A stretch of DNA of 64,000 nt, taken from positions 1-64,000 of the IMG/VR virus record IMGVR_UViG_3300017963_000242; one strand, given 5' to 3'. This document shows, piece after piece, positions 1 through 64,000 of this stretch. The position numbers and the translations under genes were made by a program. The number at the start of each line of letters is the position of its first letter. Within the stretch, counting starts at the first letter, position 1. Origin of the DNA: a virus. Below the pieces are notes generated by a model. It had not been told where the DNA came from. It saw nothing but the letters and a program-made list of their open reading frames with translations, and made no database searches.

Positions 1-1
1 T

Positions 2-181
2 CAGGCAAAAGAGAAGGCGCAACGCGAGAGCGTGAACATCAGCGCCATGTTGCGTTCCTGGCTGTTAGAATGGGTGGAGGGAAGACGTGCCGTATCGAGC
101 GTACAAGACAGAACTCAAACCGACCAACATGTGGAAAATTGGAGACCTGTCGCCGTGGCTGACACAGAAAGAGGACGCTGA
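2..181 (+). CDS. Partial (5'-truncated) small ribbon-helix-helix-like DNA-binding protein
   Basis: Open frame QAKEKAQRESVNISAMLRSWLLEWVEG...; its TGA overlaps the ATG at 181. Confidence 0.45.
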   Translation, partial: QAKEKAQRESVNISAMLRSWLLEWVEGRRAVSSVQDRTQTDQHVENWRPVAVADTERGR

Positions 182-1218
182 TGACCGAACCGACCAATAA
201 TGACCAAGAAGTACGCGGCTTGACCGCCAAGTTGTTTGACAAGCTGCGTCTTGTGATGGGCGCGGTTGGCAGCATCAAAAAGGATGGATTCAACGACCAT
301 CACAAATATGCCTATGTTCGTGACCAAGATGTGAAAGATGCCGTCCGCGAAGCGATGCTAGACAATAACCTGATGTGGTTTCCGTCTTGCACTCGTGTCG
401 AGCAGGAAGGCAATCATACGGCATCAACATTCATCGTGACGATTGTAGATACCGAGACCGGGTTCACCTGGCAATTTCCTTGGTTCGGAGAAGCGAACGA
501 CACGCAGGATAAAGGCTTTGGCAAGTCGTCTACGCTTGGATTCAAGTATCTCTGGCTGACGATGCTGCTCATTGGCGTAGAAGATGACCCTGACGGCAGC
601 GCGCCAGTTGAGCGTGGAGACAGACCGCAGTCCAGCAGACAGACCTCTAACACTCCGGTCGAAGCCGCCGACCCGGCACAATTCAAGCTGCGCTTTGGAA
701 AACACAAAGGAAAAACCGTTGCTGAAATCGGTGGCGATCCAGATGATTCCGGGTGGCTCAAGTGGGCGCTTGAAAACCTGGACAATGACGAACGCAACGC
801 AGAACTGCTTACCACAATTAAAGCATACTTTGGTATGCTCGATGGCAATGCGCCACAGGCCGAGCAAGGCCACTGGACCGAGACGCAGGACTGGCAAGCG
901 TTCTATGCCGCAGCCGGTAGTCTCGGTCTGAGCAATGCCGATGTTCACACGGCGCTGAAAGTCAAAAGCGCCAAGGATTATCTTGGTACGAAAGGTCAAG
1001 CCTGGAATGCTCTGGTCCAGTTTGCTACAGAAACCGTTGTCGGCTGGCCGAACCATAGCAAGCTGCTCGAAGAGTGGTTCAGGTTCTTAAACTCGCTTCC
1101 TGCGGACAAGCGACCATCGCCCGGCCAAGCGGTCAAGTTGCTTGGCGATGGACCTATCACCGAGTTCAATGATACTTTGGCCGTGGCGATGAATATCGTG
1201 CGCGGCAAGATCGAGTAA
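181..1218 (+). CDS. ERF-family single-strand annealing protein (recombinase)
   Basis: N-terminal IKKDGFNDHHKYAY...DKGFGKSST..KY..EDDPD ERF pattern; internal FGKHKGK motif. Confidence 0.75.
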   Translation: MTEPTNNDQEVRGLTAKLFDKLRLVMGAVGSIKKDGFNDHHKYAYVRDQDVKDAVREAMLDNNLMWFPSCTRVEQEGNHTASTFIVTIVDTETGFTWQFPWFGEANDTQDKGFGKSSTLGFKYLWLTMLLIGVEDDPDGSAPVERGDRPQSSRQTSNTPVEAADPAQFKLRFGKHKGKTVAEIGGDPDDSGWLKWALENLDNDERNAELLTTIKAYFGMLDGNAPQAEQGHWTETQDWQAFYAAAGSLGLSNADVHTALKVKSAKDYLGTKGQAWNALVQFATETVVGWPNHSKLLEEWFRFLNSLPADKRPSPGQAVKLLGDGPITEFNDTLAVAMNIVRGKIE

Positions 1219-1302
1219 ACAGTAGGTGCATCTACGTTCGTTCTACCCGGCGTGGACCTAGACCGGCATTGACGGCGGGGATGCACCTAGAAAGGAAAGC
1301 AA

Positions 1303-2268
1303 ATGGACCAGTTACCATTGTTTGAAGAGATGACCGAGCCACCACAAGACGAAGTGTGGACAGACGATGGATTGCCTGATGCGTCGCAGCCGCGCAGCGC
1401 ATTGCACGCAGTACCAGAACACATCCGACGGCAGAAACTCGAAGGTCAGTTTGAACCTGAACCCGGTCTTAAGTTCTGTGCCTTTGACCTGGAAATCGCT
1501 CGACCGTTTGAGCTTGGGCGTCCCTATGGGATTTCGTGTGCGGCGACCTTGACCAGTGATGGTGATTCTGTCTTGTGGCACGGCGCAGAGACATCGCCTG
1601 ATGCACCGCTACCCGAACAGATGAATCCGCGAGAAGTACAAGAACTTGCTGGCTACCTTGCCGACCAACAGGCGCAAGGCTATCACGTCGTCACCTGGAA
1701 CGGGCTTGGTTTTGACTTTGATGTGCTTGCAGAAGAAGCACAAAACGAGTTGTGGACACTTGACATTGAAAAGCTGGCAATGGAACATATCGACCCGGCA
1801 TTTCAAATGCTGTGTGACCGTGGCTATATGGTCGGGCTTGAAACGGCTGGCAAGGGCCTGAACGTTGGTGCGAAAACAGAAGGAATGCACGGCGACCTGG
1901 CTCCTATTCTTTGGAGTGGATGGCCGGATGAGCTAGTCGATGACCAAGGAGAAGGCGCAACCCGAATGCGTTCTCAAATCGAGTTGCTTGACGTTGCTGT
2001 TGGCACGAGAGAAGCGCAAGACCTGTGCCTGATCTATGTCGCTCAAGACGCCAAACTGACAGCCGATGTCTATCGCGCTGTTTGTGAAGGAAAGCGTCTG
2101 CCCTGGATTGCGCGTAGCGGTCGGCCTAACGCCTGGTATCCAACGATGAGCGATAGCCGGTTGCTGACCGTGAATGAGGCGCTTGAAATCCCAGAACCAG
2201 ATACGTCTTGGATGTCCAGGCCGCGTCTGCGGTCTGATGTGATGAGTTGGATTGGCAAGGAGGCGTAA
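1303..2268 (+). CDS. DnaQ/RNase H-fold 3'-5' exonuclease-like protein
   Basis: ExoI FDLEI, ExoII WNGLGFDF, ExoIII YVAQDA motifs; follows the recombinase. Confidence 0.7.
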   Translation: MDQLPLFEEMTEPPQDEVWTDDGLPDASQPRSALHAVPEHIRRQKLEGQFEPEPGLKFCAFDLEIARPFELGRPYGISCAATLTSDGDSVLWHGAETSPDAPLPEQMNPREVQELAGYLADQQAQGYHVVTWNGLGFDFDVLAEEAQNELWTLDIEKLAMEHIDPAFQMLCDRGYMVGLETAGKGLNVGAKTEGMHGDLAPILWSGWPDELVDDQGEGATRMRSQIELLDVAVGTREAQDLCLIYVAQDAKLTADVYRAVCEGKRLPWIARSGRPNAWYPTMSDSRLLTVNEALEIPEPDTSWMSRPRLRSDVMSWIGKEA

Positions 2269-3011
2269 TGACACAACCATTTTTCAAACCACAACCTAAA
2301 GAGCCGTGGTCAGACTGGCGAATGTTTGGCCTTCTGCTCCCTGCACTGATTAGCGCACTTGGGTTTTTCATCACCGGCAGTTTCGCCTTTGCGTTCAGCG
2401 ACATCGGCGTTATCCCTGGTCCTATGCAGTCGTGGATGGTCATCGTCGGCAGCGCCTTGATCATCTTTGGCGCTGAAATGAATACGCCCTTTACTGCGGT
2501 TGAAGTCTTTCGCAAAATCTTGCGCAAAGAGGCCAATGGCTGGGACACCAGCGCCTTGGTCGTCTCGCTGATCGGGACGGTGGTCAACCTGCTCGTTACG
2601 TTCGCCAGCCGCTTGACGCTGGCAACAGCCTGGAAGAGTTTTGTGCTCAACTGGGGACCACTGTTGTCTGGCTTTGCTGTGGCGTGCGACTATTACGGCG
2701 CGTTGGTCGAGTTGGGCTTTTTGTTCGGTTCTTATGAGACGCGAATGGAGAGTTGGCTGGAAGAGAAGGCCGTGTATGATGCAGAGCACGGTATTGAACC
2801 GACCGAACCGATTCCCGAACCCGTTGCTGTCAACCCGCGCTGGCGGGCTGCGAACATCGACGATGTACGCGCGTTGAGGTTGAACGGAGAGCGGGCGACG
2901 TTGACCCGCGCTGGGCTCAAGCGTGCATTGGCAGAGCAGCGTCAGGTGCGGGTTGCTTGTTCGTCGTCCACGGTCGGGCGATGGGTGAAATTGGCAAAGG
3001 AAGGAAAGTAG
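2268..3011 (+). CDS. Four-TM membrane protein with C-terminal HTH-like tail (Spd/DUF2637-like architecture)
   Basis: Four hydrophobic segments, PE-rich linker, C-terminal SSSTVGRWVK; ATG overlaps upstream TAA and has AAGGAGG RBS. Confidence 0.6.
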   Translation: MTQPFFKPQPKEPWSDWRMFGLLLPALISALGFFITGSFAFAFSDIGVIPGPMQSWMVIVGSALIIFGAEMNTPFTAVEVFRKILRKEANGWDTSALVVSLIGTVVNLLVTFASRLTLATAWKSFVLNWGPLLSGFAVACDYYGALVELGFLFGSYETRMESWLEEKAVYDAEHGIEPTEPIPEPVAVNPRWRAANIDDVRALRLNGERATLTRAGLKRALAEQRQVRVACSSSTVGRWVKLAKEGK

Positions 3012-3012
3012 A

Positions 3013-3273
3013 ATGAAGGCGTTTTTCAAGTGGTTTGGTGAATGGTGGTTTTTGATTCTTCTTATCGGAGGCATAACTCTGATAGCAGCATGCTTGATTA
3101 TTTCTGGAATTATAGCAGACGCCGAGCGTCTTGATATTTGCTATCGCGGTGGATACGACACCGTAGAGTACCTGGGTGCACTTAATCGTCCTGGATGTTT
3201 GGACATCCGCGAAGGTGGTGTATACGTCGTTGTGCCACTAGATATCGTGCGTGCTGAATTGGAGGCTCAATAG
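3013..3273 (+). CDS. Small single-TM membrane protein
   Basis: N-terminal hydrophobic helix; tightly coupled to neighbours. Confidence 0.6.
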   Translation: MKAFFKWFGEWWFLILLIGGITLIAACLIISGIIADAERLDICYRGGYDTVEYLGALNRPGCLDIREGGVYVVVPLDIVRAELEAQ

Positions 3274-3690
3274 ATGGCGAATGGACGGTCCTCGTTTACA
3301 GCACCAGGACAGCGCGAAACGATTGTCCGTGGAGAACGAACAGACCCTCGTTCTATTCTCGGTCAGGCGTTCGTGTGGGGCGCGTGTGGCTCATTCGTTG
3401 TTTTGGTAGTGATGGTTTTCATTTTTTGGAACAAGGGCGTACGCTGGTATTGGATATGGGACAACCTGCGTTGGCTTGCTATTTTTCCAGTCGCGCCATT
3501 TGTCATTGCTGCGGTGCTGGCAGTCTATGCACTCACTGTGGAGATTTTTGACCCGAACTGGCCGCCGCCGCGCAAGGCAATGAGCAGCACGCGGCCTGTG
3601 TGGCCGCACAGTCAAGAGCGCGAACAACCCAAAGTGGACCGTCGCGTTAAAGTGGCCGACTTTATGGCCGAACTCAGCGAGGATGATTGA
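3274..3690 (+). CDS. Two-TM membrane protein
   Basis: Two hydrophobic segments; coupled to the FtsK gene. Confidence 0.6.
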   Translation: MANGRSSFTAPGQRETIVRGERTDPRSILGQAFVWGACGSFVVLVVMVFIFWNKGVRWYWIWDNLRWLAIFPVAPFVIAAVLAVYALTVEIFDPNWPPPRKAMSSTRPVWPHSQEREQPKVDRRVKVADFMAELSEDD

Positions 3691-5051
3691 AAATGAATTG
3701 GCTTGATATTGCATTGACTGCCGGCCTATCTGTGCCTGCCTACATCGCCGTGCGCCGCGTATACGATGACGTGATGATGCGGGTGATGGAGGCCCAGGCG
3801 CACAATACCAAACTGAACGCATACCGTCAGCGGCAGGCAGTGCGCAATCTGACGCACATCCCTGCGGACCAAATCGGGCGCGGTGGGTGGATGGTCAAGC
3901 CAGATGGGTCTATTTTGAATCTCGATACGCACGCGCAATTCGGCACTGACTGGAAACCGGCATACGTTGACGAGTTCCGGGAGCGATTGGACCATATGGA
4001 GCGGCTAATGCTTGCCGCTGCAAATATCAAGCAGGACGTTGCACCGCTCTTGGGTGCGACTGAGCCGGAAGTACCTCCGTTCCAATGGCCTCGGTCATAT
4101 CAGTACGAGCAAATGATGAAGTTGTACGTCAAGCGACCGTCACACCACAACATTTTGCTCGGCGTTCGGTATGATGATGATGGCAATGAGTCGCCGGTGG
4201 TCGAGGATATGGAGGATCTGATTCACATAATGATTGGTGGGCGGTCGGGCTTCGGGAAGTCAAACCTGGAATACGTCATTGCACGGCAGCTAGTGGATAG
4301 CATTGACGACTGTCGCCTTGCGTTTGTGGACTATGCCGGGATGACACTGAAACCGCTTGAGCAATCACCGCGTGTTCTGTGGCCCACTGCGACGGATGAT
4401 AAGAGCACGCTGCCCGTGCTGCGGAATGTTGTGCAAGAGCTTGAGCGCAGAAAGTCTCTTTTTGCAGACTGCCCAGGTGTACAGCGATTGAGCCAGTACA
4501 ACTCACTCGACCGTGAACCGCTCGTGCCGTGGTATCTGTTCCTGGACGAGACAAGCCAATGCCTACGAAATAAGGAATTGGCTGAAATGCTGACGGTTAT
4601 CTCTGAGCAGGCGCGCAAATTCGGGCTTGGCATTGTTGGCGCTGGTACAACCTGGCATGCAACTGTTGCGCCTGAGCCATTCCGGGTCAATTTTGCCACA
4701 CGGGCGGCTGTATACTGTTCTGCGGTGACTAGCCGCGTTGTGCTGGATCAAGATTCGTCTGCGTCTGACCTGGAACGCCCCGGCCTTGCCTGTGTGATGC
4801 TGCCCGGAAAAACTGGCGTATCGCGCATTCTGACACCGGAGGTTGAATTTAGAGTAGTCGATGGCGACGGACCGCTGATGGAATTGGATGTCGCACCAGA
4901 GCCATTAAGCGCGGGCGATAAACAAAAACGAATTCTTGAATTGCACCAGCAAGGCCAAAGTAACCGACAGATTGAGCGTGCTGTCTTTGGCTACACTGGC
5001 GGACACGCAACCACTCGCGTGAATGAGGCTATTGGCACTGCTACGATGTAG
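3687..5051 (+). CDS. FtsK/SpoIIIE-family ATPase (TraB-like: N-terminal TM, ATPase, C-terminal HTH)
   Basis: Walker A GGRSGFGKS, ELERR, Walker B LFLDE, QARKFGL; C-terminal helix-turn-helix-like segment. Confidence 0.8.
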   Translation: MKMNWLDIALTAGLSVPAYIAVRRVYDDVMMRVMEAQAHNTKLNAYRQRQAVRNLTHIPADQIGRGGWMVKPDGSILNLDTHAQFGTDWKPAYVDEFRERLDHMERLMLAAANIKQDVAPLLGATEPEVPPFQWPRSYQYEQMMKLYVKRPSHHNILLGVRYDDDGNESPVVEDMEDLIHIMIGGRSGFGKSNLEYVIARQLVDSIDDCRLAFVDYAGMTLKPLEQSPRVLWPTATDDKSTLPVLRNVVQELERRKSLFADCPGVQRLSQYNSLDREPLVPWYLFLDETSQCLRNKELAEMLTVISEQARKFGLGIVGAGTTWHATVAPEPFRVNFATRAAVYCSAVTSRVVLDQDSSASDLERPGLACVMLPGKTGVSRILTPEVEFRVVDGDGPLMELDVAPEPLSAGDKQKRILELHQQGQSNRQIERAVFGYTGGHATTRVNEAIGTATM

Positions 5052-5063
5052 TAAAAGTCGCAG

Positions 5064-5097
5064 TTATCCCAAATAGGCCATTTGGGATATTTGGGAT
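5064..5097. repeat. TATCCCAAAT/ATTTGGGATA inverted plus tandem repeat after the FtsK gene
   Basis: ttatcccaaat-aggcc-atttgggata-tttgggat. Confidence 0.7.
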
Positions 5098-5140
5098 GTC
5101 GTAGTAGTGGCTTTACAGAAAATTTACACAAGGAGATCAC

Positions 5141-5314
5141 ATGATAGTATTATTGGCGCTCGGCTTGTTGTGCACACTGGTTGGAGTCATTGGAATTTAT
5201 AATCTCGGCGCACAGTCCCGAACCATCAATGTGAATTTGTCCGGCGACTTGCACATCGGAAACGGAATCAGAGTTCCAGAAGGCGCAATAGTCATCCCGG
5301 CCAGAGCACATTGA
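5141..5314 (+). CDS. Small membrane-anchored hypothetical protein (57 aa, not in ORF track)
   Basis: AAGGAG RBS, ATG 5141, hydrophobic N-terminus, TGA 5312-5314. Confidence 0.5.
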   Translation: MIVLLALGLLCTLVGVIGIYNLGAQSRTINVNLSGDLHIGNGIRVPEGAIVIPARAH

Positions 5315-5350
5315 CAGTACGGAATATCAAGTTTCCATAAGGAGCACACA

Positions 5351-6142
5351 ATGACCAAAATTGAATGGACGCATAGAGAAGGCACAACAGGCGTTGCCTG
5401 GAATCCCGTTACAGGCTGCACTCCCGTCAGCGAGGGCTGCGCGCACTGTTACGCTGCACGTATGGCAAAGCGCCTCGCTGGGCGCTGTGGCTATCCAGCC
5501 GCGCCGCACGAGTTCGATGTCACGCTGCACCCGGACAAATTGAACGTGCCGCTACACTGGCGCAAACCACGCACGGTGTTTGTATGCAGCATGAGCGATC
5601 TTTTCCACGAGGACGTGTCGGACGATTATATTTACCGGGTGTTCCTGAGAATGGCAGAATGCAACGCGCACACGTTCATTGTGCTTACAAAGCGCGCGGA
5701 ACGGATGGCCGAATGGATGGACACGAACTGGCCCTATCTCCGGCAGGCGTGGTCGATGCAGAATATCTGGGGGCTCGTCACCGTTGAGAACCAGCAGCAC
5801 GCCAACGAGCGCATCCCGCATTTACTGCGCTGTCCGTTTACGGTGCGCGGCGTGAGCTACGAACCCGCGCTGGGTCCGGTGGATTTTGGTCTCGCTCCCC
5901 TGGACTGGCTGATCTGTGGCGGAGAGTCTGGTCCCGGCGCGCGCCCGATGCATCCCGATTGGGCACGTCAGGCCCGCGACTGGTGCAAGGTCGCTCGCGT
6001 GCCATTCTTTTTCAAGCAGTGGGGTGCTTGGCAATTTTTCCATACCGCACCGGATGGCAAGCCGATATATGAGCGTGTCGGCAAAACCCGCGCCGGTCAT
6101 CTGCTCGACGGAAAAGAGCACCACGAATGGCCGTCAGACTGA
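5351..6142 (+). CDS. Phage Gp37/Gp68 (DUF5131) family protein
   Basis: TKIEWT..WNPVTGCTPVSEGCAHCYA, SMSDLFH, GGESG, FFFKQWG. Confidence 0.9.
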   Translation: MTKIEWTHREGTTGVAWNPVTGCTPVSEGCAHCYAARMAKRLAGRCGYPAAPHEFDVTLHPDKLNVPLHWRKPRTVFVCSMSDLFHEDVSDDYIYRVFLRMAECNAHTFIVLTKRAERMAEWMDTNWPYLRQAWSMQNIWGLVTVENQQHANERIPHLLRCPFTVRGVSYEPALGPVDFGLAPLDWLICGGESGPGARPMHPDWARQARDWCKVARVPFFFKQWGAWQFFHTAPDGKPIYERVGKTRAGHLLDGKEHHEWPSD

Positions 6143-6331
6143 ATGGCTGGCCTAGTCCACGCCTACCAGATGGGCAGCTTTATAGGCGCACCGAACTCAG
6201 CACGCACTGGAAGCCCCAGCGACTTTCAGGAATGCCCGGAATGTGGTCGGAGAATGCGCAAGGGCTACCGGATGTGCCAGTCATGCCACAATGCGCAGCG
6301 CATCCTGGCGGGCAAACTCGCTCTAACATAG
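6143..6331 (+). CDS. Small zinc-finger protein
   Basis: CPECG...CQSCH. Confidence 0.5.
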   Translation: MAGLVHAYQMGSFIGAPNSARTGSPSDFQECPECGRRMRKGYRMCQSCHNAQRILAGKLALT

Positions 6332-6384
6332 AAGGACTTGGAGAGCCACCTGCTACCGTTCAGTCATAATACAAGGAGGATACT

Positions 6385-6663
6385 TTGGGACTAGACGTAT
6401 ACCTGAGGCGTGACATCGCCAACGCGCTACGTGCCACAGCTTGCGCGAGTGAAGGCGCTATCGGGCATTCGCTCAAACTGACGAACACGACAGGCGCGAA
6501 CCCGGAAACGTATACCAGGGCCGACATGCTGAATGCCTACAAGCAAGGCCAGCACAACACGCTCGTATCGCTCGGTCTGGCGTTTGGCCTAGTGCCTGTG
6601 CTGCCCAAAACGTCTACCGATGGCGCACTTGGGCTGCTGTGGGCAGAGATGCCGGATGGGTAG
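6385..6663 (+). CDS. Hypothetical protein
   Basis: AAGGAGG RBS, TTG start. Confidence 0.55.
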   Translation: MGLDVYLRRDIANALRATACASEGAIGHSLKLTNTTGANPETYTRADMLNAYKQGQHNTLVSLGLAFGLVPVLPKTSTDGALGLLWAEMPDG

Positions 6664-6696
6664 TCGAAAGAGGTCGGTGTTCTACTGATTAGAACA

Positions 6697-6762
6697 CAAC
6701 CTTAAATTCTCAAAAACACTTGACAAGGCGCGGCGAAATGTGCTATAATACTTGTGAGGTTG
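6697..6762 (+). promoter_or_regulatory. Early sigma70-type promoter (repeated family)
   Basis: CAACCTTAA, A-tract, TTGACA 6720-6725, TGCTATAAT (-10 at 6744-6749), TGAGGTTG. Confidence 0.85.
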
Positions 6763-6790
6763 AGACGAAACACACAAGGAGATAGAGCAG

Positions 6791-7024
6791 ATGGAAATCA
6801 GAGTGAGCAAGATCGAGAAGAGGCAAGGGGCAGTTGCGCAGTTCGAGAGCAGAATGGCGACCTACACCGTTTTTCAGCAAGGCGAGCGTGTTTGGGTGGA
6901 CGCCTACGGGCGCGGCGGGCGCAAAATTCAGACCCCGCACGTTCGGACGGTCCAGCAGGCGCGCGAATGGTGCGAGAGCCAATGCGCACCGGCGCAACGT
7001 CCTGAGGACGCAATCACGATCTAA
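6791..7024 (+). CDS. Small early hypothetical protein
   Basis: First ORF after promoter, AAGGAG upstream. Confidence 0.55.
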   Translation: MEIRVSKIEKRQGAVAQFESRMATYTVFQQGERVWVDAYGRGGRKIQTPHVRTVQQAREWCESQCAPAQRPEDAITI

Positions 7025-7246
7025 TCCCCCCCCCAGGCCGCCCGGAGCCGCTAATCCGGAAGGTGGCTGCGCTGTTCGTGACGGCGGTATTTCTAGATTA
7101 ATCCGTCCGCGTCTCGTTCCAATTGGCGGCAGCGCGGCCATTAACAATAGCATAAATCGGCTGGGCGTCATACTCAAAATGTGAGCAGACGCGGAAATGA
7201 GCACCAGCGCCGGACACCCGTAACCGGCAACTAGTTTCACCGACAT

Positions 7247-7327
7247 TGCTGGGAGCTTTCGAGGTATCAGGATAGTTCCTGCGCCGGGCAGTGTCAGCGG
7301 TTCGACTCCGCTGGATGGCTCCCAGTA
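7247..7327 (+). ncRNA. tRNA-like structured RNA lacking an anticodon arm
   Basis: Closing stem CTGGGAGC/GCTCCCAG; T-arm CAGCGG-TTCGACT-CCGCTG; one internal hairpin. Confidence 0.5.
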
Positions 7328-7465
7328 GCGCCGGTGTAACCGACGCGACGATGAATGATAGACAGAAAGGAGAGTACCGCTAAATGCCTGGACGCGAAAA
7401 CGCGCCGACATCGTTGGACGGGCCAGCAACCCGAACCGGCGATGTTCAAAAACTTGGAGGTCGTG

Positions 7466-7741
7466 ATGATAGACATCGGCAAAATTCCCAGCCATGTGCT
7501 TGGGGCTATCCGTCAGAACTATGGGGCATTCGATGGCTCCGACAAATCCTATGACTCCAACATTCAGAGCTTGACGCCAGAAGAGGCGTTCGAGTGCTAC
7601 TGCGAATGGCACGGGTTGCTTGACTGGGTTGCTATTTTGATTAAAACTCTGGACAGTTTATTCAAGGCGGCTGCAACTGATTCGTTCGTCTCATTTGGCG
7701 ACTGCGCGGCGGTGTGCGCAGAACAGGAGGACCAACCGTGA
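7466..7741 (+). CDS. Small phage hypothetical protein
   Basis: GGAGG RBS 7456-7460 supports a start at 7466 within track ORF 7355..7741. Confidence 0.55.
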   Translation: MIDIGKIPSHVLGAIRQNYGAFDGSDKSYDSNIQSLTPEEAFECYCEWHGLLDWVAILIKTLDSLFKAAATDSFVSFGDCAAVCAEQEDQP

Positions 7742-7817
7742 GCGATAAGACAAGGCTGCCATAGACACAAAGAACTATACGGCATCCCTGCCTGAAAGGA
7801 GGTCTGCGACCGCAACG

Positions 7818-7851
7818 AAAAGAGCCGCCCAGATGGGCGGCTCTTTGCTTT
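7818..7851. terminator. Bidirectional intrinsic terminator between convergent early and late units
   Basis: AAAAGAGCCGCCC-AGAT-GGGCGGCTCTTT with T/A tracts on both sides. Confidence 0.85.
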
Positions 7852-7862
7852 GATATGTTTCG

Positions 7863-8177
7863 CTATCTCAGTTTCGGTACAAACATGCGAATCGCTTCAC
7901 GCGCCAAGTCGCCACCTGTGTAGCCAATCATCACCGCACTGGTAAACGACATCCCTATCAGCGCGGACAATGCTCCATCGCTGGTCAGCAAAACGACGGC
8001 GTAGCCAATCAGAGCTAGTGCAAACGATGCCAGGTATTTCGCCTCGAATGGAGGCCACTTTGACCACCCGCCGTCACTGATGGCCTGCAACCCGGTTGTC
8101 ACGTATGGCAAAAGCAGCCTCAGCGCGCAACCAAGTGCCAATACCCCAAAGGCTGATCCCAGTCCTACCCAGTCCAT
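7863..8177 (-). CDS. Holin-like membrane protein
   Basis: 104 aa, three hydrophobic helices, basic C-terminus, last gene of late strand. Confidence 0.55.
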   Translation of the reverse strand: MDWVGLGSAFGVLALGCALRLLLPYVTTGLQAISDGGWSKWPPFEAKYLASFALALIGYAVVLLTSDGALSALIGMSFTSAVMIGYTGGDLAREAIRMFVPKLR

Positions 8178-8325
8178 AGACTATCCTCCTACTAGTGGCG
8201 AATCGCCGCCAAATGTTTTATACAACATCACCGCCTCTCGTTGAGATAGTGCGATGGCCGCGCACTGGTCACTCAACGCGGCAGCGATTATTCTGCCCAC
8301 ATCATACCACCGCAGCGACTCGTTG

Positions 8326-8604
8326 TCAAGCCTTTTCTTGACCCACCTTCCGGTACACCGTCACCCGACGCGAGGCTTCTACATCATAGACATCCTCGTG
8401 CTTGGTCAGGATGCCACGCGCAACTAGGTCGTCTAGCCACGGACACGCCGCTCCGGTTGTGATGGCGAATCCGTTCATCTGCCTGAACCGCGCTATGTAT
8501 TCATTCGCTGTAAAGTCGCCCGGTAGTCGTACCACAGGCGTCGTCAATTGAACGATCTCATTCAATATTTCCTCAGTCGTCACCGCCGTATCTGGTTGCG
8601 TCAC
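8326..8604 (-). CDS. Small winged-helix-like hypothetical protein
   Basis: LDDLVARGIL...VTVYR pattern; coupled to phosphoesterase gene. Confidence 0.45.
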   Translation of the reverse strand: MTQPDTAVTTEEILNEIVQLTTPVVRLPGDFTANEYIARFRQMNGFAITTGAACPWLDDLVARGILTKHEDVYDVEASRRVTVYRKVGQEKA

Positions 8605-9500
8605 AGAGATTCCTCCACTCGTAGGTCAAGCTCGTGTATCATTGGATGAACGCTGGTCAGTTTGCCGTCAATGATTTCTAGCGCAAGCATGCCGAACTGC
8701 TGTGTCATCGCAGACCTCGTTACCTGGCGCGCATAGTCGCCCATCCCGCACCACGACGGTAGCAGGAATGCGTCAAACTGATATTCCACTCCGGCTATAG
8801 TCGAGCAGTACGGAACGTGCCTGTATGTGTGCTGATGCGCACGAGTGACCACCCGTGCGTGGACTTCGCTTCTTTGTGTCCACGATGACAGCACTAGGTC
8901 GCGCAAATACCACAGCATAGAATTGCCTGCCAGCCACGTCCGACTACCCGGCGATGGGCCGTGATGCGCGTAGTCTATCCGGCAACCATTGACGTTCAAA
9001 ATGCCGTGGTAGAGCACCTTGAATTGAACGCTTGTGTATTGCGCCTTGAGCACCTGTACGACAGAGACAACTTCGCTGGCCCCTATCCCGTCATGCGCTG
9101 CTGTACCCGCAATGAATCGAGCCTGCCGGATATTTGGCAGGCTCAGTATCGGTGCTTGATTTGCGACAGCTATTAGCAGTTGGTTCGATTGTGTTCCATT
9201 TCCGACTCTCAAGGTCGGGTGCTTATGACCCTGGACTATATCGCCTTGGTGGATATAGATAACTTCATCGCCCCCTGCCAGTTCTGTGACGGCCTGTATG
9301 TCCTTCTCATACCACTTCCATAGTCGTTTTTGCAAAGCCCCCAACTGCGGTGTATACGGTCTGAACTCTCCGCTTTCGTCCTGTTCCAGCAGAGACACGT
9401 CTGGATTCATTAGTCCGAGTTTGTTGCCCGCGTGCGTATCGGCTACGAACAGAACAATGACGCGCCGCGACTTTCGTTTTCCCTTTCGTTTGGAGGACAA
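8601..9500 (-). CDS. Calcineurin-like metallophosphoesterase
   Basis: ADTHAG, GDIVQG, GTAAHD, AHHG, RAHQH motifs. Confidence 0.75.
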   Translation of the reverse strand: MSSKRKGKRKSRRVIVLFVADTHAGNKLGLMNPDVSLLEQDESGEFRPYTPQLGALQKRLWKWYEKDIQAVTELAGGDEVIYIHQGDIVQGHKHPTLRVGNGTQSNQLLIAVANQAPILSLPNIRQARFIAGTAAHDGIGASEVVSVVQVLKAQYTSVQFKVLYHGILNVNGCRIDYAHHGPSPGSRTWLAGNSMLWYLRDLVLSSWTQRSEVHARVVTRAHQHTYRHVPYCSTIAGVEYQFDAFLLPSWCGMGDYARQVTRSAMTQQFGMLALEIIDGKLTSVHPMIHELDLRVEESL

Positions 9501-9518
9501 TTTTCGTCTCCTTTGCTT

Positions 9519-9932
9519 TTATTTGGCGAATGTCACATATAGTGTTATGACAACCGATGCGATAGCGATGATCCAGAGCGTCACGTCTTTGAGCACAGGC
9601 CAAATTTTCCATCGCTGGTTGAGCTTATTCGTTTCAGTTTTCATCTCTGCAACTTGCACGTTGAATGCTGCCTTCAGCGCGGTCGTTTGCCGGTGCATCT
9701 CTAGTGTCAGGTCTGCGATCTGTTTGATCATACTGGTCGTCAAGCCTTCTACCTGGGTGTGCAACTCTCGCAACTGTATGGCAATGTCCGTCATATCGCC
9801 GTTCATCGACACTATTTTATCACGGACTCGTTCCAGATTTGCAGCACACACTCGTGCCTGTTTTTCGATCTGTGCCTGTGAAATCATCTGTACTCGTGAC
9901 GTGTCTCTATCCTGATTCGACGTATCTGCCAT
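9519..9932 (-). CDS. Coiled-coil protein with C-terminal TM anchor (lysis-associated type)
   Basis: Heptad-like body, C-terminal LWIIAIASVVITLYVTF. Confidence 0.55.
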   Translation of the reverse strand: MADTSNQDRDTSRVQMISQAQIEKQARVCAANLERVRDKIVSMNGDMTDIAIQLRELHTQVEGLTTSMIKQIADLTLEMHRQTTALKAAFNVQVAEMKTETNKLNQRWKIWPVLKDVTLWIIAIASVVITLYVTFAK

Positions 9933-9960
9933 GTCGTGCTCCTATGTTCATTATGTCCTT

Positions 9961-9981
9961 ATTATAGCACAATTGTGCTAT
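9961..9981 (-). promoter_or_regulatory. Extended -10 promoter overlapped by an 18-bp perfect palindrome
   Basis: TGCTATAAT on minus; ATAGCACAATTGTGCTAT 9964-9981. Confidence 0.55.
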
Positions 9982-10092
9982 TCGATTGTTAAAAAATTAT
10001 TAGAATACCTTTACCTGCCTGATACAAAATTGTTGACCTAGTTCTGTGCGTGGTGGCGCGTGAATCGAGAGCGTTGAGTCTGCCAAGAAACC

Positions 10093-10159
10093 CAACCTTA
10101 AATTTTACAAAAAGACTTGACAAACTACCTACTAATGTGCTATAATGATTTTGAGATTG
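10093..10159 (+). promoter_or_regulatory. Early sigma70-type promoter (repeated family)
   Basis: CAACCTTAA, TTGACA 10117-10122, TATAAT 10141-10146, TGAGATTG. Confidence 0.85.
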
Positions 10160-10208
10160 AGAGACGAACTAGCACAAGGCCGGGTAGGACCGGCAGAGAG
10201 GTAGAAAG

Positions 10209-10880
10209 ATGTTAAACGAAATCATCAATAGCAAATCCGGTATGCCAAATAATGCGCCTCGTATCATTTGCATGGACGGCACAGAGCTGTCAGTGCAAGC
10301 CTCAAGCCATCATTACTGCATTCCGCGTACTGGCGGCCCATATACGCATGTTGAGGTCGGTTATCTATCCGATGACCACCCCCCAACTTGGGCGGATTAT
10401 GCCGACGGCGAATACCCTACCACTGTCTATGGTTGTGTGCCAGTCGAACTCGTGCGCGAGTATGTAGAAGCGCACGGTGGAGAGGCCACTGAGGCTACTA
10501 CTAGCCTGTTGTCGGTAGAAATGGGGAAACTATCCACCAAGTTACTGGCTGCGATGTACGCGCACTGTCAGACCGACTTGGTCGATGTGGCGAAAAGCAT
10601 CCTCGCATATGTGCGCGAGGATGAACACATCAAAAGCCTGTTTTGTGCCGAGCTTGAGAAGCTTGATCACTGGTACTTCTTCAGTCTAAATCGGATCTAT
10701 GAGGATGGATCGATGGATATTCACCTCGATCCATTTGGTATCCCAACTGAGGAAGACGAGTTTAGACAATTGGATAGTCGAATGATCGACTTACCAGGTC
10801 CAAGCAACGCGATCTGGCAAGGGTACGTAAAGGCAGCATCGACCAATTCTGCTCATGACCGGATACGTGCCAGCTATTAG
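10209..10880 (+). CDS. Early hypothetical protein
   Basis: N-terminal CMDGTELSVQASSHHYCIPR..EVG domain common in phages; RBS GAGAGG. Confidence 0.65.
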   Translation: MLNEIINSKSGMPNNAPRIICMDGTELSVQASSHHYCIPRTGGPYTHVEVGYLSDDHPPTWADYADGEYPTTVYGCVPVELVREYVEAHGGEATEATTSLLSVEMGKLSTKLLAAMYAHCQTDLVDVAKSILAYVREDEHIKSLFCAELEKLDHWYFFSLNRIYEDGSMDIHLDPFGIPTEEDEFRQLDSRMIDLPGPSNAIWQGYVKAASTNSAHDRIRASY

Positions 10881-10899
10881 CCTCCAGGCCAACCGCGCC

Positions 10900-10965
10900 T
10901 GTTAAAGATCGCCGACTAGCCCCGTACCACGCTAGTCGGCACAGCCGGAGAACCCGGCAGAGAGG
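10900..10965. repeat. Intergenic cassette repeat, copy 1 (two hairpins plus RBS)
   Basis: Near-identical to 11329-11393. Confidence 0.9.
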
Positions 10966-10973
10966 TAACTGAG

Positions 10974-11309
10974 ATGACGAAAATAGCAAGACTTATACGA
11001 TACTTGACCAACGAGCCCTGGTGGGAGAAGAAGGTCCGTGCACTTGACTGGAATGAAGGTGAGGACCCAGAGGCAGTGGCGCTTGTAGCGGTCCACAACG
11101 GCTGGATCGACGATTACGATGGGTGCATTCTTCCCGAAGCTTACGGCAAATTGCCGCACCGGATCGCGCACGTTATCACGGCGTTCCTATCTGTATTTGG
11201 TGTCTCTGAAGATGGGCGCATTGAGCGCACCGGGGAATTGTACTCCCCAGCAGCCACCTTTCACAAGCTGCACAAGCGCTTGGGTGGTCACGGCACTGGA
11301 GCCTATTGA
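10974..11309 (+). CDS. Early hypothetical protein
   Basis: Bounded by cassette repeats; RBS GAGAGG. Confidence 0.6.
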   Translation: MTKIARLIRYLTNEPWWEKKVRALDWNEGEDPEAVALVAVHNGWIDDYDGCILPEAYGKLPHRIAHVITAFLSVFGVSEDGRIERTGELYSPAATFHKLHKRLGGHGTGAY

Positions 11310-11328
11310 GTTTCCGCCCCTATTCAAT

Positions 11329-11393
11329 TGTTAAAGATCACCGACTAGCCCCGTACCACGCTAGTCGGCACAGCCGGGCAACCGGCAGAGAGG
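11329..11393. repeat. Intergenic cassette repeat, copy 2
   Basis: Near-identical to 10900-10965. Confidence 0.9.
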
Positions 11394-11397
11394 AAGA

Positions 11398-11613
11398 ATG
11401 ATGTATTGTATATATTGTGGTGACGAGATCTCTGAGAAAGAAAAAGAGTCCGGGTCTTACAAAGAGCGGCACGGTCCCGGTTTGTGCTGCTCGCCGTGTC
11501 AATATTGTCGTTGGGGCGTGCCGCACCCCCCATACGTGTGCGGAGACAGAACCCCAGAGAATCTACAGCGGGTCCGGGCGCAGTGGGTAGATGCTTACCC
11601 GGAATATCGCTAA
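11398..11613 (+). CDS. Small Cys-rich zinc-binding protein
   Basis: CIYCG...CCSPCQYC. Confidence 0.55.
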   Translation: MMYCIYCGDEISEKEKESGSYKERHGPGLCCSPCQYCRWGVPHPPYVCGDRTPENLQRVRAQWVDAYPEYR

Positions 11614-11620
11614 TATTCAA

Positions 11621-11675
11621 TTGTTAAAGTGCGCCCCGCCACACCCACGGCGGGGCTCTCTCATTCCAACTCCAC
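11621..11675. repeat. 55-bp exact duplication (gene 3' end, hairpin, boxA-like), copy 1
   Basis: Identical to 13654-13708. Confidence 0.9.
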
Positions 11676-12509
11676 TGGTGCAAGCACCCACCGCAACCCC
11701 GCGAACCATTCCTCCAGTCGCTCGACTACCGTGGTCGCAATTTGTTCCTCGTTGCACGTTCCAGGCTCACACGGTGGGCATTCGGGGCAATTCTGTGGCG
11801 GTAACTCGCCACTTTCGGCAACATACCAGCATCGAGCATCGTCCAAGTACACATCGTTGTGCTTGACGGACCATTTGTTCGTCACCAGCACGAACAGCGT
11901 CACGCGCTCCGACTCCGCCGTCACGACGCGGCTATAGTACGTCTGATAGCTGCCCGGCGTCCACTCGTACCTGGTCCACTCGATTCCGTGCTCCCACGGC
12001 CACGACTGACCCTCAGCGCCAATTCCAAGCGAGACGTACACCTCACCGCTGTGCTGGCCGGGATCGTCGCTGTTGGTGGACCACCCGTGCGCCTGGATTG
12101 AAAACTGCACGTCACGATCCTGCTCAACGTCAACCTGTTGTGAAAATGCCGCGTCCATAATGCCATAGAATGCGAATGCGACTTGAGCCCGTTCGCCCTC
12201 GGCCACGCGGTTGGGGAACTGCGCTGCCTCAATCGGCTTGAACTCAGGCCGGCGCGTTGGATCGCTGCCTCCTCCGCTCTCAGCCAATGGCGGCAGAGTA
12301 TTCTCGCGGTAGTGCGACGTCCAGCCCTGCGCGACATAGCCACCCGGCACGGCGCCGTACGGCGACTCAAATCCGGGATTGACGAGCGTGATCTGCTCAG
12401 CCGTTGCCCTCGGCAACGCGGCGACACTCGGCGGCAAAAACGCGCAGCACAGCAGCAACGTTATCGAGGCTGCCAAAAAACGGACGGCGGGTCTGTAGGT
12501 CTGGTTCAT
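11661..12509 (-). CDS. Secreted carbohydrate-binding-module-like protein
   Basis: Signal peptide; LVNPGFE...VYLDDA jelly-roll pattern; CPECPPC linker; ends RWVLAPVELE. Confidence 0.6.
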   Translation of the reverse strand: MNQTYRPAVRFLAASITLLLCCAFLPPSVAALPRATAEQITLVNPGFESPYGAVPGGYVAQGWTSHYRENTLPPLAESGGGSDPTRRPEFKPIEAAQFPNRVAEGERAQVAFAFYGIMDAAFSQQVDVEQDRDVQFSIQAHGWSTNSDDPGQHSGEVYVSLGIGAEGQSWPWEHGIEWTRYEWTPGSYQTYYSRVVTAESERVTLFVLVTNKWSVKHNDVYLDDARCWYVAESGELPPQNCPECPPCEPGTCNEEQIATTVVERLEEWFAGLRWVLAPVELE

Positions 12510-12737
12510 AGCTCACTCCTGAATAGGTGTAGTTGGCGCAGTGGTACGCATGCGCGGTACCCTGCTCGTTGGATACGGTTAGATCGGCCACCACGGCCCC
12601 ACCGCGGCGCGGACAGCGGTCGCCGGTGGAGTGGTTGTGAAGTTGAATCATTCTGAGCCTCCTGAAATGCTTGCAGGATTATACAAGAAAACGGCCATTT
12701 TTGGCCGTTTTTTGTTTGAAACTTGCAGGATTGGGTA

Positions 12738-12766
12738 TTGACAATCTAGACAGAACGTGGTATAAT
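12738..12766 (+). promoter_or_regulatory. Consensus sigma70 promoter of island 2
   Basis: TTGACA-17-TATAAT with TG extension; TCTAG motifs in the spacer and after -10. Confidence 0.85.
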
Positions 12767-12823
12767 CTAGTCAAGCAAGTGAGGGAAGCGGAACCCCTCA
12801 AGAGCAAGAAAAGGAGAATCAAA

Positions 12824-13078
12824 ATGGAACCGCAGGACATCAAGACGATTCAGCTCAGCAAGGACGAGCCAAGTATCAGCGGCGCGAATTCGGCAAGCGG
12901 AGCGGCCTACACGGAAGGAACCGAAGCAACCATTTTCCAGGACGATGATGGCGACTACGGCTACTGCCTCCATGGCATCGGGCAGGACGGCAACTATTTT
13001 GAGTCTGAGGACGTAGACGGATTCAATACCGCAGACGAGGCCGAGCAGGCCGCCCGCGACAACTGCCGCGCTCAATAG
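12824..13078 (+). CDS. Small highly acidic protein (candidate anti-defence/DNA mimic)
   Basis: AAGGAG RBS; 84 aa, very D/E-rich; first gene after promoter. Confidence 0.6.
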   Translation: MEPQDIKTIQLSKDEPSISGANSASGAAYTEGTEATIFQDDDGDYGYCLHGIGQDGNYFESEDVDGFNTADEAEQAARDNCRAQ

Positions 13079-13084
13079 CTAGGC

Positions 13085-13134
13085 TACATTCGATCCGCTG
13101 AGGATTACATACATTCGATCCGTTGAGGATACTG
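13085..13134 (+). repeat. Tandem CRISPR-repeat-like units (candidate solitary repeat unit)
   Basis: TACATTCGATCCG(C/T)TGAGGAT at 13085-13105 and 13110-13130; second copy continues ACTG. Confidence 0.55.
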
Positions 13135-13186
13135 GCTAAGCTAAGCATGCCCGCACCACGCGGGCCACACACAAGGAGACAGGCAA

Positions 13187-13417
13187 ATGGCACGCTTTCA
13201 GGTAGTAGGTCCAGGGGGTGATCCCGGAGAATCGGGCATCTATGATCGCCAGACCGGACGACAGGTGGTCGGCTCCTATGAGCTGGCCAAACGCGGATAC
13301 GACATCCACAACGTCGTTACCTGGAGCGACGAGGCGATCCGAAAATTGGCCGAACGCATTCAGCGCGAGGAACGCCTCGCTGGAGGATGCGTTAAGTTCG
13401 ATGTGTACGATCTGTAA
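13187..13417 (+). CDS. Small hypothetical protein
   Basis: AAGGAG RBS. Confidence 0.6.
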   Translation: MARFQVVGPGGDPGESGIYDRQTGRQVVGSYELAKRGYDIHNVVTWSDEAIRKLAERIQREERLAGGCVKFDVYDL

Positions 13418-13431
13418 AAAGGAATTCACCT

Positions 13432-13641
13432 ATGCGCCAACCGCAAATCAGCACCACCGTAGGCCCGCACATCCGAGAGCTGTTCGACCAGTTGGTCGAG
13501 CGCTACGGATCGGGCACTGTGGTGCTCTCCATCGCAATCAGCGACTTAGGCCAGAAACACGGCCTAGAACTTGACTGGGAAGCCAAACCTAAAACGGACT
13601 CAGTCGACGCTGCACGCGACTGGATGCGTGCAAGTTACTAG
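13432..13641 (+). CDS. Small RHH-like DNA-binding protein (possible island autoregulator)
   Basis: Beta strand QISTTV followed by two helices; last gene of island. Confidence 0.45.
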   Translation: MRQPQISTTVGPHIRELFDQLVERYGSGTVVLSIAISDLGQKHGLELDWEAKPKTDSVDAARDWMRASY

Positions 13642-13653
13642 AAAACTATTTAC

Positions 13654-13708
13654 TTGTTAAAGTGCGCCCCGCCACACCCACGGCGGGGCTCTCTCATTCC
13701 AACTCCAC
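13654..13708. repeat. 55-bp exact duplication, copy 2
   Basis: Identical to 11621-11675. Confidence 0.9.
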
Positions 13709-15280
13709 CGGAGCCAACACCCACCGGGCCAACTCCGCCCGCACACCCTCGCGCACCAGCCCCGGCCCCACCTCGGCCAGCACATCACGCACCACTTGCG
13801 CAATCGTGTCCATAGTCGGCGGCTCGACCTCATCCACCGGCAGCGGAGGCACGAACCGCAGATACCCCACCCAAACCCCCTCGCGTGGTTGAGCCACAAA
13901 CGACGTTCGACCGTTGACTACATTCAACACTTGCACCTCGACCAGCACCCCCGACAACCAGTCGAACAGATATAGCTCGTAATCCCCATCGCGCATCCCG
14001 CGCACCGCGACACTCTGAGCCTCGCATCGCGCCGTCATCAGCACGTGCTCGCCGTCGCCCCACGAGGCAAGCACGTCCGCGTCGACCTCCACGTGCCCGT
14101 CCCAGCACACACCGTCTCCGTCCCATTCTGCTAGATCGACCATATCTGCCAGCACGCTCGTCACACCGGCAATCTCCATCATAGCCGGATCGGCGTACCC
14201 ACCTGCGACCCAGTTGTTGCGCCTGCTCTCCCGTGTCCCCGGCCACCGCACCGGCCCCATCAGTCCAGGCCCGCCGCACACCGCCAACCACTCGAACAGC
14301 TTCGACGGTCCATACGGCGCGGGCTCGTGATACGGCTCAGTCCGTTGCAGCGAATACGGCGCATATTGGCCGACTACGACTTGCTTGTCGGGATAGTGCG
14401 TCTGGCATTCCCGCAACCACTCGCGCGCGACCGCGTGATCCCCGTCCGTGTACCAGTTTATGGTCAGCACGTCCACGCTTGGCACATCGTGAACGCGACA
14501 CACGTTCTGTGCCCACTTTGCGTCCAGGTCGTGCTTCGATCCCGCAAACAGATGCCCGCTCGCCACCGGCGCGCTGTGGTGCGCGTGAATGTACGCCGCG
14601 ATTCGCTCATTCCACGCTGCCAGCGTGTTGATCTGCGCGGTCAAGTCCGAGTTTTTCGGCAGCTCCCAAAATTCAGCATCTGTCGCTAGCCACGTAAATT
14701 CCTCGCACGTTTTCCACAGCCCGACAATGTCCCGCTCTCCAACTGCGTCGATGATGAACTGAATCCGTGCCTCAGCCGCAGCCAAGCACCGCTCATCCGT
14801 GAACACCTGCCAACCGTCGACCACATAGCCGCCATTGCGCTCGTTCCAGGCGTGCGCGTGCCAGCCGACGCCGCGAAACTCGGTGTTTTCAAACGGCGTG
14901 ATCATCAGCCGCACGTTGTACCGTTCTGCCGCGTCGAACAACTGCCGCAGGTTGGACACCTGCCACACGTCGCCCTCTGGCGCTGCGATCTGCGCGTCGT
15001 CGCCGTCCGTGGTCCACACGTTGAACGTCTCTGCTGGCGGCGGCTCGACAGACCACGCGACCCGCCCCTCGTCCCAGTAGATTTGTTTGCCTGTGAGCCG
15101 CACGCGGATCATGTTCACGCCTGCCTGATTGAGCCGCTTGCACCACTCGTCATAATCTAGTGGATCATCACCCGGTAGTGGACCCAACGTGTCGGGCTGA
15201 CCAAACAGCCCGCGCTTAAGCTGCGCCGTTTGCCACGCTGCGAATATTGTGGCGTAGCCTCTCAGGTTTGTAAGTTTCAT
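13694..15280 (-). CDS. Glycoside hydrolase clan GH-A (GH5-like) protein
   Basis: AGVNMIRV, LFDAAERYNVRLM, WKTCEE, DVLTINWY; ends RWVLAPVELE. Confidence 0.55.
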   Translation of the reverse strand: MKLTNLRGYATIFAAWQTAQLKRGLFGQPDTLGPLPGDDPLDYDEWCKRLNQAGVNMIRVRLTGKQIYWDEGRVAWSVEPPPAETFNVWTTDGDDAQIAAPEGDVWQVSNLRQLFDAAERYNVRLMITPFENTEFRGVGWHAHAWNERNGGYVVDGWQVFTDERCLAAAEARIQFIIDAVGERDIVGLWKTCEEFTWLATDAEFWELPKNSDLTAQINTLAAWNERIAAYIHAHHSAPVASGHLFAGSKHDLDAKWAQNVCRVHDVPSVDVLTINWYTDGDHAVAREWLRECQTHYPDKQVVVGQYAPYSLQRTEPYHEPAPYGPSKLFEWLAVCGGPGLMGPVRWPGTRESRRNNWVAGGYADPAMMEIAGVTSVLADMVDLAEWDGDGVCWDGHVEVDADVLASWGDGEHVLMTARCEAQSVAVRGMRDGDYELYLFDWLSGVLVEVQVLNVVNGRTSFVAQPREGVWVGYLRFVPPLPVDEVEPPTMDTIAQVVRDVLAEVGPGLVREGVRAELARWVLAPVELE

Positions 15281-15281
15281 G

Positions 15282-16370
15282 TTATCCTCCCACTAGCCCC
15301 GCCGCGCCAGCCTCAATCCGCTGCAGCAGCGCCTCACACACGCGCTCTACCCGGTCCACACGTGCCTCCAGCTGTAAAATCCGCTCATCCAGCGCCCGCC
15401 AGTGATCGCACGTTGGCGTCTCCGGTTCTGGCTCCGGTTCCACCGGCACACTCAACGGCGGCACAGTGTACCCACACCCCACCGCCTCCATAAAGTCGCG
15501 GATCACCTCCGGTTTGTCCCGGAACGTCCACCGGTCGTGCTGCCAGCGATACACTGCCAAGCACGAGATCAGCCGGTCCGGGTGTAAGTGATTCCACGTG
15601 TCGATCTCCTGGTACGCCTGCCGCACCACACCGCTGTTGCGATTCTGCCACGGTTCAACCATGTCGAACTCGGTCAAATACACCGGCAACCCGGCAAAGC
15701 GCGCTTCTATTGCATCCATCCATTCGGTGTAGACTTGAAAACCCCAAAATCGATCTGAGAACGCGCCGCTCATCTTGTCCATACTGCGGATTGCGCCTGG
15801 CTCCTGCGCGCGTGCGTAGGCGTGAATCGCAAACCCATCGCAGCTAGTGAGCGCCTTTTGCACATCCTGGAAATACTGAATCCAGTCCCCGTGCTCGTTG
15901 TTACGATAGCTCGTCTGCGGGTTCCACGGCGCAACCGCGCCGACAAGCACCTCGTCCCGCTCGTGGCCCGCCAGCGCGTGGATTGCGTTGCGGCATAACT
16001 CGTAGCACTCGGCATAGTCCCACGGCCAGATAGTGACGCCTTTCGGTCGCTCGTCGGCGTGGTTCATTTCGTTGCCGATAATCCAGCGCGTGCAACCCTG
16101 GCTGCCTGCCACAAAATTCGCCACGCGCTGCGCGAACGCTTCATAGTGCTGAGGCTCTGGAATCGTCCCGTTCGGCTTGTAGCCGTTGTTGAGCCGCGCA
16201 ATCACCGCATGCCGCGCGCCGCGATAATCTGTCCCGTGTGCGTGGTTCGGGTCATGGCCCAGTTCCTCTGTGCGAATCTCCCATCCGGGCAGCACTATAC
16301 CGTGCTCGTCGCGCATGCTATAGTCTAGGTCATTCTCACCGTGAATTGCGTACAAGCTGCTCCGCATCAT
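15282..16370 (-). CDS. Glycoside hydrolase clan GH-A protein (candidate endolysin)
   Basis: WIIGNEMN acid/base, GFAIHAY, VYLTEF nucleophile; C-terminal coiled coil. Confidence 0.65.
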   Translation of the reverse strand: MMRSSLYAIHGENDLDYSMRDEHGIVLPGWEIRTEELGHDPNHAHGTDYRGARHAVIARLNNGYKPNGTIPEPQHYEAFAQRVANFVAGSQGCTRWIIGNEMNHADERPKGVTIWPWDYAECYELCRNAIHALAGHERDEVLVGAVAPWNPQTSYRNNEHGDWIQYFQDVQKALTSCDGFAIHAYARAQEPGAIRSMDKMSGAFSDRFWGFQVYTEWMDAIEARFAGLPVYLTEFDMVEPWQNRNSGVVRQAYQEIDTWNHLHPDRLISCLAVYRWQHDRWTFRDKPEVIRDFMEAVGCGYTVPPLSVPVEPEPEPETPTCDHWRALDERILQLEARVDRVERVCEALLQRIEAGAAGLVGG

Positions 16371-16384
16371 TTAGTCGCCTCCTT

Positions 16385-16768
16385 TTAGTCCGGGTCCACT
16401 GGCGGCACGTACCGCGTCAAATCTTCTGCGACTTCGTACAAGGCGCACTGCTCATTGAACCAATACAGCAATGCTGCGCGAATGCCCAACGTCGCCGTCA
16501 CAGGCCCGTCGGCACGAACCGTGATCGGACCGTCAATCAGCAGAATCCGCACGCCTGCCGGCAGCGTTACCGTTTGATTCTCTTCCAGCACCACCGGCTG
16601 CTCGACCGGCAGCACAACGGATGGATGGTCATCGCCGACTTGTATGCTTCCATCGGCGTTGTAGATTTTGAAATCAGCCGTTGCGACAATCCCGCCATTT
16701 TCCGGTTGCACCGACAGCCTGGCGGGGCTGTACTGCTCTGGCGTAAGTCGGAGTCTAACGTCGCTCAT
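16385..16768 (-). CDS. Hypothetical tail-fibre-associated protein
   Basis: Immediately downstream of tail fibre. Confidence 0.5.
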   Translation of the reverse strand: MSDVRLRLTPEQYSPARLSVQPENGGIVATADFKIYNADGSIQVGDDHPSVVLPVEQPVVLEENQTVTLPAGVRILLIDGPITVRADGPVTATLGIRAALLYWFNEQCALYEVAEDLTRYVPPVDPD

Positions 16769-16777
16769 TGGTTTCTC

Positions 16778-19700
16778 CTAGCTCAGTGTGTAGATCGGGA
16801 TGAAATACGCTTGGTCCGCGATCTGGTTCCCGGTATCTGTAACGTAGACTTTGAGCCACCCCGCGCGCGTCTCGCTGCTTTGATCACCCTCGTCCACAAT
16901 CGAGCGCGTGAGGTTCCCCGCCGCCGCCTCGCCGTAATAGTGGACAAACGCCTCGTCCACGTCGGCCTGGTCCAGCAGCAGCACCTCGATTCCACCCGCC
17001 GCGCTGCTCTGGTCTACGTGTAGCTGTGCCAGCGTGTTGGTGAACGAGTCCGCAATTTTGACGCGGCCCGTCTCGGCAACACGCATCCGCTCCGCCGCTG
17101 TCACGCTAGAGGTTGGCGCCGTGTAAAATCCCAGGCTCGTACCCATCGCCGCGTCGGTGAAATTCTCGGCGGCGTCTACCTGGACAAATCCAGTAGACGC
17201 GGCTGCGAACCCAGTCGCGCCATACCCGCCCGCGCCCAGCCTTCCTAGAATATCGCCGCTTTGCGCTGCCGTGGGCGTGCCCCGCGTGCCCTGCGCACGT
17301 CGGCCTCTGAAGATCGGATAGTCGGCAGCGTCCGCGCCATAGGCGAACGCCTGATACACTGCTGCGCTACCATCGTTCGACACACCGATGTTGTTATCAA
17401 GCACCGTGAGGCTGGCCGTCATCAGCGCGTCGGGCGCTGTTCCGCCTACGATCACGTGCGCGTCCTGGAACTCGATCTGGTCCGTGCCCTGGTCATCGAA
17501 CGTAATCCGCCCTGCGGCTGCGCCCAGCCCGATCCCGGTATCATCGGCCATCGTGACAAATGACCCGGATAGCACGTCGAGCGAGTTGGCCGTGAACGTG
17601 AAATCCTCAGCGCCGTTGATCGAGATACTGAGTTCGCCGCCCGCACCGGCTAGAACGAACGCCGCTGTATCATTCGCCGCCTCGGTCAACGTGAGCAGGT
17701 CCGCGCCCCCGACGTGGAACGTGATCTCGTCATCGGTAAAATTCACATAGGTGTCTGTGTCGCCGCTGTGAATGATGTACTGTGGCACAATCAGCTCGTT
17801 GCCGACCGTCGCGTTGCCGTTTGAGTCCACGCCAAATGCAAAGCCGCCCGCGCTGTCTTGTACGAGGAACGAGCTTACCCCGGCTGCCTCAGAAAGTAGA
17901 AGGCGAAAGTCACCGTTCGTGTCGTCCGCCAGCAGTTTAATCTCGTCGTCGCTGCCCGTGATAAAATACAGCAGTGGCGAGTTGCCGCTGCCATCATCCA
18001 TTATGATGTCGTCGGTGTGGGTGTGGACGCCGGTCCAGGCGTCGAACGTCGCGTCCAGATCGATCCGCAGGTCGCCGCCGCTGAACTCAAGTCCGCTCCA
18101 CGCTGCAACCAGATCGACGACCAGATCATAGTCCCCATTCGCGCCGCTGTCTGTGCCTGCCAGGCCATTGCCTGGAACGAATCTGCGTTCCGCGCTCAAA
18201 TCGCCGTCCAGGGCCAGCGTGAGGTACTGCGCGTCCGCAGGCGCCGCGCCGATGTCTACGAAAGTGCCGGGGATGTAGCGCGTGCCGTCGCCGACCAGCA
18301 CCGCGCCTGCCGCCACGCCGTCCGCGTGGATGATACCCAGGCCAGAGGCGATGTACAAGTCACCGTCAAGCAGACTTAGGTGCTTCGTCAGCGTCCACTT
18401 GTCGTCCGATTCGTCCCATGCCAACGTCGGTGCGCCGGTCACATCCAGTTGCAGAATCGCCGGGAAGTCTTGATCCGCGCCGTCCATCGAGCAGATGATA
18501 TGTTGCTCGGACACGTCGCCCTGATCGAGTAGTAGCACGGGCTGTCCGCCGCTTGCGCTGCTCTGGTCCACGTCCAGCGCCGCACCTGTGCCGGTCGTGC
18601 CAACGGACAGAAAGCCTCTCAGGATATTTTGTGCCGTGCCGTCTTGGTATACGCCATAATTGATCCCGGTACGCTCGTCGATGTACAGGCCATAGGCGTT
18701 GCCCGTTACAGTCCCGTCGCAATCCATGACGATCCGGTTGCCAAACACGTCCCCGCTCACGGTGTTGGCGGCTTCCTGGTCAACGAACACCTCAATCCCC
18801 ACCGCATCATCCGTCACCGTTCCGGCATTCAGGTCGAGATTATAGTATCCGACTTGAGCATCGCGCTTGTTGCCGACCGCGCCCACGCTGCCGTCATCGA
18901 TTTGCACCTCTGCGAAAAATCCACGCGCGTGCCCGATTGTACCGCCGCTCTGATTCAACCGAACGAACAGGGACATGCCCAACAGCGCGTCGTCGTGGTC
19001 CGTCGCTCCCGCCGTTTTCGCCAGGTCGAGATCGATCCCGCTCGCGGCAGTGGTTGTGTCCAGCGCCGTGTTTTGCAAGTTCAGAATGATAGAATCGATG
19101 ACACTGGCATTTGGCCCCGCTGCTATGTGGCCAAGGAAATCCGCGTTCCCGTCCGCGTCCACATAGGCTACGTCGGCGTCACCGCTATCGCGCCAGATAA
19201 ATTGACTGTCCGTATCCGATGCCGGAAACTTGACGACAAAATCAGAGTCGCCCGCTGTGCCATCGTCCTCTAGCCATAGCGAGAATGTGTCATCGTTTGA
19301 GCCGCCAACAAAATTCAGAGACGGACTATCGCCCGCGCCATCATCCATCGACAAGTTACCGACCAACGTCGGAGATGTATCACTGATAATATCTGTTCCA
19401 TCACCAATGAGCACGCCGCCTTCCGTGCTCGCATCGTAGCTGGCCCACACCGGCCCGGCTTCTCCGCGTATGATATGCCCGCGTGCGCCTGGTGGAATTG
19501 GATAGTTGGCATTGGCTGCTATTGGAATGAATCGCGTGCCGTCGCCGCCCAGTACCAAGCCTGCCGCCACGCCGTCCGCGTGGATGATACCCAGCCCGGA
19601 GGCAAAGTGCAGATCACCGTCTACCAGCGAGAAATCGTCCGTGATGTCCCACGAGTTGTCCGATTCGTCCCATGCCAACGTCGGTGCGCCGGTCACATCC

Positions 19701-21025
19701 AGTTGCAGAATCGCCGGGAAGTCTTGATCCGCGCCGTCCATCGAGCAAACGATATGTTGCTCGGACACGTCGCCCTGATCGAGTAGTAGCACGGGCTGTC
19801 CGCCGCTTGCGCTGCTCTGATCAACGTGGAGTTGAGCTAAAATCGTATCATCGCCGCCGATTTTGGTATCGCCGCCGAGTTTGCTGTCTGCGTCTGAGTC
19901 GTGGTAGATTGCCCAATCGACACCGGAACGCTCGTTCAGATACAGCATCCGAACCGCGCCGGTTGTCGTACCATCCATATCCATTCGGATGCGGATCCCG
20001 TTTGCAGTGCCGCTTACGGTGTTCGCTGCCTCCTGGTCCACGAACACCGTGATACCATAGGCGTCTTGCCAAACTTGCCCGCCGTTCAGATCAGTGATAA
20101 TGTTCATCGCACGCATATCTTTAGGCGTGCCTACGCTGCCAACGTTTCCGTCTTTCAATCGGGCAATGCCATAGATGCCCGTTGTGTCTCCGACCGTGCC
20201 TCCAGCCTGGTTCAACGTTGCCGTGAACGCCAGCCCTACCCACTCGTCTGCCTCGTCTGTCGCGCCTGCTGTTTTCGTCGTGGTGAGTTGCAGGCCGTAA
20301 TAGGTACTGGCCGTGTCTACTGTTGCATCCGAGATCGCTACGATGGTATTAGCAGATATGCCCGCGCTGGCCCCCACAGCTAGATGCGCTTCAAAGTCTG
20401 CGTTTCCGGCGGCGTCCACATAGGCTACATTAGAATCGCCCTCGTCGCGCCAAATGAACCGGCTGTCCGTATCCGCCGCCGGGAACTTGACGACAAAATC
20501 AGAGTCGCCCGCTGTGCCATCGTCCTCTAGCCATAGCGAGAACGTGTCATCGTTCGAGCCACCGACGAAATGGATCGCTGGGCTGTCGCCTGCGTCATCG
20601 TCCCAGGTGTGATCGCCGGTCCACGTCGGTGTTTGATCCCAGACCACATCGTCGGCGTCCGTGGTCAGCGCATAGCCAGCCGCGCCTGGATGTGCCAATC
20701 GCTGCCATGTAATCGTCGCCGTGCCCTGGCCCGACATGAGGTCGCCGCGCTGTACTGCTGCTGCTGTGGAGTCTAGGTGTGTAGAGGATAGTATCTGATG
20801 TGATGCCGCGCCGCTTCCACCTGCGATATACTGCCAAGCCGTTGCACCGTCTGAGTTGACGTACAAGTCGTCGCCCACCGTATCCCAAAAAAACACACCC
20901 TCTGCGGCTGTATGGTCTGGTACAGCGGTTCCGGTGTGCATGCTGGAATATTCGTTCCTGGAATTTACACGGCGTTCCAGCGCGCGCATCTGTCTATAAA
21001 CTTGCTCGTTGACGCGCTCAGTCAT
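16778..21025 (-). CDS. Long tail fibre / receptor-binding protein with internal duplication
   Basis: ~1415 aa G/D/A/T-rich with repeated modules; follows Tal-like gene; start MTERVNEQ preferred. Confidence 0.8.
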   Translation of the reverse strand: MTERVNEQVYRQMRALERRVNSRNEYSSMHTGTAVPDHTAAEGVFFWDTVGDDLYVNSDGATAWQYIAGGSGAASHQILSSTHLDSTAAAVQRGDLMSGQGTATITWQRLAHPGAAGYALTTDADDVVWDQTPTWTGDHTWDDDAGDSPAIHFVGGSNDDTFSLWLEDDGTAGDSDFVVKFPAADTDSRFIWRDEGDSNVAYVDAAGNADFEAHLAVGASAGISANTIVAISDATVDTASTYYGLQLTTTKTAGATDEADEWVGLAFTATLNQAGGTVGDTTGIYGIARLKDGNVGSVGTPKDMRAMNIITDLNGGQVWQDAYGITVFVDQEAANTVSGTANGIRIRMDMDGTTTGAVRMLYLNERSGVDWAIYHDSDADSKLGGDTKIGGDDTILAQLHVDQSSASGGQPVLLLDQGDVSEQHIVCSMDGADQDFPAILQLDVTGAPTLAWDESDNSWDITDDFSLVDGDLHFASGLGIIHADGVAAGLVLGGDGTRFIPIAANANYPIPPGARGHIIRGEAGPVWASYDASTEGGVLIGDGTDIISDTSPTLVGNLSMDDGAGDSPSLNFVGGSNDDTFSLWLEDDGTAGDSDFVVKFPASDTDSQFIWRDSGDADVAYVDADGNADFLGHIAAGPNASVIDSIILNLQNTALDTTTAASGIDLDLAKTAGATDHDDALLGMSLFVRLNQSGGTIGHARGFFAEVQIDDGSVGAVGNKRDAQVGYYNLDLNAGTVTDDAVGIEVFVDQEAANTVSGDVFGNRIVMDCDGTVTGNAYGLYIDERTGINYGVYQDGTAQNILRGFLSVGTTGTGAALDVDQSSASGGQPVLLLDQGDVSEQHIICSMDGADQDFPAILQLDVTGAPTLAWDESDDKWTLTKHLSLLDGDLYIASGLGIIHADGVAAGAVLVGDGTRYIPGTFVDIGAAPADAQYLTLALDGDLSAERRFVPGNGLAGTDSGANGDYDLVVDLVAAWSGLEFSGGDLRIDLDATFDAWTGVHTHTDDIIMDDGSGNSPLLYFITGSDDEIKLLADDTNGDFRLLLSEAAGVSSFLVQDSAGGFAFGVDSNGNATVGNELIVPQYIIHSGDTDTYVNFTDDEITFHVGGADLLTLTEAANDTAAFVLAGAGGELSISINGAEDFTFTANSLDVLSGSFVTMADDTGIGLGAAAGRITFDDQGTDQIEFQDAHVIVGGTAPDALMTASLTVLDNNIGVSNDGSAAVYQAFAYGADAADYPIFRGRRAQGTRGTPTAAQSGDILGRLGAGGYGATGFAAASTGFVQVDAAENFTDAAMGTSLGFYTAPTSSVTAAERMRVAETGRVKIADSFTNTLAQLHVDQSSAAGGIEVLLLDQADVDEAFVHYYGEAAAGNLTRSIVDEGDQSSETRAGWLKVYVTDTGNQIADQAYFIPIYTLS

Positions 21026-22121
21026 TGCTCTCCCATTCCACACGAGCGTCTATGGTTTCCTTGCCTGCTTCCACAGTAATTGACACCGACCGGACTATCG
21101 ACTCGAATCGCCGTCCGAGAAATTCTGCATTGACCTTGTCGCCATACTGCCAGTCAACGCCATATCTCGCACCATCGGTGTCGATGATTTTCCCGCCAAA
21201 CCGACGAATTGGACGAGCTTGTGCAAGCGCATCGTTCGCCACCTTGTCCACCTCGTCATCGTCTCTGGCATCATTCGCATCTATGTAGCCCTCGACCCGC
21301 CCGAACCTGCTTTGCTCAGATCGTTCTGTGTCTTCTACCTCTCGCTTGCGCCGACTTGACCCGGTGCTCTGGCCTAGAGCATAGATGTAGTTTTGAGCAT
21401 TCGTTGCGTCAAACTCGTAGAATGCCTGTGACAATGAGCCCTTCTCCCGACTCAATACCATGTAATCGCCTGTACGGTCGCTTCCAGGTTGCCCGGTATA
21501 GGTTAGAAACCGACAAGTAAAGGATGTAGCCGTGATCGAATCCAGAACAACGTCAAAGAAAACTTCTGTTCCCGCCGCCCGGCTTGCTTTGCTGATGCGC
21601 TTGAATTCTGCAAATACGTTTTGCCATTCCGACCGGACAAATACGATAGGCCCCTTTGACACAGCAGACCCGCTTGTAAAGAAGTCCAGGTTGCGGTCTG
21701 TGTCTACTGCGCTGATCAAGTTTTCGTCCACGAACTCTGTCATTAGATCGTCTGCGTATCCGGTTTTCTCAGTAAAAGCCAGCCCACCCGCATAGGCTAC
21801 GATTCGCCGCTTGAGCAAGTCTTTGAATCCCGGTCCTCCTACTCGCAAGCGCAGCAACCCGGAACTGGCCTCTTCATAGCGGTAGTATCGCACGATGAAT
21901 GCTCGTTCTAGGGTCATTCGTGTTCCCGCTGAGGATCTCCAAATCTGAACAACGCTATCAGGCTCTAGCAGCCTATCATCGAACCCTTTGCTTGGCATAT
22001 CTAGTATGAATTGGCCCATATCGTTGACGACGATGGAATATTGCATGCGTACAAAGTTGTCCAGCAGCGCCAGCCTTGCACCCTTGTCGTTTGTCAACCA
22101 GACTTCATATTCACCCGACAT
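21018..22121 (-). CDS. Siphovirus minor tail (ReqiPepy6 Gp37-like / Tal hub) protein
   Basis: Position after Dit; NYIYALGQ, YGVDWQYGDKV motifs. Confidence 0.75.
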   Translation of the reverse strand: MSGEYEVWLTNDKGARLALLDNFVRMQYSIVVNDMGQFILDMPSKGFDDRLLEPDSVVQIWRSSAGTRMTLERAFIVRYYRYEEASSGLLRLRVGGPGFKDLLKRRIVAYAGGLAFTEKTGYADDLMTEFVDENLISAVDTDRNLDFFTSGSAVSKGPIVFVRSEWQNVFAEFKRISKASRAAGTEVFFDVVLDSITATSFTCRFLTYTGQPGSDRTGDYMVLSREKGSLSQAFYEFDATNAQNYIYALGQSTGSSRRKREVEDTERSEQSRFGRVEGYIDANDARDDDEVDKVANDALAQARPIRRFGGKIIDTDGARYGVDWQYGDKVNAEFLGRRFESIVRSVSITVEAGKETIDARVEWESND

Positions 22122-24673
22122 CAGTCATATCCCGCATAGGTGTCTTTCCAAATCAAGTACCCGCTTGCAACCGCCCCCGCACTTTGATAGACAAACGAGT
22201 TAATAATGTTGTCTCCTGGCATCAGTGACCATTGCCCAAGCGTGCTTCCTGGAAGAACAGCATCAAATCGTCGTCCATAGAATGAGCTTATGATGTCCTT
22301 CGACTTTGGCTCTAGGTCTATCGTGATAGTCTCTCCATTTTGTAGTGCGTATGTCATCCAAATTGTCTTTCCAGTCGAGACATTCCGCAGCGTTCTCATA
22401 TATGCAGGTGTCGCGCCGGACCTAGCAACGATGAACCTTGGATAGGCCGGAACCGACCCCTCATTTGTCACAGTATCTTTTCCTGCGTGGTATCTTGTTC
22501 CCGCTCCGCCTGTTACACTCCATCCTAGATAAACATCGTAGTTATCGTCTCTGCGGCTGGCTTCTCCTAATGCAACAGAAAACCCCACAGACGATAGATC
22601 AATTCCAGGAAACACCCACGATGCTCCGTTCCAAATCAAAACGCCAGTTGATAGGGTTATGCCACCATAGATATCATAGTACACATCAAATGCCCCGACT
22701 GCCCACAGAAGGCGGTCTGGGCCGAACTGCATTTTCCACACGATGTCATTCAGCAAATCATTTGTCCCGACTGAAAGCCATCTGCTCCCGTTCCACCGCG
22801 CGATATAGTTCGCGGTTTCCCCACCTGCCGTGGTGAAATTCCCACCCACGTAAACATCATCATTGGTGTCTATCGCCAGCGAATATGCAGTGTCGTTTAA
22901 TCCTGTCCCTAGCGCTGTCCAGGTAGAACCATCATATTTGACGATTCCTGCCGCTGCCGTTCCTCCATTCACGCTTGTGAAACTCCCAGCAAAATAAATG
23001 TTGTTCTGCGAATCTACTGCAACCGCATAGACTGTTCCGTCATCTATCCCGCTGCCTACAGCGTTCCATGCAGCCCCGTCCCACATTGCTACTCGCGCCG
23101 TGTTCGCTACCCCGCCCATTCCGGTAAATGCGCCAACCGCGTATAAGTTACCTGCTAGATCAAATGCTAAACCGCGAACATCGACCGTAGCCGATACGCC
23201 CGTTCCTAGTGCAGACCACGTACTGGTACTGATTGTATAAAGCGCTACCCCGTCCGTGTTTGCCTGCGCGCCTGCTCCCGTGAATGTCCCTCCTGCGTAT
23301 AATGAATCGCCGTCCGCACCCAGAACAATCGCATAGGCTGTACCGTTGTCAATTCCATCTCCCGCGTCCCAGTCCCAAGTATCAGTTAGTGGTGTATACC
23401 GTCCTATGCGGTCGGCGTCAGCATCTCCGTCCAAGTTCGTAAAATTACCTACAACATACAGACGGTGATCTGGCGCAATGAGCATGTCATAGAACATCGT
23501 CGTGCCTGCTTCTGCGTCTGCTGGAGCACCCAGGCCATACCATCGTTCTGGATATGGACATGATTCATTCACGAGCCGACCAATGACCTTATTTGTACTT
23601 TCGCCGGTTTCCAGCGTGAGCACTTTACTGCTCTCTCCAATTTCATACCAGTACGGGTCATTCGCTACGAATCGTAGGCCCACATCTTCCATTACAATGT
23701 TATCTGGCTCGACATTTCCTTGCAGTCCGCTTTCATAGTGTGCTGAGATTTGCTTGACCACTGCGCCGCCAGTGTACCAGATGCGAACCGCCTGATATTC
23801 GTCGTTGAGCTTTGGATAAGCCGATGGCAACAAGATGTCTTCCAAGTTGCGCCGAACTGTATGCAAGCTACAACCCGACCCGGTTGCGCGAAGTGGGCCA
23901 GACAGCATAAACGGTCGAGCTGGATATTGAATGTTGTCCAACTGCCCGCCCGGCAAGTTCGCGTATCCGTTCACTCGCAGAGCATGCGGCGTGACACCTG
24001 CGCCCGCCTCACTCGCTACGCCAAAGTAGTAATCGTCTTTTAGGTCCATCACCCTCCCGCCCGCGCGGGAATATACCGACCGAGTAGACGAACTACCGTG
24101 CTCTGATTGATCCCACGCACAGCCCTCTTGTGTTCCATCCACGTATGTCGTCCAATACGCCGCCGCTTCCACCTGAACGCCGTCGATGTAGAACGACCCT
24201 GCGCCTGCCCCATCCTGATAGATGTACAGCGTCGTCGATGCGTTTGCCTGAGCCGCCACAAACGATGCTCCATACAAAGACCAGTTCTCGTCCATTTCCA
24301 TAATCAGGCTTGGCGTTGTCCAGTTGGCGTTATCCAGCGACCAGTCCCACGCGCTAGGCAGCGTGCCGCGCACGCGCAATGTGACATAATGAACTGCGTT
24401 ACTGAGTGCGCTCAACGCCAGCGTCATACCCTCATTGTCTCCGCTTGTCTGGACCCAATAGCTATATAGACCGTAGTGGCTATACGTCGTGCTTTGCGCC
24501 GCAGACCCACCGACTGCTGCAAAGTTGCCCGCAATTTCTGCCGATGGATTTAGGACCATGTTCTGTGCAAGTTCCGGTACAACTATTTTCCAATTGCTCA
24601 TCAATACCTCTCCGCTCCCGACCGACAGCACCAGAACTATCGGGATAAAAACACGAAATACGACACGATTCAT
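22121..24673 (-). CDS. Distal tail (Dit) protein with CBM-like and beta-propeller insertions
   Basis: After tape measure; FVANDPYWY, TNEGSVPAYP, LMPGDN; WDG/YVGGNFT repeats; start may be 24601. Confidence 0.75.
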   Translation of the reverse strand: MNRVVFRVFIPIVLVLSVGSGEVLMSNWKIVVPELAQNMVLNPSAEIAGNFAAVGGSAAQSTTYSHYGLYSYWVQTSGDNEGMTLALSALSNAVHYVTLRVRGTLPSAWDWSLDNANWTTPSLIMEMDENWSLYGASFVAAQANASTTLYIYQDGAGAGSFYIDGVQVEAAAYWTTYVDGTQEGCAWDQSEHGSSSTRSVYSRAGGRVMDLKDDYYFGVASEAGAGVTPHALRVNGYANLPGGQLDNIQYPARPFMLSGPLRATGSGCSLHTVRRNLEDILLPSAYPKLNDEYQAVRIWYTGGAVVKQISAHYESGLQGNVEPDNIVMEDVGLRFVANDPYWYEIGESSKVLTLETGESTNKVIGRLVNESCPYPERWYGLGAPADAEAGTTMFYDMLIAPDHRLYVVGNFTNLDGDADADRIGRYTPLTDTWDWDAGDGIDNGTAYAIVLGADGDSLYAGGTFTGAGAQANTDGVALYTISTSTWSALGTGVSATVDVRGLAFDLAGNLYAVGAFTGMGGVANTARVAMWDGAAWNAVGSGIDDGTVYAVAVDSQNNIYFAGSFTSVNGGTAAAGIVKYDGSTWTALGTGLNDTAYSLAIDTNDDVYVGGNFTTAGGETANYIARWNGSRWLSVGTNDLLNDIVWKMQFGPDRLLWAVGAFDVYYDIYGGITLSTGVLIWNGASWVFPGIDLSSVGFSVALGEASRRDDNYDVYLGWSVTGGAGTRYHAGKDTVTNEGSVPAYPRFIVARSGATPAYMRTLRNVSTGKTIWMTYALQNGETITIDLEPKSKDIISSFYGRRFDAVLPGSTLGQWSLMPGDNIINSFVYQSAGAVASGYLIWKDTYAGYD

Positions 24674-24676
24674 TGG

Positions 24677-27600
24677 CTATCCTGCTCCTAACGCCGCCAG
24701 CTCTGAGTAGTCTTGCAGATATGTGCTTGTCGTGGCCGATGTCGTGACATTTAATGTGTTGTTTGTTATCCGGTTGTCTGCGCCCGCCTGTCCTATTTGC
24801 GGGAATGACAATTCAGACATCGCTCTGCCGAACCCCGGCAACTCCTGTCGAGACAACTCGGCCATCAGGTCACGCGTGTTCGTCAGCATTTGCTCAATCG
24901 GTGATGGAGAATGGCGCTGTGCCCAATCCGGCAACTTTGTTTTGGCCCACTCCTTTAGCTTGTCTATAAACTTGACGATTTTATCTGTCGTGTCTTTGAT
25001 AAGCCCTTTTAGATTTTCAAATGTTTCTACAAGCCCATCTAGGACTTTATCTTTCGTATCCTTGATAGCACCTGAGATTTTTTCCCAAGCTGTTAGAAAT
25101 GAGCCTTCGAGTGTATCACCAATGGTTTTTAGGAGCGGCTGAATGTCATCTTTCCATATATCGCGCAGCTTTTCGAAAATATCCATCACGCTGTCCTTGA
25201 CAAAGTCATAGACCTTCGTCAGCGCTGGAACAAGCACTTCCTCAAACAACCTGCGCAGTTCCTCGATCTTGGGTTCAATGTGATCACGCCAGAAATCGCG
25301 TAGTTTTTCGAAAATATCAATCACTTTTTCTTTGACAGACGATGCTAATTCATTAAATTTATCAACTAATTTGTCTTTCAATGCTATGGCTAGTTCTTTG
25401 GACAAATCTAGCAAGTCTTTGAACATTTCCCATGCTTGGCCGCCCCAAACAACAATAGCAGCAATACCGGCTATCAGCAAAACAATCGGGTTGGTTAAGA
25501 GCAAAATCGCGCCTACTAGAATACCTGCCACTACAGCCACCACGCCCATCACTCCCGCAAACTTGCCCAAGTTTTGCAAAGCCTCTGGTGGAATAAACTT
25601 TTTGATTTCTTCTATGATAGGAACAACTTTTTCGTCCCAGAACTCCCGCACTGTCGTAGTGAACGTTTCCCACGTAGACTGTAACTCTGCTAATGGCCCT
25701 TCCTTCAGCCGCGTCCACTCATCTATCACTGGCTGGAACATCCCTAGCAGCTTTTCCTTGATACTTTCCTTGGCATTCTCGAATGCAGTCGAAAGGCTAC
25801 TCGCTATACCTCCCTCTCCGCTAAATATTGGTATTGGTATCTCTGGTGGTTCCAATTCACCAGTTAGCCCATCTGCCAGCCCATCAGTCAATCCGCCAAT
25901 GGCAGCCGTCAACGAGTCGGTGACTTCCGACATCGGCTCCGTCATCTTGAACATCTGGTCGATGATTTTTTGCTGTAACGCTACCTGTTCTTGTAGTGGA
26001 CTGAGTGCCTTTTGCGCTTCTTCGGCTTGTGATTCCGTCGCGTCTACCTGGTCATCTGCGAGGTCTAGCGCCTTTTCCGCTTCGGCAAACTCGGCCCGCT
26101 TGGCTGCGAGGACCGATTCATCCGCGCCCGCTGCCAGCAGTTTGTTGTATTCGTCAGCCAGCTTTGAGACGTTATCCTGAGCATCTTTTTGAGCTGACCT
26201 TGCCCTTTCAAGAGATTCCTCTGCTTCTTGGACCGCCTTCGTTGCTGCCGCGAGTTTGAACTGTCGTTTGGCAAGTTCCGCAATGTCCTTTCCGTATGCT
26301 CCCGTTGTTTTTTCCAGTTGCTTGAAAATACCATCTGTCATGTCGCCTGTCGCTGCCGCTTTTGCCAGACCTTCGGACAGACCGCGAAACATCTCAGCGC
26401 TGCCCTTTTCGGACATATCGCCCGAATCGACCAACCGAGATAGTGCCGTGCTAATTGGTCCCTGCATCGTATCCAGGATGCCAAAGTCGGCTTGCGTCAT
26501 GTTGTGAAGGTACAAGTTCATCGACGATTGCGCCCACTTGTCCAGGTTTGGCATAATCTTCGGTGGCGATGATGGAGCCAGCCAGCTTTGCAGGATTCCG
26601 CCGATGAATTGCATTGCCTGAGTCAGTGCCGCTGCCGCACCTTGTACCATTCCAGACGCAAACTCGGTGACGACCTGAATGCCCCACTTGAGTGCCCTTG
26701 ATGCCATCTCGGACCATTTGTTGACCAGCTTGTCAACAGACGACTTACCCACGTCCTCGATAACCGGAACCATATTGCCCAGCCCGTCAGTGGTAAAGTT
26801 GACAAACTGCGCCGTCGCCTGCGCTGCCGTATCGAATTTGCTTACCCAGCCCTCAACCAATCCGAGTACAACTGAGATAGCAGGCGCTATCTTGTTCACA
26901 AGAATGTCTTGCAGTGGAGGTAGTACAAGATTCGCCAATTTGAGCAGGATACCTGTCGCCTGACCCAACACCGGAGAAAGGCCAACGGCAACTTGATCCT
27001 TGAAATTCTGAATGACAGCACCAAGCCCCGCGACCTTTTCCGACGTCGTCATGCCCGCGCCGCCAGTCTGCGCAATGAGTTTGTTTGTTGCCTCAACCGT
27101 GGCGTTTAGGATCGCGACTGACTTTTCTTCACTGGTCAGGTCTTTGACCGCCTTCCCGACTTTGGCGGCCATGGCCTCGTTCGCCTCACCCATTTTCAAC
27201 ACGATGCCCGTGTTGTCAATGAGCATCGGACTTGAGCGTTTCACGCCAGTTACGAGGGACTGAAACATGAACTCGGCAGATCCGCCCGTAGCCGCCGCAG
27301 CGGCACGCGCGCCTGCAAGTAAGGTCGGCAGATTCTTGCCAAACTCTTTTCCGAGCATCTGACCCGCACCGGTTAGGGCGACGTTGGCCTGCGTCATCAT
27401 CTCAAATTCGCTGATGGTCCCGCCTGACGCCCGTTGCATTGCAGACAGGTTGACGCCGAACTGAGCGGCATTGCGATTGAATGCGGCAGCAATACCCGGC
27501 AAGCCCGCACCCGCCTTGACCGTATTGACCAGGCCACCCGCTGCGCTCTTTGCGGCCTGCGCTAGAAAGCCAAGCCCCTTCGTCACCACTGCGGTAGACA

Positions 27601-27727
27601 GCGCCGACTTCATCTTTTCGCCCCAGGACGTCGCAGTTTTGATGCTCTGTCCCATAGCGTTATTAAACTGGTCTGAATCTAGGACTAGTCTTGAAACAAG
27701 TCTAGCAACTTCGATTGAACCGGCCAT
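24677..27727 (-). CDS. Tape measure protein
   Basis: 1016 aa helical A/L-rich with periodic aromatic repeats; after chaperones. Confidence 0.9.
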   Translation of the reverse strand: MAGSIEVARLVSRLVLDSDQFNNAMGQSIKTATSWGEKMKSALSTAVVTKGLGFLAQAAKSAAGGLVNTVKAGAGLPGIAAAFNRNAAQFGVNLSAMQRASGGTISEFEMMTQANVALTGAGQMLGKEFGKNLPTLLAGARAAAAATGGSAEFMFQSLVTGVKRSSPMLIDNTGIVLKMGEANEAMAAKVGKAVKDLTSEEKSVAILNATVEATNKLIAQTGGAGMTTSEKVAGLGAVIQNFKDQVAVGLSPVLGQATGILLKLANLVLPPLQDILVNKIAPAISVVLGLVEGWVSKFDTAAQATAQFVNFTTDGLGNMVPVIEDVGKSSVDKLVNKWSEMASRALKWGIQVVTEFASGMVQGAAAALTQAMQFIGGILQSWLAPSSPPKIMPNLDKWAQSSMNLYLHNMTQADFGILDTMQGPISTALSRLVDSGDMSEKGSAEMFRGLSEGLAKAAATGDMTDGIFKQLEKTTGAYGKDIAELAKRQFKLAAATKAVQEAEESLERARSAQKDAQDNVSKLADEYNKLLAAGADESVLAAKRAEFAEAEKALDLADDQVDATESQAEEAQKALSPLQEQVALQQKIIDQMFKMTEPMSEVTDSLTAAIGGLTDGLADGLTGELEPPEIPIPIFSGEGGIASSLSTAFENAKESIKEKLLGMFQPVIDEWTRLKEGPLAELQSTWETFTTTVREFWDEKVVPIIEEIKKFIPPEALQNLGKFAGVMGVVAVVAGILVGAILLLTNPIVLLIAGIAAIVVWGGQAWEMFKDLLDLSKELAIALKDKLVDKFNELASSVKEKVIDIFEKLRDFWRDHIEPKIEELRRLFEEVLVPALTKVYDFVKDSVMDIFEKLRDIWKDDIQPLLKTIGDTLEGSFLTAWEKISGAIKDTKDKVLDGLVETFENLKGLIKDTTDKIVKFIDKLKEWAKTKLPDWAQRHSPSPIEQMLTNTRDLMAELSRQELPGFGRAMSELSFPQIGQAGADNRITNNTLNVTTSATTSTYLQDYSELAALGAG

Positions 27728-27747
27728 CAGCGTCCCTTGAGATTAGC

Positions 27748-28116
27748 CTATATCGGCCCATCTCGCTTCTTTTTCCATTCCGGTCGATTGTCTTGTATGT
27801 TGCCACCGAACAGACTGGCTAGATTTTTCATAGCGCCTAGTGCCTGTTGTGGCGTCTTCAGTCGTGGAGCCTGCCGCTTCTTGAACTGCGGCATAAAGTC
27901 CTTGAGCTTTGGCTTTCTGCCTTTCTTGCCGCGCCACATATTTGCCATCGTAAACGCGACCATCGCCGCTCGCCAGTCGGCACGTTCTTCGTCCCACGGG
28001 TCTATTTCTGCATATGCAATCCACTCGCGGTAGACCCGTTGTGGCATCACCGACAGCATAGCGTCGGGGTTGGGCCACCCAAGCGCCAGCGCAAGTCGAA
28101 ACTCGAACTGGCGCAT
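27748..28116 (-). CDS. Tail assembly chaperone, gpT-like frame
   Basis: LALALG..EWIAY..P...ERADWRAAMVA; in the -1 frame of the upstream gene. Confidence 0.8.
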   Translation of the reverse strand: MRQFEFRLALALGWPNPDAMLSVMPQRVYREWIAYAEIDPWDEERADWRAAMVAFTMANMWRGKKGRKPKLKDFMPQFKKRQAPRLKTPQQALGAMKNLASLFGGNIQDNRPEWKKKRDGPI

Positions 28117-28121
28117 GGGCG

Positions 28122-28520
28122 TCAGTTTGGGGATTCCTGCTCTTCCCCTTCCTCGTCCTCGTCTCCGGTCAACCCGGACAGGTCATAGACGGCATTAGCG
28201 ATACTCGCTAGGCCAGCATAGAACGATGCCCGTTTGCCACGCTTGCGCAAGGTTGCCTTGTCCTTGTTCTCGAACACGGGCTCGCCTTTGTCATCGACGC
28301 AGCACCATACAACCACGTCGTAGGTGTAATCGAGCGCTTGACTGACTGCCTCTCTACCTTCGGCCTGATTCATATCCAGGCCAACTCTTTGGAACTCTTC
28401 GGCAGACAGTTCGCGCACGCGAACCTCGACGCCTTTGCCCCATTCCGGCACGGCAACGACGGCCATCTTGAACCCCTGCTCTGCGATATCAAAAATCGCT
28501 GCTTTATCCAGCAGTGGCAT
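28122..28520 (-). CDS. Tail assembly chaperone, gpG-like
   Basis: VPEWG..VRVRELS..CVDDKGEPVF; follows tail tube gene. Confidence 0.85.
   Translation of the reverse strand: MPLLDKAAIFDIAEQGFKMAVVAVPEWGKGVEVRVRELSAEEFQRVGLDMNQAEGREAVSQALDYTYDVVVWCCVDDKGEPVFENKDKATLRKRGKRASFYAGLASIANAVYDLSGLTGDEDEEGEEQESPN
28125..28131 (-). other. -1 programmed frameshift slippery site C CCA AAC
   Basis: XXXYYYZ just before the gpG stop; -1 frame reads CCC AAA CTG ACG CCC ATG into gpT. Confidence 0.8.
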
Positions 28521-28570
28521 GTAAAAAACCTTTCAGCCTCTATAACATTTTGTTATGTCGGCACTAGACG

Positions 28571-29020
28571 CTAGGTGATCGCCAGCGTCGGCTTGCCCGA
28601 AATCTTGATTGTGAGTTCAGCAGTCAGCACATCGTCCATCGGGTCGTCTACGTCGAACCCGCTCACAAAGCCGTCGAACGTGAACGTAGCCGTCCCGCCG
28701 CAACCGTCTAGCTGCCACTGCCACGTAGCGAGCGTGCATTGCTCTGTCTCAAAGTCGGACAGCAGGCCCGTACCCGCCGTCTGCGCGTGCGTGGTATCAG
28801 CAATCGGATCCCAGGTCAGGCCGAACGAGATAGCGCCCGGGTCCACGCGCCCGCCGATGTACTCATTGTAGTATGTGGTCATACTGCGATCCGCAATCTC
28901 GATTTCATTGCGGCTAATAGACGGGCCGGACATGTCCCTAATCTTTGCGATGTTGGTATAGGAAGTGCCGCCTGCTGGATCCCAGCCAAGCGTTCCTAAG
29001 TGCCCCGGATGATTTGCCAT
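28571..29020 (-). CDS. Major tail tube protein
   Basis: GPSISRNEIE, DPGAISF, FDGFVSGF, IKISGKP. Confidence 0.85.
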   Translation of the reverse strand: MANHPGHLGTLGWDPAGGTSYTNIAKIRDMSGPSISRNEIEIADRSMTTYYNEYIGGRVDPGAISFGLTWDPIADTTHAQTAGTGLLSDFETEQCTLATWQWQLDGCGGTATFTFDGFVSGFDVDDPMDDVLTAELTIKISGKPTLAIT

Positions 29021-29067
29021 CGTATCTATTCCTTTGAACCGCCAATGTCATCATTGCGATTCTACAA

Positions 29068-29679
29068 TTACCAGCGGCTTCTCCACCGCTGCCAAAAAAC
29101 TCGATTGTCCATTGAAAACCACGGCTCGTGTGGTTCGTGCAGTCCGTGGTCCACGTATACAGAAGGTATCCACAGCGCTCGTTTGTTATGGTCCCTCTGC
29201 GCTCTCCACTGCCAGTCTACGTCACTGCCATAGTGCCTGAACGTTTCATCAAGCGGACCAAGCGCCTGGATTGCCGCCCGCTTGACAACGAGACAAAAAC
29301 CCGCGCAATGGCTGACCACCTGCGGTTGGCGCTCGTCGTTTGGCCGTCCTGTATTCTGCGGCGCTGTTCTGCATGGTCCCGACGGCCCCGCGAACCAGCA
29401 ATCTGAGCGCTTCTCCAATTCGTCCCATAGCGTTGCCAACCATCCTATCCGAACGATACAGTCATCGTTCAGGATACACACGTCATCCGTCGCCGTCCAA
29501 CTCTGGTCCTGATTCTGTCGCGTCAACGGCAGGTGTCGATTCACGTTCCTCGTCCACCCGCTCCTGCTTTCGTCCACTGCAACCACGGCACGGACGTTTT
29601 CTAGTCCAGCCAGTAGCAAAGCCTGATTTCGCGCTTTCATCCCCATCCCCCGGTCCAGCGTCGGAACGATGATCAACAT
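29068..29679 (-). CDS. GT2-family (GT-A) glycosyltransferase
   Basis: IIVPT, ILNDDC (DxD-like), GPLDETF..YGSDVDW. Confidence 0.8.
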   Translation of the reverse strand: MLIIVPTLDRGMGMKARNQALLLAGLENVRAVVAVDESRSGWTRNVNRHLPLTRQNQDQSWTATDDVCILNDDCIVRIGWLATLWDELEKRSDCWFAGPSGPCRTAPQNTGRPNDERQPQVVSHCAGFCLVVKRAAIQALGPLDETFRHYGSDVDWQWRAQRDHNKRALWIPSVYVDHGLHEPHEPWFSMDNRVFWQRWRSRW

Positions 29680-30358
29680 GGTTATAGTGCCTCAGACCTT
29701 TCTCTAGCCAGTTCAATGCTGGCGTGATAACGCGCTTGTGCCCCGGTATATCCAGACCTTCATAGCAGTAGTCGTGTAGGTTGAGAAGCTCTGTGACCGG
29801 CTCTTCGAGCAGCTTGTCATAGTCCACCTGATAGACCATACCTGGAAAATTGCCAAGCTGGTACAGAAGCGCCTTGCGCCATTTTTCCATCAGCGCCCGC
29901 GCCTCGTCCTCTGTCATCGGCCAGCGTCCGTGATAGGCTAGTTCGGTGTGTCGCTTGAACGACTTGACGATGTTCTCAAAGTCTCGATGTGCCCAGACGA
30001 CACGCAGTTCGGTGTCTGTTTCCGCGAACAAAGGCCAGATGTGATTGAAGGTAAAGGCCATGCGAGGCCCCTTGACTCCAAATATCGGCGCGCGGCTGCA
30101 TTTGGCTATCAATCGACGATAGGCGTCAAGCTGTGTTGGCGTAGCATCCATCCAGCGGACGGTATACCTTTCGCCTCCGATTTGCTTGTTTATACGCTGC
30201 CACGCAAGCGATTCATAGTAGCCGTTTTCATTTAGGATGTCAGCCACCTGTAGACGTTCACCCATATTGACCCCAAGCCGGTGAAGGCTCCCAGCCAGTG
30301 CTGATGATCCGCTGCGCGGACAACTCAATATAAAAATTGCGCGTGACTTGTTCTTCAT
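29483..30358 (-). CDS. Sulfotransferase-family protein
   Basis: PSB-loop CPRSGSSALAGSL, GYYES, KGPR, VDYDKLL; 3' end overlaps next gene. Confidence 0.75.
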   Translation of the reverse strand: MKNKSRAIFILSCPRSGSSALAGSLHRLGVNMGERLQVADILNENGYYESLAWQRINKQIGGERYTVRWMDATPTQLDAYRRLIAKCSRAPIFGVKGPRMAFTFNHIWPLFAETDTELRVVWAHRDFENIVKSFKRHTELAYHGRWPMTEDEARALMEKWRKALLYQLGNFPGMVYQVDYDKLLEEPVTELLNLHDYCYEGLDIPGHKRVITPALNWLEKGLRHYNHVDHRSDAGPGDGDESAKSGFATGWTRKRPCRGCSGRKQERVDEERESTPAVDATESGPELDGDG

Positions 30359-30936
30359 ACCAAGTACCCTTCCCACTTCTTCGCCATCATCGGGTTTTGA
30401 ATCCCTTCTCGCTCCAATAGTGAAGCGGCTTGATGAAACGCTTGAAACACTGGCGGCATATTCATATCGTCCAGACAGATGACCCGCGCCGACCGAACTG
30501 CCATCACATCACAAAGCACTTCTGCGTGCTTGTGCAATCCATCCACCAACGCAAAGGCCCACTCGCGCCCTTGTAATGCTCGAATCGCTACCGGGCTTTG
30601 CGACTCTACTCTCAACACATCCAGCACGCCGTTCTCTCTCCACTTCTCTGTTCGCGCCTTGAACCTGCTGTACTCGTGCCCTTGACAGTTCTGCGTTCCT
30701 GGCGTCCACGGATCCACGACGAGCACGCGCCTGCCGTACCGCGCTGCAATCTTGCAGAACTCAACCGTTGAATCGCCTTCCATCGCGCCTATTTCTACGA
30801 TGTCTCCCGGTCCCGCCTCCACTGCGGCTTGCGCTGCTTGAATCCACCTGGCGCGGCGCTGTATCCTGTGGTCATCCGTGCCGGTGTCCATTGCCAGTAT
30901 CTCGCGTATGCGGTTGGTCAACTCGGCCTTGTCCAC
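30355..30936 (-). CDS. Class I SAM methyltransferase (Methyltransf_24-like)
   Basis: VEIGAMEGDS, VDPW, VDGLH, LDD. Confidence 0.8.
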   Translation of the reverse strand: MDKAELTNRIREILAMDTGTDDHRIQRRARWIQAAQAAVEAGPGDIVEIGAMEGDSTVEFCKIAARYGRRVLVVDPWTPGTQNCQGHEYSRFKARTEKWRENGVLDVLRVESQSPVAIRALQGREWAFALVDGLHKHAEVLCDVMAVRSARVICLDDMNMPPVFQAFHQAASLLEREGIQNPMMAKKWEGYLV

Positions 30937-31601
30937 CCGTCCCTCTTCTCACATTTCAAATTGATGCGGAACTTTTCCCAGTCGTAGTCGAGTGCTTCCA
31001 GTTCGTCTAGCAAGTCGTCTGTTGTCCGTCCGTGCTCGGCCAGCGTCGGACCGTGTATCTCGATGAACAGGAATGGCACGGTCTGAAACAGTTCAGCGCC
31101 TCCCTCCAAGATGTCTACCTCTGTTCCCTGCGTGTCCACCTTGACTAGCTGGACATCCGGCCTACCTGCTTCGTTCCACCACGTATCAAGCGTCGTGACT
31201 TTGACTGACTCTGTCTGAGACTCCACTTTCTTGTTCAGCGCCTCGTAAAAGTTTGGCCTATCCGCAATGCTGGCCCATCCCGCGATAGACGGGTCAACCG
31301 GGTATTTGAGCACTGCGTCTCCCTGGCTCGAACTCACGGCCAGCCGATGCAACTCAATGTCTACCTGGTTGACTTCTGCCATCTCTACCAGCGCGTCAGC
31401 GACCCGCGTCTGTGGCTCGAATGCCACGCACCGCGCATCCTCTACGCCCAGCAACGTGGCGATACACAGCGCCCCCACGTTTGCGCCCACGTCTACTAGC
31501 AGACCGCTCGGCGTCATCTTGGATACCATCCACTCGACGTTTGGCGGATTCCCAGCCAGCTTGTTCGGGCAGTATCGCAGTGCCTCTTCTATCCAGATCA
31601 T
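30918..31601 (-). CDS. FkbM-family methyltransferase
   Basis: VDVGANVG, AFEP, VTTLD, VKVDTQGTE. Confidence 0.85.
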   Translation of the reverse strand: MIWIEEALRYCPNKLAGNPPNVEWMVSKMTPSGLLVDVGANVGALCIATLLGVEDARCVAFEPQTRVADALVEMAEVNQVDIELHRLAVSSSQGDAVLKYPVDPSIAGWASIADRPNFYEALNKKVESQTESVKVTTLDTWWNEAGRPDVQLVKVDTQGTEVDILEGGAELFQTVPFLFIEIHGPTLAEHGRTTDDLLDELEALDYDWEKFRINLKCEKRDGWTRPS

Positions 31602-32350
31602 GCGCCCTTCTCCACAAGTTGTCCCTTCTCGGTCAGTTTCCAGGTCGCACTATTCAACGTCCCCGGCTTTTCAAATTCCACAAGCGCCTGTTGCCATATC
31701 GCTTGGTTGCGCATGACCTCGCCTTGCGGTTTGTGCTTCGCGTGCTGCTGATGGTATACAACCGTGAACCCTGTCGCGTCGATGATAGGCAGTTTCTCTT
31801 GCTTATCTGCCCAACTCACAATCCAGTTATCCCACGCTGTCCGGCCTACTCCGAACGGTGGAATGTCTCTCAGCCAGTCGCCGCGATAGCAAAACACGTC
31901 GATGCCTGAACGGGTATAGTCTGTAAATGGCAGGTCTTTTATCATGCCGTGCCAATCTTCAGAGAAGTCCAGTTCGTCGTCTACCTGGATATTCCGCCTA
32001 CGTGTGATGAGCAGAAAGTTGCTGAACCTATCTTCCACTGCCTGTACTGCTGTAGCGAACTGCGGTTCTAGGACGATGTCTGCGTTAATCAAGCAACGTG
32101 TGTCTCTTGACCTTGCCAGCTTGTGCGCACTGTCTATCACGTCTGGCAGCAATGGCGCTCCCTTTTCTGTTCGCCTCATTGGCATAAGCTGGATACCGTT
32201 CGCCTCAGCCTCTTCTGCTGCCCCAGGTTCGTCTTGTCCGAACCATACAATCTGAGCTTGTGGAAAGACCGTCTGCCATGACCGTACAGCGTTACGCTGG
32301 ATGTGCTCGAACTCTCCCGCAAACCCTTTGACGATGCTGTAAATCAGCAT
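31598..32350 (-). CDS. GT-A fold glycosyltransferase-like protein
   Basis: QRNAVRSW, LINADIVL, GRTAWDNW, HQQH. Confidence 0.65.
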   Translation of the reverse strand: MLIYSIVKGFAGEFEHIQRNAVRSWQTVFPQAQIVWFGQDEPGAAEEAEANGIQLMPMRRTEKGAPLLPDVIDSAHKLARSRDTRCLINADIVLEPQFATAVQAVEDRFSNFLLITRRRNIQVDDELDFSEDWHGMIKDLPFTDYTRSGIDVFCYRGDWLRDIPPFGVGRTAWDNWIVSWADKQEKLPIIDATGFTVVYHQQHAKHKPQGEVMRNQAIWQQALVEFEKPGTLNSATWKLTEKGQLVEKGA

Positions 32351-33474
32351 AGCTCTGGCCCCTTGCCAAAGCGATTGAACCTATCTCCGTATATGCCCCA
32401 CCAATCCCAGATAGTTTTCCCGGTTGTGTCCATGTACAATATCGCATCCATCCCCTCGAATGGCATTGCCAGAACGACGCTGTCACACTGCTCTATCAGT
32501 TCCTCGAATGTCTCACACGTGCTATACAGATTCGGGTCGTATGTCTCGGCATTCAGCAGTTCGGCCAATCTGGCCCCTGGCGATTCTGTGCCATCGACGA
32601 CGCCCGGTTTGAACGATAATCCAGCTACGCCAAACCTTTGATACTGGCACAAGTCTGCCTCTCTGACCAATTGCGCCATGTGTATCATCTGTGACCGATT
32701 CCAGCACGCCACGCTCTCGGTCATCACCGGAGCGACATTTGCTTGCTGCAATGCATTGCTGAAAGCCAAGTCGTCTCTCGGAAAACACGGTCCCCCGTAT
32801 GGCGGTCCGGCCTTGAAATATCTTGGACCGATGCGCGAATCTTGACCGATGGCGTTCAGCACATCTTCGGCGTCTGCTCCATCTGTACGCTGGCACAACC
32901 AGGCTATCTCATTTGCCTTTGCCAGCTTTGAGGTAATGGCTGTGTTCAATCCAATTTTGGCAATCTCGGCGCTTGGAATGCTCATAAACGTTGGCTTTGT
33001 CCAGCACGCCCACCTGTAAAAACTTTCTAGGTGGCTGCGCTCCAACTCTGTTGCGCACCCTGCTACAATAAACTCTGGATGTGCAAAGTCCTCTTGCACG
33101 TTGCCCTGGCGCACAAACTCCGGTACGTAGGCAAAGCCGAAATCCGCATGCGCGTACATTCCGCTCTGTTCCAATGCTGCCCGGATAGGCCCTTCCGTGT
33201 CGCCCGGATTGACCGTGCTGGATATGATGACCATCCTCCAACAAGACAGGTCTATCTCTGAGCAAGCCGCGACCACGTTCGCTATATCATAGCTGCCATC
33301 TGGCAGGCTCGGCGTATTCACGATGACGATCACTATGTCCGCGTCTTTGGTTGTCTCTGCCGTCGATTTGCATTCTGGCGCGACATCTGCAATGCGCACA
33401 GGATAAGAACGCCCGATGTGCTGCGCCATCACACTGCCTAACTTGCCCATCCCGCCTACCACTGTCACGTTCAC
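32344..33474 (-). CDS. UDP-glucose/GDP-mannose dehydrogenase family protein
   Basis: GGMGKLG, VNTP, SSTVNPG, PEF, AEIAK, GGPCFPRD, GLSFKP; GTG start at 33474 probable. Confidence 0.85.
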   Translation of the reverse strand: MNVTVVGGMGKLGSVMAQHIGRSYPVRIADVAPECKSTAETTKDADIVIVIVNTPSLPDGSYDIANVVAACSEIDLSCWRMVIISSTVNPGDTEGPIRAALEQSGMYAHADFGFAYVPEFVRQGNVQEDFAHPEFIVAGCATELERSHLESFYRWACWTKPTFMSIPSAEIAKIGLNTAITSKLAKANEIAWLCQRTDGADAEDVLNAIGQDSRIGPRYFKAGPPYGGPCFPRDDLAFSNALQQANVAPVMTESVACWNRSQMIHMAQLVREADLCQYQRFGVAGLSFKPGVVDGTESPGARLAELLNAETYDPNLYSTCETFEELIEQCDSVVLAMPFEGMDAILYMDTTGKTIWDWWGIYGDRFNRFGKGPELC

Positions 33475-34256
33475 AAAGAGTACCTTTCTGGATAGTTCTT
33501 GATATATGGTCGCGTTTCGACTCTTGCCCAACCATCCATCACGCTTCCGATGTCTATGGCAATTCCGCCCTGTTGTTTTATCACATCACAGTAGACCTTA
33601 CCATTTGGACCAGCGCCTACAAAGAATAAATCGCCTAGATTTACATCTCGTTCTAGTTCCTCAATCAATTCATTATGTCGCTGAGGATAATGCTGCGCTA
33701 TAGGCTTTACATACTTTGCCTCACTTGGGACTGGATACCAGCGAACGTCTTTGACGCCTATAGCGCATAAGGTTTGCCTTACGTCAAAACATCCGATAAC
33801 TGATATTGCATCCTGTTCAGAGATTAGATTTCTCCACCAACCTTGACGCTGTATTTCTCTTGTTACTGTGCAATGCGCAATTTCATGTTTGATAAGGTCT
33901 AGCTTGCCTATGAGTTGCGAGACAAGCACCCGATGCATCTTGTTCTTTGCCTTTTTCTTTGGCAATCCCAAGATATTCGCGTTTTGGGCTGCGGTGACAA
34001 CCTGTGCTTTTAATGGCAACATGACCTTGCCGTCAAGGGGTCTATATTTTCCGTACCATATCAATAATGAATGCTGCAATTCGTTGACATCATGAAAATC
34101 TGGATAGCCCAGTAGCCGCGCCTCTCCATCACCTAGACGAATGAGTGAGAATGGTCTGCGCTCTGTGACGTGTTCACAAATTATATCCATCACGTCTTTC
34201 GCGGTTAGCATCCATTTGTCTTTTATTTTTCTGGTCGCGTCGTTAGTCTGCGCCAA
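33471..34256 (-). CDS. GT-D fold glycosyltransferase-like protein
   Basis: PFSLIRLGDGE, VGAGPNGK, AIDIGS. Confidence 0.7.
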   Translation of the reverse strand: MAQTNDATRKIKDKWMLTAKDVMDIICEHVTERRPFSLIRLGDGEARLLGYPDFHDVNELQHSLLIWYGKYRPLDGKVMLPLKAQVVTAAQNANILGLPKKKAKNKMHRVLVSQLIGKLDLIKHEIAHCTVTREIQRQGWWRNLISEQDAISVIGCFDVRQTLCAIGVKDVRWYPVPSEAKYVKPIAQHYPQRHNELIEELERDVNLGDLFFVGAGPNGKVYCDVIKQQGGIAIDIGSVMDGWARVETRPYIKNYPERYSL

Positions 34257-34932
34257 CCCTTCCCTCTCGCTCGTACACTGTCAGTTCGTGATTATCTATC
34301 GTATACCCGTATCGCTTCATCTCTCCTGTCAAATCACCTAGCAATCGCTCTGGAAGCTGTGTTAGCTCGAATCCTTTTGGTGATGCGAAACATCTCGTAT
34401 TGCACGTCCTGTCATTGTAGATCGCCCGCTCCTTGTAAGCGATGTCCAGTTTTTCCAACAGTGATTTAGCATCGTCCTCAATCCTGTGCGTTGCGTCAGC
34501 GTGAGGCACAATGCGCCTATTCCATTCAATCCAGAAATAGGCCGCACGCGCTGGACCTGTCTTGAGATCAAATAGCTCTGGTATAGTCTGTCGTACCACC
34601 TTCTGCCATTTGCGGTATCGCCCGGTATTTGTCAAAAGCTGCGTTCGTAACAATGACCTAATGACATTGCGCGGATGCCGAACGACATGCACCACAATTA
34701 TTTGTCTTAGCCATTCACTGCCTAGATATGGTACTGCTAACCACGAACACTCGGCCTGATAACCCTTTCTGGTCCATTCATCGTGCCTTGTGATTTGCTC
34801 GTCTGGATTTTCTATGCTTTCTGGTCTAAATATCTTCTCGTGTGTACATAGAATATCCACCGAATTCATGACACGCGCCATATAACCTGTTCCACAACGT
34901 CCTGTGCCCGTGAATAACCATTTCATCACCAC
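34243..34932 (-). CDS. Sulfotransferase-like P-loop protein
   Basis: TGTGRCGTGY, THEKIF, HVVRHP...S. Confidence 0.65.
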   Translation of the reverse strand: MVMKWLFTGTGRCGTGYMARVMNSVDILCTHEKIFRPESIENPDEQITRHDEWTRKGYQAECSWLAVPYLGSEWLRQIIVVHVVRHPRNVIRSLLRTQLLTNTGRYRKWQKVVRQTIPELFDLKTGPARAAYFWIEWNRRIVPHADATHRIEDDAKSLLEKLDIAYKERAIYNDRTCNTRCFASPKGFELTQLPERLLGDLTGEMKRYGYTIDNHELTVYEREGRVGAD

Positions 34933-35588
34933 GAGTAGCCGTATCGTTCTGCTATTCGCTCTATGCTTGCTCTGATGTCCAGGTCCATGACCTTTTTCGG
35001 ATTGAACTGGTACTGCGGTTTCTTTTCTCTGTCCGGCCTATGCCGGTTGATTCCGCGTTTCTGGTATACCGGCTCGCTCGCTTTGATGCTCAGTCTCAGT
35101 CCGCGCTCTTGCAACAGCGCAAGCAGGTCCAGAGGGTCAGCATCGTCTACCTTCCACGTGATGTGATTGCTTGCCGCTAGTTTTAGCTCTATCATCTGAT
35201 TCCAGAATACATAGCGGTATGCGAGCCCATCCCATCGCTTGCCGTATTCCAGCAGCCTCGGACACCACGCCGCCGCGAATAGCCAGTACCGCCCTGCCCC
35301 TGTCGGAACCCTGCTCATAGTCGAGATGACCTTTGCCGGATGGCGAATCAGGTGAACGATAACCGCATCTCGCAACTCTGGTCTGTCCAGATAGGGCGCT
35401 GCAAGCCAGCTTGACTCAGCCGGGCGGCACTTGTCATCGTTTAGGTTCTCTAGCGCCTTGGTGTAGCCAAATGGACCGAACACCTTTTCGTGCCCGCACT
35501 GCAAGCCAGCCTGTGAGACATATTGCGCATAGGCTCCCGTTGCACACGCACCTGTACCTGTGAATAGTAGTTTAAGCTTTTGTGTCAT
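34926..35588 (-). CDS. Sulfotransferase-like P-loop protein (paralog)
   Basis: TGTGACATGAY, GHEKVF, SSWLA, HLIRHP...S. Confidence 0.6.
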   Translation of the reverse strand: MTQKLKLLFTGTGACATGAYAQYVSQAGLQCGHEKVFGPFGYTKALENLNDDKCRPAESSWLAAPYLDRPELRDAVIVHLIRHPAKVISTMSRVPTGAGRYWLFAAAWCPRLLEYGKRWDGLAYRYVFWNQMIELKLAASNHITWKVDDADPLDLLALLQERGLRLSIKASEPVYQKRGINRHRPDREKKPQYQFNPKKVMDLDIRASIERIAERYGYSW

Positions 35589-36334
35589 CTGCCTGCCAAC
35601 TCCACGCGAATGTAAGACCTCGACGGTACACCTGCCAGCAAGTCGAAAATCGAACCGATGTCCAGAGCCACCGCGCCGTCTCGCTTGGCTGCATTGCAGT
35701 AGCACTTTCCATTTGGCCCAGCACCGACTAACACCACGTCACCCGGTCCTACGTCCAGTTCTCGCAATATTCGGCTATGCGCGTTTGGATAGTGCTGCTC
35801 GCTTGGCTGGCCCATCTGCGCCTCTTGAGGTACTCTGATCCAGCGCACCTCTTCTATGAGCAAGTCGTTCTTGAATATGTCTCGCACGTCCCGGCACGTG
35901 ATGAGCGTTACCGATGACAATGCGCGTAGCAGGCTATACAGCAAGCCTTCCGAGTAGAGCCACCTGTGAACGCCACAATGGCAAGTATCGCCCCGCGCCA
36001 GCCCTTCCACCATCGCTAGATGATGCATCAGCTTGTAGAATTTGTTCCGGCTTTGCTGCTCGGTGCTTGGCAGTCCCAGCACATCAGCCCCCTGGCAAGC
36101 CGTGATTAGCTCGGCGCGTAACCGGCTGATACCATCCCTGTCCGGCTTCATTGTTCCGTACCAGTATTTGAGCGACTGGTTCAGGTCTGGAAACGAGATA
36201 TACGATGGATAGCCTATCAGCCGCGCCTCTCCATCGCCCAATCGAATGAGCGAAAATGGTTGACGTTCCTCTATTGCCTGTGCAATCTTGGCGTATACGC
36301 CTTGTGTATCGAGATGCGTCATCGCTGTATCCAT
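35585..36334 (-). CDS. GT-D fold glycosyltransferase-like protein (paralog)
   Basis: PFSLIRLGDGE, VGAGPNGK, ALDIGS. Confidence 0.7.
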   Translation of the reverse strand: MDTAMTHLDTQGVYAKIAQAIEERQPFSLIRLGDGEARLIGYPSYISFPDLNQSLKYWYGTMKPDRDGISRLRAELITACQGADVLGLPSTEQQSRNKFYKLMHHLAMVEGLARGDTCHCGVHRWLYSEGLLYSLLRALSSVTLITCRDVRDIFKNDLLIEEVRWIRVPQEAQMGQPSEQHYPNAHSRILRELDVGPGDVVLVGAGPNGKCYCNAAKRDGAVALDIGSIFDLLAGVPSRSYIRVELAGR

Positions 36335-36367
36335 TTGGGATAATTTGGGATAATGTACGGCTGTACG
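36333..36367. repeat. 35-bp dispersed inverted repeat, copy A
   Basis: Reverse complement matches 48200-48234 with 2 mismatches. Confidence 0.85.
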
Positions 36368-36371
36368 CGCA

Positions 36372-36620
36372 TCACTCGCGCACCTCTACCGAGCACGTCC
36401 CGGTTGCGATTGCCAGTAGCTCGACAACCTCAAACGCACTGACCAACGACCGATCTCCACCGAACGCGGCCCACGCCTTGCCGTCATCTGTCCACAGCGA
36501 CAACTCGCCGTTTTTAGTGCTCTCTGGCTTGCCTGTGTAGACACGAATTGGCACGCAGTCCGGCAACTGTGCGATGTGTCCGCAAAGTCGCTTGACCAAC
36601 TGACCGTATTGCTTTGTCAC
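36372..36620 (-). CDS. Hypothetical protein
   Basis: Coupled ORF in operon. Confidence 0.45.
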   Translation of the reverse strand: MTKQYGQLVKRLCGHIAQLPDCVPIRVYTGKPESTKNGELSLWTDDGKAWAAFGGDRSLVSAFEVVELLAIATGTCSVEVRE

Positions 36621-37420
36621 GGTTTCAGCGTCCTTTCCACTTCGCTCCAGAACATCTCTACCCCGCGCCCAATGTCATCGGGTCTTTTCTCTATCCATTC
36701 CAGCGCGCCTATCCATCCGTCTACCATCAGTTCGCAGCCTGCCGCCCACGCCTCCACAACCGTTCTGCCAAACGGCTCCTTGTGTGTCGGATAGAAGATA
36801 AACTGCTTGGCTGCCCCATAGATGCTTGGCAAAACGTTGTATGGCACTGGTCCGTGGTATCTGGCAAGCCCGCCTAACTCTGCAAAATTGATGTAGCGAA
36901 TGCTTATGTCGCCATAGATGTCAACCGGCTCTTGCTCGCGCCACGCCCAGTCCAGTACCGTGTGCAGCCCCTTGCCCGGATCGGCACGTCCAACCCAGAT
37001 CGTGCCCTGGCGCTCCTCGTCCGGCAGTGCTGCGTCTCGGAACATATCCAAATTGACCGGCGGCGGCACGACTGCGTATTCGTTGTCGTACCAGTGCTCA
37101 TAGTTGTCTGCCTGTAGCTGAGACGAGAACAAGAGCAGTTTTGCATGGTCCAGCAGCCAGCGCCGCAAGACGATGCTACCCGACCACCACGAGTCACGGT
37201 TTTGCTTGATGACCGGAACCTTTTCCAGAACCTCTATCCACTGCGATGGATAGGCCGTGCAGTGCTGGATGATGAAAGCCTCGATGTCCTCCGGCGGGCG
37301 CTTGTTGGGTGGACACAATACGATGTCTGCCCACTCTGGCGCGCCCGCGCGTAGCGTTCGCTCTGATAGTTCTGCTCCGCCTACTATGCCCAAATCGTCG
37401 TGAAGCCAGCCGATTTTCAT
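36617..37420 (-). CDS. GT4-like (GT-B) glycosyltransferase
   Basis: GGAE, VGR...KG, EPFGRTVVEAWAAGC. Confidence 0.8.
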   Translation of the reverse strand: MKIGWLHDDLGIVGGAELSERTLRAGAPEWADIVLCPPNKRPPEDIEAFIIQHCTAYPSQWIEVLEKVPVIKQNRDSWWSGSIVLRRWLLDHAKLLLFSSQLQADNYEHWYDNEYAVVPPPVNLDMFRDAALPDEERQGTIWVGRADPGKGLHTVLDWAWREQEPVDIYGDISIRYINFAELGGLARYHGPVPYNVLPSIYGAAKQFIFYPTHKEPFGRTVVEAWAAGCELMVDGWIGALEWIEKRPDDIGRGVEMFWSEVERTLKP

Positions 37421-37433
37421 TCTGTGAGCCTTT

Positions 37434-37964
37434 CTAGTATTGCCCCGGCTTGGTCCAGCCTAACTGAATTTCTATCCAGTCTCTCGTAATACCATCTAGT
37501 TGTATCTGGTCGCGGTTTTTCACATACCATCCTACTGTATCTTGGTTTCCGTATGCACGTCCAGCGCCGCGCCAGTCTGCCAGCATTTCCTTGCGATACC
37601 GATCTGGCATCGGAAGCGGAACAATTTTATCACTACCCCTCGCGCTGTCCATCGTCAGTAACTATCGCTGCCAATGATGTTTGTTTCTGTGCTGGTGATT
37701 TAGCCAAGCACGGTTAAATGCCTCTACAACGTATTTCGGTTTGTACTCGTCATCTCTCGGATATGGACCGTAAAAATAATATGCGTATGGTCCGAACTCA
37801 CTCGGCAGAAACTTGCTCAAATCGTGAACGATCCCCCGCCACGGAATTCCTAGCTTGCAGCATTCCAAGAATACAAACCACTTGTGCCGCAAAACTGCCC
37901 AAAGGTATTTAGCATACATATTGACATACATATTGACATTCCCTTCTTTCCATCGAATCACCAC
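37434..37964 (-). pseudogene. DUF5662-like HD-type protein interrupted by an in-frame TAG
   Basis: HKWFV, HDLSKF, HQHRNKHHWQR*LLTM...EMLADW in one frame; TAG at 37662-37664. Confidence 0.65.
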
Positions 37965-39121
37965 ATTTCACTAGAAACGCGGTCAAGTAGCGGCAGCCAT
38001 TTCCTCTCAAACAAGTCCGGCCAGTGATATTTTCTCCGTACCTTGTGGACTGCTTGCACCGTCGCTCTTTCGTCCGGTAGAGCATTATAGGCTGTAGCCA
38101 GTGCTTCCGAGATGAGCGGTACGGATGCCAGCGACCAGTAGTAGTCGAGTTGTGGAACATAGAACGATTGCAGCGGCTTGATACACTGGCCTAGCAAGGT
38201 GTTCTCTGTCATCGCTGTACAGTCCTGCGTGATGACCGGCGTCCCGCACGCTTGCGCTTCTATCAGTGGCAGTCCAAAGCCCTCTCCCATCGACGGAGCC
38301 AAGAGCACGTCAAACGCTCGATACAGGTTAGCCATCTGGTCCTCTTGGACACCGATAGCAATGTCTGCCTCAGCCGTGATTTGTACCACGCCTCTTGACA
38401 GTCCTAACCGCTCTTGCAACCGATAGATATTCACGCCTTCGTGCGTCCCGTATGGCACTGTAGTCGTGTGGAGATGTAGAATCGTATTGCGCGGAAACCG
38501 CCTATGAAAGTTCGCAAACCCGGCTAGTAGTTCAGGCCAGCTTTTGCGACACGGCCAGCCTTTGTTTGCTGCCACGACGCCGACAATGAACGCATCCGGT
38601 GGAAAGCCTAGCTGCTTACGCGCCTCTTCTCTGTCGCCCGGATGATACACGTCACAGTCAATGCCTAGCTGAATGCACTCGGACGGTATGCCGACCTTGC
38701 CTAGCTCGGCTTGTCCGAACTGCGACATCGCAACTACCCAGTCGGCCTTTTTAGTCGATGCCTGTACCCGCTCTGGGACCGGCACGCCGTCAATTGGAAC
38801 CCATGCCAGCCACGGCACGCCTATGTCGTCGCGTGTCGATTCAGGCAGTGGGAACATGTCGTAAAGCGATAGGATCAAGTCTGCCTTAAAGTGCTTTGCG
38901 TACTCTCCTATTAGCTTCATATTGAATGGGTTGCCGCGCATTGGATAGATGTCGATGCCTTGCCAGTTTATCGCTTGGCCTGATAGACCGGAGTTGGCGA
39001 ACACGGCGACTTCATAGCCCGCCTCTTTGAGCAGCGGTATAAGCGCACGTATTTGAGTGCCGTACCCCGTCTGTTCGTGTACAGAGTTGGAGAATATACC
39101 TATTCGTTTCAGCTTACCCAT
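37958..39121 (-). CDS. GT4-family glycosyltransferase
   Basis: TGYG, RKSWP, EGFGLPLIEAQACGTP. Confidence 0.9.
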   Translation of the reverse strand: MGKLKRIGIFSNSVHEQTGYGTQIRALIPLLKEAGYEVAVFANSGLSGQAINWQGIDIYPMRGNPFNMKLIGEYAKHFKADLILSLYDMFPLPESTRDDIGVPWLAWVPIDGVPVPERVQASTKKADWVVAMSQFGQAELGKVGIPSECIQLGIDCDVYHPGDREEARKQLGFPPDAFIVGVVAANKGWPCRKSWPELLAGFANFHRRFPRNTILHLHTTTVPYGTHEGVNIYRLQERLGLSRGVVQITAEADIAIGVQEDQMANLYRAFDVLLAPSMGEGFGLPLIEAQACGTPVITQDCTAMTENTLLGQCIKPLQSFYVPQLDYYWSLASVPLISEALATAYNALPDERATVQAVHKVRRKYHWPDLFERKWLPLLDRVSSEMW

Positions 39122-39139
39122 CGGTAGCCCTTTCTATAC

Positions 39140-39153
39140 AATTGTTAAAGAAC
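39140..39153 (-). promoter_or_regulatory. boxA-like site upstream of glycosylation cluster
   Basis: Minus strand GTTCTTTAACAATT. Confidence 0.5.
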
Positions 39154-39196
39154 CCGGTTCTCTGTCGGCTCACTGGCCGCCCTTTCTGGTCTTTTA

Positions 39197-39604
39197 TTAG
39201 ACCTTCGTCAGACTCCCTGATGTCGTATATGTCCACTGAGTTGGAAGCGGATCGCCTGTAGAATTAGGCCATAACTCCCAAGGCTCTGGGCCTCTGTTTT
39301 TCTGACAGTCACAGTAATGAATATCTGGCGACCATATTCGCTTGCACAATGGACACTGCCAGCCTTGTCGTTGCGTTGGTTCTCCGAAGGTGCTCACAAG
39401 AGCTACTTTATCCGTGCTATCTTCTACCACAGTTTCCATTCGCATTCTCTTTCTATGCCCGCAAGTCCGGCTGTATGCCGATACGCACGCTCGCCCTCCC
39501 AACAAACCATTTTCCCGAAGCGACGCCTGCACTTTGATAGACGGCGCTTCCACCACCGCCCGACGCCCTCCCGTTCCCATTTCTGGCTGAACGAAACATA
39601 CCAC
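39197..39604 (-). CDS. Small zinc-ribbon protein (true start probably near 39450)
   Basis: GWQCPLCKRIWSP....CDC. Confidence 0.5.
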   Translation of the reverse strand: MVCFVQPEMGTGGRRAVVEAPSIKVQASLRENGLLGGRACVSAYSRTCGHRKRMRMETVVEDSTDKVALVSTFGEPTQRQGWQCPLCKRIWSPDIHYCDCQKNRGPEPWELWPNSTGDPLPTQWTYTTSGSLTKV

Positions 39605-39629
39605 GCAGTTGAATGGTCTGTCCTGCTCA

Positions 39630-40031
39630 TTATGTATCCGTAGCCCTCTCGATTTGCACGTCTACTATCACCCGATGCTGGTTCAGTGGCACAGAGTAGC
39701 TATCTGTTCTATTCTGCACAAAGCATATTCCAAGTGGACACCCAGTTCCTTTATATCCGTCCCAAGCATCCACTAGTTGGTCTGCCAGCGCATTGGCCGC
39801 GTCCGACGTGGCTGCATAGCAGTCAAACTGAATGCGGTACTTTGCTCTACCCGGCGCACTGGTCCTGTCCCTAGCATAGTCGTTCGATGCTGAGATGACC
39901 CGATAGCGTAGACACGGGACTGTGTAGTTCTCAGGCAAACGCACCGGATAACAGCGCTTGGCTATCAGCGCCGACAGGCCCGCGTGACCACCTGTTACGC
40001 AGCGGTCAAAGATGTCGCTCCGTAGCGTCAT
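39630..40031 (-). CDS. Tail terminator/completion protein (DUF3168-like)
   Basis: RCYP..LP, RIQFDCYA. Confidence 0.75.
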   Translation of the reverse strand: MTLRSDIFDRCVTGGHAGLSALIAKRCYPVRLPENYTVPCLRYRVISASNDYARDRTSAPGRAKYRIQFDCYAATSDAANALADQLVDAWDGYKGTGCPLGICFVQNRTDSYSVPLNQHRVIVDVQIERATDT

Positions 40032-40366
40032 TCTGCCTGGTCATCCTCTGGCGGTTCGTATCCAAACTTGTCACACAGCGATAGATATTCCATACGCAGC
40101 GCCTTTCTTTTGTCCAGTTCTCCAAGCCCTGCCAGAACGATGGACGACGCTTTGGGTCCGAACTCCACATCCTTCTCTTGTACGGCGTCTTGCTTCCACC
40201 GCACCGCGTTTTCTTCCGTGTAGAACTCTAGCGCCGCGTGCTCTTCTTCTGTGAAAGACAACTCGCGTTCTAGGTCGCGCACGATTCGCAGGGTAGTGAC
40301 ATCGCCCTGCTGCGGCATAACCCGCAGCAGGACCATTCTTTCAAGGACCGATAGTTTCAGATTCAT
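40028..40366 (-). CDS. Hypothetical protein (fibre-chaperone-like)
   Basis: Follows fibre-like gene. Confidence 0.5.
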   Translation of the reverse strand: MNLKLSVLERMVLLRVMPQQGDVTTLRIVRDLERELSFTEEEHAALEFYTEENAVRWKQDAVQEKDVEFGPKASSIVLAGLGELDKRKALRMEYLSLCDKFGYEPPEDDQAE

Positions 40367-40395
40367 TCGCTGTCGTCTTTCTGGCCTTGTCAGAC

Positions 40396-41523
40396 CTACC
40401 GATTATGCCCCACATGGATGTAGTCCACGTCCACCGTCTTGGACGCCGTGCCATCGCCGCACGCGATGATCGTCGGATACAGGTTCGTGTTCGGCGTAAC
40501 TCCGCCACCCGATAGCGTGGCTTTCAGTACATCATCCACATAGAACGTACACGTCCCACCGCCGACACTGACCTCGATACGAAGTTTCTGATACGTGTCT
40601 GCCGTTGGCCCCGATGCCATCGGATCATTGGTCGTGTCCTCGACCGTGCTATCCACGGCACACGCGTGCCAACTACCCGCTGCGGTAGCTGCTGCATCGT
40701 ACAGAAACACCACCGCGTCATTCGCAGCAGCAGCATATGCCGTACCGGTGCAAGTGTATGGTTCCTCCAGGGTAGTCACGTCCGTCAGGCCAAAGTTAAC
40801 CCTCGCGTTTGCGATAGCGGTATTGATGTGAAGTCTTGCCTCTACAAACAGCCCGCCGCTATCCGCCTGAACTGGGACTGCGCCAGCAAATTGACTCCCA
40901 TCCCGTGCTGTCGTTCCATCATCGTCGCCTGTGACCAACTGGAGAACCCCATTTTCTTGCGCGCTGATAGCTGGATCTGCTGCCGTACCAGATGCGCCAG
41001 AGTTCAGCACCCACGGCGTGTAGGTCGCTGCGATGGTCTGGTAGTTAAAGTCGTCAAAGATTTCCCAAAAGTAGGACCGGTCGATTCCTGCTTGAGGTTC
41101 TAGCGGCTTGCCGACCTCGACACGCTCTACTCCATCCGATGTATTGAATGCGATATACTGATTTGATCCTTGCATGACGCGGAATGCGCCGCTATCGTTG
41201 TCCGCTACTGACAAGTCGACGCCGGTCGTTCCGTCGTGCAGGATATTCGCGTCCTGGTCCGCGCCAAAATAAACGCCTTTGCTATCCGACAGATAGACAC
41301 TACCCCATTCTGCGCTCGTGCTGCCCAAGTCGGACCCGCCGCCCGTTGCGGGCAGAATGTCCTTCGTATTCGCAATCGTCAAGTCGTCGGACAACGTTAC
41401 CGTGCCGTCGAATGTGACTGCGCTTTGCGGATTGTGTAGCGTATCAACCAGATCGTCGTTCTGGTCGGTTGGGTTCCGCTCCCAAAAGTTGTTTTTCAGT
41501 GCCGCACTTGTTCGTGCAGTCAT
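40396..41523 (-). CDS. Virion fibre/decoration protein (head or neck appendage)
   Basis: G/T/D/A-rich; C-terminal FDDF...VDVDYI lectin-like domain; in head-tail module. Confidence 0.55.
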   Translation of the reverse strand: MTARTSAALKNNFWERNPTDQNDDLVDTLHNPQSAVTFDGTVTLSDDLTIANTKDILPATGGGSDLGSTSAEWGSVYLSDSKGVYFGADQDANILHDGTTGVDLSVADNDSGAFRVMQGSNQYIAFNTSDGVERVEVGKPLEPQAGIDRSYFWEIFDDFNYQTIAATYTPWVLNSGASGTAADPAISAQENGVLQLVTGDDDGTTARDGSQFAGAVPVQADSGGLFVEARLHINTAIANARVNFGLTDVTTLEEPYTCTGTAYAAAANDAVVFLYDAAATAAGSWHACAVDSTVEDTTNDPMASGPTADTYQKLRIEVSVGGGTCTFYVDDVLKATLSGGGVTPNTNLYPTIIACGDGTASKTVDVDYIHVGHNR

Positions 41524-41533
41524 GTCCCTACTC

Positions 41534-42058
41534 CTATAATTTCAACCTCGAACCGCCGCCTCTTATGCTCACGGCCTTTGGTTGTCTCTTTACCATCTCG
41601 TGACGCAGTTTTTTGCCCATCGCGTGAGCTGCTTCGCTTTTATGTGAATCTATCGCAGGTCGCAAGTACGGACGTGCTGGGATTGTGTACGTCGTGGATA
41701 GTGCCAGCGCCCGCCACATGCCCTCATTCGTTTCGTACCACTTTGCCCAGAAGAATTTTCGCTGCAGCTCCGTGATAACCTGATTCTCTAGCCCGTACTC
41801 GTGAGCGGCAGAGTATACGATGTCAAACTCGACATTCGCTGCATACTGGTTGACCATCACGATCTTGCCGCTGTCCTCCAACGCGCCCGTCTGATTCTCA
41901 AAGTTCGCGCGTACATTGGCCTGGGCGGCTTCTAGAATGACCTCAGCACCAGCTTTGACCGCTGTCACTGTGAGCTTTCCAGGCGCTTGGCTAGCCATGT
42001 ACCTGAAATAGCCGGTCAATTCTTTGACGCCGGTTACTCGCTCTTTAGCGTGCGCCAT
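41534..42058 (-). CDS. HK97 gp10-like neck protein
   Basis: TGALEDS, HEYG, PARPYLRPA. Confidence 0.8.
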   Translation of the reverse strand: MAHAKERVTGVKELTGYFRYMASQAPGKLTVTAVKAGAEVILEAAQANVRANFENQTGALEDSGKIVMVNQYAANVEFDIVYSAAHEYGLENQVITELQRKFFWAKWYETNEGMWRALALSTTYTIPARPYLRPAIDSHKSEAAHAMGKKLRHEMVKRQPKAVSIRGGGSRLKL

Positions 42059-42420
42059 TATTCGACTCGCTCCAGTTTGATGCTCATATGGTGCGCCTTG
42101 GTCGAATTGCGTCCTAGCAAACTCTCGATGATGAACGGTCCAGAGTCTACTAGTATCCCAGTTGCCGCGAATCGAACGTTTGTAATCCGGTCCTCCTCAA
42201 CCACATCTTCGCCTGTATCACACAGCAGCAGGTGGTCCTCGACCATCGGATAGCCCTGGCCCTCATCCGCGATACGCTCTGACTGCTGAATGTACCGGCA
42301 GTCTATCGTGCCCGCTGTGGACCACGAGTCTATCAGTTCGCCACTTGCGCTCTGGGTCTGCGTCGTCCTGCGTATGGTCGCCGTGTGTATCAGGTGCTTC
42401 TTGAAGTGCGGGCCTGCCAT
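42058..42420 (-). CDS. Head closure / head-tail adaptor
   Basis: Size, position, beta-rich pattern. Confidence 0.65.
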   Translation of the reverse strand: MAGPHFKKHLIHTATIRRTTQTQSASGELIDSWSTAGTIDCRYIQQSERIADEGQGYPMVEDHLLLCDTGEDVVEEDRITNVRFAATGILVDSGPFIIESLLGRNSTKAHHMSIKLERVE

Positions 42421-42423
42421 AGT

Positions 42424-42876
42424 CTAGCTCTGATCACTTCTATCTGGCGGCACAAAAGTCGTGCCAGCGAAATCGTAGAATCCGATTTCTCGCAACCCAG
42501 CTTTCTTGAGTCCCAACTTGGCGAGCTTGCCTGAGCAGTCAATCATTTTTGCGTTCTGTCCGTATAGGCTTGCGTCTAGCCCTAGCCCATCCGAGCCGCG
42601 ATAAGTGATTGACCACTCGCCGCCTACGCTCTCGCTTTTAGCGGACCCTTCCCGTAGCGTGATAAAGTGCGCGGCAAGGAGTTTCATGATATCGCATTCC
42701 ATGTTGCTCCCGCCACACGAACCAAGATCACCCGAGATGAGCCGAGTCACGTTGTACGCCATATTGATGAACGCATTGATCTGTGCGTCCGTCAAGTCTG
42801 TGCTGATGATCTCACGCACCTCGTCCGCATCCATCGTCGGACATACAACTGTGACCCCGGCCAGTAGAGTTGCCAC
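42424..42876 (-). CDS. Head-tail connector protein
   Basis: LLAAHF, SESVG..SITY, SLYGQ. Confidence 0.7.
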   Translation of the reverse strand: MATLLAGVTVVCPTMDADEVREIISTDLTDAQINAFINMAYNVTRLISGDLGSCGGSNMECDIMKLLAAHFITLREGSAKSESVGGEWSITYRGSDGLGLDASLYGQNAKMIDCSGKLAKLGLKKAGLREIGFYDFAGTTFVPPDRSDQS

Positions 42877-42879
42877 AGG

Positions 42880-43104
42880 CTAGCCTCCGGTTGCCAGGCG
42901 CAGCCGCCCGATGTCCACAAGCGGCTGCGCAGCTTCCGGCATCAGCATGATTTCTGTGCCCGCTGGCACATAGACTTGCTCGCCCTTCGGCTCGTCTCTG
43001 TCGGTCGCCGCCTTGGTTTGATTCCAGAGCCACATTCCCTTTTCAGGATTGTTTGCTCCCGGCGCTGCCGTCACGACGTATTTTTTCATTCCCGCTGCTG
43101 GCAT
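42880..43104 (-). CDS. Small protein after capsid gene
   Basis: Position, RBS. Confidence 0.5.
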   Translation of the reverse strand: MPAAGMKKYVVTAAPGANNPEKGMWLWNQTKAATDRDEPKGEQVYVPAGTEIMLMPEAAQPLVDIGRLRLATGG

Positions 43105-43162
43105 ACTATGCCCTTTCTACCGTGCTAGAATTCCAGCACAGTGATATATGCTATGTATCGTA

Positions 43163-44200
43163 CTACGCACCCGTAAAATATACCACGCCTGAATTCCCGT
43201 TATAGTCACTTTTAATGCGTGGCGCGCCGATGGACATCACCTTGAAGTTCTGTGCCATTCCGTCCGGGCTGGTCCACTCGACTACCTGGTTGAGCTGGTA
43301 GACGCAGAAGTCCAGTACGTTCGGCGTCATCTGAACACCCACCAGCGTACCGGCGGTCATCCAGTCTGACGGATAAACGGCAGCGATTCCAGCCATCTTG
43401 AGAACGCGGGTTAGGCCGCTGTCGCCAGTGCCGTCCGCGAAGAAGTTGAGCGCCATTTCGTTGTACTGCGTCCGCGCTACCCAGAACTCGTAAGGGCCAA
43501 AGTAATTATCGCCCGCCAGCGCGATAATCATATTTCGGAAAGTCGGCGTGATATTCGCCAGCGTCCCAAAGTCGCCCGTGGCCGCGCCAGTATTGATATT
43601 CGGTTCGTTTGTGATACCGTACAATACATTCTGGTTCAGCGCGATATTCGTATTCCCGGCAAAGCCGATGCGCTCCATTTCCTCGGTCACGACGCGGCTC
43701 GCCTCGAATGCGTTAGTGGTGTCGATGCCGGAGCCATAGGCCCGGCTGGCCTCCAATTCGCGCATCCCGATTTGAAACTCTTTGTGGATGACCGGGATAG
43801 GCACGCCGGTCAGGTTATAGTCCTGCCGGTCGAAGTCCGGCGCAGCGCGCCCCGAAAGGCTGACCGTTGCCCGCGTCATCTCGGACCCCTGGTTGTACTG
43901 GCTGACCAGCACGCCCATCGAGTTGAGATTCTTGCGCAACTGCGGGTCGCCATTCAGGCGCGAGATAAGGTTCATTTGCCCGGTTGCCGCAACCTGTACT
44001 GCGTCGTCCAGCGATTCCCACTCGTCTTTGCGGAGTAGGGAGTTGGTGACTAGCCCGCGCCCGTTGGTGATCTGCACGAAACCTTGCTCGTTCGTTACCA
44101 ACTCTTGCGTGCCGTCAGGGTTCTGCCGCGCCATTGGCACGTATCCACCGATCTGCTGCAATTGGCTGATCGGGTTGATTGTTGCTTTTTCAATAGTCAT
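43163..44200 (-). CDS. Major capsid protein (encapsulin/linocin-like HK97 fold)
   Basis: LRKDEW..LD, PIPVIHKEF, YGITNEP, PRIKSD; start MTIEK with AGGAG RBS. Confidence 0.85.
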   Translation of the reverse strand: MTIEKATINPISQLQQIGGYVPMARQNPDGTQELVTNEQGFVQITNGRGLVTNSLLRKDEWESLDDAVQVAATGQMNLISRLNGDPQLRKNLNSMGVLVSQYNQGSEMTRATVSLSGRAAPDFDRQDYNLTGVPIPVIHKEFQIGMRELEASRAYGSGIDTTNAFEASRVVTEEMERIGFAGNTNIALNQNVLYGITNEPNINTGAATGDFGTLANITPTFRNMIIALAGDNYFGPYEFWVARTQYNEMALNFFADGTGDSGLTRVLKMAGIAAVYPSDWMTAGTLVGVQMTPNVLDFCVYQLNQVVEWTSPDGMAQNFKVMSIGAPRIKSDYNGNSGVVYFTGA

Positions 44201-44208
44201 TGTATCTC

Positions 44209-44670
44209 CTACACAATCCGCACGCGGAGTCTGGTGTCCGTTGCACACACCAAATCCTCGTGAGGCACACCGACGATGATCAGGTCCGCAGACCCGCTCG
44301 TGCTAACGCGCAGCGTTCCATCGCCGTTAGAAACCAAGCGCGAACGACCACGAACCGCCGTGCCAGTCGCCAGGTACATGTACAGCAAGTCGCCCGGTAG
44401 CGCATAGATGTAGCGCACGGTGTCCGCCGTCAGATACGGCGAGTCGATGGCCGCTGCGGCATTGTCGTCGTCGAACGGGTTTTCGATAGCAACCATTCGC
44501 TGATGAAAGCCAGTCCCGGTTGCATGCGCGACCAGATGCTCGTTTGCATCGTACTCAATGAGATAGCCGGGGATAATCGTCCCCGACCCGTAATCCTCTT
44601 GCACGCGGCCCTCAATATTGAACGGCACGGCGGTGCTGAGAACAATGGTATGATCCGTTGTGCTCGACAT
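44209..44670 (-). CDS. Capsid decoration (cement) protein
   Basis: Between protease and MCP; IIPGYL, LVSNGDGTL. Confidence 0.7.
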   Translation of the reverse strand: MSSTTDHTIVLSTAVPFNIEGRVQEDYGSGTIIPGYLIEYDANEHLVAHATGTGFHQRMVAIENPFDDDNAAAAIDSPYLTADTVRYIYALPGDLLYMYLATGTAVRGRSRLVSNGDGTLRVSTSGSADLIIVGVPHEDLVCATDTRLRVRIV

Positions 44671-44673
44671 ATC

Positions 44674-46128
44674 CTACTTCTCCTTGCCCGCCCGGTTGCC
44701 GCTCCACGCGACGATTGGCCGGGTATCCTGTTTTTGATTGGCGGTTGGCCCGCCTTCTTGTCCCGCATACGAGCGCGGCATCAGAGAACGCGCCAGTTTT
44801 TGCAGCGTAGGAACATCCTGCCGCTCTAGCTCGTCCTTGCTGAACGCGCATCGCTCGTTGGCCGCAAGTTCCGAGACCAACCTGGCCTTTTCGCTTGCCT
44901 GCGCCTCCTGGTGCGCTTTCACCACGTCCTTGGACGCTTCCAACTGACTCGACAAATCCGCAACCAGTTTTTCCAGCGTAGCCATGCGCTCTTCTTGCGC
45001 TGCGACTGCATCTGCACACGGTTGTTCGTTGCCTGTCGGCTCCTCTTCTTCCGGCTCATCGGCGGCCTTGGCGGCTTCCGTCTCCGGCGTTTGTTCCTCT
45101 TGTGGCATCGGCTCATCCTCTTTTTCTGGCTTGTCCTCTTCCGGTTCGTCTTCCTTGTCCGGTTTGCCAAACGCATTGAGAATTTTGCGCAGCACATCTG
45201 CGGATAGGGCTTCAAACCCCTCCGCGTTATCGTCTGCGTTCAGCTCAAGGCGAGTGCAGAGGTCTTTTACCAAATCGGCTTTACTTTTAGCCATTGTCTC
45301 TACATCCTCCGAGATGTCTGTTCCGTCGTCTATACCTAACGCACTCGCCAAGATGTGCAGTGCGCCTTTCACAATGTTTTTCTTTGGCGCGTCGTTTCCG
45401 ACTGCCTGTTTTCCCATATCCGTTTCCTCCGCCTGGTACACCAACTCGGTCGGCTGTGACCAGATCATTGTATCTGTGCAAGGCTCCCCCGCCTCATTCA
45501 CTCGCGGACACCCGCAACCGTCCTCCCACGAACACGCACCAACTGAGTCGAGAAGCGCGGCGAGATGGTCTGGTCGCAGGTTTCTAGCTACTCCATTGTA
45601 GGACTGGCCTTGCCATTCACCGCCGCGCTTCTCCAAGTCCCGAAAGTAGCCGGTCGAAACTTCTATCTTGTCTCCGTCCAGCACGCGCCGCATCAGTTCA
45701 GGCCCGCCTTTTAGCTTGCCCGCTCTGTCTACGTCGATCCACAATTCTGCTGGAACGGACTGGTCGCTCTCTCGATATTCAGTGCCAAACACGTACCCGG
45801 CGCGATGTTTTTCCATCATTGCCGGATCGTTGGCACTGACAGCCGTATCGCCCTCGTGTGGGTGATCAATGACGAACGGGCGACCATTCCACGCTGCTGG
45901 GAACTTTGCCAACTCTTCAGCTGGCACGAGTTCGCCGTTGAGTACACCTTCTCTAATCATCACGGTCGGGACAACTAGCCAGTCGCGGCCTTCCCAACTT
46001 GTGCGGTATGTTTTGTCTACTGTGTTTGCTTGCACCCTATTGGTCGATTGATTTGGTTTTTGTATTTTGACGTTGCCCTTGCGCCAAGAAAATCTAGCCG
46101 TTCTGTCTTTCATATCGACCCTTGTCAT
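44674..46128 (-). CDS. DUF2213-family prohead protease/scaffold
   Basis: EGVLNG, WNGRP..HP, EVSTG, PDHLAAL..GACS..DGCG; acidic coiled-coil C-terminus. Confidence 0.85.
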   Translation of the reverse strand: MTRVDMKDRTARFSWRKGNVKIQKPNQSTNRVQANTVDKTYRTSWEGRDWLVVPTVMIREGVLNGELVPAEELAKFPAAWNGRPFVIDHPHEGDTAVSANDPAMMEKHRAGYVFGTEYRESDQSVPAELWIDVDRAGKLKGGPELMRRVLDGDKIEVSTGYFRDLEKRGGEWQGQSYNGVARNLRPDHLAALLDSVGACSWEDGCGCPRVNEAGEPCTDTMIWSQPTELVYQAEETDMGKQAVGNDAPKKNIVKGALHILASALGIDDGTDISEDVETMAKSKADLVKDLCTRLELNADDNAEGFEALSADVLRKILNAFGKPDKEDEPEEDKPEKEDEPMPQEEQTPETEAAKAADEPEEEEPTGNEQPCADAVAAQEERMATLEKLVADLSSQLEASKDVVKAHQEAQASEKARLVSELAANERCAFSKDELERQDVPTLQKLARSLMPRSYAGQEGGPTANQKQDTRPIVAWSGNRAGKEK

Positions 46129-47102
46129 TCTTCTAACCCCATCACTATTTCTCTTGGGTCACTGTCGTACCCGGTATCACTCAATACCGTGAATGGTTTA
46201 CCTCTTGCAAGTAACAATTCAGTTTCAGACGGCCTGCTCTGTAATTTCCATCGGTCCATATACAACGCCTGAGCGCCCTTTGGTAATCGTATCTCAATCG
46301 TGGCCCCTGTTGAGCGCTGTTCCGCTACACCTTTATATAAAGCTGTTGACACAAAAGCATCATCTGTCCAAGTGCTACCAGTCAAGTCTTCATCATAGTC
46401 ATCCAACATCTCTACATCTATGCCCCGATAAACCGTAACCGGTTCAGGAAGACTCGACCTTTCTAGAGCCGCGTCAATTCGCTCCACGTCATCACTATAG
46501 GCTTCGCTATATCCAGCTTCTCGCAAATCATCATTGATGTCGTAGTATCCGTCACCTTTATACATTTCTAGAGATGCGGATTCTTCGTCTGATAGTTCTG
46601 GATTCAATCCGCTTTGAGCAGAAGCCCAATCATCTGCTTCTCTGCGAGAGCCAAAAGACCTTCCGCCCAAACTGCCTTTCCCGTGCGTGCCCGCTGGCGG
46701 GCCATGCCACCCCTTTCCCGGCCCTTTCTTTCCCGCGTTATCCTCTACGACCTCGACTTCCGCTTCCATCATCGCCCCACACTCTGAGCATTTAATCGAG
46801 CGACACGGAACACCGCGTTCCTTCTCTACCACGTGCCCGCAGTCTGGACACACACACCGCTCTGGCCCCCCTGGCGCTGGCTCAACGCCTGGACCGTAGG
46901 CGAACTCTGATGTATCGTCATTTTCTTTCAGCATAGCCCCATTTGCCTGCTTGAACGCCTGACCCTCACAGTCCTCTCCGCCGCTGTCATTGCAATCCTG
47001 GTATGTGTCCATCCACACAGCAACCCAAGTTGCTCGCTTGTCCTCCGGCAGTTCCTTGACGTGCTGCGGTAACGATTTGTCTCCCGGTCCACTGTATGGC
47101 AT
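46125..47102 (-). CDS. ChaB - Zn ribbon - ADP-ribosyltransferase fusion
   Basis: N-terminal MPY..SLPQHVKELP ChaB pattern; CVCPDCG/CSECG; VYRG, FVST, ETE (R-S-ExE ART). Confidence 0.8.
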   Translation of the reverse strand: MPYSGPGDKSLPQHVKELPEDKRATWVAVWMDTYQDCNDSGGEDCEGQAFKQANGAMLKENDDTSEFAYGPGVEPAPGGPERCVCPDCGHVVEKERGVPCRSIKCSECGAMMEAEVEVVEDNAGKKGPGKGWHGPPAGTHGKGSLGGRSFGSRREADDWASAQSGLNPELSDEESASLEMYKGDGYYDINDDLREAGYSEAYSDDVERIDAALERSSLPEPVTVYRGIDVEMLDDYDEDLTGSTWTDDAFVSTALYKGVAEQRSTGATIEIRLPKGAQALYMDRWKLQSRPSETELLLARGKPFTVLSDTGYDSDPREIVMGLEE

Positions 47103-47164
47103 CTTACCTCGCCAGTGTCCACGCTGCCAGCCACATCAAAGCAGTCAGCAGTCGCGCTTTCCAT

Positions 47165-47749
47165 TTAGTCATGCTGTGCGATCACCAGATGCCACTTTAT
47201 ATCCGATGTGCTCGTGTATGTCGGCGTGCCCTCGGTTTTTGCCTGGGTGTACAGGTCTGTAACACCCGCACCTAGCACAAACGGAAACGGTGGATTGCAG
47301 ACATAGGTTGCTACGGAGTTGTCTTTGAACGACACATATGTACCGGATCCAACAGAAATCACCCCCAGGCTGTTCAGCAAATCAGCATCAGATATATCAA
47401 GCTCTGCATCGTTAGCCGTCGGTGTAAACGTGCCTGAAAAAATCACCAGATCAAATGCGGCATTCTGTGCGCCTTTGTCCGTGATGACCACTTTGCGAAT
47501 CTCTCCGTGTCCGCCTTCGCCGTCTACCACGTCCTCGAATTTCATCAGGCCGCCAACAGCATCCCCAGCAGCATAAGCCGTTCCAGACGTAATAGTCGGT
47601 GTCACGTCTACTCGCGTCAGTTCAAGCTGCGACCGTGCTTCAATTCGGCCAGTCGTGTCTACGCGCAGCGGATACCGCGTTCCGCCTGCATTCTCTCCGA
47701 ATACAAGCTGAACTCCGCCGCCCTTGTCCTCAAAGTCGGTCGTTGCCAT
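47165..47749 (-). CDS. Hypothetical virion-associated protein
   Basis: GAGG RBS; beta-rich; first gene after internal late promoter. Confidence 0.55.
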   Translation of the reverse strand: MATTDFEDKGGGVQLVFGENAGGTRYPLRVDTTGRIEARSQLELTRVDVTPTITSGTAYAAGDAVGGLMKFEDVVDGEGGHGEIRKVVITDKGAQNAAFDLVIFSGTFTPTANDAELDISDADLLNSLGVISVGSGTYVSFKDNSVATYVCNPPFPFVLGAGVTDLYTQAKTEGTPTYTSTSDIKWHLVIAQHD

Positions 47750-47763
47750 AGTTCCACCTCGGA

Positions 47764-47818
47764 AACAAAAAAGGCCACTCCCATCCAGAACGTTCCCGTT
47801 CCGGGTAGAAGTGGCCTC
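47764..47818 (-). terminator. Intrinsic terminator in leader of internal late promoter
   Basis: AGGCCACTTCTACCCGGAAC..GTTCTGGATGGGAGTGGCCT followed by TTTTTGTTT. Confidence 0.75.
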
Positions 47819-47927
47819 CGAAAAATCGTATGCCTATATGAGGTTATGATTGCTCTTAGCTGGACTCCCTGGCGTTGACGCTTGGGTGGGAATCCCTGAT
47901 TGTTACGCGCCCATCCGCGCTAAGAAT

Positions 47928-47961
47928 ATTATAGCAGGTTTGCGGCACGATGTCAAGCTAT
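47928..47961 (-). promoter_or_regulatory. Leftward promoter L2
   Basis: TTGACA 47956-47951, 17 bp, TATAAT 47933-47928; shares a 19-bp element with 59635-59653. Confidence 0.85.
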
Positions 47962-47962
47962 T

Positions 47963-48151
47963 CTATAATTTGCCCTCGCACCGCTTGATATGCGCGACCT
48001 GCTTGGCAATCGTTTTGTCACTCGGTCCACGTCGCTTAATCCAGAGCAGCTTTTCCGATGTCGTTGGTGATAATCCAAGCTGTTGTTCATAGACGGCAAG
48101 CTGGGCTAACGTGACGCTGCGCAAGTTCATCAGGTATGTGCGGTCTTGCAT
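47963..48151 (-). CDS. Small hypothetical protein
   Basis: Start MQDRTY within track ORF. Confidence 0.45.
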   Translation of the reverse strand: MQDRTYLMNLRSVTLAQLAVYEQQLGLSPTTSEKLLWIKRRGPSDKTIAKQVAHIKRCEGKL

Positions 48152-48199
48152 AATAGACCCGCCTTCTGCTTTTATGTCGCTATCGCCCACGTCATCCTC

Positions 48200-48234
48200 C
48201 GTACAGCCGTACATTATCCCAAGTTATCCCAAGT
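48200..48234. repeat. 35-bp dispersed inverted repeat, copy B
   Basis: CGTACAGCCGTACATTATCCCAAGTTATCCCAAGT. Confidence 0.85.
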
Positions 48235-48563
48235 CAGCGAACTAGCCCTGCCAACAGCGGGTCGTCGACTGGCCGAGCATCGTCTTGCGCCGATGCCATT
48301 TCTCGCCTCAAGATGTCATCGCCATTCGGCGGTATCCGTTCCACATCCACGGCAAATGGAATGAACTCATTGATAGCGGTCTGCTCTCGCTCGAATACTA
48401 GAGTAGTCACATACTCTGACAATCTCATCGCAGCGGCATCGAGAACCGACCATCCAGTCACGAACCGCCAGCCCTCAGCGGCTGTCTGATTCAGACTCTC
48501 TTCCACTTGCCCCGATGTCAAATCGTGACGCAATACAACCGTTTTATACTGCTGCTCCATCAC
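48234..48563 (-). CDS. DUF4177-like small protein
   Basis: QYKTV...LNQTAAEGWRFV...LVFER. Confidence 0.5.
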   Translation of the reverse strand: MMEQQYKTVVLRHDLTSGQVEESLNQTAAEGWRFVTGWSVLDAAAMRLSEYVTTLVFEREQTAINEFIPFAVDVERIPPNGDDILRREMASAQDDARPVDDPLLAGLVR

Positions 48564-48784
48564 TCGCCTTTCTGCGATGCATATGCGTTTCTCATAAACT
48601 CTGCTTGCATCGCAATCGTCATCTGCATAGACTGTGAGTCAGTGAATCCTGCCTCACGACATACAGCATAATATTGAAAGTAGGTTTGTGCCATAGCCCG
48701 CAGTTCTTGAACGCCTTCGTCCTTGAGCAATTCATCCAAGTATTGCTGCCACGGGTTTTCCGGTTCAGGTTTGTGTCTAGCCAT
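48560..48784 (-). CDS. Hypothetical protein
   Basis: Coupled ORF. Confidence 0.5.
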   Translation of the reverse strand: MARHKPEPENPWQQYLDELLKDEGVQELRAMAQTYFQYYAVCREAGFTDSQSMQMTIAMQAEFMRNAYASQKGE

Positions 48785-48787
48785 TGA

Positions 48788-49117
48788 TTAGTCTTCCGTT
48801 CCGATTCTCAACCCAGTTCCCTCGTGAATCAGGTAGAGCTTGCCATCATTGCCGAACTCATAAAAGCATTCGATGTCCATAGTCTTGATGATCTCGTTCG
48901 CTTCAAGAACAAAATCGTGCCGTTCTGCTTGGTTACTCAAGTTTTTGATTGCGGGTCTCAACCCGGAAAGTAGTTCAATGGCTCGCCAGTTCAGCGCCTT
49001 CTTGCGTGCCCATTCTTTTCTGCAAATCGGGCACTTTGGAAACCCTTGCGGCCAATCTACATAATGTTCTGCTGCCACATACTGATGTCCATGTTCACAC
49101 CATATCAAGCCGGTCAT
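48788..49117 (-). CDS. Hypothetical protein with Zn-binding N-terminus
   Basis: CEHGH...CPIC. Confidence 0.5.
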   Translation of the reverse strand: MTGLIWCEHGHQYVAAEHYVDWPQGFPKCPICRKEWARKKALNWRAIELLSGLRPAIKNLSNQAERHDFVLEANEIIKTMDIECFYEFGNDGKLYLIHEGTGLRIGTED

Positions 49118-49120
49118 TGC

Positions 49121-49318
49121 CTACCTTTCTGTTTGGAATCTTTCAACGCGCCCCAATCCAACCTCGAACGATGTAAACTTTTCGTCGTGACGAAATGACT
49201 CAGCTATACCCAAATCTTCTTTGAGTATGTTTCCGTCTTTGACAAATCGAATATCCATATCTGAGACTGGAACGGTCAGATGCTTGTCTATCACGATGTA
49301 CGTATCTGGCGCAGTCAT
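49121..49318 (-). CDS. Hypothetical protein
   Basis: GAAAGG RBS. Confidence 0.45.
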   Translation of the reverse strand: MTAPDTYIVIDKHLTVPVSDMDIRFVKDGNILKEDLGIAESFRHDEKFTSFEVGLGRVERFQTER

Positions 49319-49339
49319 TGGTTCGCCTTTCCGTTTGAA

Positions 49340-49789
49340 TCATCTGCACTTGCGGAAAAGTGCTGTGATTTTTATACAATGTCTCCATAGCCAGTGAACT
49401 GGACGCGCCCAGCGATTCGGCCACTGTACGTCGTAGCCCGGTGCGTGTACATCAAAGCTAACTTGTACAGCGTCCTCTATTTCTTGCTGTGTCGTCTGAT
49501 TGATAGTTGCACGCTGCATAGTAATGGTCGGTTGAAACCATTGCCGCCCTGGCTTATAGGTTATCGTACTCGTCGGTCGATGCTCTCGCACAAGCATGTC
49601 CCATATAGTATCCCAACCTCCCGATACGTTTTCAACATCGAAGCTGTACTCGGTCTGCAATCCGGTTATATCTAGCTTGTTACTTGGAGGCTGTTCGCAC
49701 TCGTCTGCAATAAGACCGTAGCCCACTCGCTCATCATTTATGAATATCTGTGCTGTCCCCGCCTTGCTCATTCCTGCTACCATCGTCAA
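49340..49789 (-). CDS. Hypothetical protein
   Basis: GAAAGG RBS. Confidence 0.5.
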   Translation of the reverse strand: MTMVAGMSKAGTAQIFINDERVGYGLIADECEQPPSNKLDITGLQTEYSFDVENVSGGWDTIWDMLVREHRPTSTITYKPGRQWFQPTITMQRATINQTTQQEIEDAVQVSFDVHAPGYDVQWPNRWARPVHWLWRHCIKITALFRKCR

Positions 49790-49798
49790 GCCTTTCTG

Positions 49799-50149
49799 CT
49801 ATTCAATCGAAATCGACATTGAAAGCAATGGTTCCATGCTGCCCAGTCCCTTGAATGCTCGTATACGGTCAAGGCCCGGAATCGTCCACGCTTGCCTAAT
49901 GAGGACCATAAGTGCATCCTCTTGTGTGAACCCCTCACCTGATGGCATGACCACCGCTGCGTATGGGCTGTCCGTTACCCACGAGTCATGGCAGATCGCA
50001 CACCGCCACAGTGTCCTATTCACGCCTGATTCGCATTTGTACTCGATTGAGTACCCACACTCTCGCAGTAGTGCCTCAAGTTGTTCTTTTGGAGTCGGAT
50101 AAAGACTGGTTGGCATTCCCGATGCCGAAACGCTTATATCCATTGTCAA
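49799..50149 (-). CDS. Hypothetical protein
   Basis: GAAAGG RBS. Confidence 0.5.
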   Translation of the reverse strand: MTMDISVSASGMPTSLYPTPKEQLEALLRECGYSIEYKCESGVNRTLWRCAICHDSWVTDSPYAAVVMPSGEGFTQEDALMVLIRQAWTIPGLDRIRAFKGLGSMEPLLSMSISIE

Positions 50150-50155
50150 GCCTTT

Positions 50156-50809
50156 CTACTCTCCTAGCCACAAGTCGGCGCAGTTTAGCTTTCCACGTTG
50201 CTTATAATTCATAGACCAAAAATGTGGGCAGTTTGGATGGAATTTTCCAGGATTCGCCATTGCCACACGAATGGGGACGTTGCCTCGCGCAATCCAGCCT
50301 TGGCAGATAGGACACACGGCAGTTCTTGGTTCTAGCCTCGCTGTCCCCTCTTGTAGCCCGTTCATCTGAACAAAGTCCTGCTGTGCCTGAGTGCGCCCGT
50401 CGCCCTCTACCATCTGTGCGATCTGCACATCCTTCCACGCTGCCCGTTTCTCGTACCATCCCTCTAGCCGCTTTGCATACGTGTACCTGTTCGCCGTTGG
50501 TGTCTCTTGTCGGATGTGCGCGATTGCGATAGCCAGGTCATAGTTGTATGTGTTGACGATGGATTCCGCGTGCCACCGCGATTTTTCATTTAGCTTGGAT
50601 AGGATAGGCCCCTCTCGCACCCCGCCCACGCGATTGCACCCAGCCCGACGCGCCTGAATATTCAACTCATCATTGTACGCCGCACGCATATCCCGCAACA
50701 ACGACCCGCGTATGCTCTCGACATCGAATGCATCATATCGCGCCGCCAGGTGAACCAGCTTGCCCACGTCGCTCAAGTCGCCAACCGCTGCGCGCCAGTC
50801 TCTAGCCAT
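50156..50809 (-). CDS. MuF-like minor head morphogenesis protein
   Basis: CPIC...HPNC motif; near portal. Confidence 0.7.
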   Translation of the reverse strand: MARDWRAAVGDLSDVGKLVHLAARYDAFDVESIRGSLLRDMRAAYNDELNIQARRAGCNRVGGVREGPILSKLNEKSRWHAESIVNTYNYDLAIAIAHIRQETPTANRYTYAKRLEGWYEKRAAWKDVQIAQMVEGDGRTQAQQDFVQMNGLQEGTARLEPRTAVCPICQGWIARGNVPIRVAMANPGKFHPNCPHFWSMNYKQRGKLNCADLWLGE

Positions 50810-51008
50810 CGTCGTCCTCTACCATTGCTTCTATCAGTGTCGCCAATACATCCTCGGCAGGCGCTCCATCGTCAAGCGCATCCTCAATCGCTTTGCCAAA
50901 TCCAGGCCCAGCGTCCACCTCGTTCAACACGAACCAACGCGCCTTGTGCGCTTCTGTCATTGCGCCTAGTAGATAGGATATGCTGCGTCTTGCGTCCAGA
51001 GTTTTCAC
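50802..51008 (-). CDS. Small acidic protein (possible immunity/accessory)
   Basis: Coupled downstream of tagged effector gene. Confidence 0.45.
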   Translation of the reverse strand: MKTLDARRSISYLLGAMTEAHKARWFVLNEVDAGPGFGKAIEDALDDGAPAEDVLATLIEAMVEDDDG

Positions 51009-51493
51009 GCTGTCACCTCCAAGCTGCCCGACTTTGGCGTCATCCTTGCACCGAGCACGGTCTGAGCAAACGAGTCAGACCCGACCAGATAACCGCGCAA
51101 CTGCCCGCCGACCTTGAGCGGCATGTGCCATTGCTGGCTGCGCTCGACCGGCAAGACTGGATTTTGTCTCAGCGTCTTGATTGCGCTCCGCACAGCCTTG
51201 TACCCTGTGCGCTGGCCTGCTCGCTCCCAAACGTGACCTGGAATCTTACCAAGCGTCTTGCCGTGTGTTCCTTTCGGAGGGCCATGCCAGCCCTTACCTG
51301 GGCCTTTCGCTTGAACCGTCAGTTCATCTTGAGCAACCGTCTCTTGCCACTCGCTATCAGGAATGGCTTTCAGTCGCACCATTGCGTCACCGAACGAACG
51401 CAGCCCCATCTCCGCTACGTTTTTCTTGATGACCCTTCCCAATCGCTCGCGCTGCTTTTTATCCTGCTCAGTCCGCTGCTTACGTGTCGGCAT
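51005..51493 (-). CDS. Tagged head-module protein with RNase-toxin-like C-terminus
   Basis: KGPGKGWHGPPKGTHG then HVWERAGQR...QTVL. Confidence 0.55.
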   Translation of the reverse strand: MPTRKQRTEQDKKQRERLGRVIKKNVAEMGLRSFGDAMVRLKAIPDSEWQETVAQDELTVQAKGPGKGWHGPPKGTHGKTLGKIPGHVWERAGQRTGYKAVRSAIKTLRQNPVLPVERSQQWHMPLKVGGQLRGYLVGSDSFAQTVLGARMTPKSGSLEVTA

Positions 51494-51701
51494 TCTGGCT
51501 GCCTTCAGCTAGCTCAAATTGAATATCGCGATCTCCTTGAAACGAATCGCGATGATCGTTGTCGCCTTTCCATATTTCTATCGGAATACCCTCTGGAAAA
51601 GCTGCGCATTTTCTTTCCGAACCATCGGTCAAATGCTTACACGTTGAGCACGTCGGACTGTAGATAGGCGTTTCAAATTCCTTGTCAATAGTAAAGGTCA
51701 T
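51480..51701 (-). CDS. Small Cys/His protein of the type found after phage head toxins
   Basis: CSTCKH..CAAFPEGIP..H..GD.IQFE. Confidence 0.6.
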   Translation of the reverse strand: MTFTIDKEFETPIYSPTCSTCKHLTDGSERKCAAFPEGIPIEIWKGDNDHRDSFQGDRDIQFELAEGSQNADT

Positions 51702-53995
51702 TCAATCACCTCATACGTTAATCCTAGCCCCGGATGATTTTTTGTAAGACGCTCCCATACTTCATGATTATGCAGCATATTAGCCGCCGACGTTGTCGTC
51801 TTTTTATCAAAGATTCTCGCCATAAAGTGCCCTCGAACCTGATCGTCAACAATATCTACCTTGGGCTTTATGTCTTTCCAGGTAGGTGTTTTCTCAGACC
51901 TAGACATAATATATGTTTTTCCTGTGCTTCCAGCCGCACGAATCGACATTAGTTTTCCATCGGTCAATAGCCTAATATCCGACTCTGAAAAAGAACGCCC
52001 GGTTGGATGGTTATGAGTTAGCACCTTTCCAGACATCTGCGCCACTTCTTTGTCTGTAAACGAAACGGACGAAGCTCCGCCACTTTTTGCAAGCAACTCT
52101 TTTCCTGTTTCTGGATCAAACAGTCCAGCGTGCTCAGTTGGTGAACTTCGGATATATCCCTCTGCGCGCTGAATAGCTTCTTCTGCTATTGGCGACAGCC
52201 CGCCGCTGCCCCCTTTCCCTGCCCCATGTGTCCCTCCCTTGCTTGGCCCCCACCATCCCCGACCCGGCCCCTTGCCGGACTGCGCGACGATGTAACCCAC
52301 GCCCTCGACGGTTGGGTCATAGGTTTTTCGACAGTCCGGGTTAGCGCATCGCAGCAGTGGGCCGTGACCTTCATATCTCTCAGCTTTGACAAACCCGCAC
52401 AACGGACACGTGCTGTCCACGATAACCGGCTTGTGCGAACCGATGAACAGAGACGCGATATAATCCTCGTTGGCCCTTGCCCGCTCTGTTTCTTCGTCCG
52501 GCTCTTCCGACGGTGGCTCTACAATCTCCGGCTCTGTCGGCTGCTCCGGCTCATCCGCCCCCGGCTGTTCAACCGGCGCTTCTGGCATGGCAGGTGCTTC
52601 CGGTTCATCGTCCTCCATATCCTCTGGAATGTCCGGCGGGAAACCGACAACCGCGCGCTGCTCTTTTTTAGTGAACGGCGTTGCGCCTTCTGCATCGGCA
52701 AACTGTTTCATTGCCGTCGCCTTGCGCATCGAAATCGTCGCAGCCTGCTCTTCGTCCGGTGGTATCAGCGGCGGCCAGTGTCGGTTGCCTTCATCGTCGG
52801 CCTTGCCAATCTTATAGCCGTCTGCTGGCTCTGGCAGAACGCCGTACCAGATAAGCCGGTCGCTGAACGGTCTTAGAATGCGCGGCTCTACATAGGTGTT
52901 TTGTCGCCGAGCAATCACGCCCGACCATCGCCGTGTATCCTCTTGGCTGGACGCTAGTTCGCCCGCCGCAGAACCAAACAGTACGTGCATCGGAATTCTC
53001 GTGATAGCAGCGATGTGTTTCATAAACGCATTGAACAACCCAGTCGGGTCCCACACGTCCGATCCGCCCAACTCAGCTACGTCCATCCCCGGCGCAAACA
53101 GGAATCGCGCCAGGTCGTGAACGTATGCCTCTAACTGGTCTTTGAACCCGTCTACCACCTTCGCATCACCCAGGTCAAAGTCCCATCCCTCACGAGGCGA
53201 TAGCACCGCGCCCTTGCGCTGATTCAACCAAGCTGATTCTGCCGACCCGCCAAGCGTCTTGTAGAGCATATCTATCAACGTGTCGTATGGCCGCTTGAGC
53301 CAGGGCCGACCGTAGACTTCGCTATCCGTGCGAAACTCGGCTATGTGTAACATCCGGGTATAGTGGACGCGCTCGCGGCTATCTTCGCCTACCTGGACAT
53401 CGTAGTTCAGCGGATAACCACATCGCTTGGAGGATGGGTCATCGTCTACATCGCCTATCTTTGCCTGTCCTTCGTTCAGCGGTCGCAACCACAAAAGCCC
53501 TTCCGGTCCCTTGACGCTGCCCTTCTCAACCGGCTTAGACAAGTCGGCGTTACCCGCTAGGCCAAACATCAGCGCGCCATAGTTGCCTATCCCTGATGCT
53601 GCATCGGCTCGCCGCAGTACGTCCCAAATGTAATGACGCTCGACTAGCTCGTTCCACGCACTGACGAACTCGGTATCCTCTTCGTCGTTCTCTGTGACTG
53701 CTGGTGGCTGGCCCCATGAGTCATCAGCGCGAACATCGATGATCTGACCGGCCAAGCCGCCCCTCTCGTATAGCCATAGATAGGAGCCGAAATCCAGTTC
53801 CTCGCTGTAGCCCAAGACGGTTGAGAACCTGCGCGCTCCCTCGTGCGTGCTTGCCCCGCCCATCACCCTGGACCGCCTGGACGGGTCAAATGCCGATGCT
53901 TGCGGCATCAGTCGTTGGCGGTTGGCGGATAGCTGTACCATCCGCAAGAACCGCATCGCACCCGCCGCTTGTTCGTCTGTGAATCTCTCGCTCAT
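51698..53995 (-). CDS. Portal protein (DUF1073-type) with C-terminal Zn ribbon, tag and JAB/MPN-like domain
   Basis: VHYTR, YGRPWL, IPMHVLFG..GEL; extension CPLCG/CANPDC, GPGRGWWGP..GTHG, EH..THNHP..SFSESD. Confidence 0.85.
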   Translation of the reverse strand: MSERFTDEQAAGAMRFLRMVQLSANRQRLMPQASAFDPSRRSRVMGGASTHEGARRFSTVLGYSEELDFGSYLWLYERGGLAGQIIDVRADDSWGQPPAVTENDEEDTEFVSAWNELVERHYIWDVLRRADAASGIGNYGALMFGLAGNADLSKPVEKGSVKGPEGLLWLRPLNEGQAKIGDVDDDPSSKRCGYPLNYDVQVGEDSRERVHYTRMLHIAEFRTDSEVYGRPWLKRPYDTLIDMLYKTLGGSAESAWLNQRKGAVLSPREGWDFDLGDAKVVDGFKDQLEAYVHDLARFLFAPGMDVAELGGSDVWDPTGLFNAFMKHIAAITRIPMHVLFGSAAGELASSQEDTRRWSGVIARRQNTYVEPRILRPFSDRLIWYGVLPEPADGYKIGKADDEGNRHWPPLIPPDEEQAATISMRKATAMKQFADAEGATPFTKKEQRAVVGFPPDIPEDMEDDEPEAPAMPEAPVEQPGADEPEQPTEPEIVEPPSEEPDEETERARANEDYIASLFIGSHKPVIVDSTCPLCGFVKAERYEGHGPLLRCANPDCRKTYDPTVEGVGYIVAQSGKGPGRGWWGPSKGGTHGAGKGGSGGLSPIAEEAIQRAEGYIRSSPTEHAGLFDPETGKELLAKSGGASSVSFTDKEVAQMSGKVLTHNHPTGRSFSESDIRLLTDGKLMSIRAAGSTGKTYIMSRSEKTPTWKDIKPKVDIVDDQVRGHFMARIFDKKTTTSAANMLHNHEVWERLTKNHPGLGLTYEVIE

Positions 53996-54013
53996 ATTAT
54001 ATCCCTAGTGCGC

Positions 54014-54250
54014 TCATTCGACGCGCTCATTTATCGTCTTTATTCTAATGTCTATAGGTGCTGCGACCAATGCGATCAATCGGCATAATGCATTGGCAAT
54101 CCATGCTTTCCAGACAGCCATTTCTTGTTGCTGGAAAATAATTTCTATGGGCCATATTTTTGTAAAAGCCTCTACCTGCTTGGCTTGCATATCGGCCAAT
54201 TCCTGCAACACTTGAACAGTCTCTAGTATGGATAATATCTGTCCGCTCAT
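54014..54250 (-). CDS. Hypothetical protein
   Basis: AGGAG RBS, start MSGQILS. Confidence 0.45.
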   Translation of the reverse strand: MSGQILSILETVQVLQELADMQAKQVEAFTKIWPIEIIFQQQEMAVWKAWIANALCRLIALVAAPIDIRIKTINERVE

Positions 54251-54276
54251 ATTATCTCCTGTCTCTCTGAAGTGAC

Positions 54277-54516
54277 TCAATCCCCAACCCGCTCCCACTT
54301 CCACCCCAGCAGCGCCCAGTGCCACAACCTATGCCACCAGTTTGGTCTATCTGCCAGCGACAAAATCTTAATCGCGCAATGTTCCGGTCTATCCCGGTCT
54401 ACGCCAATTATTAGCCGCGAACGTGGCCCTTGTGCATATGTCTCATCCAAGTATAAGCCCGTCGATGAAAATACACCCACCTCTGTATCGGTGCTGTCTA
54501 TCTGAAAGTCATTCAT
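54277..54516 (-). CDS. Hypothetical protein
   Basis: C-terminal PNWWHR...LLGWKW motif. Confidence 0.5.
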   Translation of the reverse strand: MNDFQIDSTDTEVGVFSSTGLYLDETYAQGPRSRLIIGVDRDRPEHCAIKILSLADRPNWWHRLWHWALLGWKWERVGD

Positions 54517-54646
54517 ACCGCACCCTTCTCCACACTAGTCGGTCTACGCAATAGCCCCCGCCCATGCCAGTTCCGGTTCAATCGGACTAGGCAATTTCCA
54601 CGGACACGGATAGTTCAGTATTCCAAGTGGACCTCTTCCGACTAGC

Positions 54647-54904
54647 TCAATCCGCGTCCCATTCTACTCTCTCGAATATCTGACTCGGAACAACTCCGCG
54701 AACGAGGTCGATGCCGCCTTCGACTTTGCCGTCCAGGTGTTCTACCCTCGGCTGTCGCTTGTGTGCGGAGCAACGATAATGTACTGCGTCGCTTACCCAC
54801 GCCGTCCCGCCGCTCTCTGTCTCGACTTCTCTCAAGTCTCTTGTGAATTGCAAGGCGGGCTTTTCGCATATTTCACAGACGTGCTCGGTTTTCAAGATTT
54901 GCAT
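54647..54904 (-). CDS. Small Zn-binding hypothetical protein
   Basis: CEIC...CSAH. Confidence 0.45.
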   Translation of the reverse strand: MQILKTEHVCEICEKPALQFTRDLREVETESGGTAWVSDAVHYRCSAHKRQPRVEHLDGKVEGGIDLVRGVVPSQIFERVEWDAD

Positions 54905-55011
54905 TCGTTTGTCCTGTCTGGTACGGCATCTAATATTGTTTCGCTTTCGCGTCAGTCACACCAACCCCTTTCTTCATAATAAAGCTCCACCAGATTGCTG
55001 TTCCCGCCGCG

Positions 55012-55218
55012 TCACTTTTTACGGCGTCGCCGCCTATCCCGATCTGTCAGTCGCCCAACACAACCGCGCCCGCCCCGCGTTCTGTGACCAACAATGCGCT
55101 CCTCTTCCCGCCAGCCACGGCTACCGTCTGCGCGCTTGATCCAGGCATGCTTGTATGGATTGTAAACGATATCCATCCAGTCAGTCACACCAACCTCTTT
55201 CCCGGCACTCTCGCTCAA
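55012..55218 (-). CDS. Small basic hypothetical protein
   Basis: Same-strand ORF filling gap. Confidence 0.3.
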   Translation of the reverse strand: MSESAGKEVGVTDWMDIVYNPYKHAWIKRADGSRGWREEERIVGHRTRGGRGCVGRLTDRDRRRRRKK

Positions 55219-55606
55219 GCGCCGACCAGTTTGTCACACTCACATACGGAATCGGTTGTGTCCACGTGGCCCAATATTCCGGCACGTCTACAGCAATCGG
55301 CTGCCCACCTCGAAACGTCCGGCTTGTCAAATCGCCAGCATCTAACGCCCTGGCCTGAAACGAAGGCCAGCCTACCGGAGAGACTGTCACCCAGTCGCCA
55401 CACACAACCAGCCCGCTCTCAAACGCCTCTTTCGGAAACGCTACCCAAGGGCCAATTGAGCGGTCATAGACAAGCCCGCTGCCCTGGTCGCAGTACAGCG
55501 GATTGCCAATGTGTTCCGCCTCTGTATACTGCGTCGCTACACCTGTGTATGTGTATGCGTGTGCTGCTATGAGCGATAGCATTAGGATGTGCATTAGACG
55601 ACCCAT
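55181..55606 (-). CDS. Secreted RlpA-like double-psi beta-barrel protein
   Basis: Signal peptide; GVATQY, WVA, CGDWV, ALDAG, AVDV. Confidence 0.55.
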   Translation of the reverse strand: MGRLMHILMLSLIAAHAYTYTGVATQYTEAEHIGNPLYCDQGSGLVYDRSIGPWVAFPKEAFESGLVVCGDWVTVSPVGWPSFQARALDAGDLTSRTFRGGQPIAVDVPEYWATWTQPIPYVSVTNWSALERECRERGWCD

Positions 55607-56934
55607 CCTGGTTGCGCCTTGCGCCTCGCCTTACGTGAGAGACGGTCAACGTAGGCGCAGATATAGCGAGTGTAGTCTACAGAATGATCATTTTCTTTCA
55701 CTGGAACGTCCTTCGCTTTCTTGTCTGCCCACACATAGCCCGGAATCTCTTCTTCCAGACACGTCGGCGCGTGCGATTCCGACAAAGTGTCGTCCTTGTA
55801 TCTCAGGCAGTCTCGAACAATGAATAGCCGGTCCTCTGCAAATCGCTGCTGAACATTCGTAATGCCCGGTAGTACATCCGTAAAAGCCGCTACCGCAGGC
55901 AACCCAGCGCGCCTAAACTTGGCTATGTACGCCGGTTGTTCTGCGCCACATTGCAACGTCTCGAACTTGAATTCTTTGTACAATTCCTTAGCTCGCTCAA
56001 GCCACCAGTCATCCGTCTCACCTGTACGATAGAGTTGAGCGACTAGGTACATTCGCCCTTCCCAATCGACGGCAAAGACACCCATCGCGCCCGGATTTCG
56101 ATAGCCCCAGTCAATCCCAGCCACATAGCGGTGAATGGCCTGCGGAACATCCACCTGATAAATGAGATGGCGCGACTCGGTATACTGCTCATAGACAACG
56201 CCTTCGGACTGTACCCACCGACCGAAACGTAGACGCTCTTTACGCGCACCCGTCAAACTGTCCAGCTTGGCAATATAGTCTAGCCCGAACTCTGTCCAGC
56301 CGTTCTCATTGTCATATAATAGTGGATTCTCTTCGTGCCGACTATTGAGCAAGGTCATCGCCGGGCCGCTCGACCGTCGCTTGATCCAGTGCTGTGGTGG
56401 CCCTGGGTTACAGTCGCCCAACAGTTGACGATAAGGCATTGCCGTGCCACGCAGTCGAGTAATCAATATCTCGACATCGCCCTCGCTAAACTCTTCAGTT
56501 TGTAGGCACAGCACTAAATCAAATTCGCTCGATAGAATTCGACCGGGCTTATCAATCCCGCCTGTATTGATCTGGCTTCCGTTATCGTAAAGGTAGACTT
56601 GGCGATTTGGCCTCTTGGGACCATTGAGCACCATCGGGTGGTCTAGGCCGAGCACGAACTTTTCAAATGTTTGTAGGCCCGTCTCGCTCAGGCTTGTGCG
56701 CGTCTTGCGTACAATGAGCGCACGAGTACCAGGATATGTTAAGCAGCAGTAGTTTAGCTTCTCAAGGCCAGCGCGTGTTTTGCCTGTCCCGGCAGGTCCA
56801 GAGATGAGAATGGCCGCCGCCGCGCTTGCCAGTAGTTCAACTTGCGTCCCGCGAGGCGCGTACTTGTTCCTCGGATTGATCCCCTTCGGGATGTCTTTCT
56901 CTAATCTCTGCCAATACTCGGTGATAGAATGCAT
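55594..56934 (-). CDS. terL: Terminase large subunit (PBSX-like)
   Basis: GPAGTGKT, DCNP, GIDWG, NDHSVDYTRY. Confidence 0.92.
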   Translation of the reverse strand: MHSITEYWQRLEKDIPKGINPRNKYAPRGTQVELLASAAAAILISGPAGTGKTRAGLEKLNYCCLTYPGTRALIVRKTRTSLSETGLQTFEKFVLGLDHPMVLNGPKRPNRQVYLYDNGSQINTGGIDKPGRILSSEFDLVLCLQTEEFSEGDVEILITRLRGTAMPYRQLLGDCNPGPPQHWIKRRSSGPAMTLLNSRHEENPLLYDNENGWTEFGLDYIAKLDSLTGARKERLRFGRWVQSEGVVYEQYTESRHLIYQVDVPQAIHRYVAGIDWGYRNPGAMGVFAVDWEGRMYLVAQLYRTGETDDWWLERAKELYKEFKFETLQCGAEQPAYIAKFRRAGLPAVAAFTDVLPGITNVQQRFAEDRLFIVRDCLRYKDDTLSESHAPTCLEEEIPGYVWADKKAKDVPVKENDHSVDYTRYICAYVDRLSRKARRKAQPGWVV

Positions 56935-57481
56935 CCATCGCCGCCTTTGCTTCTTCTGGATTCAAGCCGACCTGCTTGACCTCGATTTCGCCATCCTTGC
57001 CCGTGCCGCTATGCTGAACCTTCGTCGTAGCATACACGCCGAAAATCTTGCACCGCTGCTCAATACACCATTGAATGCCAGTCAAGAATCGCGGGTCGCC
57101 TGCTTGCCCTTTGCGCGTGCGCTCCACTGTGCTTGTATGAACCTGGCCCGGAGTATCGCCCGGCTGCCCTCGCTGTCTGACTGTCTCTGTGTCCTCACAA
57201 CTTCGCAACCACGCATTCCAGTATGTGACCTCTAAGTGATTGATTCGAGCAAGCTCTTGCGCCTTTGCGTCGTCAATGTCGGCTAGTCCAGATTCGCGCC
57301 AACTCTTGACCAACACGCCGATGTCATAGCTAACCATCTGCTGTGTGAGCGTATAGTCGCGGCTATCGTCCTCGTTAATCTTCTCGGCAATCTCGGCCTG
57401 CTTCCAGCCTTGCAGATACCAGTCTGCAATCTGGCGTCTATCTCGCTCTATTTGAATCTGTGTTCGTTTATTCGCTGCCAT
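56837..57481 (-). CDS. terS: Terminase small subunit
   Basis: N-terminal HTH (QAEIA..QQMVSYDI), GDPRFL, HSGTGKDGEI; directly upstream of terL. Confidence 0.75.
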   Translation of the reverse strand: MAANKRTQIQIERDRRQIADWYLQGWKQAEIAEKINEDDSRDYTLTQQMVSYDIGVLVKSWRESGLADIDDAKAQELARINHLEVTYWNAWLRSCEDTETVRQRGQPGDTPGQVHTSTVERTRKGQAGDPRFLTGIQWCIEQRCKIFGVYATTKVQHSGTGKDGEIEVKQVGLNPEEAKAAMDAFYHRVLAEIRERHPEGDQSEEQVRASRDAS

Positions 57482-57573
57482 ACTACAATACAAACCTCAT
57501 ATACAAACCTAGCAGTCAGTGCTTGCTATCGCGGCCCTACCCCTCCGTCAGTTTTGGCATGGCGCTCATTGCG

Positions 57574-58053
57574 TTATTGGCTCTCAATATACTTTTTAGC
57601 TGGGAGCAATAGCGGGCCACCCCCGATCAAAATGATAGCTTCGCTCACCGTCACGGTCAGCAATGACAACCAGAACAGATCGATCTCAAGCGCCCATAGC
57701 ATCACCGCAACCGCCGCCCCTGTCGTCGCCGCATATACGAACAGTGGAACGGCGATCCACTTTCTTTGCAAGGCTCGGTAGATGGTCCAGGCGAGCAGTC
57801 CACCAGCCATATCAGTCAGCGGCATCCATACCAGTTCCCACGGTCCGACAAAGGGGCTGGTCAAGTTTGCGATCAACGTCCCGATGCCAATACCCAAGCA
57901 CAAGAACGGATCAAACAACACGAATACCTTGAGCGCCTCGCTCGCTCTGAACTGGATCGGCCCAAACGAGAGCGGCGAGATGCCCACGGTGAGCACCACA
58001 TACAACGCCGCCACGATTGCAATCAAAACCACTCTTTTCGTCGTCAGTTTCAT
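57574..58053 (-). CDS. queT: QueT-family queuosine-precursor transporter (ECF S-component)
   Basis: AIVAALYVVLT..PLSFGPIQFRASEAL...GTLIANL; multiple TMs; riboswitch upstream. Confidence 0.88.
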   Translation of the reverse strand: MKLTTKRVVLIAIVAALYVVLTVGISPLSFGPIQFRASEALKVFVLFDPFLCLGIGIGTLIANLTSPFVGPWELVWMPLTDMAGGLLAWTIYRALQRKWIAVPLFVYAATTGAAVAVMLWALEIDLFWLSLLTVTVSEAIILIGGGPLLLPAKKYIESQ

Positions 58054-58058
58054 CATAA

Positions 58059-58094
58059 CTCCTGTCTTTGTTGCGCGGGTGACTGCGACCGCGC
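58059..58094 (-). ncRNA. preQ1 class I riboswitch
   Basis: GCGCGG-TCGCAGTCAC-CCGCGC-AACAAAGACAGGAG; A-rich tail runs into the queT Shine-Dalgarno. Confidence 0.85.
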
Positions 58095-58102
58095 CGATTT
58101 TG

Positions 58103-59287
58103 TTAAGCCGGGTTGTCGGAACCGGCATAAAGCTCGTTCACCTTCCACCCTACATTGCCCAGCGAAATAGACAGAGCGATGTAGGCGGGATTGACACGAG
58201 TGTCAATCCCGTATGCTGGCAAGTCCTTCCGCGTCCCATCGGGTAACACCGCGCCCCCCACTTGCGCGATTTTGCTTAGATAGTTATTGTCAAAACTTAC
58301 CACATCGTCACCTAGCGCCGCCATGTGTGCAAGCTGTGCCTTCCAGCTTCCGCCCAGCAGATGAACACGCCGCCCTTTGAACGCCTCTGTAGGCAAAGGT
58401 GTACCGCCGTGGGAGGTAGGCACAGAGTAGCCCAGCACATAGCGATCTGGTATTTGATCAAGCACGTCCACTTTCGGGATCACAATCACGTTCTCAGCGT
58501 ACTGCTCAAGCTCCATCGCCCAATCAAGCACCTGGGGCAATTCGCAGAACTCGATACCGACTTCGTCACACTGTGACTTGCTCATATAATCGCGCACGGT
58601 AGCGTACTTGGGCCGTCCCTCTCGGCAAGCTGCCAAATGCTTACCGTGGTCGTATTTCTCGTAATCGCAATCAACAAACATAAGGCCGTGACTGCCCATT
58701 ATGTTCATATTTGGACAAAATGCCTTTCCTGATTGTAGCCCATAGCCGAACCCGGCCATAGCCGCCAAGCAACACGACGCCGGAAAAGTGGCAGTATAAA
58801 TCGCATCAATCGGTAGCTGGCGCGGATTCGGTTTGGCGCTCTTCGGTACGCCTAACAAATCTCCCGGCTCATCCCACCCCACCAACTCCCCCTCTTCGAA
58901 CCCCCAGTCGAGCAGGTCGGACATCTCGAACGACGACGCCAACTCATCCCAGTCCCACTGGCCCGTCGTGCCCTTGTGCAAGTACACCACCAACTTTTGC
59001 CGCTCTTGCTCCGTCAGCGCCCGCGACGACACGCGCACGTCTACCTCGTAATCCGGGCCAAACTGCGGCAGCACGCTCCACACGAGTTTTCTCTGATGCC
59101 CATCATACACTTCGTTAGTCGGGCCTATGGCGATGGTTTGAATCTGGCCGAACTCAGCCAGCGACTCGCCCAGCCGCTCGGCCTCACGTTTGTTGATCTC
59201 ACGCGGGTTGTGCTCCCACGGAACAAGATCACGTAGCTTGCGGCGCTCATTCGTCCAAGTTATCGGTTCACTGTGCAAGTCGCCCAT
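58103..59287 (-). CDS. ParB-N domain fused to TGT/DpdA-like (DUF6610-like) domain
   Basis: LVPWEHNPR..FG..DGHQR ParB-N; C-terminal FVD, YATVRD, VHLLGGS, SFD. Confidence 0.7.
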   Translation of the reverse strand: MGDLHSEPITWTNERRKLRDLVPWEHNPREINKREAERLGESLAEFGQIQTIAIGPTNEVYDGHQRKLVWSVLPQFGPDYEVDVRVSSRALTEQERQKLVVYLHKGTTGQWDWDELASSFEMSDLLDWGFEEGELVGWDEPGDLLGVPKSAKPNPRQLPIDAIYTATFPASCCLAAMAGFGYGLQSGKAFCPNMNIMGSHGLMFVDCDYEKYDHGKHLAACREGRPKYATVRDYMSKSQCDEVGIEFCELPQVLDWAMELEQYAENVIVIPKVDVLDQIPDRYVLGYSVPTSHGGTPLPTEAFKGRRVHLLGGSWKAQLAHMAALGDDVVSFDNNYLSKIAQVGGAVLPDGTRKDLPAYGIDTRVNPAYIALSISLGNVGWKVNELYAGSDNPA

Positions 59288-59613
59288 ACTCTACCTTTCC
59301 AACACAAAACGCGGCGAACCAAACATCTCGCCGCGTTACTTACTAATGTAGAAAAACCAGGCTGGTCGCCTGGCTGAATGTCGTCCCGATGCTGTTGTTA
59401 TAGCATCGTCCATTTGTAGTCCTAAATCGGGGCGTGGACAAGACGGGGGGGAGCCTTATCCACAACCCCATGAACAAGCGCATTTGCGCTTTTCACCAAA
59501 GACCGCGCCGCCGTTGTCTACTCACTCATCCCGATTACGACGACGCGGCCCTAAGGAGAACACAGAACCGAAAGACTGTTGCCCAAGCAGTAGAAAGGAA
59601 GGTTCTGTATCAC
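59288..59613 (-). ncRNA. Highly structured ~325-nt late-operon leader
   Basis: About seven consecutive hairpins, last two followed by U-rich runs. Confidence 0.55.
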
Positions 59614-59619
59614 ATTCTC

Positions 59620-59653
59620 ATTATACTCGATTCCCGGCAGGATGTCAAGCTAT
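59620..59653 (-). promoter_or_regulatory. Leftward promoter L1 (late operon)
   Basis: TTGACA 59648-59643, 17 bp, TATAAT 59625-59620. Confidence 0.85.
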
Positions 59654-59689
59654 ATCCCAAACAAATCCCAATCCAGACTGGTCATATCC

Positions 59690-59754
59690 CAACCTTAAAT
59701 TTCCAAAAAGACTTGACAACTTCCAGAAAAGGTGCTATAATACTTATGAGGTTA
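59690..59754 (+). promoter_or_regulatory. Early sigma70-type promoter (repeated family), divergent from L1
   Basis: CAACCTTAA, TTGACA 59713-59718, TATAAT 59736-59741, TGAGGTTA. Confidence 0.85.
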
Positions 59755-59781
59755 AGGAACCCGACACACAAGGAGGCCCAA

Positions 59782-60171
59782 ATGAAGACCTACAGCAAGC
59801 GGTATCTTGAGAGCCTAGATGTTCGATTTGACCGAGTTCCTAATCTGAACGAAGTCGAAGTCTCTTGGAAAGAGCGCGGATATAGACAGGCTTTGCGGGT
59901 CTGCGCAATGAACAGCGACAAATTCTGCATTGCAAGACCTGGCCTTGGTGGAACGTTTCGGCTCTCTTATGACTGGGTATTCCAGACCCTTCCACTCGTT
60001 GGAACTGGACCGAAGACAATCAAGGCGCACCTGCTCGACAGCAGGCACACCTGCTACCGCTATACTCACCATGGCGATGAACTGATGACGAACCTGTTAA
60101 CCTCGATGCTAGACGTGGCACGCAAGATGCTGCTGAAAGAGGTTGCCCAACACGAAAGGAAATCCAGATGA
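59782..60171 (+). CDS. Early hypothetical protein
   Basis: AAGGAGG RBS; start MKTYS within track ORF. Confidence 0.6.
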   Translation: MKTYSKRYLESLDVRFDRVPNLNEVEVSWKERGYRQALRVCAMNSDKFCIARPGLGGTFRLSYDWVFQTLPLVGTGPKTIKAHLLDSRHTCYRYTHHGDELMTNLLTSMLDVARKMLLKEVAQHERKSR

Positions 60172-60776
60172 ACAAGTGCCCAAACTGCAAGAAAACTTTT
60201 GTAGACATTGGCGAGGGATGCCGAGAGATTCTTGGATGCCCCAAGTGTGGACTCTATAAAGAGGACGCCGAACGAGTAGTTCAGAACCAGCGCAATCGCG
60301 CGCCCATCCCCGCCCCCGAACCCACCCCCGAACCAGAACCCGAAGATACCTGGACCGCCGACTGCAAGTGGATGAAAAGGTTGACACTCAAAATGGCCGA
60401 AGAACACGGTCTTGAAATGAGAGTCACCTGGGGGAAAGCGTATAGCTGGCATCGCAAGCGCGGCGGCCAACCCCACCGCATCCACTACGGAGCCGAGGAC
60501 ATCTTTGACACCAAGACTAATGGGATGCGCGAGTATCCCACTTGGGCGCACATCTGGCGCGCCCAGAGCAAAATCACCCGCGACCACAACGTGGCCCTCC
60601 TTGTCGATATGACTGGACGCAAGGGATTGTGGGGCGTCGTCCTCCACGAATTTGGGCACGCGGTGGCGAAAGAAAACGGATACCGGGTGCGCGGCAGCGC
60701 ACATAATGAAGGTTGGGCGAGCGCGGTCAAAGACCTTCAGGAGCTTTATCCATTTGAAGAAGTCAATAGCCTGTAG
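60168..60776 (+). CDS. Zn finger plus SprT-like zinc metalloprotease
   Basis: CPNC/CPKC; LHEFGH...H..GW. Confidence 0.6.
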   Translation: MNKCPNCKKTFVDIGEGCREILGCPKCGLYKEDAERVVQNQRNRAPIPAPEPTPEPEPEDTWTADCKWMKRLTLKMAEEHGLEMRVTWGKAYSWHRKRGGQPHRIHYGAEDIFDTKTNGMREYPTWAHIWRAQSKITRDHNVALLVDMTGRKGLWGVVLHEFGHAVAKENGYRVRGSAHNEGWASAVKDLQELYPFEEVNSL

Positions 60777-60847
60777 AAAGGACTCAACTCCTGCAAAACC
60801 TGCTATAATGTGTATGAAGTTAAAAACACCCACCCAGGAGGCACAAT

Positions 60848-61186
60848 ATGAGCAGCTACGACGAACTGATGGGAAAAGTTAACCGAAGAGCAGAAGCCCG
60901 ACGCGCAAGCGACCGAGCGGTCGCCAAGGCCACCCGGCAGACCATCGAAGAGTTTGACGCAGACGCCACCGCACCCGACCCGCGCACCGAAGACGAGCCT
61001 CTGCCCAAGCCGACCAGGTGGCACAGCGCCCATAGAGCCAGTCAGATTGCCGACCAGCTTTCTTCTGGTGAATTTAGCAAAGCCACAGCCTGGACCTATG
61101 AAGTGGTTCTCGATGACAAAGACGATGATTATGCCGCCGTCGCCGTGTTCGATGAGACCGGCGAATTTGTGACCTACTGGAACTAG
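60848..61186 (+). CDS. Acidic early hypothetical protein
   Basis: AGGAGG RBS; TGCTATAAT at 60801-60809 upstream. Confidence 0.6.
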   Translation: MSSYDELMGKVNRRAEARRASDRAVAKATRQTIEEFDADATAPDPRTEDEPLPKPTRWHSAHRASQIADQLSSGEFSKATAWTYEVVLDDKDDDYAAVAVFDETGEFVTYWN

Positions 61187-61206
61187 CACCAGAAAGGAAT
61201 CACCCA

Positions 61207-61683
61207 ATGACCAGTCAAATGCCGACCATCGGCCTTGACCATCTGACCCCCGAAGAACGCAAAATCGCGCAAGGAATTGTCGCCAGCCGTGGCAAGAACA
61301 AAGGCCGCTTGCGGGCCAGCAAGCCCAAGGTCGAGCGACACATCGCCCGCTACGAGCACTATGACTTGCCCAGTGGCCCTTACGAAAGCCCAGTCTATGA
61401 ACCCGACCGCGACCAAGGCGAAACCGCCTATGTCTGGCGGATGGTGGCCTTTGCAGTCAGTCCCAAGAGCCAGCACCATTGCCTGCCTTGTACCGCCGGC
61501 TTTGACATTCCCGGCAAGTGGAGCGAGAAACGCGCCAGGCTGGACGAATTGAACGCCCTGGCCGACAAGATCATCAGTGTTATCCCTGCCCGCCAACATC
61601 GCGGCACAATCCGGTGGGGACAAGCCTTCGGGCAAATCGGAACGCCCCAAGTTGCGCCTGATGGTTCGATAGTTTATCGCTAG
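61207..61683 (+). CDS. Early hypothetical protein
   Basis: GAAAGGA RBS. Confidence 0.6.
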   Translation: MTSQMPTIGLDHLTPEERKIAQGIVASRGKNKGRLRASKPKVERHIARYEHYDLPSGPYESPVYEPDRDQGETAYVWRMVAFAVSPKSQHHCLPCTAGFDIPGKWSEKRARLDELNALADKIISVIPARQHRGTIRWGQAFGQIGTPQVAPDGSIVYR

Positions 61684-61738
61684 TCTCCCGCCCAGCCCGG
61701 AGCCGCTAGGTTCCGGGCACTATAGAAAGGAAATCCCG

Positions 61739-61939
61739 ATGACAGATCAAGTTAACCGCCCCGACTTCGTGACAGATGACCACTTGGAATATCTTGATGC
61801 CTTGCGCGAAAGCGGCGCAACCAATATGTTCGGCGCGACACCATATGTAGAATCTACCTTCGGAATGAGCCGAAAAGAAGCCATGGCTGTGCTTATGTAC
61901 TGGATGAACACGTTCTCAGAGCGCCATTCCGATGACTAA
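61739..61939 (+). CDS. Small conserved phage protein
   Basis: YLDALRESGATNMFGA motif. Confidence 0.65.
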   Translation: MTDQVNRPDFVTDDHLEYLDALRESGATNMFGATPYVESTFGMSRKEAMAVLMYWMNTFSERHSDD

Positions 61940-62240
61940 CATCGCCATCCCACCCACCGAGCCATATCCATTCGGCACGGTATTGTCCATCAAGCCCGGT
62001 CGCCACGAACTGCTAACCGCTGTGGTATTCAGCAGCGACCCGCCCAAGTGTGGCAACGGTTATAGGTATCGGTGTCTCTTTCCCTGGATCGGCCACCGGC
62101 CACAAGTCGCCAAAGTCTACTCCGACGAAATCCTTGCTGTGGCCGACCAAGACGCCGGTGACATCCTATGCAGTGGATGTTCACCTGCTACCCGTGAGCG
62201 TTGTCGCTTGCAAGGCATCACGCCTCAAACGTGCTGCTAG
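61932..62240 (+). CDS. Hypothetical protein
   Basis: Coupled ORF, Cys-rich end. Confidence 0.5.
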   Translation: MTNIAIPPTEPYPFGTVLSIKPGRHELLTAVVFSSDPPKCGNGYRYRCLFPWIGHRPQVAKVYSDEILAVADQDAGDILCSGCSPATRERCRLQGITPQTCC

Positions 62241-62252
62241 AAAGGAAACCTA

Positions 62253-63299
62253 ATGACTGAGAATTTTGACTGGACAGCGTTTCAAGACGAAGTTGACTAT
62301 GCATCATACTCCCTCGACGATGACAAGCTGCGCGTTTTCTCTGGCCGTGTGACATCCGAACTGTACGACGAATTCAAGTCGAACGGCTGGAATCGAGCCT
62401 ACAAGCAAGGCTGCTTTTTCGCCAAATGGACGCCACGGCGAGAAGACATTGCCCTTGCTCTTTGTGAAGAAATCGTAGACGAAGACTCGACCGCCGAAGA
62501 CCGAGCAAAAGAACGATCCGAACGGTTTGCCGGATACTCTGAGCACGCCACCGAACGCGCCCAAGACGCACGCGACCGATCTGACGCCATCAGTCGAAAC
62601 ATTCCATTCGGTCAGCCTATCCTCGTAGGACACCACAGCGAGAAACGCCATCGGCGCGATATTGACCGGATGTGGAAGTTGACCGGAAAGTCTGTCGAAG
62701 AGGGCCGCAAGGCTGAATACTGGCAGCGTCGAGCAGATGCCGCCATACGTCATGCCGAGGCCCGATACGAACCTGGCAAGATTGCGCGGCGCGTTAAAAA
62801 GTTAGGTGCTGAAAAGCGCAAGAAACAGCGCGAGAGAAACACCAACAAGTCGCACATGCGCGAGTATGTCATCAAAGACCATTATCCCGACTTGGCCTAC
62901 TATGACCGTCCTCGCTATGGCGAACTGGACAATACCGAGCGTTCAAAAGTGGACGCCGACATCGCCGCCCGTGTTGCCCGACACGAACAATGGTCTGACC
63001 GCTGGATCGAGCACCTGGACAGTCAGATCGCCTACTGGCAAGCTATCTATAACGAGGTCAAGCCGGACGACCTGCCTGAAGCTGGCGAGCAGTTTCCGCT
63101 CAAGAAGGGCTGCTGGGTGAAATCGTCCTATTATCGAGGCGCGTGGGGCAAGGTCCAGCGCGTGAACAAAAGCCGTGACAAACGAATCAGCAGCGTAACG
63201 ATTGACGAAAACAACGTTATCGGTGTAAAGTTCTTTGTACGCCGATGGGACTATACCGAACTGACTGCCTGGTCAGAGACAAGGCCGGAGGTAGAGTGA
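62253..63299 (+). CDS. DUF3560-family protein
   Basis: IPFGQPILVGHHSEKRHRRD signature. Confidence 0.85.
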   Translation: MTENFDWTAFQDEVDYASYSLDDDKLRVFSGRVTSELYDEFKSNGWNRAYKQGCFFAKWTPRREDIALALCEEIVDEDSTAEDRAKERSERFAGYSEHATERAQDARDRSDAISRNIPFGQPILVGHHSEKRHRRDIDRMWKLTGKSVEEGRKAEYWQRRADAAIRHAEARYEPGKIARRVKKLGAEKRKKQRERNTNKSHMREYVIKDHYPDLAYYDRPRYGELDNTERSKVDADIAARVARHEQWSDRWIEHLDSQIAYWQAIYNEVKPDDLPEAGEQFPLKKGCWVKSSYYRGAWGKVQRVNKSRDKRISSVTIDENNVIGVKFFVRRWDYTELTAWSETRPEVE

Positions 63300-63601
63300 A
63301 TATCACAGAAGCCCAAGTGTCCCAAGTTGAGAAGCGCGGTGATGCATATGCTATCCCACCTATTATAGTTTGCAAGAGGCATCTGCATCTTGCCCTAACC
63401 GTGCTCTATGATCTGATGCAGTACGGCGAGTCGTTGACGCAAGTCGCCCCACTGAAACAGCGGCTCGACGTTCCACCCAAGTGGACTCGGCGCGATATAG
63501 AGCAGTACATTGAACTGAACAGTGGTCGCATCGTCATCGACGAATGGCTCAGTCCGGTCGGATGGACTGGACACATCGAGCCTGTTGAAACCCAACCTTA
63601 A
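63296..63601 (+). CDS. Hypothetical protein
   Basis: GTG overlapping upstream stop, GGAGG RBS. Confidence 0.5.
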   Translation: MNITEAQVSQVEKRGDAYAIPPIIVCKRHLHLALTVLYDLMQYGESLTQVAPLKQRLDVPPKWTRRDIEQYIELNSGRIVIDEWLSPVGWTGHIEPVETQP

Positions 63602-63658
63602 ATTTTAGCAAAAGGCTTGACAAAACCTTGCAAATCTGCTATAATATTTGTGAGGTTG
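63593..63658 (+). promoter_or_regulatory. Early sigma70-type promoter (repeated family)
   Basis: CAACCTTAA, TTGACA 63617-63622, TATAAT 63640-63645, TGAGGTTG. Confidence 0.85.
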
Positions 63659-63683
63659 AAAACGCCCACACAAGGAGATGCAG

Positions 63684-64000
63684 ATGCTAAAGTTGGTTCA
63701 GAGACAGAAGATGGATTTTCTCAGAGTTTGGAACCTTGGATATAGACTGTTCGATCAGTTCCGTGGGGATAGCCTAAGTGGCATTGACGACTTGTCAATG
63801 CTCAGTGTCTATGATACCGAAACCGGACAGTACCACCCGTTTAACCGCGAAGACTTGTCCGCTGCGGTCAACGCCGCCAACAAAAAGACCCCGATGCGCC
63901 ATCAGCACACATACCGGCTCTATGCAAGATTCCACAGAACGTTCACCGGTAAGCTCCGGTTCGACGGTGTTGAGATCATCGACGCCTTGGCTTTGACCAG
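63684..64000 (+). CDS. Early hypothetical protein, 3'-truncated by window end
   Basis: AAGGAG RBS; open frame MLKLVQRQK... to end. Confidence 0.55.
   Translation, partial: MLKLVQRQKMDFLRVWNLGYRLFDQFRGDSLSGIDDLSMLSVYDTETGQYHPFNREDLSAAVNAANKKTPMRHQHTYRLYARFHRTFTGKLRFDGVEIIDALALT

What the first reader, a model, noticed from the sequence alone, without database searches (positions are those of the whole stretch)
46125..53995. Shared peptide tag precedes three different effector domains in the head module
Seen: KGPGKGWHGPPAGTHG (46680-46727) precedes an R-S-ExE ADP-ribosyltransferase. KGPGKGWHGPPKGTHG (51260-51307) precedes an RNase-like domain. KGPGRGWWGPSKGGTHG (52223-52273) precedes a JAB-like domain fused to the portal. 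The codons differ, so the motif is conserved at protein level. Each copy follows V-x(0-2)-N/Q (VEDNAG, TVQA, VAQSG), and two of the genes are followed by small coupled genes. Known: MuF polymorphic toxins and T4 Alt are head-packaged, injected effectors. Inference: a modular system in which the prohead protease releases tag-led cargo that is packaged and ejected to subvert or kill the host or its defences.
Basis: partly seen in the sequence, partly recalled or inferred. Interest (0 to 1): 0.85.

Follow-up and report, generated by a model that had tools for sequence, protein, structure and literature searches.

The report
Conserved header tag on phage-head cargo
An uncultured 80-kb phage puts the same 16-residue glycine-tryptophan peptide in front of three unrelated enzyme modules in its head genes; the same peptide heads at least 60 different modules in over 120 protein clusters from other uncultured phages, so it is probably an undescribed label for enzymes carried in the capsid, though what reads it is unknown.

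Summary
On the minus strand, KGPG[KR]GW[HW]GP[PS]xG(G)THG occurs exactly three times in the window: before an R-S-ExE ADP-ribosyltransferase, before a small RelE/ParE-like domain, and before a RadC-like JAB domain fused to the portal C-terminus. Codons differ, so the conservation is at protein level.

A profile of the motif found 127 protein clusters (E <= 0.001) among 1.84 billion representatives. About 60 unrelated downstream families follow it, including ART, PI3/PI4- or HipA-like kinase, GNAT, 2H, PARP/DRAT, ParB and JAB. The same cargo family appears behind portals, behind a shared 60-residue helical leader and behind 8-20-residue leaders. Some proteins carry two tags, one per domain boundary. 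The tag also sits inside Iyer-type polyvalent proteins (InPase...LPD1).

AlphaFold2 models the tag as disordered. A tag-less homologue of the JAB cargo was detected by mass spectrometry in purified virions of cyanophage CL131. Another is fused to MuF in a Dorea phage.

Cleavage by the head protease, loading and ejection remain inferred. The tag is not tied to one portal, protease or capsid family. The V-x-N/Q site is not general (21 of 127). The small neighbouring genes look like conserved backbone genes rather than cargo-specific partners.

Earlier notes of this scan report tags of the same kind on other DNA. I found no description in the literature.

The parts
51698..53995 (-). Portal protein (765 aa) with a C-terminal add-on: Phage_portal_3 domain, acidic Pro/Glu linker, zinc ribbon, tag, JAB-like cargo
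   Evidence: PF06381 E 1e-33 over residues 73-429, phrog_146 portal E 3e-59; translation
52331..52408 (-). Two-CxxC zinc ribbon at the portal C-terminus (C530-C555). It belongs to the carrier, not to the cargo module.
   Evidence: Sequence. The close relative L127 keeps this ribbon, but its portal ends a few residues later with no tag or cargo.
52223..52273 (-). Tag copy 3: KGPGRGWWGPSKGGTHG (portal residues 575-591)
   Evidence: 38.9 bits; pLDDT below 50 in the model
51704..52192 (-). RadC-like JAB/MPN cargo domain (portal residues about 602-764)
   Evidence: AF2 model pLDDT 83; Foldseek RadC 2qlc and JAMM1 5ld9, probability 0.99-1.0; invariant HNHPxGxSFSxxD. Homologues: virion protein ORF_044 of cyanophage CL131 and the MuF-fused protein of Dorea phage DO134P1.
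51480..51701 (-). 73-aa Cys-rich gene overlapping the portal stop (ATGA); conserved backbone gene of unknown role
   Evidence: phrog_33375 E 1e-5. A homologue in L033 follows a different tagged cargo.
51005..51493 (-). 162-aa protein: 60-residue helical leader, tag, RelE/ParE-like cargo domain
   Evidence: The leader family is shared by 7 clusters with different cargo.
51260..51307 (-). Tag copy 2: KGPGKGWHGPPKGTHG (residues 63-78)
   Evidence: 50.9 bits; inside the pLDDT<50 stretch 29-78
51026..51259 (-). RelE/ParE-like small alpha/beta cargo domain (residues 79-156)
   Evidence: VIA-align: the top 22 rows are almost all RelE/ParE/YoeB/HigB/YafQ toxins, Z 4.5-5.5, 63-72 residues aligned. Eleven homologues all keep tag plus domain.
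50802..51008 (-). 68-aa acidic gene overlapping the stop of the 162-aa gene (GTGA); a recurrent syntenic gene and a possible but unproven neutraliser of the RelE-like domain
   Evidence: Homologues lie directly after the RelE-like gene in L127 (70% identity) and L119, and nearby in L007 and L033.
46125..47102 (-). 325-aa protein: ChaB-like N-terminus (by eye only), zinc ribbon, tag, ADP-ribosyltransferase. Its stop overlaps the start of the DUF2213 gene.
46779..46856 (-). Two-CxxC zinc ribbon (C83-C108) upstream of tag copy 1
   Evidence: Sequence; weak Zn-ribbon Pfam hits
46680..46727 (-). Tag copy 1: KGPGKGWHGPPAGTHG (residues 126-141)
   Evidence: 47.1 bits
46182..46631 (-). ADPrib_exo_Tox (R-S-ExE) ADP-ribosyltransferase cargo domain
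   Evidence: PF03496 E 7e-25, residues 158-307; YRG, STA and ETE motifs in the sequence
44674..46128 (-). DUF2213 head-maturation-protease-like domain fused to an acidic coiled-coil (scaffold-like) tail; candidate reader of the tag
   Evidence: PF09979 E 6e-7; phrog_530, 12864 and 3778 'head maturation protease'
43163..44248 (-). Major capsid protein (HK97-like, DUF6260)
   Evidence: PF19774 E 1e-28, phrog_771 and phrog_264
55594..56934 (-). Terminase large subunit, marking the start of the head module
   Evidence: phrog_2 E 4e-27, PF04466 and PF03237

Best explanation
The peptide is a short, disordered linear motif that heads cargo modules of the phage head. Its consensus is hydrophobic-x-hydrophobic-[K/E]-x-[K/G]-GPG[R/S/K]GW[W/F/H/Y][G/A]PP[K/R]GTH, often followed by a GSQGG-type linker. 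The architecture is carrier - tag - cargo. The carrier can be the portal C-terminus, a 60-residue helical leader, a ChaB/zinc-ribbon piece, another cargo module or only about 8-20 residues. The cargo is one enzyme domain, here an ART, a RelE-like domain and a RadC-like JAB domain. Tag plus cargo moves as one unit between carriers and phages. I infer that a component of the assembling procapsid reads the tag, so that the module is loaded into the head and/or cut free from its carrier by the maturation protease. The enzyme would then leave with the DNA and act on the host early in infection, like T4 Alt and the internal proteins or MuF-fused effectors. Shown here: the motif, its spread, the shuffling of modules at the tag, its disorder in models, and its head-module context.
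For: (1) There are three copies in the window, all between terminase and capsid genes, conserved at protein but not codon level. (2) The profile search found 127 clusters at E <= 0.001 among 1.84e9 representatives. G, W, P and H positions are near-invariant while the flanks are unrelated. (3) Cargo is diverse: ART 9, PI3_PI4-kinase-like 8, DUF3626 4, DRAT 3, PARP 2, plus 2H, GNAT, ParB_N, Prok-JAB and ATLF-like. There are about 60 BLAST-level families, with a median of 190 residues after the tag, i.e. one domain. (4) The same cargo family occurs behind portals and behind short leaders: ART in P0016 and P0135 versus P0048 and others; JAB in P0003 and P0118 versus P0022 and P0033. (5) Carriers include three portal families: PF06381/phrog_146, phrog_10963, and a tag gene 1.8 kb downstream of a phrog_113 portal. 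(6) In the near relative L127 the portal stops just before the position of the tag, and the next gene reads leader-tag-GNAT-tag-RelE-like. So tag plus cargo is the inserted unit, with one tag per domain boundary. Eight representatives gave two or three profile matches, and a strict pattern finds two tags in seven of them. (7) The tag lies at a domain boundary inside a bona fide polyvalent protein: InPase 17-150, tag at 166, LPD1 at 1069-1142. (8) AF2 gives pLDDT below 50 for the tag next to well-folded cargo. (9) Tags within one genome or protein are more alike than tags between genomes (0.76 vs 0.63, permutation p about 0.005). This fits a genome-specific reader. (10) A homologue of the JAB cargo was detected by LC-MS/MS in purified CL131 virions (ORF_044, 9 peptides, 46% coverage; PMC6293099 supplement). 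Another homologue is fused to a MuF domain in Dorea phage DO134P1. (11) The ART gene overlaps the start of the protease-like gene.
Against: No cleavage, packaging or ejection has been measured for any tagged protein. No cultured phage with this tag was found. The capsid, scaffold and protease proteins of this phage carry no tag, so the tag is not the general protease site. Tag-bearing phages G002 (100% complete) and G004 have no detectable homologue of this phage's DUF2213 protein, capsid protein or portal family, so no common reader has been identified. In 75 of 127 proteins the first tag starts within 35 residues of the N-terminus, so there is little to cut off there. Conversely, a loading address is redundant on a portal fusion. 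No single role explains all architectures. The virion-proteomics evidence concerns homologues that lack this tag.
Confidence: 0.55

Rival explanations
1. The tag is purely a loading address and is never cut. It docks cargo to the inner capsid, scaffold or portal, as an encapsulin cargo-loading peptide does, and stays on the mature protein.
For: 59% of first tags sit within 35 residues of the N-terminus behind recurrent 8-residue leaders such as MRAILKSK. The motif is far longer and better conserved than typical prohead-protease sites. It is disordered next to folded cargo.
Against: Portal fusions and two-tag polyproteins do not need an address at every internal boundary. A portal-tethered enzyme could not leave the capsid without a cut.
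Confidence: 0.2
2. The tag acts after injection, in the host cell. It would be a binding or localisation motif that takes every effector to the same host target or chaperone, and would have nothing to do with head assembly.
For: No common head protein is shared by tag-bearing phages. The motif is rich in Trp, Pro and His, like many peptide ligands.
Against: It does not explain why tags sit exactly at carrier-cargo junctions of portals and polyproteins. It does not explain why tags within one phage resemble each other more than tags between phages. Hosts are presumably diverse, given freshwater, soil and marine metagenomes and two Proteobacteria MAGs, while the tag is near-invariant.
Confidence: 0.1
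3. The tag is a passive linker, or the conserved edge of a mobile cassette, with no function of its own and kept only by common descent.
For: Tag plus cargo behaves as an insertion unit. The surroundings are glycine-rich.
Against: Near-invariant G/W/P/H positions persist across 127 clusters whose flanks are unrelated. Synonymous divergence comes with peptide conservation. There is no DNA-level repeat that could drive recombination.
Confidence: 0.07
4. The tag is a DNA-binding hook that tethers cargo to the genome so that it travels with the DNA.
For: The motif is basic and Gly/Pro-rich. The co-occurring second tag class contains a GRPG core reminiscent of AT-hooks. This resemblance is from memory, not tested.
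Against: The W-class tag has no RGRP core. It does not explain the position at junctions.
Confidence: 0.05

Closest known systems
Phage-type polyvalent proteins and portal- or MuF-fused effectors (Iyer, Burroughs, Anand, de Souza, Aravind 2017, PMC5512222; Iyer et al. 2022, PMC9503650)
   Same: Enzymatic conflict domains (ART, 2H, BECR-type RNases, InPase, ParB, JAB) are fused to portal or MuF, or encoded in terminase-portal head modules, and are predicted to be packaged and injected. The tag occurs inside a protein with the InPase and LPD1 domains defined in that work.
   Different: In the text searches I ran on those papers, 'glycine' and 'linker' have no occurrence in the 2017 paper and the retrieved passages of both describe no shared junction peptide. 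The 2017 paper proposes processing by an in-built zincin-like MPTase domain, for which no Pfam match turned up here. In the window the modules are mostly single-cargo genes rather than giant proteins.
MuF polymorphic toxins / SPP1 gp7-type head proteins with variable C-terminal toxin domains (from my own knowledge: Jamet et al. 2017; not read here)
   Same: A constant head-associated N-terminal part carries a swappable C-terminal effector next to the portal gene. A homologue of the window's JAB cargo is fused to MuF in Dorea phage DO134P1.
   Different: None of the window's three proteins has a MuF domain. The constant element is a 16-20-residue disordered peptide, not a folded domain.
T4 capsid targeting sequence on internal proteins IPI-III and Alt, removed by prohead protease gp21 (PMC3012670 and PMC9026906 listed; details from my own knowledge)
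   Same: A short N-terminal peptide marks otherwise unrelated proteins, including an ART, for incorporation into the prohead and is linked to protease processing. Many tags here lie within 35 residues of the N-terminus.
   Different: The sequences are unrelated. The tag here is also internal (portal fusions, polyproteins), is much more conserved and spans several head-protein lineages. Cleavage is not shown.
P1 Dar system (DarB and DdrB packaged and processed; PMC9024508, PMC12810830 listed)
   Same: Giant helicase-containing antirestriction proteins are loaded into heads. Three tagged proteins (L136, L156, L179) are large polyvalent proteins, two of them with a C-terminal SNF2/DEAD helicase.
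   Different: In P1, loading depends on partner proteins (Hdf, DarA). No shared peptide tag is known to me.

Membership tests
Portal-fused / polyvalent phage effectors (Iyer 2017) | Enzymatic conflict domain fused to a portal, or encoded within the terminase-portal head module | tested here: met
   Portal PF06381 plus a C-terminal JAB-fold domain in one ORF. The ART and RelE-like genes lie between the terminase and capsid genes.
Portal-fused / polyvalent phage effectors (Iyer 2017) | Diagnostic polyvalent-protein domains (LPD, InPase, MPTase) | tested here: inconclusive
   None in the window's proteins. InPase and LPD1 are present in the tagged protein of L179.
MuF polymorphic toxins | N-terminal Phage_Mu_F domain (PF04233) | tested here: not met
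   No PF04233 hit at E <= 0.1 in the three tagged proteins. The same scan finds it in the Dorea phage control protein at E 2e-14.
MuF polymorphic toxins | Variable C-terminal effector domain next to the portal gene | tested here: met
T4-type capsid targeting sequence | N-terminal targeting peptide removed by the prohead protease after loading | not testable with these tools
   The position fits for 75 of 127 proteins. The sequences are unrelated. Cleavage needs proteomics.
R-S-E ADP-ribosyltransferases (ADPrib_exo_Tox, Alt/VIP2-like) | Pfam model above the gathering score, plus catalytic Arg, S-T-x and E-x-E | tested here: met
   87.9 bits against a cut-off of 23.4. YRG, STA and ETE are in the sequence.
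JAB/MPN (RadC-like) | MPN fold | tested here: met
   Foldseek: the top rows are all RadC, JAMM1, AMSH, Rpn11 or BubCD, probability up to 1.0, E 4e-3, TM (target-normalised) 0.43-0.49.
JAB/MPN (RadC-like) | Metal motif E...HxHx(7)SxxD | tested here: inconclusive
   HNHPTGRSFSESD is invariant in 5 homologues, but the spacing is one residue shorter. The upstream Glu is present in 4 of 5. No Pfam JAB hit for this protein. One family member hits Prok-JAB at E 1e-3.
RelE/ParE (BECR-fold) toxins | RelE-like alpha/beta fold with basic catalytic residues | tested here: inconclusive
   Z 4.5-5.5, rmsd 2.6-3.9 A over 63-72 residues; consistent, but below the level that excludes chance. Model pLDDT is about 80-87 in the domain. 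H87, E90, R91, R95 and K99 are invariant.

The most novel reading that the evidence does not exclude
The W-tag, and the co-occurring GGPGSGHHGHxGRPG tag, would be a transferable capsid-cargo signal used by many uncultured phage lineages with different portal, protease and capsid families. Any domain placed behind it would be loaded into the head and freed for injection. The tag alone would then identify the injected effector repertoire of viromes, most of it of unknown fold, and could be used to load proteins of choice into capsids.
Probability: 0.4. Interest if true: 0.85.

Novelty: new variant of a known kind. Interest (0 to 1): 0.7.

Why it matters
Which proteins phages carry in their heads and inject is known for only a handful of model phages. 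Elsewhere it is guessed from fusions to portal or MuF. A short, almost invariant peptide that heads such modules would give a sequence-only way to list candidate injected effectors in metagenomes. About two thirds of the 124 tagged representatives have no Pfam domain, so this is a pool of unknown host-takeover or anti-defence enzymes. It would also define a concrete, mutable element for testing how cargo is loaded and released. The claim is easy to test: tag a reporter, make procapsids and look for incorporation and new N-termini.

Tried and rejected

The word-index search restricted to the tag region of the ART protein returned only the protein itself.

tblastn of the 162-aa protein, the tag peptide and a two-tag protein against 50,697 isolate phage records found nothing. 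The low-complexity filter may hide the tag, so this does not prove absence.

Degenerate DNA pattern scans gave mostly chance hits in GC-rich DNA.

I looked for a common reader. DUF2213, Phage_portal_3, and this phage's protease and capsid proteins were not found in the other tag-bearing virus records.

The ChaB-like N-terminus rests on a 21-residue match (E 0.014). The two zinc ribbons show no significant similarity. I treat both as suggestive only.

I rejected the idea that the 73-aa and 68-aa genes are cargo-specific immunity genes. The first follows a different cargo in L033, and both recur as syntenic genes. A neutralising role of the 68-aa acidic protein for the RelE-like domain is not excluded.

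I rejected DNA-level repeat or recombination signals. I also rejected the idea that the tag is part of the cargo fold, because the cargo folds are unrelated and the tag is disordered.

NPxHD..GRF tags reported elsewhere in the scan were not found in these loci.


Full report
**1. What is in the window**

The window is 64 kb of a 79.8-kb IMG/VR virus record, CheckV completeness 94%. Its structural genes are on the minus strand. The head module reads as follows:
- terminase large subunit (55594-56934)
- a 103-aa gene
- portal (51698-53995)
- a 73-aa gene
- a 162-aa gene
- a 68-aa gene
- about ten small genes without matches
- a 325-aa ART gene (46125-47102)
- a DUF2213 protease-like/scaffold-like gene (44674-46128)
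- the major capsid protein (43163-44248)

Neighbouring genes overlap by 4-14 nt throughout this block.

**2. The observation**

- KGPGKGWHGPPAGTHG
- KGPGKGWHGPPKGTHG
- KGPGRGWWGPSKGGTHG

There are no further copies in the window or in the rest of the record. Most third codon positions differ between copies. The peptide is therefore under selection, not the DNA.

The domains behind the tag are as follows:
- **ART.** A clear R-S-ExE ADP-ribosyltransferase (PF03496, E 7e-25; YRG, STA, ETE).
- **RelE-like domain.** An 80-residue alpha/beta domain. Its AlphaFold2 model (domain pLDDT about 80-87) best matches RelE, ParE, YoeB, HigB and YafQ toxins. The scores are modest (Z 4.5-5.5, 63-72 residues aligned).
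- **JAB-like domain.** A 165-residue domain at the portal C-terminus. Its model (pLDDT 83) matches RadC and JAMM/MPN proteins (Foldseek probability 0.99-1.0, E 4e-3). It carries an invariant HNHPxGxSFSxxD signature.

In both models the tag itself has pLDDT below 50.

In the near relative L127 the ribbon stays on a portal that has no tag and no cargo. The ribbon therefore belongs to the carrier.

**3. The tag elsewhere**

Eleven homologues of the 162-aa protein all keep tag plus C-domain, while their N-termini vary or are almost absent.

Degenerate DNA patterns recovered true copies in:
- four IMG/VR contigs
- two of 185,579 GTDB species genomes, both Proteobacteria MAGs

Many chance hits in GC-rich DNA had to be set aside.

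I built a 32-column profile of 24 copies (alignment A2) and searched 1.84 billion representative proteins. It returned 127 clusters at E <= 0.001. The consensus is [K/E]-[K/E/A]-[K/G]-GPG[R/S/K]GW[W/F/H/Y][G/A]PP[K/R]GTH[G/T/V]. It is often followed by xGSQGG and often preceded by an alternating hydrophobic/polar stretch.

- K or E at position -1 or -2 holds in 112 of 127.

**4. What lies behind and before the tag**

Pfam hits among the 124 representatives:
- ADPrib_exo_Tox (9)
- PI3_PI4-kinase-like (8)
- ART (5)
- DUF3626 (4)
- DRAT (3)
- PARP (2)
- 2H phosphoesterases, GNAT, ParB_N, Prok-JAB, HipA-like kinase and an ATLF-like domain
- portal (3)

Most have no Pfam match. BLAST clustering of the post-tag segments gives about 60 families. 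The median is 190 residues after the tag, which is one domain.

The same cargo family is found behind different carriers:
- ART and JAB modules occur both at portal C-termini and behind 8-35-residue leaders.
- The 60-residue helical leader of the 162-aa protein precedes at least five different cargos in seven clusters.

Other points on architecture:
- L006 is a portal - acidic linker - tag - ART fusion, followed by a second tagged gene.
- L135 is a portal of another family (phrog_10963) with a tag at residue 529. In L007 the tagged gene lies 1.8 kb downstream of a third portal type.
- L127, a close relative of this phage, has leader-tag-GNAT-tag-RelE-like in one ORF, where the window has leader-tag-RelE-like.
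- Eight representatives gave two or three profile matches, and a strict pattern finds two tags in seven of them.
- In L179 the tag sits directly after an InPase domain in a 1210-aa protein that ends with LPD1. Both domains are defined for polyvalent proteins.
- L136 and L156 are 1.7-1.9-kaa proteins with an N-terminal tag and a C-terminal SNF2/DEAD helicase.

**5. Evidence about packaging**

This evidence is direct only for relatives of one cargo. The RadC-like JAB domain has homologues in two isolated phages:
- In cyanophage vB_AphaS-CL131 it is ORF_044, encoded among structural genes beside a DUF2213 protein and the capsid gene. It was detected by LC-MS/MS in CsCl-purified virions (9 peptides, 46% coverage; supplement of PMC6293099).
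- In Dorea phage DO134P1 it is the C-terminal domain of a MuF protein (PF04233, E 2e-14) that follows the terminase genes and a 447-aa unannotated gene.

Neither homologue carries the W-tag. They show that this cargo is a head protein in other phages. They do not show that the tag loads it.

**6. How it most likely works**

The data fit a carrier - tag - cargo scheme, in which tag plus cargo is the mobile unit and the tag is a disordered linear motif read by something in the assembling head.

Three points favour a processing role:
- Tags are present at every internal boundary of polyproteins.
- Tags are kept on portal fusions, where an address is redundant but release is needed.
- Tags have flexible glycine-rich flanks.

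One point favours an address role: 75 of 127 first tags lie within 35 residues of the N-terminus, behind recurrent 8-residue leaders.

A T4-like combination, with loading followed by a cut, covers both. I give the general reading (a head-cargo label read during assembly) 0.55. Cleavage at or near the tag specifically is less likely than that.

Tags in one genome resemble each other more than tags of different genomes (0.76 vs 0.63, p about 0.005). This fits a phage-specific reader but also fits duplication.

Three points count against a simple protease-site model:
- The capsid, scaffold and protease proteins have no tag.
- The upstream residues are not a conserved site.
- Other tag-bearing phages have no detectable homologue of this phage's protease, capsid or portal.

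**7. The small genes**

The 73-aa Cys-rich gene and the 68-aa acidic gene are translationally coupled, but so is everything else in the block. A homologue of the 73-aa gene follows an unrelated tagged cargo in L033. The 68-aa type (S-x3-L-x2-M-T-x3-K-x-R-W/F) recurs in L127, L119, L033 and L007, where it is fused to a ChaB-like domain. They look like backbone genes. An antitoxin-like role of the 68-aa protein towards the RelE-like domain remains possible, because it lies directly after that gene in three of five loci.

**8. Comparison with what is known**

Effector domains fused to portal or MuF, ARTs in head modules, and giant polyvalent proteins are described (PMC5512222, PMC9503650). The T4 capsid targeting sequence and the P1 Dar proteins are experimental precedents.

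The window's proteins are not MuF toxins, since they have no MuF domain. What appears undescribed is the shared junction peptide:
- 'Glycine' and 'linker' do not occur in the polyvalent-protein paper.
- No Pfam, NCBIfam or PHROG model covers the tag.
- Two literature searches found nothing.

Earlier notes of this scan report the same kind of tag on other genomes. I treated them as leads only. My own searches independently show a second tag class, [E/K]GGPGSGHHGH[A/S]GRPGxxGGS. It shares the GGPGSG start and co-occurs with the W-class in the same phages, and even in one protein (P0093).

**9. Verdict**

The modular-tag interpretation is supported by comparative data. Protease release, ejection and the immunity-gene idea remain unproven. 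I classify this as a new variant of a known kind, namely head-packaged effectors, distinguished by an undescribed conserved header peptide. It is of good interest because it is directly testable.

Noticed in passing
L033:1877-1921 (-), L119:2821-2865 (-), L057:741-770 (+), protein P0093 residues 71-95: A second tag class, [E/K]GGPGSGHHGH[A/S]GRPGxxGGS, shares the GGPGSG start with the W-tag. It co-occurs with the W-tag in the same phages and once in the same protein. In L033 it precedes a RelE-like domain homologous to the window's. The two tags therefore look interchangeable. There is none in the window.
   Followed up: partly
window 50802-51008 (-); L119:620-781 (-); L007:8421-9332 (+); L033:671-931 (-): A small acidic gene type with the motif S-x3-L-x2-M-T-x3-K-x-R-W/F recurs near tagged genes in several phages. 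In L007 it is fused to a ChaB-like domain. Its function is unknown.
   Followed up: partly
L187:2984-4492 (+) (Dorea phage DO134P1_00013) and L186:3848-4528 (+) (cyanophage CL131 ORF_044): Both are annotated as hypothetical proteins. The first is a MuF (PF04233) - RadC-like JAB fusion. The second is a stand-alone RadC-like JAB protein that the CL131 paper's proteomics table lists among virion proteins.
   Followed up: yes
L179:4370-7999 (+), Burkholderiales MAG; L156:2133-7280 (+), Steroidobacter MAG: These are the only two true tag hits among 185,579 GTDB species genomes. Both lie in giant polyvalent-type proteins (InPase...LPD1; SNF2/DEAD helicase). The tag is therefore almost confined to uncultured, apparently non-integrated phages.
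   Followed up: partly
L136:6629-8413 (-): The gene upstream of the 1904-aa tagged helicase protein matches a primase family (phrog_19458). This tagged giant protein may not lie in a head module.
   Followed up: no
window 47165-50809 (-): About ten small co-oriented genes between the 68-aa gene and the ART gene have no PHROG or Pfam match, apart from a weak DUF4177 hit at 48234-48563. The 217-aa gene (50156-50809) is 79% identical to its counterpart in L127.
   Followed up: no

What the first reader, a model, noticed from the sequence alone, without database searches (positions are those of the whole stretch)
57574..59287. preQ1 riboswitch + QueT + ParB-TGT-like fusion: candidate salvage-fed 7-deazaguanine DNA modification system beside terminase
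Seen: the short gap between the ParB fusion and queT contains GCGCGG-UCGCAGUCAC-CCGCGC-AACAAAGACAGGAG. Known: this follows the preQ1-I fold (T. tengcongensis aptamer as recalled: CUGGG-UCGCAGUAAC-CCCAG-UUAACAAAACAAG), with the tail running into the SD; QueT is an ECF S-component for preQ1; DpdA (TGT fold) inserts 7-deazaguanines into phage DNA. Seen: the upstream protein has ParB-N plus FVD/HLLG/SFD motifs resembling TGT barrels. It occupies the slot next to terS where ParB-methylase fusions usually sit, and no folE/queCDE genes are in the window. Inference: the phage senses intracellular preQ1, imports it on demand via host ECF modules, and exchanges it into its DNA, possibly coupled to packaging.
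Basis: partly seen in the sequence, partly recalled or inferred. Interest (0 to 1): 0.92.

Follow-up and report, generated by a model that had tools for sequence, protein, structure and literature searches.

The report
Phage preQ1-salvage DNA-modification module with riboswitch
An uncultivated phage carries, next to its DNA-packaging genes, a fused ParB-like/transglycosylase-like enzyme and a riboswitch-controlled importer that most likely let it scavenge the base preQ1 and swap it into its own DNA; the parts are known, but this fused, salvage-only, two-aptamer layout is not described.

Summary
On the minus strand of a 79.8-kb viral record, 94% complete, lie four genes in a row.
- A 394-aa ParB-N + DUF6610 fusion (58103-59287).
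- A QueT gene (57574-58053).
- terS and terL.

DUF6610 is the family that Cui et al. 2023 named DpdA4. It is the presumed dPreQ1 inserter of halovirus HVTV-1 and was said to be specific to archaeal viruses.

The gap before queT holds a Tte-like type II preQ1-I aptamer. It scores below Rfam's threshold (18.8 against 39 bits). A model built only from relatives finds it at 42 bits, as the single hit in 64 kb. Its stem covaries. In 26 of 26 relatives the element precedes yhhQ, queT, queF or the DUF6610 gene.

Tandem preQ1-I aptamers are listed as not found in a 2022 review.

The phage has no QueC, QueD, QueF, FolE or TGT gene.

Of 99 DUF6610 loci, 76 carry yhhQ, queT or queF close by.

In a near relative, ParB-N plus a C5-methylase fills the same slot.

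Insertion into DNA and ligand binding are inferred, not shown.

This scan has noted similar salvage-only modules and tandem preQ1-like aptamers on other phage DNA.

The parts
58103..59287 (-). Gene for a 394-aa fusion protein: ParB-N domain plus DUF6610 (DpdA4-like) TIM barrel
   Evidence: Pfam PF20314 5.1e-35 for residues 177-345. 756 homologues, most about 400 aa with the same architecture. AF2 model with mean pLDDT 91.1.
58883..59287 (-). ParB-N (DpdB-like NTPase-type) domain, residues 1-135, with motif D62-G-H-Q-R66
   Evidence: PHROG ParB-like families and the ParB part of ParB-methylase fusions, 1e-16 to 2e-12. Profile against PDB: pNOB8 ParB-N 6.7e-4, Spo0J 5.6e-3. Foldseek 5k5d 3.6e-6. 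VIA-align Z 11.7, rmsd 3.0, 129 aligned. G63 invariant and R66 at least 90% conserved.
58106..58840 (-). DUF6610 barrel, residues about 150-394, with invariant D161, D206, D233, K272, H309-LLGG313 and D333
   Evidence: invariant columns. VIA-align: archaeosine TGT 1iq8 Z 13.0, 239 aligned; TGT 3unt Z 12.0, 228 aligned; DpdA 7ui4 Z 11.3, 228 aligned. Foldseek lists many TGT entries at 3e-4 to 2e-3. tblastn to HVTV-1 gp69 2e-14.
58094..58126 (-). Aptamer A (new here): preQ1-I-like H-type pseudoknot embedded in the last seven codons and the stop codon of the fusion gene. P1 GCCGG/CCGGC, loop UUCCGACAAC, A-rich tail UUAACAAAA, P2 CCGA:UCGG.
   Evidence: Model R3, built without the window, scores 49.5 bits, E 7.6e-10. 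P2 is 100% paired in 9 sequences, 3 of 4 pairs change on both sides, and 0 of 500 shuffles reach the score. L060 reads the same hairpin in another reading frame.
58059..58093 (-). P1 CGCGG/CCGCG, loop UCGCAGUCAC, tail CAACAAAGACAGGAG. Tail C64-A63-G62 pairs with loop G83-A84-C85, so the first bases of the SD AGGAG (58063-58059) lie in P2.
   Evidence: RF00522 18.8 bits over the full model 1-45. R2 42 bits, E 2.4e-9. P1 100% paired in 22 sequences with 3 of 5 pairs covarying.
57574..58053 (-). queT: ECF-type S component for preQ1 (159 aa from the ATG at 58053; the ATG at 58056 is also possible)
   Evidence: Pfam QueT 4.4e-26, 92 bits against a cut-off of 33.7. The genome search PF06177 1.5e-27. 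No EcfT (PF02361) in the phage.
56837..57493 (-). Probable small terminase subunit
   Evidence: Weak Terminase_5/HTH matches, position directly before terL, and 39% identity to the equivalent gene in L003.
55594..56934 (-). Large terminase subunit
   Evidence: PHROG 2 terminase large subunit 3.9e-27; Pfam Terminase_3 and Terminase_6N.
59308..59648 (-). Leader of the operon: consensus promoter TTGACA (59648-59643), 17 nt, TATAAT (59625-59620), then two terminator-like hairpins (59373-59352 and 59337-59308) before the fusion gene
   Evidence: Read directly. The hairpin at 59337-59308 is listed. A look-alike promoter lies at about 47950.

Best explanation
This is a salvage-fed 7-deazaguanine (most likely preQ1) DNA-modification module in the late operon of a tailed phage.

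Shown:
- The phage encodes a single-chain ParB-N + DUF6610/DpdA4-type protein, a QueT substrate-capture subunit, and two preQ1-I-type aptamers between them.
- It has no genes to make preQ0 or preQ1.

Inferred mechanism:
1. QueT docks on the host's ECF energising module and imports preQ1.
2. When free preQ1 is high, it binds aptamer B. The P2 pseudoknot then closes over the first bases of the queT Shine-Dalgarno sequence and translation of the importer drops (an OFF switch, as in the T. tengcongensis queT leader).
3. Aptamer A abuts aptamer B and lies under the stop codon of the upstream gene. It probably sharpens the response, or links it to ribosomes that terminate on the fusion gene.
4. The DUF6610 barrel exchanges guanine in double-stranded phage DNA for preQ1 by TGT/DpdA-type chemistry. 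D333 would be the nucleophile, D206 the general acid/base and D233 the base-recognition residue.
5. The fused ParB-N domain would play the part that the separate ParB-like ATPase DpdB plays for bacterial DpdA.

The modified DNA would resist host restriction enzymes.
For: Riboswitch:
- RF00522 matches full length at 18.8 bits.
- The leave-one-out model scores 42 bits, E 2.4e-9, and is the only hit in the window.
- 22 related elements have P1 100% paired and three pairs with changes on both sides.
- Both aptamers carry 'AC' before the 3' strand of P1, the type II signature.
- The gene behind the element is YhhQ in 19 loci, QueT in 4, DUF6610 in 2 and QueF in 1, with no other kind. These are unrelated transporter families behind one RNA.

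Aptamer A:
- Its P2 covaries as CCGA:UCGG, CCGC:GCGG, CCAA:UUGG and ACAG:CUGU.
- Model R3 scores 49.5 bits.

Enzyme:
- DUF6610 is DpdA4 of HVTV-1, whose DNA carries dPreQ1 (PMC10516641). tblastn to gp69 gives 2e-14, and gp69 keeps the same Asp motifs.
- The best structural matches by aligned length are ArcTGT, TGT, Cap10 and DpdA.
- hhalign pairs HLLGG with YLMGVG and F-D333 with the F-D nucleophile of TGT.
- Of 21 viral records, 10 have both QueC and QueF, 11 have YhhQ and this one has QueT.
- Of 99 loci, 76 have yhhQ, queT or queF within the flanks, mostly directly downstream.

ParB domain:
- DpdB is a ParB-like ATPase with motif DGQQR and is required by DpdA (PMC10164549). Here the motif is DGHQR.

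DNA-modification slot:
- In L008 a ParB-N 92% identical to this one is followed by a C5 DNA methylase, terL and portal.

Salvage only:
- No QueC, QueF, QueD, FolE or TGT in a record that is 94% complete.
Against: - No biochemical evidence exists for any DUF6610 protein. Cui et al. could not show DpdA4 activity in E. coli.
- The structural match to TGT enzymes is tied in Z with generic TIM barrels at 11-13. hhalign probability is only 0.2%. Pfam TGT, PADLOC and NCBIfam give nothing.
- Mycobacterium phage Funsized has the ParB-DUF6610 protein and also a separate DpdA-like gene, so DUF6610 need not be the inserter there.
- In L045 and L046 a preQ1-type aptamer sits in front of the DUF6610 gene itself. 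An OFF switch on a preQ1-consuming enzyme is not what the simple model predicts.
- Aptamer B is below Rfam's gathering score. Aptamer A is not seen by RF00522 at all and occurs in only one clade of 10 loci.
- The 6% of the genome that is missing could hold other genes.
Confidence: 0.62

Rival explanations
1. The fusion protein is a tRNA-guanine transglycosylase analogue. The phage imports preQ1 to raise queuosine-type modification of tRNA, host or phage, and so tune translation. It does not modify DNA.
For: The barrel resembles tRNA TGTs at least as well as DpdA (1iq8 Z 13.0, 3unt 12.0, 7ui4 11.3). preQ1 is the natural substrate of bacterial TGT, and preQ1 riboswitches normally serve the tRNA pathway.
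Against: - It is fused to a ParB-N domain of the kind that works on DNA and that DpdA needs in trans.
- The same slot holds ParB-N plus a DNA methylase in a close relative.
- HVTV-1, whose only TGT-like gene is DUF6610, has dPreQ1 in its DNA.
- There are no tRNA genes in the window.
- There is no Zn-subdomain or PUA-type RNA-binding extension after the barrel.
Confidence: 0.1
2. DUF6610 is a preQ1-pathway enzyme of another kind, for example a glycosylase or hydrolase that releases or recycles 7-deazaguanine bases. It would be a supply gene, not the inserter. Where DNA is modified, another protein does it.
For: - In L045 and L046 the DUF6610 gene is itself behind a preQ1-type aptamer, the logic usual for supply genes.
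- Funsized has a separate DpdA-like gene beside it.
- The TGT similarity is statistically weak.
Against: - This phage, and 10 other viral records without QueC or QueF, have no other TGT-like gene.
- The three invariant aspartates sit after strands 3, 4 and 8, as in TGT and DpdA.
- A transglycosylase and a glycosylase share the first half-reaction, so the evidence does not separate the two sharply.
Confidence: 0.13
3. Only aptamer B is a riboswitch. Hairpin A is a conserved RNA hairpin with another role (mRNA stability, ribosome pausing at the stop codon, or processing), or a by-product of the conserved C-terminal peptide.
For: - RF00522 does not detect A.
- A is confined to one clade of 10 related loci.
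- Its P1 never varies, so only P2 carries covariation.
- Shared descent inflates such counts.
- The folding energy of the whole region is no better than that of shuffles, z = -0.05.
Against: - Four different, perfectly complementary P2 combinations occur, with one strand in codons and the other beyond the stop codon.
- L060 keeps the hairpin in a different reading frame.
- The architecture matches preQ1-I point for point: U after P1, AC before the 3' strand of P1, an A-rich L3 and a 4-bp P2.
- Model R3 cross-detects true aptamer B sites at 11-17 bits.
Confidence: 0.3
4. The RNA resemblance is chance, and queT is simply translated constitutively.
For: The element is below Rfam's gathering score, with E 0.14 even in a 301-nt search.
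Against: The leave-one-out hit at E 2.4e-9, the covariation and 26 of 26 elements lying in front of preQ1-related genes from four unrelated families.
Confidence: 0.03

Closest known systems
DpdA4 (DUF6610, PF20314) of halovirus HVTV-1, gp69 (Cui, Hutinet et al. 2023, PMC10516641)
   Same: Same Pfam family. The motifs are conserved (D..IT, F.D.D, VGYSVPT, HLLGG, VS.D.N). It is linked to preQ1 through QueF and QueC in its neighbourhood. The HVTV-1 genome carries dPreQ1.
   Different: gp69 has an acidic N-terminus and no ParB-N domain, and HVTV-1 makes its own preQ1. The family was described as specific to archaeal viruses. Here it is in bacterial viruses and in bacterial genomes and MAGs labelled Chloroflexota, Streptomyces, Moorellaceae, Peptococcaceae, Methylococcaceae and Uhrbacteria, fused to ParB-N and fed by salvage.
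Bacterial Dpd system: DpdA + DpdB of Salmonella Montevideo (PMC10164549; PDB 7ui4)
   Same: A TGT-fold DNA transglycosylase that needs a ParB-like NTPase with a DGQQR motif, and three essential or invariant aspartates.
   Different: There the two are separate proteins, the substrate is preQ0, and a large Ins8/Zn region is present in DpdA. Here there is one chain with a DGHQR motif and a minimal barrel, the DpdB C-terminal helical domain is absent, and no PADLOC Dpd model matches.
Type II preQ1-I riboswitch of Thermoanaerobacter tengcongensis in front of its queT-type gene (RF00522; review PMC11625349)
   Same: 5-bp P1, a loop UCGCAGU.AC that is almost identical, an A-rich tail, partial burial of the SD in P2, and a queT gene downstream.
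   Different: It is in a phage, inside an operon rather than in a 5' leader, below Rfam's threshold, and preceded by a second aptamer.
Streptococcus phage Dp-1 (QueT next to DpdA; dPreQ1 DNA)
   Same: A phage-encoded QueT adjacent to the DNA transglycosylase gene.
   Different: Dp-1 also has FolE and QueC, QueD and QueE in the stretch read, a classical DpdA, and no annotated riboswitch in its tightly packed operon.
Mycobacterium phages Funsized, Rinkes and Knocker, gene 1 ('ParB-like nuclease domain protein')
   Same: The same ParB-N + DUF6610 fusion (34-37% identity, 1e-36) at the genome end near the terminase.
   Different: Funsized, the one whose neighbourhood was read, also carries QueF, a DpdA-like gene, QueC, QueD, QueE and FolE. 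It shows no transporter and no riboswitch, and the DUF6610 half is not recognised in the annotation. The neighbourhoods of Rinkes and Knocker were not read.
ParB-N/DNA-methyltransferase pairs or fusions beside phage terminase genes
   Same: The same slot and the same ParB-N domain. L008 has a 92% identical ParB-N followed by a C5 methylase. PHROG 498 matches the N-terminus.
   Different: The catalytic module is a base-exchange barrel instead of a methylase.

Membership tests
preQ1-I riboswitch (Rfam RF00522), type II | Score at or above Rfam's gathering threshold (39 bits) | tested here: not met
   18.8 bits for aptamer B and no gathering hit in the window. Relatives reach 25.5 bits. Aptamer A is not reported at E up to 10.
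preQ1-I riboswitch (Rfam RF00522), type II | H-type pseudoknot: a P1 of about 5 bp, a loop, an A-rich tail, and a P2 between loop and tail, supported by covariation | tested here: met
   P1 of aptamer B is 100% paired in 22 sequences and 3 pairs covary. P2 of aptamer A is 100% paired and 3 of 4 pairs covary. P2 of aptamer B shows A-U and U-A replacements in L051, L142 and L045b.
preQ1-I riboswitch (Rfam RF00522), type II | Specificity cytosine preceded by A ('AC') just before the 3' strand of P1, and U after the 5' strand of P1 | tested here: met
   UCGCAGUCAC|CCGCG and UUCCGACAAC|CCGGC. The criterion is taken from PMC11625349.
preQ1-I riboswitch (Rfam RF00522), type II | Sits before queuosine-precursor genes, with the SD in or next to P2 | tested here: met
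   26 of 26 elements precede yhhQ, queT, queF or DUF6610. In the window, AGGAG overlaps P2.
preQ1-I riboswitch (Rfam RF00522), type II | Binds preQ1 and changes expression | not testable with these tools
   Needs in-line probing or ITC and a reporter assay.
QueT (PF06177), ECF S component for preQ1 | Pfam match above the curated cut-off | tested here: met
   92.3 bits against 33.7; 92.5 bits.
QueT (PF06177), ECF S component for preQ1 | Works with an EcfAA'T module | not testable with these tools
   No EcfT in the phage record. Use of the host module is inferred, and the host is unknown.
DUF6610 / DpdA4 | Pfam PF20314 match above the cut-off, and similarity to HVTV-1 gp69 | tested here: met
   121.4 bits against 27; tblastn 2e-14.
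DUF6610 / DpdA4 | Encoded with preQ1 supply genes | tested here: met
DUF6610 / DpdA4 | Restricted to archaeal viruses (as first described) | tested here: not met
   Found in bacterial MAGs and isolates and in mycobacteriophages. The description of the family needs widening; the membership itself is not in doubt.
TGT/DpdA superfamily (PF01702-type transglycosylases) | Sequence-profile match to TGT | tested here: not met
   No PF01702 match at E up to 1. hhalign probability 0.2%. The literature reports HHpred 92.5% for gp69.
TGT/DpdA superfamily (PF01702-type transglycosylases) | TGT-like (beta/alpha)8 barrel | tested here: inconclusive
   ArcTGT is ranked first (Z 13.0, rmsd 4.5, 239 aligned). 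TGT scores 12.0 and DpdA 11.3, but unrelated TIM barrels score 11-13 with shorter alignments.
TGT/DpdA superfamily (PF01702-type transglycosylases) | Three invariant active-site aspartates (general acid/base after strand 3, base recognition after strand 4, nucleophile after strand 8) | tested here: inconclusive
   D206, D233 and D333 are invariant and sit at the ends of model strands 202-206, 228-230 and 329-333. Only D333 is paired with the TGT nucleophile by an alignment, and that alignment is weak.
TGT/DpdA superfamily (PF01702-type transglycosylases) | Guanine/7-deazaguanine exchange activity | not testable with these tools
   Needs an enzyme assay or LC-MS.
ParB/DpdB-like NTPase domain | ParB-N fold | tested here: met
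   Foldseek 5k5d 3.6e-6. Z 11.7, rmsd 3.0, 129 aligned. Profile against PDB 6.7e-4.
ParB/DpdB-like NTPase domain | Nucleotide-binding motif (GxxRxxA in ParB; DGQQR in DpdB and SspE) | tested here: met
   D62-G-H-Q-R66. G63 is invariant and R66 at least 90% conserved.
ParB/DpdB-like NTPase domain | Pfam ParB_N above threshold, and the DpdB C-terminal helical domain | tested here: not met
   No PF02195 hit for this protein at E up to 0.01, although some homologues carry one. The C-terminal half is DUF6610, not the DpdB/SspE helical domain.

The most novel reading that the evidence does not exclude
Two claims together.
1. The two abutting aptamers form the first natural tandem preQ1-I riboswitch. 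Its first aptamer is encoded inside the end of an ORF, so ligand sensing is coupled to termination of translation of the upstream modification enzyme and gives a sharper on-demand control of precursor import by a virus.
2. The ParB-N + DUF6610 protein is a self-contained, NTP-driven, preQ1-specific DNA transglycosylase, a natural DpdB-DpdA fusion of a distinct lineage. It is widespread in bacterial phages and prophages and is not an archaeal-virus speciality.
Probability: 0.35. Interest if true: 0.75.

Novelty: new variant of a known kind. Interest (0 to 1): 0.6.

Why it matters
7-Deazaguanine DNA modification is a major anti-restriction strategy of phages. So far it is understood mainly through phages that make preQ0 themselves and use classical DpdA enzymes.

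This locus and its roughly 100 relatives would show four things.
- The DUF6610/DpdA4 lineage is common in bacterial viruses.
- It is usually fused to the ParB-type domain that bacterial DpdA needs in trans. That gives a one-protein system, which would be convenient for biochemistry and for enzymatic labelling of DNA.
- Phages can run the modification purely on scavenged base.
- They regulate the importer with a metabolite-sensing RNA.

Riboswitches in viruses are rarely documented. Tandem preQ1-I aptamers are listed as not found in the 2022 survey of tandem riboswitches. These elements are also missed by Rfam's threshold, so standard annotation does not see them.

Tried and rejected
- Rfam at gathering score over the whole window: nothing.
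- phmmer of the protein against PDB sequences: only noise.
- PADLOC and NCBIfam on the fusion protein: nothing.
- hhalign of the 86-sequence DUF6610 profile against four bacterial TGTs: 0.2% probability. It is used only for which motifs it pairs.
- Minimum-free-energy folding of the 85-nt region: both hairpins are predicted but z = -0.05, so thermodynamics alone says nothing.
- tblastn of QueT against 50,697 phage records: no match. Dp-1's QueT is too distant.
- tRNA scan of the window: none.
So there is no environment, expression or read-level evidence, and read laying was not used.
- MAFFT alignments of the tandem region mis-register L003 and L060 by one column. I therefore counted only P2 for aptamer A and used the model-fitted alignment for aptamer B, which leans towards the model's structure.
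- Hairpin A as a by-product of a conserved C-terminal peptide: rejected, because L060 keeps it in another frame and half of P2 is non-coding.
- A transcription terminator between the fusion gene and queT: none found, so control is most likely translational.
- Host assignment was not achieved. Labels of homologue-bearing MAGs point weakly to Chloroflexota.
Full report
**What is there**

The window is the first 64 kb of a 79.8-kb IMG/VR virus record that is linear and estimated 94% complete. Between 55.6 and 59.3 kb the minus strand carries four genes in a row.
- A 394-aa ORF (58103-59287).
- A QueT gene (Pfam 4.4e-26). Its most likely start is the ATG at 58053, five bases after AGGAG.
- A probable small terminase subunit.
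- A large terminase subunit (PHROG 2, 3.9e-27).

About 330 nt upstream of the first gene lies a consensus leftward promoter, TTGACA-17-TATAAT. It is followed by two terminator-like hairpins. The module is therefore the head of what looks like the late packaging operon.

The sequence is exactly as quoted.

Rfam gives no match at gathering score. In a 301-nt search RF00522 matches over its full length at 18.8 bits (E 0.14, gathering 39). That is suggestive only, so I looked at relatives.

Scans with the fusion protein and its alignment fetched about 100 non-redundant loci from viral, genomic and metagenomic collections. A covariance model of 13 such elements found 24 elements at E below 0.05 in 497 kb. 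A second model built without the window's sequence hits 58054-58095(-) at 42 bits, E 2.4e-9. The next best hit in the 64-kb window scores 9.4 bits.

In 22 elements P1 is paired in 100% of cells. Three of its five pairs change on both sides: GC, AU, CG and UA at the base; CG, GC and UA; and GC, AU and UA. No shuffle of 500 reaches the observed covariation score. This alignment is fitted to the model, which favours the structure.

The 'AC' before the 3' strand of P1 is the type II signature. Tail C-A-G (58064-58062) can pair with loop C-A-G (58085-58083). This places the first bases of the SD in P2, which is the 'partial SD occlusion' described for the Tte riboswitch.

The strongest argument is context. 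The gene behind the element is YhhQ/Vut_1 in 19 loci, QueT in 4, QueF in 1 and the DUF6610 gene itself in 2, and never anything else. YhhQ and QueT are unrelated families whose shared property is import of preQ0 or preQ1.

**A second aptamer (A, 58126-58094)**

A descriptor scan that asked only for a 5-bp stem, a loop from U to C and an A-rich tail found another hairpin directly upstream of aptamer B in ten loci. It reads GCCGG UUCCGACAAC CCGGC UUAACAAAA UCGG.

It covers the last seven codons and the UAA stop codon of the fusion gene. Its loop CCGA is complementary to the tail UCGG, and this P2 was not a search criterion. In relatives the pair of strands reads CCGC:GCGG, CCAA:UUGG and ACAG:CUGU. 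All cells are paired, 3 of 4 pairs change on both sides, and 0 of 500 shuffles reach the score. Sliding the partner by one column drops pairing to 34%.

One strand of P2 is coding and the other is non-coding. L060 keeps the hairpin in a different reading frame. Selection therefore acts on the RNA.

A model of aptamer A built without the window scores 49.5 bits on the window. It also weakly cross-detects aptamer B sites.

RF00522 does not report aptamer A, and A is limited to one clade. Ligand binding by A is therefore less certain than for B; I put it at about 0.6 to 0.7.

The 2022 survey of tandem riboswitches lists preQ1-I among the classes never found in tandem.

**The protein**

- Model. 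AlphaFold2 with 86 homologues gives a confident model (pLDDT 91). It has a ParB-N domain (1-128), a disordered linker, and an eight-stranded alpha/beta barrel (about 160-394).
- ParB-N domain. Foldseek matches pNOB8 ParB-N at 3.6e-6. The profile search against PDB gives 6.7e-4. It carries D62-G-H-Q-R66.
- Barrel. It belongs to Pfam DUF6610. The only paper in the library that mentions this family is Cui, Hutinet et al. 2023. It named HVTV-1 gp69 'DpdA4', reported HHpred probabilities of 100% to DUF6610 and 92.5% to TGT, noted that HVTV-1 DNA carries dPreQ1, and called the subfamily specific to archaeal viruses.
- Structural matches. In the Foldseek-independent search the first rank is archaeosine TGT (Z 13.0, 239 aligned). 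Cap10, bacterial TGT and DpdA 7ui4 follow at Z 11.3-13.0 with 212-228 residues aligned. Ordinary TIM barrels reach the same Z with 170-190 residues. The fold evidence is therefore consistent with TGT but does not decide it.
- Conserved residues. Invariant residues in 86 sequences include D161, D206, D233, K272, H309-LLGG313 and D333. D206, D233 and D333 lie at the ends of strands 3, 4 and 8. Those are the positions of the general acid/base, the base-recognition residue and the nucleophile in DpdA and TGT.
- Profile alignment. The only hhalign alignment to TGT pairs HLLGG with YLMGVG and F-D333 with the F-D nucleophile, but at negligible probability. gp69 of HVTV-1 keeps the same motifs and has no ParB domain.

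**Comparative genomics of DUF6610**

Of 21 viral records with the gene, the same 10 have both QueC and QueF. Eleven have YhhQ, and only this one has QueT.

In 99 non-redundant loci, home-made HMMs and the QueF active-site motif find YhhQ in 45, QueT in 6 and QueF in 38. They lie mostly directly downstream on the same strand. The 23 loci without any of these were not examined individually. At least four of them (L091, L122, L128, L167) end at or within a few bases of the gene, and the whole records of three others (L078, L080, L087) do carry QueC and QueF.

The steady partnership with QueF, QueT and preQ1 aptamers points to preQ1 rather than preQ0 as the base handled.

The family is clearly bacterial as well as archaeal. 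It occurs in MAGs labelled Chloroflexota, Anaerolineae, Moorellaceae, Peptococcaceae, Methylococcaceae and Uhrbacteria, in three Streptomyces isolates, and in Mycobacterium phages Funsized, Rinkes and Knocker. In Funsized, the one whose annotation was read, gene 1 is annotated only as a ParB-like nuclease domain protein.

**Why DNA, and what the ParB domain is for**

Bacterial DpdA inserts preQ0 into DNA only with DpdB, a ParB-like ATPase with a DGQQR motif. The fusion here joins the same two kinds of domain in one chain.

In L008 a ParB-N domain 92% identical to this one is followed by a C5 cytosine DNA methylase, then terL and portal. In close relatives the slot thus holds alternative DNA-modification modules.

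**Salvage only**

The record has no QueC, QueF, QueD/PTPS, GTP cyclohydrolase I or TGT-family gene and no EcfT. The base must come from the host pool or from outside. QueT must use a host ECF module. Both points are inferred.

**Points that do not fit neatly**

- Funsized has both the fusion and a classical DpdA-like gene.
- In the Moorellaceae and Peptococcaceae loci the operon reads aptamer-yhhQ-queF-aptamer-DUF6610. The second aptamer overlaps the end of queF. A consumer of preQ1 that is repressed by preQ1 is unexpected, and this keeps open a 'supply enzyme' reading of DUF6610.
- Cui et al. could not obtain DpdA4 activity in E. coli.

**Comparison with what is known, and novelty**

Already known:
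- DpdA-type DNA modification.
- The proposal that DUF6610 is DpdA4.
- Phage-encoded YhhQ, noted in 2019 without correlation to any group of phages.
- QueT next to DpdA in phage Dp-1.
- Type II preQ1-I riboswitches on queT.

Not found in the library:
- The ParB-N + DpdA4 fusion and its wide bacterial distribution.
- A riboswitch-gated importer as the sole precursor source of such a module.
- Tandem preQ1-I aptamers.

Earlier notes of this same scan describe related salvage-only ParB-like + DpdA-like + riboswitch-YhhQ cassettes, and tandem preQ1-like aptamers, in other phage DNA. They are unchecked AI notes and I did not use them as evidence. They do suggest that the layout recurs.

**Verdict**

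The finding is a new variant of a known kind. Confidence in the full model is about 0.6. The riboswitch identity of aptamer B is about 0.9, and QueT is about 0.95. DUF6610 as a DNA 7-deazaguanine transglycosylase is about 0.7.

Noticed in passing
window 59308-59648 (-) and 47920-47960 (-): A consensus leftward promoter (TTGACA, 17 nt, TATAAT at 59648-59620) is followed by two terminator-like hairpins (59373-59352 with a T5 run, and 59337-59308) before the fusion gene. A near-identical promoter (tagCTTGACATC..TATAAT) lies at about 47950, also with a hairpin plus T-run in its leader. This looks like late-operon control by antitermination.
   Followed up: partly
L008:125-1608 (IMGVR_UViG_3300028840_001104): In a close relative, a ParB-N ORF 92% identical to residues 6-141 of the fusion is followed by a C5 cytosine DNA methylase (Pfam 2.3e-56), then terL and portal. 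This is a module swap between base exchange and methylation in the same slot.
   Followed up: partly
L045:2859-5245 and L046:2854-5185 (Moorellaceae and Peptococcaceae MAGs): The operon reads preQ1-I aptamer, yhhQ, queF, a second aptamer that overlaps the 3' end of queF, then ParB-DUF6610, followed by a stand-alone ParB_N protein. The DUF6610 gene itself is thus behind a preQ1-type aptamer, which the simple consumer model does not explain.
   Followed up: partly
L174:1-4917 (Mycobacterium phage Funsized, OP297541): Gene 1, annotated only as a ParB-like nuclease domain protein, is a ParB-N + DUF6610 fusion. It sits with QueF, a separate DpdA-like gene, QueC, QueD, QueE and FolE. That gives two TGT-like proteins in one cluster, perhaps one for preQ0 and one for preQ1.
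   Followed up: no
L061:4143, L116:2802, L124:2596, L097:998: Aptamer-like hairpins occur after DUF6610 or queF genes in which the 3' strand of P1 contains the start codon (..CAUGA/CAUGU) or the SD (CAGGAGG) of the next gene (yhhQ). They may be further variants that mask the start codon directly. They were not tested for covariation.
   Followed up: no
L102, L110, L125 (about 45 nt before their aptamer B): These loci lack aptamer A. They have another conserved GC-rich hairpin (GGCGC ACGA GCGCC type) at the end of the DUF6610 ORF, followed by GACCCAAAAG. Its role is unknown.
   Followed up: no
window 58103-59287 (-), protein residues 172-240: Nearly invariant C172, C173, C191, H200, H214, H217 and C240 lie between strands 1 and 4 of the barrel. 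They could form a metal site in a different place from the C-terminal Zn subdomain of TGT.
   Followed up: no
L003:3361-3550: Two tRNA genes (61.7 and 41.8 bits) lie just upstream of the ParB-DUF6610 gene in the 58%-identical relative. The window has no tRNA genes.
   Followed up: no
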